A stretch of 34,200 nt of DNA from Candidatus Sigynarchaeum calidifontis (GCA_030587475.2 JAUQYZ020000204.1:1-34200), one strand, 5' to 3'; positions 1 to 34,200 are shown, counted from the first letter of the stretch. Translations and numbers: made by a program. Notes: generated by a model from the sequence alone, not told the origin.

Positions 1-1496
1 CCGGCCATGAAGGCAAGGTTGGCAGGGAGCTGTTTCTTGGATTTCTCGACTTGTTTCGGCTTGTCGATATGTTTTGAAGCGCCAGCAGCTTTGCTCGCGC
101 GTTCCTGCTGCGCCTTGATGAAATCTGCCATGGTTCGAGTGTCCGCCCTGACCTCGCCGCGCTCGATCTGGCCTTGCAACACGGCCTGGGAATTCAATCC
201 AAGCACGGTGAAGAGGCATATCGCAAAGAATATGCACTGGAAGATCGTGCGCGCGGGCAGCGAGCCCGTTCCCGATGCCCCCAGTGATGTCATGTCGATC
301 GTGGCGTTGTAGAGCAGACCCATGAGCGATGCGAGGAACACGACGTAATAGGCGCCGGCAATGCGTGCCGCGGGCTGGTCAGAGACGTTAGGGTATGTTG
401 ACCGTACTTGCTGGGCCTTGAGGAGCAGCGTGATGGCCGCGCCGAGCCCCGCGCCGCCGATCACGAGGGATGCGGGGTTGTTGGCGAAGGCGGGGATCGC
501 CTCGTTCAGCACGAGGCAGACCACGAGCACGATCACGGTCGCCAGGATCAAGCGTTCCGAGGGTTTATCCTTGAACAAGAGGGCAAACACGACGATCCCC
601 GCTGCTGCTCCCAGGAAGTAACAGAATGCCTGCCATTGGAACATGATGGCCGGGATCTTCAAGTAGATGATGGGGGCAAGGAGGTTACTCACGGCGATCA
701 TGACCAACCACCACGCGAGCCCTGTCAGCGCGTTCCTCTGGCCAACGTCCTTGAACGCTTTCTCGAACCAGGCAAACCTTGGCAATGCCGAGCTTGCCTT
801 GCCCTCTTTCTTGGGTACTTGTGGCCCGAGGCGGGAGATGGCGAGTAGCGGCGGGGCGGCAAGGATGCATATGGCATTTATCAAGAGCAAGTAGTGGAAG
901 CCATATGGAGCGAACACGAGGTAAAGCACGCCAAGCACCGCGAGCGCGACGGCGATGCCAACCCCTGGCTTCCCGGGGGCGCTGTCGATCCGCAGCCGGG
1001 GCATCACGAGCATGGCATATGCCCCGGAGGCGAAGACCACGCCGAGGTACAGGAGCATGTGGAGAAAATCGCCACGCCACCCATCCTGGCTGAAAAAAAA
1101 CATCATGAGACTCGAAAACGCCGCAACATAGGCTATGACCGACGCCACGGATGAATCCCTCGAATTGGCGATCCCGTCCTTGAATAACTCCTTTTTCTTG
1201 CGGATTTGCATGAACATCTTGTTGATCAGCGTGAACACGAACATCGGCGCGACGATCATCAGCACGAATCCGCCGACGAAGCCGCCGTCCGTGTACGGCA
1301 TGTTAATGCCAGCGAGGCTGCAGAGGCCGAACGGCAAGCAAGCGAGCAAGTACGAGAACACGGGGAGCGCGCTGGCGAGCTCGGCGAGAATCATGAACGC
1401 TGCCGATGAAGACCCGGCTCGGCGGGCATTGCTTGGATCACCAGCGGCTTGCACTTCTGGATCCATGTCCGGGACGTTAAGGTTTAGTTCTGCCAT
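1..1496 (-). CDS. Multi-pass membrane protein, unknown function (3' end runs off the window)
   Basis: Absent from the ORF track because it has no stop inside the window. Manual translation from ATG at 1496 (MAELNLNVPDMDPEV...) stays open to base 3 (about 498 aa) with roughly 11-12 hydrophobic segments. It starts 3 nt after the stop of the 1500..2987 gene. Confidence 0.85.
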   Translation of the reverse strand, partial: MAELNLNVPDMDPEVQAAGDPSNARRAGSSSAAFMILAELASALPVFSYLLACLPFGLCSLAGINMPYTDGGFVGGFVLMIVAPMFVFTLINKMFMQIRKKKELFKDGIANSRDSSVASVIAYVAAFSSLMMFFFSQDGWRGDFLHMLLYLGVVFASGAYAMLVMPRLRIDSAPGKPGVGIAVALAVLGVLYLVFAPYGFHYLLLINAICILAAPPLLAISRLGPQVPKKEGKASSALPRFAWFEKAFKDVGQRNALTGLAWWLVMIAVSNLLAPIIYLKIPAIMFQWQAFCYFLGAAAGIVVFALLFKDKPSERLILATVIVLVVCLVLNEAIPAFANNPASLVIGGAGLGAAITLLLKAQQVRSTYPNVSDQPAARIAGAYYVVFLASLMGLLYNATIDMTSLGASGTGSLPARTIFQCIFFAICLFTVLGLNSQAVLQGQIERGEVRADTRTMADFIKAQQERASKAAGASKHIDKPKQVEKSKKQLPANLAFMA

Positions 1497-1499
1497 GTC

Positions 1500-2987
1500 T
1501 CACACGCTCCATATCTTGATGTTGGTCGTCGTGGCGTTCGCCAGGTAGAAGTTTACCTCGACTGTGATCACGCCGGCCATGTCTGCCCGTGATACCTTTT
1601 TCGAGATGAACGTGGTCGGCCTTGTCGCGTTCGACCAGAACATCGCGTCGGTACCGATGATCGAGACCCGGATCGTCGCGTTGGTGAAGTACTCGTAATC
1701 AAACCGGTTCGTGATGAGACAATCGGCGCCCGTGAAGGCGTGGCTCTCGTCTTGCCAGCTCACGTTCCCGCTGAATGTCACCCTCGGCGCGTCAGGATCC
1801 TTGCCGATCACCGCTTCGAGGCTCTCGTACGCGCGTCGCGTGCCGTTTGCGGCGAGGCTGGTGAAATTCACCATTGCGTGGTTCTTGAACGTGATGACCC
1901 GGTACCCGGCATCTTCCCGGCCGTCGTTCGTCTGCACGAATAGCGTTCTTCTCCACGGGTCGTTGGCGGATACCTTCGTGCAATTGCCGATGTTGAGCTG
2001 GTCGTCGTGGTTGTGGCCATAAAGATATGCGGTCACGTTGTACCGATCGCAGAGCTCGATGAATTCCACGTTATACTTGTCGAAATTCCTGTTGATGTCA
2101 CCGGGTTCGTCGATCTTGTCGCATTCATAGGGTGGTGCATGTCCCGCGATGATCTTGACCGGTGTCGCCGCGTGGGTGGCCATGTCTTCTTGGAGCCAGC
2201 TAAAGAGATGGTCGCGCAGCGCGTCGAGGTTCATGCCCGTGTCGATATAAGTGAAGTGGTAGTCTGGACCATAGTCGAACGTGAAATTGAAGTACCGGCA
2301 CCAGCGCTTGTACTCGTCCGTCCCGAAATAGTCGTGGTTGCCGGGGCCGGCGTACACCGGCACTTTCAAGCGCCGCGTGCAGCGATCGTGGATGAACCGG
2401 TATTCTGATCCGAGCGCAACCTCGGTGAGGTCCCCCGTGATGATGACGAATTCCGGGTTGATCAAGTTGGCCTGGTCGACCATCGCGTCGAAAAAAGCGT
2501 AGGAGTCATTCCACATGTCCTTGTAATCTTGCGAAAAGCCGACTTGCGGGTCGCTCCAGACGATGACCTTGAACTCGGGCTTGTAAGCCGCGACGACCTT
2601 GACCGCGTGGCGCTGCGCGTCAGCCATCCCGTTCACAGTGACTTCCAGGTCATACAAGGTGTCGTTGATCGTGCCGCTCGGGATATTCGCGATCGCCGTT
2701 ATAGAGTTTCCATTCGCGGATATCGATGACAGAGCCAAGGTAAAGTTGCCATAACACGACGTTATCCTTGCACTCATATCCAATGTCCCGATAATTGGTG
2801 CATTGGTGTCGATCTCGATAATAAACGGCTCGTTCGACGTGCGGATAACCGGCACGTTCCACCTGGGCCTTGCCAAAGATATCTTGTTCGTAACCCCGAG
2901 AAGCACCGCGAAGGACGCGATCATCGCGCCCGAAATGATAAGCAAGACGAGGGCTTCGGACTTCACGGGGGTCGTTTTCACAGCCAT
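1500..2987 (-). CDS. Membrane-anchored/secreted calcineurin-like metallophosphoesterase
   Basis: N-terminal TM/signal segment, then a beta-rich region. Metallophosphoesterase motifs WSDPQ, TGDL, GPGNHD, AGH and GHNH. Many N-x-S/T sequons. Confidence 0.88.
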   Translation of the reverse strand: MAVKTTPVKSEALVLLIISGAMIASFAVLLGVTNKISLARPRWNVPVIRTSNEPFIIEIDTNAPIIGTLDMSARITSCYGNFTLALSSISANGNSITAIANIPSGTINDTLYDLEVTVNGMADAQRHAVKVVAAYKPEFKVIVWSDPQVGFSQDYKDMWNDSYAFFDAMVDQANLINPEFVIITGDLTEVALGSEYRFIHDRCTRRLKVPVYAGPGNHDYFGTDEYKRWCRYFNFTFDYGPDYHFTYIDTGMNLDALRDHLFSWLQEDMATHAATPVKIIAGHAPPYECDKIDEPGDINRNFDKYNVEFIELCDRYNVTAYLYGHNHDDQLNIGNCTKVSANDPWRRTLFVQTNDGREDAGYRVITFKNHAMVNFTSLAANGTRRAYESLEAVIGKDPDAPRVTFSGNVSWQDESHAFTGADCLITNRFDYEYFTNATIRVSIIGTDAMFWSNATRPTTFISKKVSRADMAGVITVEVNFYLANATTTNIKIWSV

Positions 2988-3012
2988 GGCTTGTTTTTCC
3001 TCTCTACCGTTT

Positions 3013-3759
3013 TTATCTGTTCCTGTTTCCGAGAGCGATGAAGACGAAACCGAGCAAGCATATCGCCGCGCGATACCAATAGCCGCTGCCTGAATGGCCG
3101 ACCGTGTGGATATTCACGAGGATGAATATAAAACCGAAGCCGAGCAGTATTGCGTTCCGCTTCAGATCTCCCGTGGTCTTCCCCGCCAGCACCCAGTAGA
3201 TCAGCGGGATGACCGCGAATGCGACGAATCCAAGGGTGGTGAACACGATCGCGATGGGGTCATCGAAATTCGTATCGAAGATATCGATCTTCATCCCCGT
3301 GAGGGGCGTGTAAAGGAACGACGCGGTCGCGCATGCGATTAAAAAGATGAAGAAAACGTGGTGTACCTTGGGCAAGAATGCCCTTTCCATGAAGAACACC
3401 GCGACGGCCAGCCCGATGAGAAAAATCATGTTCGAGAAGTACCCGACTTCGATTTGGCCAAAAAGGACGTAATGGTACGCGAGGAATTGCGCCCACGAAT
3501 AGATCTCTGCATTTGCAAGGGGAATCCCGAACAGATCCATTGGTGCGGCTGGATTCGTCAACGTGTAAAGCGGGTTGTCCAGAACGCGGCTGATGAACAA
3601 AAACAAGAACAAAATGGCCATCCCGTAGTTCAATTGCTTCAGCGTGGTCATGTTGGCTTCCGTTTTTCGTGCCTTGTGGAAATAGTATGTTGCAAAAACG
3701 AGGCACATTATGATGCACACTTCACCGAGAAAAATTTCCCAGCCTTGTATTTTTGCCAT
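3013..3759 (-). CDS. Stand-alone 7TM membrane protein
   Basis: Seven hydrophobic segments in about 248 aa with no soluble output domain. ATG at 3759 is preferred over GTG at 3768. Confidence 0.8.
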   Translation of the reverse strand: MAKIQGWEIFLGEVCIIMCLVFATYYFHKARKTEANMTTLKQLNYGMAILFLFLFISRVLDNPLYTLTNPAAPMDLFGIPLANAEIYSWAQFLAYHYVLFGQIEVGYFSNMIFLIGLAVAVFFMERAFLPKVHHVFFIFLIACATASFLYTPLTGMKIDIFDTNFDDPIAIVFTTLGFVAFAVIPLIYWVLAGKTTGDLKRNAILLGFGFIFILVNIHTVGHSGSGYWYRAAICLLGFVFIALGNRNR

Positions 3760-4050
3760 TGATGACACATTCTTTTGTTGTTTTTTGTTATAGCTTCCCG
3801 TTATGTTAAGATATCACCTATCAAGTCGCGTTTGTGAGAAAACAAATAAACATATCTTCAACGACCATGCTATTTTCTCATCATTAAAATGGGTAATGTT
3901 TTAGTTATACAGAGCTGCGGCGCTCATCGGGGAGACCCTTAAGTAAATGCGGATATATCACCATGTTCCTTTCTTTTGGATCGTGAAATTTGAGCAAATT
4001 GCCTGTGCGAGGATCGACGACACCAACATGGCACCAAAAGGAGTTTTATA

Positions 4051-4125
4051 TGGTGGGAATGGCCGGATTCGAACCGGCGTGACCGGATTCACAGTCCGGG
4101 AGACTCACCCCTATCCTACATTCCC
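4051..4125 (-). tRNA. tRNA-His (GUG), 75 nt, CCA encoded, no intron
   Basis: The reverse complement folds as a cloverleaf: acceptor GGGAATG/CATTCCC, D-stem GGAT/GTCT, anticodon arm CCGGA-CT GTG AA-TCCGG, variable loop TCAC, T-arm GCCGG-TTCGAAT-CCGGC, discriminator A, then CCA. Confidence 0.95.
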
Positions 4126-4235
4126 ATTTGATGAAGTATTTTCGATTAATCTTGTTAATTCGATTCGGGGATGTATCTGGGAATGAGCCTTGATAATTAA
4201 ATTTTCGTTCGGGCGGTCTCCAAGAAGGTGCACGG

Positions 4236-5471
4236 CTAAATCACGCGCTTCCGCTTGAGGCGCTTGAGCGTCTCGTCGTCGATCTGGAGCGCGCGGTAGA
4301 TCGCATCGTTGTCTCGCCCCGGATCCGGCGCGGGCTCGATTTTCAGCGGCTCGCCATTGAATAACAAGGGGGAGCGCAAGTGTTCCCTGGTTCCATACGC
4401 CGCGTCCTCGACCGGCACGAATAATTTTCGATATTTCACCTGGACATCACTCCAAGCACTCGTGATGTCGTGCACCGGCGCGCAACACACGTCCTTGCTG
4501 TTCAAGAATGTTACCCACTCGTCGCGGTCTCTCTCAAGGAACACGGCTTCGAGGATGCGGTTTATCTCCTCGAAACTCTTGGTCGGCTTGAGACCGATCG
4601 CCTTTTCGACGTATTGGATCCCCGCGAATTGCAGTTCCTTGAGCTCCGCGTGGCCGATGGCATCGCAAAAATTATCCCAGAACTTTTGCTCGATGGCACC
4701 GAGCGACACGTAACCGCCATCCTTGCACTTGAACAACCGGTAGAACGGATAGAAGCCAGACAAGACATCCTCGCCCTTCTTGAAATCCGGTACCCCGGCC
4801 ATGCGATTGCAATTGTAGAGATGGAGCAATGAAAACACGGACTCGAAGATCGACGCGTCGACGTGCGTGAATGCGCCACTCCCGGGCTTCCGCCCGGCGA
4901 GGGCCCCGAGAACGCCGATAACGGCGTAGAGCCCGCCGATGTAATCCGCGAATGGTATCGGGAAGGGGAGCGGGGGCCCGGCCGGCTCGCCGCTCATCGA
5001 AAGCAAGCCGGCGATTGACAAGTAGTTCATGTCGTGGCCTGGCTCGTTCGCCCTCGGGCCATCATGGCCGTAGCCGCATACCGACGCGAAAACGAGCTTC
5101 GGGTTTGCAGCCTGGAGCACCTCCTTGCCCAGGTTCCAGTGTTCTAGCGTGCCAGGCTTGAACGATTCGACGAGCGCGTCGGCCGTGGCGACCAGCTTCA
5201 AGAAGATGTCCCTGCCTTCTGGCTTGGTGTAGTCGAGCGTGATGCTCTTCTTGTTCCTGTTGATCTGGTAATAGAGCCCACCGACACGCAGTTTCTCCCC
5301 GATGACGAACGGCGGCGTGAACCGGGCCATGTCCTTCGTGGGATCCGGGTGCTCGACCTTGATGACCTCCGCGCCCAGGTCACCGAGCACCATGGTCGCG
5401 AACGGGCCTGGTAACAACTTGGTCAAATCGACAATGCGGATACCTTCTAATGGCTTTATTTTCGCTGCCAT
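4236..5471 (-). CDS. CoA-transferase family III (CaiB/BaiF, AMACR-like)
   Basis: Motifs PLEGIRIVDLTKLLPGPFATMVLGDLGAEVIKVE, NRNKKSITLD, GHDMNY, PFADYIGG (catalytic Asp) and FKCKDG. Confidence 0.95.
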   Translation of the reverse strand: MAAKIKPLEGIRIVDLTKLLPGPFATMVLGDLGAEVIKVEHPDPTKDMARFTPPFVIGEKLRVGGLYYQINRNKKSITLDYTKPEGRDIFLKLVATADALVESFKPGTLEHWNLGKEVLQAANPKLVFASVCGYGHDGPRANEPGHDMNYLSIAGLLSMSGEPAGPPLPFPIPFADYIGGLYAVIGVLGALAGRKPGSGAFTHVDASIFESVFSLLHLYNCNRMAGVPDFKKGEDVLSGFYPFYRLFKCKDGGYVSLGAIEQKFWDNFCDAIGHAELKELQFAGIQYVEKAIGLKPTKSFEEINRILEAVFLERDRDEWVTFLNSKDVCCAPVHDITSAWSDVQVKYRKLFVPVEDAAYGTREHLRSPLLFNGEPLKIEPAPDPGRDNDAIYRALQIDDETLKRLKRKRVI

Positions 5472-5498
5472 GACGCGTCGACCCTCGATTTTCGTGCC

Positions 5499-5657
5499 TT
5501 ACTTGCAGCAGAATTGCTTACGAATCAGGTATTGGATGTCGTCCCATTTCTTGTCGAACTCATCCAAGTCTTTCTCGTCCTTGTCCTCCTTCTTGATTTC
5601 GTCGATTACCGGCTGCTTGCACGAAACCCTCGTCGCGTCGTCATGCTGCTCCGCCAC
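5499..5657 (-). CDS. Small acidic protein (52 aa) ending in FCCK
   Basis: Below the ORF-track cutoff. Sequence MAEQHDDATRVSCKQPVIDEIKKEDKDEKDLDEFDKKWDDIQYLIRKQFCCK. GTG start with GGTGA 5 nt upstream (alternative GTGs at 5666 and 5669), TATA-like TTTTAAA just upstream, and gene-like codon usage. Confidence 0.6.
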   Translation of the reverse strand: MAEQHDDATRVSCKQPVIDEIKKEDKDEKDLDEFDKKWDDIQYLIRKQFCCK

Positions 5658-5685
5658 GCGTGTCACCACGGAATCTTTACAACAA

Positions 5686-5700
5686 ACCTTTAAAACGATG
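5686..5700 (-). promoter_or_regulatory. Putative archaeal TATA box for the small ORF / CoA-transferase
   Basis: Minus strand reads catcgTTTTAAAggt about 20-25 nt upstream of the first in-frame GTG (5669). Confidence 0.4.
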
Positions 5701-5938
5701 TGCTTTTTGATAGATACGCACCACTAGGTGAAAAGGTTATGGCCGGCGATTGCGTTCACTAAAAATGGATCACGCATTTCTCTTTCTCTCACAAGATATC
5801 CGCCAGCCATTCCCCCGTGCGACTCGACCCTCGCTTATCGCACTCGATTATCCGGCTTAGCGGCGGCCAGGGTCCAAAACACGACAATCATAATGATCTA
5901 TCGAATAAAACAATACATGTGAAGGGAGCGAAAAGGCA

Positions 5939-6946
5939 ATGCAAAAACCAGAAAAACAGCTCAAGTTCTTGATACCCAAGGGTTCGCTGCAAGAAACGGT
6001 CGAGACCTTGTTGAAGACCGCGGGGTACAAGTATTATCTCGACCCCCGGGGCTATCGGCCGTCCATCAATGACCCTGAAATCGACATGAAGATGCTCCGC
6101 CCCCAGGAAATCCCGAATTACTTGATTGGCGAAAACGAGAGCGACCTCGGCATAACCGGCATCGACTGGGTACGCGAGACGCGCACGATGAAGGACGTGG
6201 AGCTCTTGCTCGATCTCAACGCGGGTAAAGTCAAGCTTGTTTTCGGCATCCCGCAGACCTGGACGAGCTGCAATTCGTTCGATGATTTTCTCGAGGAGTT
6301 CGCCAAGAACAAGCGACAGCTGCGCATATCGACCGAATACATAAACACGACGCTTGACTTCATCGCGAGGAGCAACAAATACAAGCAATACTACGGCGAT
6401 AAGAAGCCGAAGGTCATCACCCCATGGTACGTCTACGGGGACAACGAGATGGTCAAGATCTACCTGAGTTTCGGCGCCACCGAGGCCAAGCCGCCCGAGG
6501 AGGTCGACGCGATCGTCGACAACACCGAGACCGGCAGCACGCTGCGTGCTAACGGCATCAAGATCGTCGACGTGATCGACACCTCGTCGGCCTACTTGAT
6601 CGGGAACAAGGCGGCGCTCAAGAACAAGTGGAAAGCTGAAAAGATCAAGGACATCATGACGTTGCTTCAAGGCGTGGTCGACGCGCGCCAGAAACTCCAC
6701 GTGTTTTTCAACATCCGCGATGAAAATCTCCCGAAGATGCTCGATAGCCTTCCCGCCCTCAAGAACCCTACCATCGCGAAACTCGCGGGCAAGGGTTCCG
6801 AGGGCTGGAGCGCCATCAACACGGTCATCCCGCGCGATGATTTCCTAAAGATGATCCCGATTTTCAGGAAATGGGCGCAAGGCCTAGTCGTGTTCGAGCC
6901 GCGCCAGATCCTCCCGCTGGAAAAGTACAAGTCCGATAACGAGTGA
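5939..6946 (+). CDS. hisG: ATP phosphoribosyltransferase, long form
   Basis: Motifs IPKGSL, RPQEIP, DLGITGIDW, GATEAKPP and DAIVDNTETGSTLRANG. C-terminal regulatory domain with PALKNPTI. Confidence 0.97.
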   Translation: MQKPEKQLKFLIPKGSLQETVETLLKTAGYKYYLDPRGYRPSINDPEIDMKMLRPQEIPNYLIGENESDLGITGIDWVRETRTMKDVELLLDLNAGKVKLVFGIPQTWTSCNSFDDFLEEFAKNKRQLRISTEYINTTLDFIARSNKYKQYYGDKKPKVITPWYVYGDNEMVKIYLSFGATEAKPPEEVDAIVDNTETGSTLRANGIKIVDVIDTSSAYLIGNKAALKNKWKAEKIKDIMTLLQGVVDARQKLHVFFNIRDENLPKMLDSLPALKNPTIAKLAGKGSEGWSAINTVIPRDDFLKMIPIFRKWAQGLVVFEPRQILPLEKYKSDNE

Positions 6947-6988
6947 TTTTTTTCCCGCGAAAACTTCACCGAAACGACGCGATCCGAC

Positions 6989-8308
6989 ATGGACATCACG
7001 ATCAAGAAGTTGAGCAGCTTCTCGCCCGCCGAGCTTCGCAAGGCAACCGTCGACCAGGCCCGGCTCGATCTTGTTAAGAAAGCCGTGGAGAAAATCATCC
7101 GAGACGTGCGCCAGCGCGGTGACGCGGCGGTACTCGATTACACGAGGCAGTTCGACGGCATCGATTTCAAGCCCGGGGATCTCAAGGTTAAACAAGTCGA
7201 GATCGACGCGGCCTACGAGAGCATCGATACGGAGATCATCTCGGCACTCGAAATCGCCCGGGACAACATCAAGAAGTATCACGAGAAGCAAAAACCCGCC
7301 GAATGGGAAATCGAGACGACCCGGGGTATCACGCCCGGTATCATCATCCGGCCGCTCGATACCGTCGGGGTCTACGTGCCTGGCGGAAAAGCGTTCTACC
7401 CGTCGACCGTGCTCATGACCGTGATCCCCGCTGTCGTCGCGGGGGTCAAGCGCATCGTGATGGTCACGCCGCCGAAAAAAGACGGCAAGGTCGAGCCCAT
7501 CGTCCTCGCATCGGCCAGGATAGCTGGCGTGACAGAGATTTACAAGGTTGGCGGGGCGCAAGCCATCGCGGCTCTTGCCTTCGGTACCGCGACCATTCCG
7601 AAGGTCGACGCGGTTGTCGGTCCCGGCAACGTGTACGTGTCGACAGCCAAGCAGTTCCTTCAAGGTGAAGTGCTCATCGACTCGCCGGCTGGGCCAAGCG
7701 AGGTGCTCATCGTGGCCGGGGAAACCGCGTGCCCAAAAAACATCGCGCTGGACATGTGCGCGCAAGCCGAGCATGATCAAGATGCCGTGGCAATCGTGGT
7801 GGTCACGAGCGAAGTGCAAGCAAGAGCAGTGATAGACGAGATCAAGGCCTTGCTACCAACACTCGATCGAAAAGCCATCCTGGAGGTTTCATTGTCGAAA
7901 AACGGGCTCATCATCGTACTCGACAAAACGACGAAGGACGCGGCATTCATGGATGATGCAGCGCGCATCATCAACGAGATCGCGCCCGAGCACTTGCAAC
8001 TGAGCCTCGACGACAAGATCATCACCAAGCTGCTCCCGCTCGTCAAGAACGCGGGAGCTATATTTCTCGGCGAAAACACGCCGGTCCCGCTCGGTGATTA
8101 TGCTGCCGGGACCAACCACGTGCTCCCGACCAGCGGCACGGCGGCAAGGTACTCGGCGCTCAACACGACTTGCTTTATCAAGTACATACCGATCACGAGG
8201 GCAAGCAAGGAAGGCCTGGAAAACCTCGCCCCGACCGTGTGCACGCTCGCGCGGTTCGAAAAGCTCGACGCGCACGCACGCGCCGTGGAGGAACGGATCA
8301 AGAATTGA
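6989..8308 (+). CDS. hisD: Histidinol dehydrogenase
   Basis: Motifs GVYVPGG, GGAQAIAALAFG, GPGNVYV, PAGPSE, AQAEH, APEHL and GDYAAGTNHVLPT. Confidence 0.98.
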   Translation: MDITIKKLSSFSPAELRKATVDQARLDLVKKAVEKIIRDVRQRGDAAVLDYTRQFDGIDFKPGDLKVKQVEIDAAYESIDTEIISALEIARDNIKKYHEKQKPAEWEIETTRGITPGIIIRPLDTVGVYVPGGKAFYPSTVLMTVIPAVVAGVKRIVMVTPPKKDGKVEPIVLASARIAGVTEIYKVGGAQAIAALAFGTATIPKVDAVVGPGNVYVSTAKQFLQGEVLIDSPAGPSEVLIVAGETACPKNIALDMCAQAEHDQDAVAIVVVTSEVQARAVIDEIKALLPTLDRKAILEVSLSKNGLIIVLDKTTKDAAFMDDAARIINEIAPEHLQLSLDDKIITKLLPLVKNAGAIFLGENTPVPLGDYAAGTNHVLPTSGTAARYSALNTTCFIKYIPITRASKEGLENLAPTVCTLARFEKLDAHARAVEERIKN

Positions 8309-8323
8309 TCACGAGTGAACGTC

Positions 8324-8950
8324 ATGGTCGAAATTTGCATCATCGATTACGGCATGGGTAACCTGCGCTCGATCCAGAAGGGGCTCGAGAAAGCGGGTGC
8401 CAAGGCAGTTTTAACGTCAAAGGTGGCCGATGTCAAGAACGCGGGAGCCATCGTGCTCCCTGGCGTCGGCGCGTTCGAGGACGCGATCAAAAACTTGAAG
8501 AACGGCGGTTTCGTCGATGTTATCCGCGAGAAAATTTCGCAAGGAACGCCGTTCCTCGGCGTGTGCCTCGGTTTGCAATTGCTCTTCGAATCAAGCACGG
8601 AAGGCGGCCACTTCGATGGCTTGAAGATCTTGCCCGGCATCGTTGACCGGTTCCCCGCATCGCTCAAGGTAAAGGTGCCGCACATGGGCTGGAACTCGCT
8701 GATCTACAAGGATCCCGGGCACTTTCTCCTGGAAGGCATCCCGGATGGAACCTACATGTACTTCGTTCATAGTTTCCACCCTATCACGAACCCCGAAAAC
8801 ATCGTCGCGACGGCGATCCACGGGCACGAGTTCGCTTGCATCGTGAAAAACAAGGCAGGTAACCTCGTGGCGACCCAGTTCCACCCGGAGAAGTCGTCTT
8901 CGGCAGGCATCAAGATGCTGGAGAACTTCCACAAGTTTTGCCAGCGATGA
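8324..8950 (+). CDS. hisH: Imidazole glycerol phosphate synthase, glutamine amidotransferase subunit
   Basis: Motifs IDYGMGNLRS, LPGVGAF, GVCLGLQ (catalytic Cys), VPHMGWN, YFVHS and QFHPEKS. Start is near 8315-8325. Confidence 0.97.
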   Translation: MVEICIIDYGMGNLRSIQKGLEKAGAKAVLTSKVADVKNAGAIVLPGVGAFEDAIKNLKNGGFVDVIREKISQGTPFLGVCLGLQLLFESSTEGGHFDGLKILPGIVDRFPASLKVKVPHMGWNSLIYKDPGHFLLEGIPDGTYMYFVHSFHPITNPENIVATAIHGHEFACIVKNKAGNLVATQFHPEKSSSAGIKMLENFHKFCQR

Positions 8951-8990
8951 GGCTGTCGCGCCTTTATCAATAAAGGGAGAAAGAAATTGA

Positions 8991-9341
8991 TTAGAGTTTT
9001 GCCAAGAGCTCGTATCGGGAATAACATGAAATGCCGAAACGCTTGGCATACGAGATGGCACTCGGGCTGAACGAGTTCGTGACGACCACGGCACCATCCA
9101 GCGGGACGTCATAGCAGCATTTCTGGATCTGTCGGATCTGGTTGATGCCAAGCGTCCTGTCCCAGTCCTTGATCAGCAGGCCGAACCTTGAACCATCACT
9201 GTTTTCTATCAAGCCATCGATTTTCCATGTCTTCGTCTTCCCTTTCAACTCGACGTTCGGCTTGTATTGCACGTCACTTTTCTGTCGGAAATATTCTTCG
9301 ACTATCTTGAAGAGGGCAGCTTGCCTGAATGATGGATCCAT
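8991..9341 (-). CDS. Small Mrr-like / PD-(D/E)xK restriction-endonuclease-fold protein
   Basis: NVELKGKTKTWKIDGLI...GLLIKDWDRTLGINQIRQ...AVVVTNSFSPSAISYAKRFGI follows the Mrr-cat pattern, but the E/Q of the ExK motif is hydrophobic. Confidence 0.7.
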   Translation of the reverse strand: MDPSFRQAALFKIVEEYFRQKSDVQYKPNVELKGKTKTWKIDGLIENSDGSRFGLLIKDWDRTLGINQIRQIQKCCYDVPLDGAVVVTNSFSPSAISYAKRFGISCYSRYELLAKL

Positions 9342-9454
9342 TTTTTTTCACGCATCCAGCGGGATTATCACGATATGACCTCGATGTTATCTTATTTACA
9401 CGTGTCGTACATTTAAAGAACACATATCATCTGGGTATATACGAAAAAAAGCGG

Positions 9455-9527
9455 TATATCGTTTCATCCTCATCATTCAGGATGCCATGATCCTATATCG
9501 TTTCATCCTCATCATCTAGGATGCCAT
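9455..9527. repeat. Two 34-bp direct repeats (39-bp period), each with an internal CATCCT-N8-AGGATG palindrome
   Basis: tatatcgtttcatcctcatcattcaggatgccat (9455-9488) and tatatcgtttcatcctcatcatctaggatgccat (9494-9527). Two mismatches, both in the loop, and a 5-bp spacer. Confidence 0.92.
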
Positions 9528-9604
9528 TGTATTTCTTCTCGGCTTCCACGAGCACGACATGGGAAATGGGAATTGTCAGAAAAGTCCGGAAATGTCTGGA
9601 AATG

Positions 9605-10087
9605 TCAGAGTTCCAGCCAAAAATCCAGCGGATTTTGAATCGGTTTTTTAAAAGTCTCGAAGATCTTGTTTTGAAAATGACTATCGCACGTGAACAAGGT
9701 TTCGACGTGGTTTATAACCGGAATAACGCAGAGAAAGTCCCAAACATGAACCCCAGACATGCAGCTCAGCATTATGGCTTTTTTAAAGTGAGCAATCGTG
9801 GTATTGACAACAATCACGTTCTGTAACTTTATCAAATTTTCAAGATATGCCCTCGTGAAGTTTGGATCCAACTTGGCACCTCGAAACGAGAGTGCGTGAA
9901 AAATTTCAGTTAATTGATGCGTTGTAATATAGATCTGATCGGAGGTTATTCTTTTTTTCAAGAATTCGTTCGCAATCTCGTGCCGGCCAAGTGCTCTCTC
10001 CAAATCGGGCCCGTTTTCAGGAATTTTCAATGCAAAACTCCATAATTCCGTATCAATGAAAAATCGTCCCATGAATCTCACCATCAC
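9605..10087 (-). CDS. vapC: PIN-domain toxin (VapC-like)
   Basis: Four PIN acidic positions: FFIDTE, QLTEIFH, HVWDFL and LFTCDSHF. The start overlaps the upstream antitoxin stop (TGATG). The true start may be 10084 or 10072. Confidence 0.9.
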   Translation of the reverse strand: MMVRFMGRFFIDTELWSFALKIPENGPDLERALGRHEIANEFLKKRITSDQIYITTHQLTEIFHALSFRGAKLDPNFTRAYLENLIKLQNVIVVNTTIAHFKKAIMLSCMSGVHVWDFLCVIPVINHVETLFTCDSHFQNKIFETFKKPIQNPLDFWLEL

Positions 10088-10338
10088 ACGTCGTCGAAGT
10101 CGTATTCTTTCAAGTCTTCGAGTTCATTACCACCCAGCGTTTTTGGAGGATTCTTTGTAGCTTCCAAAATCCATTTTAGCGGATCTGACTCTGGCTTTTT
10201 AGCCGTGATGATGATCGCATTTGATTTTTCATCGAATTCAAGGAAAATCTCAGCATTCTTGTCGATTGCTAATTTTTCTAGGAAATTCTTTGGAATGTAG
10301 ACTTGACTGGCATGTAATTTTGATTTTATCACTGCCAT
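10084..10338 (-). CDS. AbrB/MazE/SpoVT-fold antitoxin
   Basis: SQVYIPKNFLEKLAI...EIFLEFD...AIIITAKK matches the AbrB pattern. It has an acidic C-terminal tail and is translationally coupled to the PIN gene. Confidence 0.85.
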   Translation of the reverse strand: MAVIKSKLHASQVYIPKNFLEKLAIDKNAEIFLEFDEKSNAIIITAKKPESDPLKWILEATKNPPKTLGGNELEDLKEYDFDDV

Positions 10339-10616
10339 CTTGATTCATCACCCTTTCCTACGCATTACTAATTACTAATACAAATTACAAGCAAATATAT
10401 TTTTTTAATAAAAAGATTCTCATCGAGTGAGAACCGCGTGGATGTTTCCGCACTTGTGGCAAGATCCCAACGCCCAGGTAGTATTTCACCAGAACATCGA
10501 TGGCATCAAGCCTGGAATGAAGCTCCCGTGGAATGAGGAGGATAGTAGCAATCACGTGCCAAGATTAACTCGGCGTGTTTAATCGGCCTTGATCGCCAAC
10601 AAGGTTGGTGAACGCT

Positions 10617-12281
10617 TCAGAACGCGGGCCCTGCATGCAATGTCGTCGTGCAATAGTTGACCCCGAGTAGCTCTAGCATCCCGAAATGCATGATGACTCT
10701 TTCCTTGAACGCTTCCCTGTCTTTACCCTCCTTGGACGACCACGCTACCTCGGCCAGCGCGCACATGCGGGGGAGGCACATGTATTCGACATGCTCGGGC
10801 GTCGCAATGTACTCGGTCCAGACGTTTCCTTGCGTACCGATGATCAATTTTGCCTCCTCCTCGCCCAGCTCGACTGGCACGGGCTCGTAATGATATACCT
10901 TGATGAGCGGCGTGTATCCACCGATTGCCAGCGGCTCGGTTTCCGGATTTGCTTGGTAATAATCGAAATAGCAATACCCGGTCGGGGTCATGACCACGGG
11001 GTGCCCGGCCTTGGCGGCATCGATGGCCGCGCCCCAGCTGTTCCATGCCATGACCGTGGCGTTTTCCGCGAGGCCGCCTTGCATGATCTCGTTCCAGCCG
11101 ACCATCTCGCGGCCCCGAGATGCAATGAACCCCGCGATGCGCTTGATGAAATAACTCTGGAGCTCCTCCTCGTTCGCGAGCCCCTCCGCGACCATCTTGG
11201 CCTGGCAATCCGGACAGTCGTGCCAGCTGTCCTTCGAGCATTCGTCGCCACCGACGTGGATGAGTTTGCCCGGAAACATGTCGATGACCTCCTGGAGCAC
11301 GGCTTCCAGGAAAGTGAACGTCGTTTCCTTGCCGGCGCAAAATGTTTGATCGGACGGGCCACCCGTGCAGCCAAGCGCGGGATACGAGGCTCGGGCAGCC
11401 GAGGAATGCCCCGGCATCTCGATTTCGGGGATGACGGTCACGTACCGCTGCCGGGCATGCGCTAGGATCTCTCGCACCTCTTCCTTCGTGTAGAACCCGC
11501 CGTCCTCCCCTGGCCGATAAGCACCAACTTGCGTGAGCAGCGGGCATGCGTCGATCTCGATACGCCACCCCTGGTCATCGGTCAAGTGCCAGTGGAACGT
11601 GTTCAACTTGTACAAGGCTAGCAAGTCGATGTACCGCTTGATGAAGGTCACGGGAAAGAAATGCCGGCTCACGTCGAGGTGCATGCCGCGATAGGAAAAT
11701 CTGGGGACATCGCGAATGGCAACACAAGGGGCAATACAATCCTTGGTCGAATGCCCGAGCGAAATCCCCGCCGCGACTTCCGGGGGAAGGATCTGTAACA
11801 AGGTCTGGACCCCGTGGAAGACACCGGCGGGCTGGAATCCTGAAATGACGACTCCGCTCTGTGTAACATCAAGGGTATATCCTTCGGGCCCAAGGTTCGT
11901 GTCGGCTGGCAAGAGCTCGAGCAAGATCACGTTTGCCCGGGCGCAAGGTCCAGTTAACGCTTCAACTATTATCGTGCAATTCAAGGATATCCCGATTTTC
12001 CTTGCAATGTAATTGCCCACGTCCATCATGGCAGTTTCGTTTCCACCGGCAGCATCGACGAGCACGCGCGTGTTCTCGTTGGCTAAAAAATATCCTTGTT
12101 TTGGTTCCATCATGCTGGGACGCGGGATGATCGGGTATTTTCGTGCAAGTGCTAGTTTTTCTTCGTGATTGATGAGCCATGCCGTGTTCAAGCACACCAC
12201 GCTAGCAAGAATAACCATCGATGATACCAAGAATCCTTTCCCATGGATCACCCTTGCGGCACGTGGTTTTCTTCTTGACAT
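10617..12281 (-). CDS. Beta-N-acetylhexosaminidase (GH20), N-terminally membrane-anchored
   Basis: Motifs PRFSYRGMHLDVSRHFF, HWHLTDDQGWR, PEIEMPGH, HVGGDE (catalytic DE), YFDY and GNVWTEY. N-terminal basic stretch plus a TM helix. Confidence 0.96.
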   Translation of the reverse strand: MSRRKPRAARVIHGKGFLVSSMVILASVVCLNTAWLINHEEKLALARKYPIIPRPSMMEPKQGYFLANENTRVLVDAAGGNETAMMDVGNYIARKIGISLNCTIIVEALTGPCARANVILLELLPADTNLGPEGYTLDVTQSGVVISGFQPAGVFHGVQTLLQILPPEVAAGISLGHSTKDCIAPCVAIRDVPRFSYRGMHLDVSRHFFPVTFIKRYIDLLALYKLNTFHWHLTDDQGWRIEIDACPLLTQVGAYRPGEDGGFYTKEEVREILAHARQRYVTVIPEIEMPGHSSAARASYPALGCTGGPSDQTFCAGKETTFTFLEAVLQEVIDMFPGKLIHVGGDECSKDSWHDCPDCQAKMVAEGLANEEELQSYFIKRIAGFIASRGREMVGWNEIMQGGLAENATVMAWNSWGAAIDAAKAGHPVVMTPTGYCYFDYYQANPETEPLAIGGYTPLIKVYHYEPVPVELGEEEAKLIIGTQGNVWTEYIATPEHVEYMCLPRMCALAEVAWSSKEGKDREAFKERVIMHFGMLELLGVNYCTTTLHAGPAF

Positions 12282-12402
12282 GTAGTTTATACCTCTTTTT
12301 CAATTCCCGCGGGATGATCAATCAATCTGATGGCATGGCATTTGAAGAAACCGATTGAAATTGATGGGAACTAAAAAAGAAGATGAAATGATCTGGGCAC
12401 GC

Positions 12403-13182
12403 TCAAGCCTTGGCGACGCTCTTGAGCGTGGCTTCGACCTTACCGAGGATCTCCGCCATCTCGGGGCTCTTCCAATCACGGTTCGGGATGACTGATATCG
12501 TCATGTCCGCGATTTCTTCCTTACCTTTCTTGTTGGTGAACGGCACGTCGATCTTGTATTTGACCCTGTTCGGATTTTTCACCCCGAATCCTTTGGATTC
12601 TTGTGCAACCTCGTAGCAGCCCTTGATCGGATAAATGACGCCGAAAGGTATGAACGTGCCAGAGGCTCCCGAGACTGACTTCGCGATCTGATCCATGATC
12701 GCCTTGTTGTAAAGATAACTTCCCAGGTTGATCATGCTCAAGAACGCGAACATGCCGCCACCGCTCACTCCCGCACCCTTCGCTTCTTGCACACCGGTCG
12801 CGATGATACGCATGTTCGACACGAACACGTTGCCATTAATCCACGACTTGCCGGTCTCTACCCAGCCATCGAATATGACCGAAAATTCCTCGCCGGGAAG
12901 TTTGCAAAAGTTTTGCACGAAGAACTTCTCGAATTCCGATAGTTTTGCCGCGTTCCTCGGCCGGGTCATCTTGTCGAATAGGATGTATCCCTTTTCCATG
13001 AAACTTTCAGGGTCTTTGACGATACAATCTCGGAGGATTTCACCGAATTGCTGGAAGTCGGCGGATGTGAGATCCTTGTTGTTGAACGCGCCCTGGAGCT
13101 TGTTCGCGGCGTTGGGGGCCTTCCCCTTGCTCATCTCTTGGTCTACTTCTGCCTTTAATTTTGCCAGGTCTAGTTTTCCCAT
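12403..13182 (-). CDS. Hypothetical protein with a possible PH/GRAM-like domain
   Basis: Long ORF with gene-like codon usage. LPGEEF...INGNVFVSNMRIIA resembles the G-x-L-x-L-T-N-x-R-L motif of PH-like folds. ATG at 13182 is preferred over 13224. Confidence 0.7.
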   Translation of the reverse strand: MGKLDLAKLKAEVDQEMSKGKAPNAANKLQGAFNNKDLTSADFQQFGEILRDCIVKDPESFMEKGYILFDKMTRPRNAAKLSEFEKFFVQNFCKLPGEEFSVIFDGWVETGKSWINGNVFVSNMRIIATGVQEAKGAGVSGGGMFAFLSMINLGSYLYNKAIMDQIAKSVSGASGTFIPFGVIYPIKGCYEVAQESKGFGVKNPNRVKYKIDVPFTNKKGKEEIADMTISVIPNRDWKSPEMAEILGKVEATLKSVAKA

Positions 13183-13441
13183 GTGTGTTTTCACTTCAAA
13201 TTGATTTTTTGAAGAGTTGCGCATTAATGTTCTCTAAACACCGAAGCACTAGTTAATCGCTTAAACGGGTCACAATTTAAACCTATCATCTCCAAAATAT
13301 CATGCGCTCGTGCAAAATTCCGCATTTATATTCATTTTCGCTGGTTATTTGGGATGCCGTGTAGGGATCTCGATGTTGACACTTGCTTTAGGATGATTTT
13401 AGCAATGGGTTATTGAATCGCGATAGTTTGATCCCGTCATC

Positions 13442-14419
13442 ATGCGAGTTCTCATCACGGGTGGCTTTGGAAATGTCGGGATGAGCGTGGTTCGCGAGTT
13501 ACTTGCTCAAGGCCACGAGGTCGTCGTTTTCGAGCTCGATACCAAGAAAAATCAAAAAATCAGCAAAAAATTCAAGGACAAGATAACGGTAATCTGGGGT
13601 GACCTTTTGAATGGAGAATCCCTAGCTCTTGCACTCGTGAACATTGATGTCGTGATCCATCTCGCCGCCATCATTCCCCCGTTGAGTGAGGAAAACGAAG
13701 CCTTGTGTTTCAAGGTAAACGTTCGTGGAACGGAGACCTTGCTCTCGCGCATCAACGCGCTCTCAAAAAAACCCGGCTTGGTATTCACTTCGTCTGTCAG
13801 CGTGATGGGCCCAACGCAATCCCGACCGCCTCCAATCAGCCCGTACGATCCCCCAAACCCCACTACCAACTACACGCGGTCGAAGGTCGACGCGGAGCGC
13901 ATCATCGCAACATCCGGCGTGCGTTACTGCATCTGCCGGCTCGGCGCCGTGCTCTCGTCCCAGGCATCGTTAAATCCATCATTGATCAAGGAGGCTTTCA
14001 ACATTAACCTTGCAGGGCGAGTGGAAATCGTTCTCGATCTCGACGTGGCCACGGCGCTTCGCCGAGCGGCCGAACTGATGGTCGAGGGCGACGCAGTGCT
14101 CGGCAAGGTACTCAACATCGGCGGTGGTAAGGAGAAAGGATTCCAGCGATACGGCCGCGACTTGACGAATGGTTTATTCGAGAAAATGGGCATCGGCGCA
14201 ATAGACGAGCGGTGTTTTACAAAAGCAGATTATTTCATCGACTGGATGGACACGACCGAGAGTCAAGCCTTGTTATCCTTCCAGAACCACTCGTACGATG
14301 AAGCAATCTCCGCGTACATGAAACAAATGAAATTATTGCGTCCTTTCATTCGATTGTTCGCTCCGTTGATACGAAGACGGCTCGAACGACAATCTCCTTG
14401 GTTTTCTAGTTCTAATTGA
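13442..14419 (+). CDS. NAD-dependent epimerase/dehydratase (extended SDR)
   Basis: Motifs ITGGFGNVG, DVVIHLAA, VNVRGT, FTSSVSV and YTRSK. Confidence 0.93.
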   Translation: MRVLITGGFGNVGMSVVRELLAQGHEVVVFELDTKKNQKISKKFKDKITVIWGDLLNGESLALALVNIDVVIHLAAIIPPLSEENEALCFKVNVRGTETLLSRINALSKKPGLVFTSSVSVMGPTQSRPPPISPYDPPNPTTNYTRSKVDAERIIATSGVRYCICRLGAVLSSQASLNPSLIKEAFNINLAGRVEIVLDLDVATALRRAAELMVEGDAVLGKVLNIGGGKEKGFQRYGRDLTNGLFEKMGIGAIDERCFTKADYFIDWMDTTESQALLSFQNHSYDEAISAYMKQMKLLRPFIRLFAPLIRRRLERQSPWFSSSN

Positions 14420-14430
14420 TAAAAAAAGCA

Positions 14431-15261
14431 TCATTTGGGCTTTACATGATTTCTCAAGATGCGAACCACCAAGCTTTCAAGGATATACGCTGCTTCGATA
14501 GCCTTGTAACTCGTGTCGTTCTCGCAAGCCATCTTTACACGTTCTTTCATGAGCTGGTTCACATGCAAGTTTTCTAGAAGTCTCTGCAAGGCCGAATTAT
14601 CTCCCAAATCGAGCGGCGCGGCGTTTTTCAAGAAGAGATGTGATGTCATGTGTAAAACCAGCCCCTTTCCAAAATGTATGATACATGCAATGGTGGGTGC
14701 ATCGTATCGCTCCTTCATGGCGCGCGAGACGAGCAACTTGCGCACGTTCGTATTGAGGATGCGGATCGGGTAGGAGCCCTCCTCGAGCCACCACGACGGG
14801 TTCAAGCCGGGCGCGATCAACCCGTTCAAGTAATCCATTATTTTGTCCGTGACGCGCACGTCCACGAATTCCTCGGCAGTCTCCGCTCCGTTGTGCTCGA
14901 TGAAACCGGGAAAAGCCCGCTGGACGACATGCTTCAAAGCCCAGTCTGTGGTAACGAGGAGACCGCCATTAAAGACGTGATTCTTCAGGATATCGAGACC
15001 CTTTTCAGAGAATCCATCTCCAGGGCAATTAACAATGACGACATCACGCGTGTCGAGCTGGAGATCGTCGAAGTCCTCCGGATTTTTCGATTCATACTGC
15101 AGGTCTAGCGAGTCGAGAACCTTTTCCGTCGTGTCATATTCCCCGGGCACGACGATGATATTGATGCGGTTGGTCGCTTGCCACGCCTTCAACCCGATAC
15201 CTTCCTTGGCCGCGAGGTCTTGGTTCACGATGTCGGCAGATATTTTGTAGGCATTTTCCAT
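14431..15261 (-). CDS. Hypothetical protein, probable class I glutamine-amidotransferase-like fold
   Basis: VVPGEYD, VIVNCPG, VFNGGLLVTTDW and FGKGLVLHMTSHL match the flavodoxin-like GATase1/ThuA-type pattern. Start is 15261 or 15276. Confidence 0.65.
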   Translation of the reverse strand: MENAYKISADIVNQDLAAKEGIGLKAWQATNRINIIVVPGEYDTTEKVLDSLDLQYESKNPEDFDDLQLDTRDVVIVNCPGDGFSEKGLDILKNHVFNGGLLVTTDWALKHVVQRAFPGFIEHNGAETAEEFVDVRVTDKIMDYLNGLIAPGLNPSWWLEEGSYPIRILNTNVRKLLVSRAMKERYDAPTIACIIHFGKGLVLHMTSHLFLKNAAPLDLGDNSALQRLLENLHVNQLMKERVKMACENDTSYKAIEAAYILESLVVRILRNHVKPK

Positions 15262-15401
15262 TATGCTCCATTGCATATCGCCGCATTGTATAAAAAGACC
15301 AATAATAGACGGATTATTACAAAGATGATGAGACCAGACCTATCTTGTAATGACAAGTATTGGCTCGCGCTTTTGGCAAACACTATCCTCCGTGAAGATA
15401 A

Positions 15402-17117
15402 ATGAGCGAGACAAAACCGTGGCTGAAATTCTACGGCGACAAGATTCCCCACTCGATTCAATACCCTCGCGTGAGCTTGTACGAGCGGGTTATGCAAACC
15501 GTGAAGCAATACCCGGACAGTATTGCCTTTGATTTCATGGGCACGACGCGAACCTACCGCCAGCTCGGCGACGAGATCGATCGGTTCGCCGCGGCCCTCG
15601 CTGCTTTGGGCGTGAAGAAAGGAGACGTCATGACCATTTCGATGCCCACTTCCCCGAATGGCATCATCCCCATCTACGCGCTGAACAAGATCGGCGCGGT
15701 GGCATCCATGATCCACCCGCTCAGTCCCCCGCCGCAGATCAAGGAATACCTCAACATCTCGAAGAGCAAGTATGCCCTCACCCTCGACATTTTTTATGGC
15801 GAGTTCAACAAGATCTTGGACGAAACGAAGGTAGAGAAGCTTATCATCGCGAAGGCCACCGATTACTTGTCCAGCCCGCTCCTCCGGTTCGGGTACTGGC
15901 TCAAGAAAGGGCGAACGATACCGAAGATCAACGACAGCCGGGTCTCGTGGTACCTGTCCCTACTCAACGGCAACTATCCTTCCGTCCCGAAGGCAGATGT
16001 CAAGCCCGATGACCTCGCGATCATCTTGTACTCTGGTGGAACGACGGGCACGCCGAAAGGCATCATGCTCTCCAACTATAACATGATTGCCGAGGGGATG
16101 ATGGTCACGGCGATGGGCAACTTGAACCACACGCAGTCAGTTCTTGCCATACTTCCCATTTTCCATGGCTTCGGCCTAGGCGTTTGCGTGAACGCGGCGT
16201 TCATGGTTGGCGGGAAAACCATTCTCGTCCCGCTTTTCACGCCAGAATCGGTCGCCAAGCTCATCAAGTCCAAGAAGCCGAATTTCATCGTCGGCGTCCC
16301 AACCCTTTTCGAAGCATTGGCGAGCAATCCCGATTTCAACAAGACCGATCTCAGCTGCTTGCAAGCCGTCTATTCGGGTGCCGACACGCTCCCGCGAAAG
16401 GTGAAAGAAAAATTCGAGGCGGTTGTAAAGAAAAACGGAGGCAACGTGTCTTTATTAGAAGGATACGGCCTTACCGAAGCGGTCACGGCCATCATGGCGA
16501 TTCCTCCTGGATATTACAAGGAAGGTAGCATCGGCATCCCGTTTCCTGACATGCTTGCCAAGATCTGCAAGAAGGGCACGACGGAGGAGGCACCGATCGG
16601 CGAGGAGGGCGAGATCTGCGTGAGCGGCCCTGCGGTTATGCTCGGGTACCTCGACCAGCCGGGCGAGACCGAAAAAGTGCTGAAGAAACACGCGGACGGG
16701 CGCATTTGGCTGCACACTGGTGACATTGGCACCATGGATGCCGAGGGCTGGTTCTTCTTCAAGCTCCGGGAAAAGCGCATGCTCAAGGTGAGTGGCGTCA
16801 ACGTGTATCCCAACATCGTCGAGGAGGCATTGCGCAAGCACCCGGACGTCAAGGATGTCTGCGTCATTGGCGTGCCGGACAAGAAGCAGATCACCAAGGT
16901 GAAGGCATTCGTGATCCTCAAGGACCCGTCGAAGGCATCGGAGCAGATGAAGGAATCGATCATGGCGTTCGGCCTCGAGCACCTGCTCAAATGGGAATCC
17001 CCCCGAGAAATCGAGTTCCGCGAGGATTTTCCCAAGACCCTTGTCGGTAAGGTGCATTGGAAAAAGCTTGAAGAAGAGGAGATTGCAAAGCTCTCTCACT
17101 CGGAACAACGTGACTAG
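15402..17117 (+). CDS. Long-chain fatty acid--CoA ligase (FadD-like AMP-binding enzyme)
   Basis: Motifs YSGGTTGTPKG, LPIFHGFG, EGYGLTE, WLHTGDIG and PKTLVGK. Confidence 0.95.
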   Translation: MSETKPWLKFYGDKIPHSIQYPRVSLYERVMQTVKQYPDSIAFDFMGTTRTYRQLGDEIDRFAAALAALGVKKGDVMTISMPTSPNGIIPIYALNKIGAVASMIHPLSPPPQIKEYLNISKSKYALTLDIFYGEFNKILDETKVEKLIIAKATDYLSSPLLRFGYWLKKGRTIPKINDSRVSWYLSLLNGNYPSVPKADVKPDDLAIILYSGGTTGTPKGIMLSNYNMIAEGMMVTAMGNLNHTQSVLAILPIFHGFGLGVCVNAAFMVGGKTILVPLFTPESVAKLIKSKKPNFIVGVPTLFEALASNPDFNKTDLSCLQAVYSGADTLPRKVKEKFEAVVKKNGGNVSLLEGYGLTEAVTAIMAIPPGYYKEGSIGIPFPDMLAKICKKGTTEEAPIGEEGEICVSGPAVMLGYLDQPGETEKVLKKHADGRIWLHTGDIGTMDAEGWFFFKLREKRMLKVSGVNVYPNIVEEALRKHPDVKDVCVIGVPDKKQITKVKAFVILKDPSKASEQMKESIMAFGLEHLLKWESPREIEFREDFPKTLVGKVHWKKLEEEEIAKLSHSEQRD

Positions 17118-17169
17118 ATCATCAATTCCCTTTTTATTCCACTTTGAATTTCGTGACCCGGTTACCTTT

Positions 17170-18009
17170 TTAACGAAGGTCTGGTTCGTCTGGATCCGCG
17201 CCGATGACGTTGAAATCATCGTTCCAACCATCCATCTCGTTCATCTCCACCCGCGAAAGCTCGAAGTCAAATACGGCCGCATTTTCCTTGATATGGGCCT
17301 CTGAAAATGACCGCGGAATGGGTATCCAGCCGTGCTGGATGTTCCACCGGATGAGGATTTGCGCCGGGGTTTTCTTGTGAGTATCCGCAATGTCTTTCAA
17401 CCGCGGGTCGCCGAGCCGCTTTCCAAGCGCGATCGGCGAGTAGGACTCCACGATGATGCCGCGTGCCTTGCAGTATTCGACAAGCTCCTTGCGATAGAAG
17501 AACGGGTGTAGCTCGATCTGGTTCACAGCGGGTAAAGTGGCGCTGTTCTCCCGAAGGGCCTCCATATGCTTGATGAGAAAGTTGCTTACCCCGATGGCCT
17601 TCGCGAGCCCCTCCTTGTGCAAGTCTTCCATCACGTGCCACGTGTCCGCGTTAAAAGCGGAGAGCGGGCGGTGGATGAGCAGAAGATCCACGTACTCCAG
17701 GCCGAGATTCTCCAAACTTTCTTCGAGTGACTCGCGCACGGCTCCCACGCGCATAGCATCTTTCCAGATTTTCGTCGTTATGAAAAGATCCTCGCGTGGA
17801 ATAGGAACAGCGAGCTCGGCTAGCGATTTGCCAATGAAATGCTCATTTTGGTAGATGGCTGCCGTGTCGATAAGCCGGTAGCCAGTGGTGATGGCTATCT
17901 TGAGTGCTTGGACGACCCGGTCTCTCGGGGGCTGGCTGTAGGTGCCAAAACCAAGGACAGGGATTTTACCGCCGCTATTGAGCGTTCTTTTGGAATTCAT
18001 GGCGAGCAT
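17170..18009 (-). CDS. Aldo/keto reductase (AKR5 / 2,5-DKG reductase-like)
   Basis: Motifs LGFGTY, IDTAAIY, FITTK, LLIH, IGVSNF, NQIELHP and PIPRS. Confidence 0.95.
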   Translation of the reverse strand: MLAMNSKRTLNSGGKIPVLGFGTYSQPPRDRVVQALKIAITTGYRLIDTAAIYQNEHFIGKSLAELAVPIPREDLFITTKIWKDAMRVGAVRESLEESLENLGLEYVDLLLIHRPLSAFNADTWHVMEDLHKEGLAKAIGVSNFLIKHMEALRENSATLPAVNQIELHPFFYRKELVEYCKARGIIVESYSPIALGKRLGDPRLKDIADTHKKTPAQILIRWNIQHGWIPIPRSFSEAHIKENAAVFDFELSRVEMNEMDGWNDDFNVIGADPDEPDLR

Positions 18010-18050
18010 GGTGCTGAACTAGGTGTGATACATTATTAAGGTCTCCTTGC

Positions 18051-18707
18051 ATGGGTTCCGTGATAGTGCCCATGAACGGCGCAGATACCCTGGAAGCCTA
18101 CAAGCGATACAAAATCCTTCTCGACGGCATCGCGGAGTGGGGCGGCACGATTTCCACCACGGGGATCGTTCCCGAGCAGCCACAAACGTGGACTGGACAT
18201 GTCCCGACGCTCGATGCGAACCTGCCGGCCGGCAAGTGGCGGGGATACGTCCAGGATCCGGTGCTCGCCGCGACTGACCAGTTATCTTTCAGGAACCATG
18301 TCATACTAGCTCTGGCCGCGGAAAAAACCCGTGTGTTAGCCATGGGTGGCGTGCCGCAAACCGGAAGCGTGACCCTGGGAACCAAGCCCATGTATCCCCA
18401 ATCAAACACGTCTGCCCAGCAACTTGGTGCCCCCGTCTACCAGCATGTTGCACCCGGCTCGGCAAGCCGGGTCGATGAATTGCTTAACGAAGCGCGTGGT
18501 TACCGAAGGGCTGGAAAATGGGCGCTCGCCAAGGATGCATACAGCCAGGTGCTTGCTCTCCAACCGGGCAATCCCGAGGCCAAGGAAGGCATGACCGTGT
18601 CAACTCAAAAGGCAAGCATGAAGATGTTGGCGATCATGATGCCGCTGATGTGCGGGGGGATGATCGCGTTTGTCCTTATCTTCTTGTATTTTGCATTAAA
18701 ATGGTAA
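18051..18707 (+). CDS. Hypothetical protein with one TPR motif and a C-terminal TM anchor
   Basis: LLNEARGYRRAGKWALAKDAYSQVLALQPGNPEAKEG fits the TPR consensus. The protein ends in a hydrophobic helix followed by KW. Confidence 0.8.
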   Translation: MGSVIVPMNGADTLEAYKRYKILLDGIAEWGGTISTTGIVPEQPQTWTGHVPTLDANLPAGKWRGYVQDPVLAATDQLSFRNHVILALAAEKTRVLAMGGVPQTGSVTLGTKPMYPQSNTSAQQLGAPVYQHVAPGSASRVDELLNEARGYRRAGKWALAKDAYSQVLALQPGNPEAKEGMTVSTQKASMKMLAIMMPLMCGGMIAFVLIFLYFALKW

Positions 18708-18718
18708 GGTGAGCATGT

Positions 18719-19273
18719 GTGACAAGTGATTTGCCCGCGCGGCTTCAACAACTTGCCGGTATCATCCGGTTGACGAACACGGTCGACATCGGCCGCGCCT
18801 GTAGCATTTCTCGCCTTCCCGAGCCGACGTTCCGGAAGGCCTTCGCTGCGTTGCGAGGCGACCCGTCGTTCAAGGGCCAGTTCGTGAAACCGAACTTGTA
18901 CGTCGTGCAAGAGAACGTCGAAGGATTCATCTCCTCCTTTGTATCACGCGTTTTATCTATAGCGGGACATTCTGCGGCAGAAGCACCATCGACCACCACG
19001 AAGATCGTCGCGAAATCGCCAGGAATTCTCTCGCGAATGGAAAAAATGTTCAAGGCATCCCGCCGGATCAAGATCGATGATGCATGTGCAGTGCTCGGCA
19101 TCGATCGCACCGAGTTGATAGGCTGGACCATCGATGAATCGGAAAAGCTGGGTGTCAAGGTTGACGGCGATTATTTAGTCGTCGGAGATGGCGTGGACAC
19201 GAGCACGTGGTTGGACGAGCAGTTCTCCGCATGGGAAAAGAAGGAGCAAGAGAAAGAAGGTAAACTCGAATAA
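18719..19273 (+). CDS. Hypothetical protein with PCI/winged-helix-like domains
   Basis: Two similar modules: IIRLTNTVDIGRACSISRLPE and MFKASRRIKIDDACAVLGIDRTELIGW...VKVDGDYLVV. AAGGTGA SD upstream of the GTG, 11 nt after the previous gene. Confidence 0.75.
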   Translation: MTSDLPARLQQLAGIIRLTNTVDIGRACSISRLPEPTFRKAFAALRGDPSFKGQFVKPNLYVVQENVEGFISSFVSRVLSIAGHSAAEAPSTTTKIVAKSPGILSRMEKMFKASRRIKIDDACAVLGIDRTELIGWTIDESEKLGVKVDGDYLVVGDGVDTSTWLDEQFSAWEKKEQEKEGKLE

Positions 19274-19342
19274 CATAAAGGGTGTTTGAGTCATTCCAAT
19301 CGCTAATATCACCTAATCATCCAGCTCAGCGTGTTTTATTTA

Positions 19343-21805
19343 ATGAAAAATGGAAACAAGGGACTCTCGATCACCGCTTTTGCCCTCGCGCTCGTTCGGT
19401 TGATGTTCATTTATGCTTCTCCAGCATTGTTCTCGTATTCGCCAAGATTTTTGTCCGGTCCTCAAGTGGAATTCATCGGGGTATTTTTCTCGATGCTGCC
19501 CATCGCTTGCACCATGATAATGGCGATCGGGCTCTGGAATTGGCGATCATGGCGGGCACTGCTCGTCATCGGCGGGGCAACCGGCGTGGTGCTATCGGGC
19601 TTGTTCATTCACGCCACGCTCTTGATCACAATCGTGCCGTTTTTCGTCATGGACATGATCGTCGGTCCACTGCACGAGATGAAACTTGCCAGGCCTCGGT
19701 TACAAAGGCGATCTTTTCTGAAGCTGAGGATCCCCTTCATCGATCGGATGCCCCCTTCCAGCAAAAGGCGGATTGTCAACGCAACGCTCGTTGCAATGGT
19801 CGTCGTGCCGATCCTTTGCGCAGTCAACGTGCAGTTCAATTGCATACCCGATGATTATTGCCGTAGGTGCGTGAAGGAAAGTTACCCGTCGGCGACATTC
19901 GCCCAGCGGCAAGAAATATTTCGGAATAGCACCACGGCCGGCCACTCCATGGGCGTGCAAATCGTCCGGACATACCTTAACATGACCGTCGATGAGAACG
20001 CGATCGTCGAGGCTCTCGGCGATATCAACGCGTTAAAGGACACGATGGATTTTGACTTGAACTACATGCTGCGAATATTGTATCTCGATCAAACATCGCA
20101 CGTGCTTTCCCCCGGGATCAAGCAGACGTTGAAAGATGCGATCATCAAGTGCAAGTATTGGTACACGGAGCCTGGTGACGACTCGGCCATCTTCTGGACG
20201 GAAAACCACCAGATCCTCTACCACACGGCCGAATTGCTTGCAGGCCAGTTATACCCGGCCGACGTGTTCACGATATCGGGAATGACCGGCCTGGAGCACG
20301 TTGAGCACGCGATCCCGCTCATCGATCGCTGGATCGGCTGGAAGGGCAAGTTCGGCTTCACGGAATGGCATTCCAACGTGTACTTGAACCTCGATGTCGG
20401 GGCTCTCTTGAACCTGGTGGATTTCGCGGCTAATTCGAGCATCCAGACAAAGGCTGCGATGGTGCTCGACCTCATCGGGTTCGACCTGGCTTGCAACTAT
20501 TACAAGGGCATCTATGCAACCGCGCACGGCCGCACGTACGACGACAACGTGCGGGGAACGAGCGCGGCATCGCCCGCGGAAGAAGACACGGCCGAGATGG
20601 CCTTTATATTCCTTGGACTTGGCTATCATCGCCCCGGGCGGGCAAAAAACATCGGGGCAGCGGCAATGGCTACAACGGATCGGTACCATCCCCCGGCCGT
20701 CATCGAGGCAATTGCCAAGAACGCGACGGCTGGGATCGAGCACCGGAGCCGCGACGGGATCACGGTCGACGAGGGCACGGCGTGGGGTATCGGTTACACG
20801 GAGGCGGAATTGCCTTTCTGGTGGGAGATGGCGGCACCCGTCGCGCCGCCGGTGATCGACATCACGTTCGCCACGATGGAAAAGTATGGCATCGACCCGG
20901 CGATCGTCTGCGGCACGGGCATACCCGAGATATTGCGAATAGGCTCGGCGATTCGGGGGCTCTCCCTGCGCGATTACAGCGAGCTGCTCGGCACGATCAC
21001 CCGCGGCACGGTGCTCGGCAAGGCCAACACGTACACGTACCGAACCGCCCGCTACCAGCTTTCCGGGGTGCAAGACCGCATGAAGGGGTATGCCGGCTTC
21101 CAGGAACATTACTGGCAAGCAAGCCTCGACGACGACGCGTACGTCTTCACGTGCGCCCCAGGCGGGCTCGGGTTCCGGCCGTTCACGGGCGGGTGGAAGC
21201 CACGCACGACGTTTTACAAGAATGTCGGTGTCATCCAGTACGACAGGCCAGTGATGCCACCCGAAGCCGAGCTTGCCACGTTTCTCGTCGACGGGGGGAT
21301 CAACATGGTATTCGGGGAGCGGCCATACAACCATGCCTATTTTCCCCGCTGGGCATTCGACTCGGTCGTGTCCGCGGGAAAATGGACGTTCGGGTCGAGG
21401 AACGGCAGTTACATCGCCTTGTACTCGGAACAACCGACTTACTGGGCATCGAACTACGATTTAACAGCGCTTGGGCGCAAGAATGCCTGGATCGTCGAGC
21501 TTGGCAGCATCGACGAGCACGGGTCTTTCCAGCATTTCGTCGACATCGTGAGCGCCGCACGCGTCTGTGTCGCCAACCTCAACCTCGGTTACGAGATCAC
21601 GTACCAGTCTCCATCCCGGGGCCTAGTGCACGTCGCATGGGACGGGGCAATGCGCGTGAACGGGACGGCTGTCGATCTCGGCGACTATCCCCGGTACGAC
21701 AATCCCTATTGCACGCAAGTATTCGGCACGACGACCACGTTCATACATCTCGGCGCCCAGAACTTGACACTCGATTTCGCAGCAGGCACGCGGGTGGAGG
21801 GCTGA
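19343..21805 (+). CDS. Membrane-anchored large extracellular protein, heparinase II/III-like architecture
   Basis: About 4-5 N-terminal TM helices, then a helical domain (FWTENHQILYHTAELLAGQ, GFTEWHSNVY, ATAHGRTY) and a beta-rich C-terminal half. The fold assignment is by resemblance only. Confidence 0.7.
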   Translation: MKNGNKGLSITAFALALVRLMFIYASPALFSYSPRFLSGPQVEFIGVFFSMLPIACTMIMAIGLWNWRSWRALLVIGGATGVVLSGLFIHATLLITIVPFFVMDMIVGPLHEMKLARPRLQRRSFLKLRIPFIDRMPPSSKRRIVNATLVAMVVVPILCAVNVQFNCIPDDYCRRCVKESYPSATFAQRQEIFRNSTTAGHSMGVQIVRTYLNMTVDENAIVEALGDINALKDTMDFDLNYMLRILYLDQTSHVLSPGIKQTLKDAIIKCKYWYTEPGDDSAIFWTENHQILYHTAELLAGQLYPADVFTISGMTGLEHVEHAIPLIDRWIGWKGKFGFTEWHSNVYLNLDVGALLNLVDFAANSSIQTKAAMVLDLIGFDLACNYYKGIYATAHGRTYDDNVRGTSAASPAEEDTAEMAFIFLGLGYHRPGRAKNIGAAAMATTDRYHPPAVIEAIAKNATAGIEHRSRDGITVDEGTAWGIGYTEAELPFWWEMAAPVAPPVIDITFATMEKYGIDPAIVCGTGIPEILRIGSAIRGLSLRDYSELLGTITRGTVLGKANTYTYRTARYQLSGVQDRMKGYAGFQEHYWQASLDDDAYVFTCAPGGLGFRPFTGGWKPRTTFYKNVGVIQYDRPVMPPEAELATFLVDGGINMVFGERPYNHAYFPRWAFDSVVSAGKWTFGSRNGSYIALYSEQPTYWASNYDLTALGRKNAWIVELGSIDEHGSFQHFVDIVSAARVCVANLNLGYEITYQSPSRGLVHVAWDGAMRVNGTAVDLGDYPRYDNPYCTQVFGTTTTFIHLGAQNLTLDFAAGTRVEG

Positions 21806-21810
21806 CCAGC

Positions 21811-22668
21811 ATGGCAAGCGAACCGCAGGAGGCGGCCAACCAGCATCCCTTGAAAGGCATGTGGACCCGTTCCGTGGTAAAGCGATGCCTTGTAGCAGGC
21901 GTGCTGGTCATCCCGGGATTACTAGCCGGCACGCGTGGTACCACGAGCATCGACTCTGCGCTCTCGAGCGCGGTCGTTGGCTGCGTGGTGATGGCAGTCG
22001 CATCATATCCCCTTGCCCTTCTTGCTTCTGGCTTTAATGTCGCTGGACTGGCTTCCCGGCTTGGACAATCCAGACGATATGCGATCTTGGCAGTTCCACT
22101 CGTTTTTTCTGGAACCGGATTCGTTCTCGCCGTGTATCATGGGTTATTGCTTTCACCAGTGAACTTGCGCGGCCTGATGTTGGTAATCATAATGGCCACT
22201 TGCTCGATCACGTTCACCAGCAAGGCGATCGCAGCCCCGTTAACGGCATCTTGGTCGAACACGATTGACGATATAATAATAATAGGAGGACATGGTTACG
22301 GCATTTTATTTAGCGATGTTCAGCATCTTTGGATGCTCATCATGGGTGCGTTGGCTGCCACATGCCTCGTGCACGCGCGCGGAACCGTCGCGCGGGTTCA
22401 TCATGACGATGTGCCGTTCCAGTGCCACGGGATCGCCTGGCCCGTATTGATGGCTATATCAATCTCCTTGATGCTCGTCACGTCGATGGTCGCGCCGGAG
22501 CTTGTACCGATGATCTACCCGGCTCTTGCAAGTATCGTTTGCACTGGCGGGGCAATGATCGTCTTCGTGGGAAAAGGAATAAGACCGGTTTCGCAACGAA
22601 CGATCAGACGATTGATATCTTCCGCGCTGGTCTGTTTATTGCTTTCTCTTCTAACAAGTAGCATCTAG
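21811..22668 (+). CDS. Polytopic membrane protein, degenerate UbiA/DGGGP-synthase-like
   Basis: The real gene is the last 285 aa of track ORF 20491..22668 (ATG at 21811, 5 nt after the previous stop). About 8-9 TM helices. VKRCLVAG and ARGTV...HDD align with UbiA landmarks. Confidence 0.65.
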   Translation: MASEPQEAANQHPLKGMWTRSVVKRCLVAGVLVIPGLLAGTRGTTSIDSALSSAVVGCVVMAVASYPLALLASGFNVAGLASRLGQSRRYAILAVPLVFSGTGFVLAVYHGLLLSPVNLRGLMLVIIMATCSITFTSKAIAAPLTASWSNTIDDIIIIGGHGYGILFSDVQHLWMLIMGALAATCLVHARGTVARVHHDDVPFQCHGIAWPVLMAISISLMLVTSMVAPELVPMIYPALASIVCTGGAMIVFVGKGIRPVSQRTIRRLISSALVCLLLSLLTSSI

Positions 22669-22739
22669 CCTTCGAGCGATCTCACGTTGAGAATCACGAC
22701 GTGGTGAATCGAGACATATAAAAAACAATAAGCGAGCGG

Positions 22740-24467
22740 TCATTCCTCGAACTTAATATCCCAGTTCATGACCACGTTCGTCATCTCGTAGACGATGCGC
22801 GACAGGTGCATGTCCGGGTCAAGGGCGGTCTTCACGAGCATCTCGGCTTGTGCATGGTTGATCCGGAAAATCAAGAGGCGGGGGTTGCTCTCCAGGATGT
22901 AATGCAGCTTCTCGCCGCCCGTCGACTCGGGGATGACCATGACGGCGCGGTCGAACCGCTTGGCTTTGATGCCCTCGTCGAGGCGCTTGGCACAATAAAA
23001 TGCAGCAACGCCCGCGCTGCGATCGAAGCTTTTTACTGCCGGGATGTCGAATGCAACCTTTTCCTTCGGGAGCTCCAGCAGCGCGCCGACGGTCTTTTCC
23101 CTCCCGTCGATCGACACGAACTTGTACTCGAGCTGCAGCAAGGGCGGGTCGTCCTCGGGATGGTGTATGAAGGCGAGTTCTTGCAAGCCCTTGAGAAAGG
23201 CATAGATCACGTTGGCCGCGTTGACCTCGAACACCAGCGCTTCCCGGTCGAGCAAGCCATCGACCTCCTTCGTGGCTTTCTCTTCCATTGCTGATTGTGC
23301 GGTCGCATCCTTTGGCGTGCCGTTGCCCGTGATGTCGTCGATCGAGAGCTCGCCGTTGACGATCTTTTCCGTGAGGATCCGGGCGAGCTTGATGGTCTCC
23401 CGGGGATTGCCTTTCGTCCGCTCGAAGATGTGCTTGAGGACGGCCTCGTTGAGCGGGAAGAGCATGTCCTCCGGGGGTGGCATGTTGTTGGCCTTCCAGA
23501 ACTGTTCCTCCGATGCGACGACGAGCGCTTTCACGTCATCGAACGTGAATGGCTTGAGCTCCAGCAAGGCCTGCATGCGCGCCTTGAACGGGTCGTCGAA
23601 CATGCCAAGGATTTTTTCCCAGACATCCGTGAGCACGGCGGCGATGAGCAAGAAATGCCCGACCTCCTTGAAGATGCGGTTGAGCGTGTCGATGAACTTT
23701 GCTTCGGCCTCGGCACCCTGGATCTTGAACGGGCTCTCGAACTCGTCGAAGAAAAACACCATGATCTTGTGGCGTTTCGGGGCGCCAGGCTCCGGGCCAT
23801 CGATCAAAAGGTGCTCCGTGATGAGGCGGATCATGGCCAGCCCCGTCTCGTCTTCCTCGATCACCGAGTGGATGCCGAGACCCTCGAACTCGTGTTCATC
23901 GATGCCCTCGCCAAAAATCCACCTGCGGGCGAGCACCTTCTTGTGCTTGTCGTTGCTCAAGCCGTAGACCACGAGCATCGCGATGGGATCGTGGAACTCG
24001 GGCGGGTAGAAGGCCGTGGCGCGCTTGATGACGCTTTCGATCGAATTATCCTCCCCGATCCACCGGGGCGGGAACTTCTCGATCAAGTTTTTCGAGACGA
24101 TGTCGATGAAGCCAGGGAATTCGTTCACGATGCACGTGTACACGTGGAACAAGATGCGGATGGCCGTCGGCGGGCTGGGTATATAGATGACCGTCCAATT
24201 CGGGTTCGCTAATGCTCGTTCCTTGTCCTTGAGGGCGTGATACGCGTGCGTCTTGCCCGATCCCGCTACGCCAAGAACTGGAATGCTGAGAGAAATGCCC
24301 GTTTCTGCGATGCGCTCGATAGCTTCCATGACTCGCTTGTCGAGGTCACCACGCGGGGTTGGCACGTCGATCTGGTCCTGAACGTCGCCGCGAGACACGA
24401 AGCGGTCAAATGGGGTTAAACCCTGCTTCAACTTCTCGAAGTAGGGATTTTTTGGCGTAAGCGTCAT
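22740..24467 (-). CDS. AAA+/P-loop ATPase with an extra C-terminal domain
   Basis: Walker A GVAGSGKT, Walker B MVFFFDEFE, putative arginine finger FKARM and lid motif TKGNPRE. About 190-aa C-terminal alpha/beta domain. Start is 24467 or 24506. Confidence 0.88.
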   Translation of the reverse strand: MTLTPKNPYFEKLKQGLTPFDRFVSRGDVQDQIDVPTPRGDLDKRVMEAIERIAETGISLSIPVLGVAGSGKTHAYHALKDKERALANPNWTVIYIPSPPTAIRILFHVYTCIVNEFPGFIDIVSKNLIEKFPPRWIGEDNSIESVIKRATAFYPPEFHDPIAMLVVYGLSNDKHKKVLARRWIFGEGIDEHEFEGLGIHSVIEEDETGLAMIRLITEHLLIDGPEPGAPKRHKIMVFFFDEFESPFKIQGAEAEAKFIDTLNRIFKEVGHFLLIAAVLTDVWEKILGMFDDPFKARMQALLELKPFTFDDVKALVVASEEQFWKANNMPPPEDMLFPLNEAVLKHIFERTKGNPRETIKLARILTEKIVNGELSIDDITGNGTPKDATAQSAMEEKATKEVDGLLDREALVFEVNAANVIYAFLKGLQELAFIHHPEDDPPLLQLEYKFVSIDGREKTVGALLELPKEKVAFDIPAVKSFDRSAGVAAFYCAKRLDEGIKAKRFDRAVMVIPESTGGEKLHYILESNPRLLIFRINHAQAEMLVKTALDPDMHLSRIVYEMTNVVMNWDIKFEE

Positions 24468-24647
24468 CGACGATATACTCGCGCGGGTGGATGGCCATGA
24501 CACCAATGCAAATCATGGCTTAAGATCCGCGCGGTGTCACGGCATAATAGAGCCGTCTATCATCCATGTAACACAGATTCGATGATAACAATAAAAGGAT
24601 TAAAAAATATGAGGATGGCTCCGACGAAAATGATGATTATCGATCAA

Positions 24648-25451
24648 TCACTTGTTTTTCCACTCTGGTGGTTTCTTGTCCATCAAGGATGTCACTCCTT
24701 CCATGAAATCCTTCCCGGTAATCGTCATCGTCTGGTTGGCCACCTCCAGGGCGATCACGTGCTCCAGCGACGGCATATCGACGCTGGTATTGAGAGTCCA
24801 TTTCGTCAGCCTGATCCCGAACGGCCCGTTGGCAAGAATGGCGTTGCATTTCTCGATAACAGCCTCCTCCAGCTTGTCATCCGGCACGACCGCGCTTCCG
24901 AGCCCCATGTGAAATGCCTCCTTGGCTTCGATGGTCCGCGCGGTCAGCAAAATGTCGGCGGCGTTGCTGAAGCCGACGATCCTCGGCAAGAGATAGCTGG
25001 TTCCCGTGTCTGTTCCAGCAAGGCCGATGCGGGTGAAGGTCGCCTGGATCTTCGCGCTCTCGGCCAGGATGCGGATGTCCGCGGCGAGGGCATAGGAAAA
25101 ACCCACCCCGTACGCGTGTCCCTGGATGCCGCACACGATGGGTTGCGGGCACTTTCGCATCTTAATGACGATGTCCATTCCCTCCTTGTTCATCTTGTAG
25201 ACGGCCGGATTACCTCGTGGAACCGTTGCCCCGCTCTTGAGGTCGAGCCCCGATGAAAACGATTGTCCCTGGCCAAGGAACGCGATGACGCGGATCTCCT
25301 CGTTGTGCAGCATGCTCTCCCAGAACTTGTTCAGTTCATCGAGCATTTCCACGGACACGGCGTTTCTCCGATCAGGCCGGTTCAGCCGCAAGATGCCCAG
25401 GCCATTTCCTCGATTCTCGAACGCGATGGTCGTATATGTACTGTTGCTCAT
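24648..25451 (-). CDS. Enoyl-CoA hydratase/isomerase (crotonase) family
   Basis: Motifs LNRPDRRNA, FSSGLDL, PQPIVCGIQGHAYGVG, AADIR and SYLLPRIVG. Confidence 0.95.
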   Translation of the reverse strand: MSNSTYTTIAFENRGNGLGILRLNRPDRRNAVSVEMLDELNKFWESMLHNEEIRVIAFLGQGQSFSSGLDLKSGATVPRGNPAVYKMNKEGMDIVIKMRKCPQPIVCGIQGHAYGVGFSYALAADIRILAESAKIQATFTRIGLAGTDTGTSYLLPRIVGFSNAADILLTARTIEAKEAFHMGLGSAVVPDDKLEEAVIEKCNAILANGPFGIRLTKWTLNTSVDMPSLEHVIALEVANQTMTITGKDFMEGVTSLMDKKPPEWKNK

Positions 25452-25536
25452 GGTCTGTCGCTTCGTTCACATTATCGAATGCCGAGAAGAATAACTGCGC
25501 AACAGTTTATATGCACGCCTAGCGCTTCTAGCCGGT

Positions 25537-26352
25537 ATGCCAGCATTGAAACTACCGCGCATGGGATTCGGCACGTGGCAGCTCGCCCCGGCCGATTGCA
25601 CGACCGCCGTGTTGAAAGCGATCGAGATCGGATACCGTCTCATCGACACCGCCCAGATGTACAAGAACGAGGCGGCGGTCGGTGCCGCGATCGCGAAATG
25701 CGGCATCCCGAGGGAGGAGCTCATCATCGCCACGAAGGTGGCAGTCTTCAACTACAAGCCCGAGAAGGTCATCAAGAGTACCGAGGAAAGCTTGAAGAAA
25801 CTCGGCCTGAAATACGTGGACATACTCTACGTGCACTGGCCGGCCAAGTTATTGGGGTACAAGGCATCGACGACCCTCAAGGCATTCTGCCAGCTCGTCG
25901 ACGAGGGAAAGGTGCGCCATATCGGCGTGTCCAACTTCACGCCGCCACTCCTGGACGAGGCCATCGAGGTGTGCAAGAATTACGGGAAGGCCATCCTCGC
26001 CAACCAGGTCGAGCACCATCCCTTGCTCCAGCAAGAGGTGATGCGGGATTACCTGGCCAAGCACGACATGTACCTGGTCGCCTACTCGCCGCTCGTGCGC
26101 GGGCAAGTCATGGGGATGGAATTATTGGAAGGGATTGCGAAGAAGCACGGGGTCTCGCTCGCGCAGGTCGCGCTCGCGTGGGAGATGGGGCACGGGGCGG
26201 TTCCGATCCCGAAAGCAACGAGCGAGGCGCACATCAAGGACAACTTCGCGGCGCAGAGCTTGAAGCTGGACGAGGAAGATGTCAAGCAAATCGAAGCTAT
26301 CAAGGTCCAGAAGCGCTTGGTCAACCCGCCCGTCGTCAGGCCAAAATGGTAG
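25537..26352 (+). CDS. Aldo/keto reductase (DkgB-like)
   Basis: Motifs MGFGTW, IDTAQMYKNE, IATK, VHWP, IGVSNF, NQVEHHP and PIPKAT. Confidence 0.95.
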   Translation: MPALKLPRMGFGTWQLAPADCTTAVLKAIEIGYRLIDTAQMYKNEAAVGAAIAKCGIPREELIIATKVAVFNYKPEKVIKSTEESLKKLGLKYVDILYVHWPAKLLGYKASTTLKAFCQLVDEGKVRHIGVSNFTPPLLDEAIEVCKNYGKAILANQVEHHPLLQQEVMRDYLAKHDMYLVAYSPLVRGQVMGMELLEGIAKKHGVSLAQVALAWEMGHGAVPIPKATSEAHIKDNFAAQSLKLDEEDVKQIEAIKVQKRLVNPPVVRPKW

Positions 26353-26405
26353 GCTTTGCTCGTAAAAAAGGAGAATATCGGAGGGATCGCTGCTCCTGGA
26401 TCTTG

Positions 26406-27146
26406 TCAATCCTCCCGGTTCGCGAAATCCGGCGCGTTCGCCATCTGGGCCTGGGGTGCCACCCGCCCGGCTGGCCCGTGCACGACGCCAGGGGGGATTT
26501 CTTTCTCTATCTCGAAAGTCTTGATCACGTGGAGTTTCAGCGTGAACTCGACCGTGCTCGACGCGTCGGCCGGGACGTTCACCAGCCACGTGTATTCTGG
26601 TGGATCTTTCTTGTCAGGTTCAGCCTTTGACTTCTCGAACCGGACGTCCTTGTTCTCGTAGAGCTTGACCTGGAATCCCTCGATAGCACGTGCCGTCAAG
26701 TTTTTCACGACCAGCTTGCGCGTGACGATGTCATCCCTCTCGCGAATCTCGATTTCCTTGAGCCGGCTGCGCAAGTGCGGCGGAGGTGGCTCGATCTTGA
26801 TCGCTTCTTTGCCCGTGTCGTACGACACGAGCCGGTCGGTGATCTCGACTTCCAAGTCGTCTTGCCAATCGGTCGATAGCTTCGACCCGACCGACCCGGA
26901 CGTCTTGGAATAGGATTGGGGCAGTCCACCGAGTGACTTGTCGAAGATGATGATCTGGGACGTGGGTACTTGCTTCGGCACGTCCTGGAACACGATCTGG
27001 AAGGAACCCGTGCGGGAGATCGTGCCTTGTTGCAAGTTGGATTGCGAGTAGGTGAGCTCGACCTTGCGGTCGTGCTGGAACTTGATGCCCTCGGCCTTGA
27101 ACCAGACGAGGCGGACATTCTCCCTGGGCAGTAGTGTTGCTTTCAT
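26406..27146 (-). CDS. DUF4139-like C-terminal half protein
   Basis: Beta-rich. ATLLPRENVRL...RKLVVKNLTARAIEGFQVKLYE...YTWLVNVPADASSTVEFTL resembles the C-terminus of DUF4139 proteins. It lies 12 nt downstream of its partner gene. Confidence 0.7.
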   Translation of the reverse strand: MKATLLPRENVRLVWFKAEGIKFQHDRKVELTYSQSNLQQGTISRTGSFQIVFQDVPKQVPTSQIIIFDKSLGGLPQSYSKTSGSVGSKLSTDWQDDLEVEITDRLVSYDTGKEAIKIEPPPPHLRSRLKEIEIRERDDIVTRKLVVKNLTARAIEGFQVKLYENKDVRFEKSKAEPDKKDPPEYTWLVNVPADASSTVEFTLKLHVIKTFEIEKEIPPGVVHGPAGRVAPQAQMANAPDFANRED

Positions 27147-27158
27147 GGCTGTTCATCC

Positions 27159-27863
27159 TCATAGGACAAGGTTTTTCATGCGCTTCAAGTTCGGCAGCAT
27201 CTTCGACTGCGCGACGATGTTCTGCGCGGCCTGTTCTTCTTGAAGCTCGTTGAGGTAGCCGCCTGACTCGTCAGGCTGTCGTTCGAGCTCGAACTCGGCG
27301 AACCCGAGCTCGCACTGCGGGTACGTGAAATCGCTGTTATTCATGACGACGATGAAGCCTTCCATGGTCGCCGTCCTCGCGTCTTTATCGAGGGAGATGT
27401 GCAGCGATGGCTCCCACTTGATGCGTGCATCTTCCAGGAAATACCGGACTTCCAGCTCGACTTCCTTTTCCACCTTGGACGAGATGATGGCGGTGAAGGA
27501 GCCAAGCACGTCCTCGTAAGCGCGATAATGCGTGCTCTCGATCATCTGGATGATCCGCTCGCGATTCTGGCCGCGCAGATCGGTCGCGGCGTTGATGATG
27601 TTCGTCGCGGCGCCTTTTTCTCGCTGGATGAACTGGTTCATGATAGACTTGTCGGGCCGCTTCACGTTCAGCTGGACGATCTCCACGCCCGCCGGGGCGT
27701 TTATCAACTCCACCGTCGCGGTGCGCGGATCGAACGCTGCTGGCACGTCATCGATTTCAAACGTGTTCAAGCCCGGCACGATTTTCACGACTTGGCGGCG
27801 GGAAACGAGCCCCCCGCCTCCGCTAAACACGATGAATTTGGTCGGAGCTGGGTTAATCTTCAT
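27159..27863 (-). CDS. DUF4140/DUF4139-like N-terminal half protein
   Basis: FIVFSGGGGLVSRRQVVKIVPGLNTFEIDDVPAAFDPRT is DUF4140-like. LEVRY...IKWEPSLHISL...GFIVVMNNSDFTY matches the start of DUF4139. Confidence 0.75.
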   Translation of the reverse strand: MKINPAPTKFIVFSGGGGLVSRRQVVKIVPGLNTFEIDDVPAAFDPRTATVELINAPAGVEIVQLNVKRPDKSIMNQFIQREKGAATNIINAATDLRGQNRERIIQMIESTHYRAYEDVLGSFTAIISSKVEKEVELEVRYFLEDARIKWEPSLHISLDKDARTATMEGFIVVMNNSDFTYPQCELGFAEFELERQPDESGGYLNELQEEQAAQNIVAQSKMLPNLKRMKNLVL

Positions 27864-27952
27864 TTTTCAATCACCCGTTAGTCATACTCGTGTCGCCGAG
27901 AAAAACATTTGCCCATCAACCTTTTTTTTGGTATCAGTCGATACTTACAGCT

Positions 27953-30900
27953 ATGGAATCAAGAACTGGCTGGTGGACGAAATATGGTTGGGATAAGCCA
28001 CGAATCAAGATAGAATTTTTACCCGCTTTGATGAATATCCCATTTATAACCATCATCCTCTACGTGCTGCTCGACAATCGTTCCTACTGGGGCATGTTCA
28101 ACGGCATCCTCGCAGGCGTGTTTCACCTCGGTAATTTGCCCTACTCGCAGATCCTCGTCGGTATGGCCATCGGCTTCGGCATATACACGGCTGCATACGG
28201 CATACCCGGTATTATCAAGCTCCGGATTCTGCATATCCCTGCCCTCAACGTCCAGCCGACGATCATGCTCGGCGTCATGGTGGTTCTCGTCGCGATCCTG
28301 TTGAACGTCAACGTGCGCGTGAACCTGGACTACTTGTTTTTCATGCTCGGTCCAGGTCCAGGCTTCGCAGTGTACGTGGGCGCGAGTCTCGGTATCTTCG
28401 TGCTGGTGATATTGCTCGTCGTAGGGGTTAAACAACTGCTCTCGCTCAAGCCCGACAGGTGGGGGTTGATCGAGGGCAAGAAGTTGCACCCGCGCGTCGC
28501 GGCCACGACGACCTTGATCTCCGCGGCCCTCGGCTTTTCGCTGATCCTCGCGATCGGCTTCTATTACCCAGTCACCACGATCTACTGGAACAACGTGATC
28601 GGAGTGCACACGCGATACGTGGACTGGAGCAGTCCTGCCATCATCATCTTGTTCGTGTTGGCCTTCGTATCCCTCGGAGCTGGCATGCTCTTCTTGATGC
28701 GAAGGATACTCCCGGAGCGCGCAAGGGTTTTCACGTCTCGTGATAATCTTCGCATCTGCATAGCAATCCTTGCAGCTGGCCAGATAGCAATGATGGTATG
28801 GTTCAGCGTGCAGTTCGAGCAGAGCACGGCGCCAGCACTGACGGGGCTGTGGATCTATCCCGCGACCACGCTTGCCCTCGTGGCGGGCGGTGGGCTCATT
28901 CCCTTGCTCGCGGCCTTGCAACGATGCCCCCCTGATACCAACGATCTCACTGCCCGTGTGCAGAACCTGGTGCAATCCCCTACGCTGCGAAAGCTTATCA
29001 AGGTGGTCGCGGTCTGTGCCGTGGTGTTCGTCCCGTTCTGGTTCGTTTTTTACCAACCTCTCGCCACCGGGCCGCCCCTCGTGGACGTTCCGTTCCAGGC
29101 CCGGCTGGTCAAGATCAATGGCGTCGACGTGCCATTCGTTGGCGAAATGGTTTACCCTGGTTTCGAGACGCAATCTAACATCACGCGTGAATACTTGAAC
29201 ATGAGCGGCGCATGGCGCATGCTCCGGCTAGGCGTGTCGAGCGTGCACACGCTGTCCCCGAGAACCCCGTCCTTCATCGAGAAGCTCACGGAAGGCCAGC
29301 ACGAGATCAATTATGACGATTCCGGGTGGGAGACCACGAACCTGCCTTCGCCTGTGTCGCAGTACGAGGACGCCGTGAAGACGTGGGGCGTGGTCTGGTA
29401 CCGCAAGACCGTCACGATCCCGTCATCTTTCGCTAACAAGACCATCTTGTTTAAATTACTCGGGGTAAACTATTTCTGCGACGTGTGGATCGACGGCGCG
29501 TATGTCGGGTACCACGAGGGCGGGTTCACGTCGTTTGCCTTCGATGTATCGGCATGGCTGGATCCAGGCGAGCATCTCTTTGCCATACGTGTCGACAATC
29601 CGGAATGGGACAAGAAAGACGTGTTTTTCTACACGATTCAGCCGAACGGTGCCGATTTCTTCAACTACGGCGGCATCGTGCGGGAGCTCTACCTCGAGGC
29701 ATCGCCCCGCGCGTCCATCTCGCGGGTCGACGTTCGACAGACCGGCTTTACCACGACCAACTTCATTAACGGCTCTGTCACGGCGGAGATCGATGTCTCG
29801 TGGAAGTGCTTGGCAGTGCCCGGGAGCACCGGGGTGCTGAACATCACCGTGTACCCGCTGGTTTTTGCCAACGAGACAGCGCTCAAGTCCCGTGAAACGC
29901 TGCGATTCGCGAACACGAGCGCCCCAGTGTTCACGATATCGTATCCCGTGTCCTTGTCCGGCGCGGCGGGGACGAATTACCAGGCGCTCAGGTGCAGCGC
30001 GACGATGTCCCAGGTCGCGTTCTGGTCGACCAAGCGGCCGGCCCTCTACGCGGTCGTGGCCAATCTCACCGCGGCGGGCTCCAGCGATGTATTCTGCACG
30101 CAAACAGGATTCCGAAATTTCACGACCGATGGCGTGGAGCTCCGGCTAAACGGCGCGCCGCTCAAGCTGGCAGGCGTCTCGGTCCACGAGCAATACCCGG
30201 CACCCACTGGCCGCAGCCTCACGGACGAGCAGCGTTTCTGGGACTTGATATGCATCAACGCCACCCGGTCGAACTGGTGGCGTGGCTCCTACCCGTTCCA
30301 TCCCATGATGTACATTTATTCCGACCGGCTCGGCATCGCGACGTGGGAGGAATCCCAGATCTTCTGGTGCAACGAGCCGGACATCATCGCCGCGATCTCG
30401 CGGGGCTTGACCGCGTCCATGTGGATCGAGATGCTCTACCGGGACTTCAACCGGCCGAGCATCCTCATGTGGAGCGCGGGGAACGAGCCATGGGCGTACG
30501 AGGCGTTCTTGTCCTACTTGCAGCAGACCAAGGCATTTCTCGATGCCCACGACCCGAACCGGATCCTTGCCTTCGCGTGCGTGAGTTCCCAGGACTGGAC
30601 GAGGTTCTTCCGCGAGACCCCGCTTCGCATCGTGACGCCAAACTGCTACGGCGGGACGTTTGAAGGCGTCCCAGGCGCGTGGTACGACGAGATCACGGCG
30701 AATCTCCAGCGTTACGGCAACAACAACCCTGGAAAACCCATCGTGAACATGGAATGGGGTTACTGGCGGGACGCGGGCGGCAACCAGTCCCGGTGCTTCC
30801 TGGAGGGCGTACGTGCATTCACGGAGAACCCGCGGGTGCAAGGATTCACGTGGTGGCTTGCCTTCGATTATTACGGCCCGAATTACCACAACTCGATGGG

Positions 30901-30991
30901 CGTGTACAACATGGCCCGAACCTGGTACGAACCTGCCACGTTCAGCGCGATGGTGGCGAATTACACGGCGTTTACCGCGGCTAACCTTTAA
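27953..30991 (+). CDS. GH2 glycoside hydrolase (beta-glucuronidase/galactosidase-like) fused to a roughly 10-TM N-terminal domain
   Basis: Motifs GVVWYRK, VGYHEGGFTSF, DFFNYGGIVR, TGFR, WSAGNE (acid/base) and NMEWG (nucleophile). The first ~370 aa are polytopic. ATG at 27953 is preferred. Confidence 0.93.
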   Translation: MESRTGWWTKYGWDKPRIKIEFLPALMNIPFITIILYVLLDNRSYWGMFNGILAGVFHLGNLPYSQILVGMAIGFGIYTAAYGIPGIIKLRILHIPALNVQPTIMLGVMVVLVAILLNVNVRVNLDYLFFMLGPGPGFAVYVGASLGIFVLVILLVVGVKQLLSLKPDRWGLIEGKKLHPRVAATTTLISAALGFSLILAIGFYYPVTTIYWNNVIGVHTRYVDWSSPAIIILFVLAFVSLGAGMLFLMRRILPERARVFTSRDNLRICIAILAAGQIAMMVWFSVQFEQSTAPALTGLWIYPATTLALVAGGGLIPLLAALQRCPPDTNDLTARVQNLVQSPTLRKLIKVVAVCAVVFVPFWFVFYQPLATGPPLVDVPFQARLVKINGVDVPFVGEMVYPGFETQSNITREYLNMSGAWRMLRLGVSSVHTLSPRTPSFIEKLTEGQHEINYDDSGWETTNLPSPVSQYEDAVKTWGVVWYRKTVTIPSSFANKTILFKLLGVNYFCDVWIDGAYVGYHEGGFTSFAFDVSAWLDPGEHLFAIRVDNPEWDKKDVFFYTIQPNGADFFNYGGIVRELYLEASPRASISRVDVRQTGFTTTNFINGSVTAEIDVSWKCLAVPGSTGVLNITVYPLVFANETALKSRETLRFANTSAPVFTISYPVSLSGAAGTNYQALRCSATMSQVAFWSTKRPALYAVVANLTAAGSSDVFCTQTGFRNFTTDGVELRLNGAPLKLAGVSVHEQYPAPTGRSLTDEQRFWDLICINATRSNWWRGSYPFHPMMYIYSDRLGIATWEESQIFWCNEPDIIAAISRGLTASMWIEMLYRDFNRPSILMWSAGNEPWAYEAFLSYLQQTKAFLDAHDPNRILAFACVSSQDWTRFFRETPLRIVTPNCYGGTFEGVPGAWYDEITANLQRYGNNNPGKPIVNMEWGYWRDAGGNQSRCFLEGVRAFTENPRVQGFTWWLAFDYYGPNYHNSMGVYNMARTWYEPATFSAMVANYTAFTAANL

Positions 30992-31020
30992 TTTTTTACA
31001 ACATTCCGCGTGATCCCGCA

Positions 31021-31665
31021 ATGGCATCATCGAATCTCCTTGCAGTAATCCGGTACCGTCGCAGCGTTCGTGAATATGATCCGCGCCCGGTGGAAGCATG
31101 GAAGATGCGGGCGATCCTGGAAGCAGCCCGCCTCGCCCCATCATCCACCAACAGCCAGCCATGGCGGATCATCGTCGTTACCGATCCAGGCCTCAAGGAC
31201 GAGATGGCAAGGGCGACGCCGGCCGGAATTAACCAACACCCGTGGATGAGCGCCGCGCACGCGATCCTTGTCTTGTGCTCGGCCAAGTCTGGAGTGCAAA
31301 AGATTGCCCAATTCCTCGGCAAGAACTATGCCCTGGTGGATATGGGTATCGTTGGCGAGCACATCGTCCTAGTCGCAGCGGAGCTTGGCCTCGGGACTTG
31401 TTGGGTGGGCTGGTTCAACAAGACCAAGATAAGGCGACTTTTGGGCATCCCGAGCTCATGGGAACTAGTTTGTCTTATCCCTGTCGGGTATCCAAAGGGA
31501 GAGAGCATCGCTTTAGAAGATATAGTACGCATGTATCAAAAAATGGAACCATTGCAGCAAGAAGGCGAGCCCGGCATCGGCATGATCGCGGCAAACACGC
31601 GACGCCCGCTCGCCGAGACCGTTTTTTTCAACAAGATGGAAAGACTGAAGACAGGCATCCTTTAA
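31021..31665 (+). CDS. Nitroreductase family flavoprotein
   Basis: Motifs RRSVREY, APSSTNSQPW, ELGLGTCWVG and IPVGYP. Confidence 0.95.
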   Translation: MASSNLLAVIRYRRSVREYDPRPVEAWKMRAILEAARLAPSSTNSQPWRIIVVTDPGLKDEMARATPAGINQHPWMSAAHAILVLCSAKSGVQKIAQFLGKNYALVDMGIVGEHIVLVAAELGLGTCWVGWFNKTKIRRLLGIPSSWELVCLIPVGYPKGESIALEDIVRMYQKMEPLQQEGEPGIGMIAANTRRPLAETVFFNKMERLKTGIL

Positions 31666-31756
31666 TTGCTTCAATACCTACCTTTCTTCCGAAATCGCAA
31701 AGATCGATTTTGACGGCCTGGAAGGGAGAATGCACGACTTATCAACCCCCTATTTG

Positions 31757-31981
31757 CTATTTTAAACGTCGGAAATGGAGCAGATACTTGTTTGACTCGA
31801 TTTGTTCGCTGGTGAAAGTGAATGGAGGTTTTTTCAGCGATTTCGGCACATTTTGGAGTTGTTCCCTCGTGGAACATAACTTCACGCTTGCTCCTGCTGG
31901 TAAGGACTGGGCCAACAATTTAAGTTGTATCATGAAATCGGTGCACGTTAAAGACGTTAGGTCTTTTATATCATCATCCAT
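31757..31981 (-). CDS. Divergent TusA/SirA-like sulfur carrier
   Basis: 74 aa. DLTSLTCTDFMIQLK...LPAGASVKL...QNVP...KYLLHFRR fits the TusA fold pattern. The Cys is retained but CPxP is altered to CTDF. Confidence 0.75.
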   Translation of the reverse strand: MDDDIKDLTSLTCTDFMIQLKLLAQSLPAGASVKLCSTREQLQNVPKSLKKPPFTFTSEQIESNKYLLHFRRLK

Positions 31982-32034
31982 GGTCCATCAAGGTTTAAAT
32001 ATTTCTCGCTCCTTTTGAAAGAGATTCTCTATAA

Positions 32035-33189
32035 TCAGAATAAAAAACTTCTCGTGATGCACGCGTGTTCCCCCCCCTTGACGAGCAGTTTTCCTAGCCG
32101 CTCCGGGGATAATTCAATCACGTTGTCCAGCGATGGCATCAGACCGATCCTTCGTTCTACCATTGATGGCTTGTAAACATAGCTATGTATAAGGGCCTCA
32201 TCGCGAATCGAGCGAAGTATTCCTGGAATGTCATATAATTGATCTTCGAGCCCATTTCGAAAATTAACCGAGACACAAAAAGAGCCATCTTCTATAAAGA
32301 TCAAGTTCGTCGGAATATCATAATTCATCGCCGCGGCCATCGCCATGGAGACTGCTCCATACGCGTGTTCTGTTCCATACGGTGAATGGGTAACGATCAC
32401 GTTAAATGCGGGCAAGGATGTAGAATCGTTGCTATCATGTCTTGAAAGGGCACACCCCGTGCTAAGGATTCCCCATGGATTCTGAAATTGTTTTATAATT
32501 TCGTTTAAATTAACAAAATCTACCTCTGGGATGGCATGGATCGATTTAGTGATACCATCATCAAAGGGCTGTGATGCATAGCCTCGTGCTGTCCCGCAGC
32601 GAGCGCAAGCGAAAATGCACGGTTTGGATGTATCCGTCGACGCGGTTTGCGCTAGCTGGTGGATCGCATCCCCGATATTTATGAACGTGGTTGGTTTCTG
32701 GTGAACATGGGCAGCATGAACGCCGTCTAAATAGAGGAACAGATCAGGGATAAACCCCGCATCACGGGCATGGGTCAAGGCATTGATCGCGTGCACAGAC
32801 GCACGATTTTGATAGGGACCATCAAGAAGCATAAATCCGAACCGTGGTTTGCCCGGAATCACCTTGCGTGGATCCGGTGAAAAAGATCTAATAACGGTCG
32901 TCCAAAACTCGTTTGATGTTAATTTTAAATATTGGATATCATTTAGCATCTGAAGCCCGTGAACGACAGCATTTAGTTCATTTGCTCTATTCTCATCGAC
33001 GACTATATTGGTCTTATCAGATTTTAATTCTGCGATGACATCGATAAGGCGTTTATCATGACTACAAGCCAGGCCAGCATCTCCTGTTAGGAATATCGTG
33101 GCATCGACTCGTGCATCAAGTGCCGATAGCATCCAAGAAAGCCTTTCCTTGGTTAAAAGGTTTGAAAAAAAGAAATATAACGAGCTCAT
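32035..33189 (-). CDS. Triple DsrE-fold fusion protein (TusB/DsrH-like + TusD/DsrE-like + TusC/DsrF-like)
   Basis: Domain 1: ATIFLTGDAGL. Domain 2: GFMLLDGPY...LFLYLDGVH...ACARCGTARG. Domain 3: VIVTHSPYGTEHAYGA...LIFIEDG...PSMVERRI. Confidence 0.82.
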   Translation of the reverse strand: MSSLYFFFSNLLTKERLSWMLSALDARVDATIFLTGDAGLACSHDKRLIDVIAELKSDKTNIVVDENRANELNAVVHGLQMLNDIQYLKLTSNEFWTTVIRSFSPDPRKVIPGKPRFGFMLLDGPYQNRASVHAINALTHARDAGFIPDLFLYLDGVHAAHVHQKPTTFINIGDAIHQLAQTASTDTSKPCIFACARCGTARGYASQPFDDGITKSIHAIPEVDFVNLNEIIKQFQNPWGILSTGCALSRHDSNDSTSLPAFNVIVTHSPYGTEHAYGAVSMAMAAAMNYDIPTNLIFIEDGSFCVSVNFRNGLEDQLYDIPGILRSIRDEALIHSYVYKPSMVERRIGLMPSLDNVIELSPERLGKLLVKGGEHACITRSFLF

Positions 33190-33203
33190 CTGCCATCAAG
33201 GCT

Positions 33204-33431
33204 TTATTTTTTTACTATGGTGAATCTCCAGACGCCGGGTTCCACCAGTTCCCTTTCGTATTTATGACCTTCGCCTTTCAAGAACGCGGGGATGTTTTCC
33301 GTCGCAGCGGGTGGGTGGTCGCATTTAACGATGAGCTTGTCACCCGACTGGAGTTTTTGCAATTCCTTGCGCACGAAGAGGACGCAATACGGGCACACTT
33401 CTCCAGTTATGTCGAGGTTTTTTTCTGTCAT
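33204..33431 (-). CDS. TusA/YedF-family sulfurtransferase with a CPYC motif
   Basis: NLDITGEVCPYCVLFVRKELQKLQSGDKLIVKCDHPPAATENIP...WRFTIVK is a TusA-family sequence. Confidence 0.92.
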   Translation of the reverse strand: MTEKNLDITGEVCPYCVLFVRKELQKLQSGDKLIVKCDHPPAATENIPAFLKGEGHKYERELVEPGVWRFTIVKK

Positions 33432-33441
33432 TGTGAATCCC

Positions 33442-33969
33442 TCACCACAAGAAGATCGTGTTGAGCCACGTTTTCACGACAACCAAGATGAATGCATGGT
33501 AGATAATCGCTCCCACGCACAACCCGAGGAAGAAAAACAGCGACTTCAAGTTACCCTCGCTGCCCATGACACATTGCCGGAGGGGGCAACCGCCGAGCAG
33601 CACCCCGATGAAACCCATGCCGAATCCTCCGATAATCGCGAGGAATATCCACGCGCCGAGTTTAACGCCTGGTATCGAGCCCGGGATCGGCGTGAATGGG
33701 TTCGTTGTCTGCGAAGCAGCCCAATAGAACTTGGGGAATGCGGGCGAGAGTATCATCGAGAAGAACCAGTAACTGAGGAGCGCCGAGGCGATCAATGCCA
33801 TGTATCCGAAGAAAAGCCTCGTTTGCTTGAAAAGAAATAGATCCCGGAACCCACCTATCGAACAAAAGCCCGAACGCTGTGCCAGGTATCCGACCAGAAA
33901 GCCGAGCCCCAACGTGGCAAACGGAATTATCCACAGGGCAATATCCGCCGTTAATATACCTGTTGCCAT
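33442..33969 (-). CDS. YeeE/YedE-family sulfur/selenium transporter, C-terminal half
   Basis: Motifs GFLVGYLAQRSGFCSIGGFRDLFLF and LLGGCPLRQCVMGSEGN. Confidence 0.9.
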   Translation of the reverse strand: MATGILTADIALWIIPFATLGLGFLVGYLAQRSGFCSIGGFRDLFLFKQTRLFFGYMALIASALLSYWFFSMILSPAFPKFYWAASQTTNPFTPIPGSIPGVKLGAWIFLAIIGGFGMGFIGVLLGGCPLRQCVMGSEGNLKSLFFFLGLCVGAIIYHAFILVVVKTWLNTIFLW

Positions 33970-33970
33970 T

Positions 33971-34200
33971 TCACACCGACCTCCTTTTCATGCGGGCCAT
34001 GATGACTCCCAATCCCGCGACCACGCCGCCAACAATAGACAGGATTCCGATCAGCGCTGTAAGGTCGCCGTACCCGAATCTCAAGGCAGCCCGGTACGGG
34101 CAACCGCCGAGAAACAAGGCAAAAATGATCACGGCAACGCCACCCCCGAAATACAACAAGTATACCCCGATCGAGCTCTTCTTGATCTTGAATTCCTTGT
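33971..34200 (-). CDS. YeeE/YedE-family transporter, N-terminal half (5' end outside the window)
   Basis: The frame is open to the window edge: KEFKIKKSSIGVYLLYFGGGVAVIIFALFLGGCPYRAALRFGYGDLTALIG. It stops 1 nt before the next ATG. Confidence 0.85.
   Translation of the reverse strand, partial: KEFKIKKSSIGVYLLYFGGGVAVIIFALFLGGCPYRAALRFGYGDLTALIGILSIVGGVVAGLGVIMARMKRRSV

Follow-up and report, generated by a model that had tools for sequence, protein, structure and literature searches.

Of the systems in print, the bacterial yeeE-tusA-dsrEFH type II (YTD) cluster comes closest to the arrangement described here, and YedE/YedF comes next. In its published description the YTD cluster brings together in one operon a YeeE/YedE-family membrane protein, TusA and three DsrE-fold units, with a functional cysteine at the equivalent of DsrE Cys78 and a proposed flow from membrane to TusA to the DsrEFH-like unit (PMC13293266), and in all these respects the locus of Candidatus Sigynarchaeum calidifontis is alike. 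It departs from YTD in that YedE is split into two genes and is seleno-YedE-like, the DsrE-fold units form a single chain in the order H-E-F with the predicted active cysteine within a CxRC motif, and the operon has two extra members, another TusA-like protein and a small CxEC protein. In addition, the hosts are without DsrAB and DsrC, and selD is a recurrent neighbour in Asgard archaea.

In bacteria YedE pairs with YedF, in which a TusA domain is joined to a DsrE-like one bearing CGxC; the archaeal YedE is split, and YedE/YedF has been tied to selenium (Lin et al. 2015, PMC5322559). The original prediction, which presented this locus as a candidate for an undescribed system, is narrowed accordingly, as the split archaeal YedE and the link of YedE/YedF with selenium were already published. 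The YedE/YedF pair (TIGR04112, TIGR03527) shares with the locus a YedE-type membrane protein, a TusA, a CxxC DsrE-like domain and a genomic link to SelD. Yet YedF is a single two-domain protein reported absent from archaea, whereas at this locus one gene encodes TusA and another the triple DsrE-fold protein; against a TIGR04112 cut-off of 200 the two YedE halves obtain 67 and 77 bits, TusA1 reaches 24.7 bits on the long-YedF model TIGR03527 (cut-off 110), and the cassette is also found without SelD. The thiosulfate system TsuA/TsuB (YeeE/YeeD) shares the membrane family, cysteines at equivalent channel positions and an adjacent TusA-like gene, a partner that in TsuA/TsuB is required for uptake (PMC11582611 and references therein). 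In contrast to the two chains of ~4 helices each found here, TsuA is one 9-helix chain, related only remotely in sequence (~24 bits on NF041049, cut-off 645; PDB E-value 0.13), and TsuAB has no DsrE-type partner.

Layout of the locus and the predicted split membrane channel

The window, that is, the whole stretch of 34,200 nt that was analysed, is an entire contig, and the operon carries on from it into contig C96, the two being joined by a 48-bp overlap with one mismatch. As predicted, the ORF listing of the window gives five ORFs in one orientation, all on the minus strand and spaced by 1, 10, 14 and 53 nt; the first gene is, however, incomplete in the window, its remainder lying on C96. The upstream flank also takes the operon beyond the five genes proposed, since just outside the window there are two more conserved members, namely a double-cubane reductase and the small CxEC protein. 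Besides these, C96 supplies the start of YedE-N and a divergent Mop/TOBE gene. The ORF joined across the two contigs encodes a YedE-N of 186 aa, identical to that of the sister assemblies. The features are as follows:

33971..34200, minus strand: 3' part of YedE-N, last 75 codons plus stop (ORF 33971-34198, open at the contig end)
contig C96 (L003) 2-~560, minus strand: remainder of YedE-N, the same gene run off the window end
33442..33969, minus strand: YedE-C, 175 aa (Sulf_transp, TIGR04112)
33204..33431, minus strand: TusA1, 75 aa (PF01206)
32035..33189, minus strand: fused DsrH-DsrE-DsrF protein, 384 aa (DsrE match in two stretches)
32596..32607, minus strand: codons of C195-A-R-C198, the predicted sulfur/selenium-binding site of the fused protein (from conservation and alignment to DsrE Cys78)
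31757..31981, minus strand: TusA2, 74 aa, a divergent TusA-like protein with LTCT

The complete YedE-N has ~4 hydrophobic helices and the cysteine motifs GFCVACHTRD and GGCPYRA, and YedE-C has ~4 hydrophobic helices with Cys36 in GFCSIGG and Cys128 in GGCPLRQ. On alignment to YeeE of S. thermophila (PDB 6leo), Cys36 of YedE-C corresponds to Cys22 and its GGC128 to the GGC of Cys91/Cys293, the YedE-N counterparts of these channel cysteines being GFC64 and GGC144. The split YedE transporter proposed earlier is borne out by profile search, in which both halves match Sulf_transp and TIGR04112. On Sulf_transp (PF04143) YedE-C scores 32.3 bits (cut-off 27) and the truncated YedE-N piece 25.1 bits, and in sister assemblies both full-length halves are covered by a precomputed PF04143 match. 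On TIGR04112 (seleno_YedE) YedE-N scores 66.7 bits over model positions 3-133 and YedE-C 77.3 bits over 187-311, against a cut-off of 200 bits that belongs to a model made for unsplit proteins; as a control, the selenium user M. jannaschii, whose YedE is expected to be split (PMC5322559), matches TIGR04112 likewise below the cut-off. The halves reach just 23.8 and 24.2 bits on the TsuA equivalog NF041049 (cut-off 645). By these scores they appear closer to seleno_YedE than to TsuA, which we count in favour of selenium. The genome holds a single YedE locus.

The candidate cysteine carriers

A cysteine had been claimed for each gene, and these are kept across relatives, as CP[YF]C in TusA1, C195-x-R-C198 in the fused protein and LTCT in TusA2. 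TusA1 scores 68.1 bits on PF01206 (cut-off 28.6); in its motif, CPYC here, C13 and P14 are invariant and C16 is at least 90% conserved among relatives. It stays under the equivalog cut-offs of NF041048 (TsuB/YeeD; 36 vs 147.5) and NF008242 (E. coli YedF; 32.9 vs 79). Of the two TusA carriers originally proposed TusA1 is thus a member of the family, while the window copy of TusA2 has no match in Pfam or NCBIfam and is aligned to TusA1 by profile-profile comparison, over the full length and with the cysteine in register (hhalign 79%, E 1.6e-5). Its orthologue in locus L014 carries a weak precomputed TusA match, and a search of the PDB by sequence with the TusA2 profile found nothing. The family has an invariant T-C-T (Cys13) within LTCT[ND][LF]MI.LK, with TCT in the place where TusA has CP. 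The TusA2 gene was overlooked by gene callers in the sister assemblies.

The fused protein is one chain, as the proposal of a single-chain TusBCD-like protein had it; the order of its domains is, however, DsrH-DsrE-DsrF (TusB-D-C). Domain 1 (residues 1-105) is tentatively DsrH-like, domain 2 (114-244) DsrE/TusD/YchN-like and domain 3 (258-384) DsrE/DsrF-like. The chain matches PF02635 (DsrE) in two stretches at 44.5 bits (cut-off 22.7), as do 40/40 family members, and remains under the TusD/TusC equivalog cut-offs (TIGR03012, 24.0 vs 89.25; TIGR03010, 19.7 vs 94.15). Pfam DsrH is matched by 5/40 members, with a best E of 8.5e-4, the window copy being without a match. In the AF2 model (pLDDT 90.2, pTM 0.92), residues 114-244 superpose on 1jx7, 2hy5_A and 2d1p_A with Z 15.6-16.0 and residues 258-384 on 3mc3 with Z 14.7; Foldseek returned 2hy5_C (probability 1.00, TM 0.78, target-normalised) in an output that does not give the aligned domain. 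Domains 2 and 3 therefore have the fold common to the TusBCD/DsrEFH heterohexamers (2d1p, 2hy5) and YchN (1jx7), at Z 14.7-16.0.

The motif of domain 2 reads C195-A-R-C198...R202-G-Y, in which C195, R197 and C198 are at least 90% conserved and R202, G203 and Y204 invariant. In the profile alignment C195 falls on Cys78 of A. vinosum DsrE, with a common R-G after it, and YchN has CKTC at the same place. Unlike DsrEFH/TusBCD, in which three subunits form an alpha2-beta2-gamma2 hexamer, the fused protein carries its three domains on one 384-aa chain, and TusE/DsrC, the acceptor of those complexes, was not found in this genome. As for the small CxEC protein encoded upstream, no sequence match was obtained in Pfam, NCBIfam or PDB, and its confident model (pLDDT 90.6) gave no convincing fold match, the best being a sulfatase C-terminal subdomain at Z 6.7.

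Distribution of the cassette and the place of selD

The fused protein is rare, being found in ~50 clusters among 1.8 billion representatives by an exhaustive search, whose 78 matches revealed the family where a word-index homology search had given just 3 relatives. Full-length copies were found only in Asgard archaea and Methanomicrobiales; none of the 78 matches was a bacterial DsrEFH type II sequence, and among 10 short matches those with an organism name are archaeal. In loci with enough flank YedE lies upstream of the fused gene in 50/57 (14/16 Asgard, 36/41 Methanomicrobiales) and TusA2 downstream in 54/61 (16/19 and 38/42, respectively). The gene order is held although the fused proteins are just 25-36% identical, so that synteny is strong across distant genomes. 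The prediction of an uptake-plus-carrier operon in an Asgard archaeon is supported.

A selD gene containing Sec (HGUSCK motif) directly follows the cassette in six Asgard loci (L014, L030, L031, L036, L042, L067). In L107, whose genome belongs to the same family as this archaeon, selD is divergent, beside YedE-N, and is the sole SelD of that genome; the two placements represent two different juxtapositions. The genome studied here (G000) encodes a Sec-SelD (NF010705, 318 bits) and SepSecS (473 bits), its selD lying on a separate contig from the cassette among unrelated neighbours. DsrC/TusE and DsrA are the classical acceptors of DsrEFH and TusBCD. Neither DsrC/TusE (PF04358) nor DsrA was found in this genome, which is 89% complete, and we rejected a Tus-type role in tRNA thiolation and a Dsr-type dissimilatory role on that ground. 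The original prediction had left the acceptor open because no TusE/DsrC, MnmA, SelD or cysteine desulfurase was visible; for TusE/DsrC that observation extends to this 89% complete genome, whereas the relatives, with selD after or beside the cassette, point to SelD.

The check for co-occurrence with selD, suggested with the original prediction, proved uninformative in Asgard archaea. In a set of 400 Asgard genomes SelD is present in 18/20 carriers of the fused protein, but the order that holds all full-length Asgard copies has SelD in ~90% of its genomes already. Among cassette-bearing Methanoregulaceae, SelD was absent in 5/5 genomes tested, where the best AIRS-family match is HypE (416 bits), and selD was near the cassette in 0/37 Methanomicrobiales loci. 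In the Methanolinea locus L047, what looked like SelD at a distance of ~4 kb from the cassette is likewise HypE, at 416 bits. These SelD-less Methanoregulaceae hold the same split YedE, with C-halves 50-68% identical, so that the restriction of seleno_YedE to SelD-containing genomes fails here. The cassette is therefore not selenium-specific, which weakens the selenium side of the sulfur-or-selenium relay proposed earlier.

On NF040772 the double-cubane reductase encoded just upstream obtains 451 bits; this family is nearly confined to SelD genomes (955/970), and Haft and Gwadz raised a Se-containing double cubane as a possibility for it (preprint 10.1101/2022.07.06.499078). Such a reductase adjoins the cassette in 4/64 loci (this genome, L007 and two Methanoregula loci), and this genome and L007 carry a gene of Mop/TOBE molybdate-binding type in divergent orientation to YedE-N. 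Methanoregula cassettes have a small siroheme sulfite-reductase-like gene as their conserved neighbour, and in one variant a MOT1/SulP-like transporter adjoins TusA1 and the fusion. Genes near the cassette in Methanoregula and Loki loci include moeA, fwd genes and a MoCF_biosynth gene. No conserved regulator gene was found in Asgard or Methanoregulaceae cassettes.

A proposed route for selenium and sulfur

Beyond the gene content, folds, conserved cysteines, synteny and adjacency of selD in relatives described above, we infer a cargo, a direction of transport, an order of transfer and an acceptor. We propose, at about even odds, that the cassette imports chalcogen (sulfur/selenium) and passes it along a cysteine relay that here probably serves SelD. 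The two YedE halves would form a pseudo-symmetric heterodimeric channel of YeeE/YedE type with channel-lining cysteines in each, through which selenium or sulfur, in a reduced or partly reduced form, would pass the membrane. On the cytoplasmic side TusA1 (CPYC) may pick up the cargo, as TsuB/YeeD does for TsuA/YeeE, and hand it to the fused protein (C195xRC198) as a persulfide, a perselenide or an S-Se-S bridge across a CxxC pair; from there it would move to TusA2, with its one cysteine, and then probably to the small CxEC protein. The end user in this Asgard archaeon would most likely be the Sec-containing SelD, giving a selenium supply for selenocysteine synthesis, while in SelD-less methanogens the same core must carry sulfur.

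A stricter form of this proposal, in which the chain from split YedE through TusA1, DsrHEF, TusA2 and CxEC to Sec-SelD is a dedicated selenium pathway carrying selenium as S-Se-S on paired cysteines, is possible but doubtful. For the main proposal speaks that selenium starvation of M. maripaludis raises expression of its split yedE, and of a TusA/TusD pair, 20- to 40-fold (PMC11097638). Against it count that deletion of yedE in M. maripaludis gave no clear selenium phenotype (PMC11097638), and that sulfur is the cargo of the nearest characterised systems with a membrane-to-TusA-to-DsrEFH layout (PMC13293266, PMC11582611).

We hold it less likely than the main proposal that the cassette serves sulfur alone, importing thiosulfate, polysulfide or other sulfane sulfur and relaying persulfide for assimilation into Fe-S clusters, thiolated cofactors or tRNA, or molybdopterin, with the adjacency of selD in some Asgard genomes being historical or due to a shared regulator. 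The SelD-less Methanoregulaceae, the sulfite-reductase-like gene and the one MOT1/SulP-like transporter beside TusA1 and the fusion in Methanoregula, and the alignment of the predicted catalytic cysteine to DsrE Cys78 are all consistent with sulfur, and TsuA/TsuB, SoxT and the YTD cluster with DsrEFH type II carry it (PMC11582611, PMC13293266). What argues against sulfur alone is that selD is juxtaposed in two arrangements, that the YedE halves fit seleno_YedE better than TsuA, that a selenium-linked double-cubane reductase neighbours the cassette in this genome, and that DsrC/TusE was not found there as a receiver. Furthermore, simple persulfide carriers do not usually have paired cysteines such as these (CPYC, CxRC, CxEC), which might suit an S-Se-S adduct. 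Another reading, in which the cassette feeds dissimilatory sulfur oxidation from YeeE through TusA, DsrEFH and DsrC to DsrAB as proposed for bacterial YTD/DsrEFH type II, has the same three parts in its favour, that is, a YeeE/YedE channel, TusA and three DsrE-fold units (PMC13293266). As dsrAB and dsrC are absent (DsrC/TusE and DsrA being missing from this 89% complete genome) and the hosts are fermentative Asgard archaea and methanogens, it is very unlikely.

That the YedE pair instead exports or buffers selenium, sulfur or a metalloid, with the cysteine proteins sequestering it or reporting to a regulator, appears improbable. Lin et al. weighed YedE as a possible selenium exporter (PMC5322559), SoxT1B has a signalling role (PMC11582611), and unfused CxRC DsrH/E/F relatives in Methanosarcina and Jordarchaeia adjoin ArsR-type regulators, an ArsC-like phosphatase and an ArsP permease; the cassettes themselves, however, are without a conserved regulator, and a biosynthetic SelD as neighbour suits supply better than removal. 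Service to a cofactor, with sulfur or selenium destined for the bridging atom of a double-cubane [8Fe-9S] cluster or for the sulfido or dithiolene sulfur of Mo/W-pterin, would account for the double-cubane reductase, the Mop/TOBE gene and the moeA, fwd and MoCF_biosynth genes at the loci named above, and would accord with the suggestion of Haft and Gwadz (10.1101/2022.07.06.499078). We consider it quite improbable, such neighbours being lineage-specific and in a minority of loci (4/64 for the double-cubane reductase).

For no organism, according to recent papers, is a specific selenium transporter or a route of delivery to SelD known (PMC11097638, PMC13188914). In the cassette a channel is combined in one transcription unit with four cysteine carriers and, in relatives, with SelD, which offers testable candidates for a selenium supply route in a short list of expressible soluble proteins. 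If the stricter form, a dedicated selenium pathway, is correct, it would be the first defined route from the cell exterior to selenophosphate synthetase in any organism, and in archaeal relatives of eukaryotes; the presence of the cassette in SelD-less methanogens, along with double-cubane reductases, would in that case suggest that selenium is used there independently of SelD or that a sister function carries sulfur. The same methanogens are a built-in control for what sets sulfur versus selenium specificity.

The cassette also shows the bacterial YeeE-TusA-DsrEFH design in archaea, fused and extended, in organisms without dissimilatory sulfur metabolism, and it provides the TusA-plus-DsrE-like components that archaea, having no YedF, were thought to lack. 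The closest sequence relatives of the fused protein are unfused archaeal DsrH-DsrE-DsrF trios (Jordarchaeia, Methanosarcina, Methanothrix), which have the same C[SAR]RC motif but consist of three genes without YedE, the ArsR-type regulators, ArsC-like phosphatase and ArsP permease being their neighbours. In the unfused Jordarchaeales trio the genes stand in the order H-E-F, matching the order of domains in the fusion.

Operon layout across two contigs

Five minus-strand ORFs stand at the right end of the window, which is contig C29 of the Sigynarchaeum MAG (G000; an Asgard assembly of 5.0 Mb, completeness 89%, contamination 5%), and the ORF listing gives inter-gene gaps of 1, 10, 14 and 53 nt, the same values that the original prediction had claimed for a five-gene operon. 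The last ORF, TusA2, is faced by a convergent nitroreductase gene. At the other end the contig breaks inside the YedE N-half gene; the end of C29 (window 34153-34200) overlaps the start of C96, a second contig of this MAG (locus L003, 1-48), by 48 bases, one of them mismatched (a Lys/Thr difference in the protein). Most likely the assembly was split there by a strain variant. Joining the contigs yields a first gene product of 186 aa, identical to that of three sister assemblies whose contigs span the region unbroken, and adds three more genes beyond the window.

Genes of the cassette and its continuation
Window 33971-34198, minus: YedE N-half, 3' part, ORF open at the contig end
Window 33442-33969, minus: YedE C-half, 175 aa
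Window 33204-33431, minus: TusA1, 75 aa
Window 32035-33189, minus: fused DsrH-DsrE-DsrF protein, 384 aa
Window 31757-31981, minus: TusA2, 74 aa
L003 (C96) 1223-2536, minus: double-cubane-cluster anaerobic reductase (NF040772, 451 bits against a cut-off of 350)
L003 (C96) 795-1184, minus: CxEC protein, 129 aa, invariant CxEC motif
L003 (C96) 537-746, plus: Mop/TOBE (molbindin-type) protein, 69 aa (TIGR00638, 49 bits, just below the cut-off of 55)

The Mop/TOBE gene and YedE-N are transcribed divergently, and the former is retained in L007, a locus of 53% identity; no activase gene lies alongside the double-cubane reductase. Elsewhere in the window (27890-30991, plus strand), a GH2-like C-terminal half is fused to a long multi-helix hydrophobic N-terminal half in a 1033-aa protein, an unusual membrane-anchored GH2 that is conserved in the sister assemblies.

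Proteins of the cassette

By sequence, a YeeE/YedE channel is split between the two membrane proteins, one being its N-half and the other its C-half. On the NCBIfam seleno_YedE model they score 66.7 bits (YedE-N, model positions 3-133) and 77.3 bits (YedE-C, positions 187-311), and both reach only ~24 bits against the thiosulfate transporter TsuA model. Each half has about four hydrophobic helices and retains two cysteine sites, a Cys that follows the first helix and one within a GGC motif, the YedE-C cysteines aligning with Cys22 and Cys91/Cys293 of the solved YeeE structure. No second YedE locus was found in G000.

TusA1 matches the TusA family at 68 bits and conserves a CP[YF]C motif. Although gene finders had left TusA2 uncalled in the sister assemblies, it is conserved and its T-C-T is invariant; over their whole length the TusA2 and TusA1 profiles align with their cysteines matched (79% probability, E 1.6e-5). 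The CxEC protein is confidently predicted as an alpha/beta fold (pLDDT 90.6), for which sequence and fold searches found neither a family match nor a convincing fold match. Its orthologues (for example L014 6807-7172 and L022 3481-3837) are 114-145 aa long with C-x-E-C invariant. In most Asgard loci their genes come after TusA2; in G000 the gene is upstream and follows that of the double-cubane reductase.

The fused protein is likewise predicted with confidence (pLDDT 90.2, pTM 0.92). Residues 114-244 superpose on YchN, DsrE and TusD (Z 15.6-16.0) and residues 258-384 on a Sulfolobus DsrE/DsrF-like protein (Z 14.7), and the N-terminal domain is, on weaker evidence, DsrH-like (a Foldseek match to 2hy5_C, and a Pfam DsrH match in 5 of 40 family members). 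In the family profile Cys195, within a near-invariant C-x-R-C...A-R-G-Y motif, aligns with catalytic Cys78 of A. vinosum DsrE. This motif is also found in unfused DsrH, DsrE and DsrF genes, in two settings: Jordarchaeales, where the trio (L076 7198-8729) has the H-E-F order of the fusion and adjoins ArsR, and Methanosarcina (L085 7152-11108), where it lies with ArsR-type regulators, one of them Fe-S-bearing, an ArsP-family permease and a gene of LMW-phosphatase/ArsC-like type. The shared motif and the Jordarchaeales gene order suggest that a trio of this kind was fused to give the single chain. The ArsR-type, ArsC-like and ArsP neighbours hint at a metalloid or redox-stress role of this DsrE subfamily.

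Distribution and conservation of gene order

Relatives of the fused protein are few: only 78, some 50 being full-length, were recovered when 1.84 billion representative proteins were searched exhaustively. Full-length copies in species-representative genomes fall into two groups only, Asgard archaea (Promethearchaeota/Loki, Hermod- and Odin-labelled MAGs, Harpocratesius) and Methanomicrobiales (Methanolinea, Methanoregula and other Methanoregulaceae); some 20 of 400 Asgard genomes have one, all 20 from the window's own order. HMMs from three loci were run over 80 loci, the denominators being loci with enough flank for the gene.

Cassette genes beside the fused gene
Both YedE halves upstream: Asgard 14/16, Methanomicrobiales 36/41
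TusA1: Asgard 14/16, Methanomicrobiales 10/41
TusA2 downstream: Asgard 16/19, Methanomicrobiales 38/42
CxEC protein: Asgard 12/19, Methanomicrobiales 5/40

As the order is kept despite an identity of only 25-36% between fused proteins of the scanned loci, it is maintained by selection. All genomes here are MAGs, so that gene absences rest on incomplete assemblies.

Methanoregula-like genomes (L041, L064, L068, L073, and metagenome contigs L008-L011) carry a second cassette type without YedE, adjoining fwd and moeA genes, in which the fused DsrHEF is accompanied by a MOT1/SulP-like transporter or a 190-aa coiled-coil protein, a small siroheme sulfite-reductase-like protein and a TusA whose canonical Cys is replaced (GPYC). 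On two metagenome contigs (L012 and L013, 36-40% identity) the fused gene occurs alone, without YedE or TusA; L013 shares GH20, GH2, CoA-ligase and acetyltransferase neighbours with the G000 locus.

The split archaeal YedE, the YedE-YedF-SelD association and the YeeE-TusA-DsrEFH module are already known. In open-access papers and preprints, the Asgard selenoproteome study (PMC11227280) included, we found neither the single-chain H-E-F fusion with CxRC, its obligatory TusA-like partner TusA2, the CxEC protein, a cassette distribution limited to Asgard archaea and Methanomicrobiales, nor a direct linkage of the cassette to Sec-SelD.

Selenium or sulfur as the proposed cargo

We propose that a heterodimeric YedE channel would admit reduced selenium or sulfur species, that TusA1 would take the cargo at the membrane, by analogy with TsuA/TsuB, and that it would then pass to C195/C198 of the single-chain DsrHEF and on to TusA2 and the CxEC protein, an order suggested by the gene order and the DsrEFH precedent. 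Paired cysteines may hold selenium as an S-Se-S bridge. In Asgard archaea the end point would be SelD, because of two independent gene juxtapositions: selD lies directly 3' of the cassette in the same direction in six loci (L014, L030, L031, L036, L042, L067), with an in-frame TGA in its HGUSCK motif, and in L107, from a genome of the same family as the window, the sole selD which that genome has adjoins YedE-N divergently, the position of the Mop gene in G000. G000 itself encodes Sec-SelD (contig C31; NF010705, 318 bits) and SepSecS (contig C88). The family of the upstream double-cubane reductase is reported to be almost confined to SelD genomes (955/970), methanogens being most of the exceptions (preprint 10.1101/2022.07.06.499078); a member also adjoins the fused gene at L041 and L068, both Methanoregula loci. 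Bacterial YedE is accompanied by YedF, a TusA domain with a DsrE-like domain carrying CGxC; archaeal YedE is split, and YedF has been reported absent from archaea (PMC5322559). Selenium starvation of M. maripaludis strongly induces the split yedE and a TusA/TusD pair, though a yedE deletion mutant showed no clear phenotype (PMC11097638); among selenoproteins, a DsrE-like one carrying UxxC has been described (PMC13188914). That the cassette is a chalcogen relay serving SelD in G000 is the reading we lean towards, at roughly even confidence.

A relay of sulfur only is possible and distinctly less probable. SelD was absent from all five cassette-bearing Methanoregulaceae genomes tested (MAGs; best match HypE), and no selD lies near the cassette at any Methanomicrobiales locus scanned; there the conserved Methanoregula neighbour is the small siroheme sulfite-reductase-like gene, and one variant has a MOT1-type transporter in place of YedE. 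The favoured model, too, requires that sulfur be the cargo of this core wherever a methanogen lacks SelD, with the sulfite-reductase-like enzyme perhaps as recipient or donor. As SelD is nearly universal within the window's order, its co-occurrence with the cassette cannot discriminate. In the bacterial yeeE-tusA-dsrEFH type II cluster, sulfur is passed from TusA to DsrEFH to DsrC in vitro (PMC13293266), but neither DsrC/TusE nor DsrA was found in G000 (an 89% complete MAG), so that this pathway cannot operate here and Dsr-type sulfur oxidation is highly improbable.

That the relay serves double-cubane or Mo/W cofactors is unlikely, and a role in export or sensing hardly less so. Many genomes of f4, the largest family of this order, have two SelD matches, and two selD genes are frequent in Loki and Thor species according to a published note.
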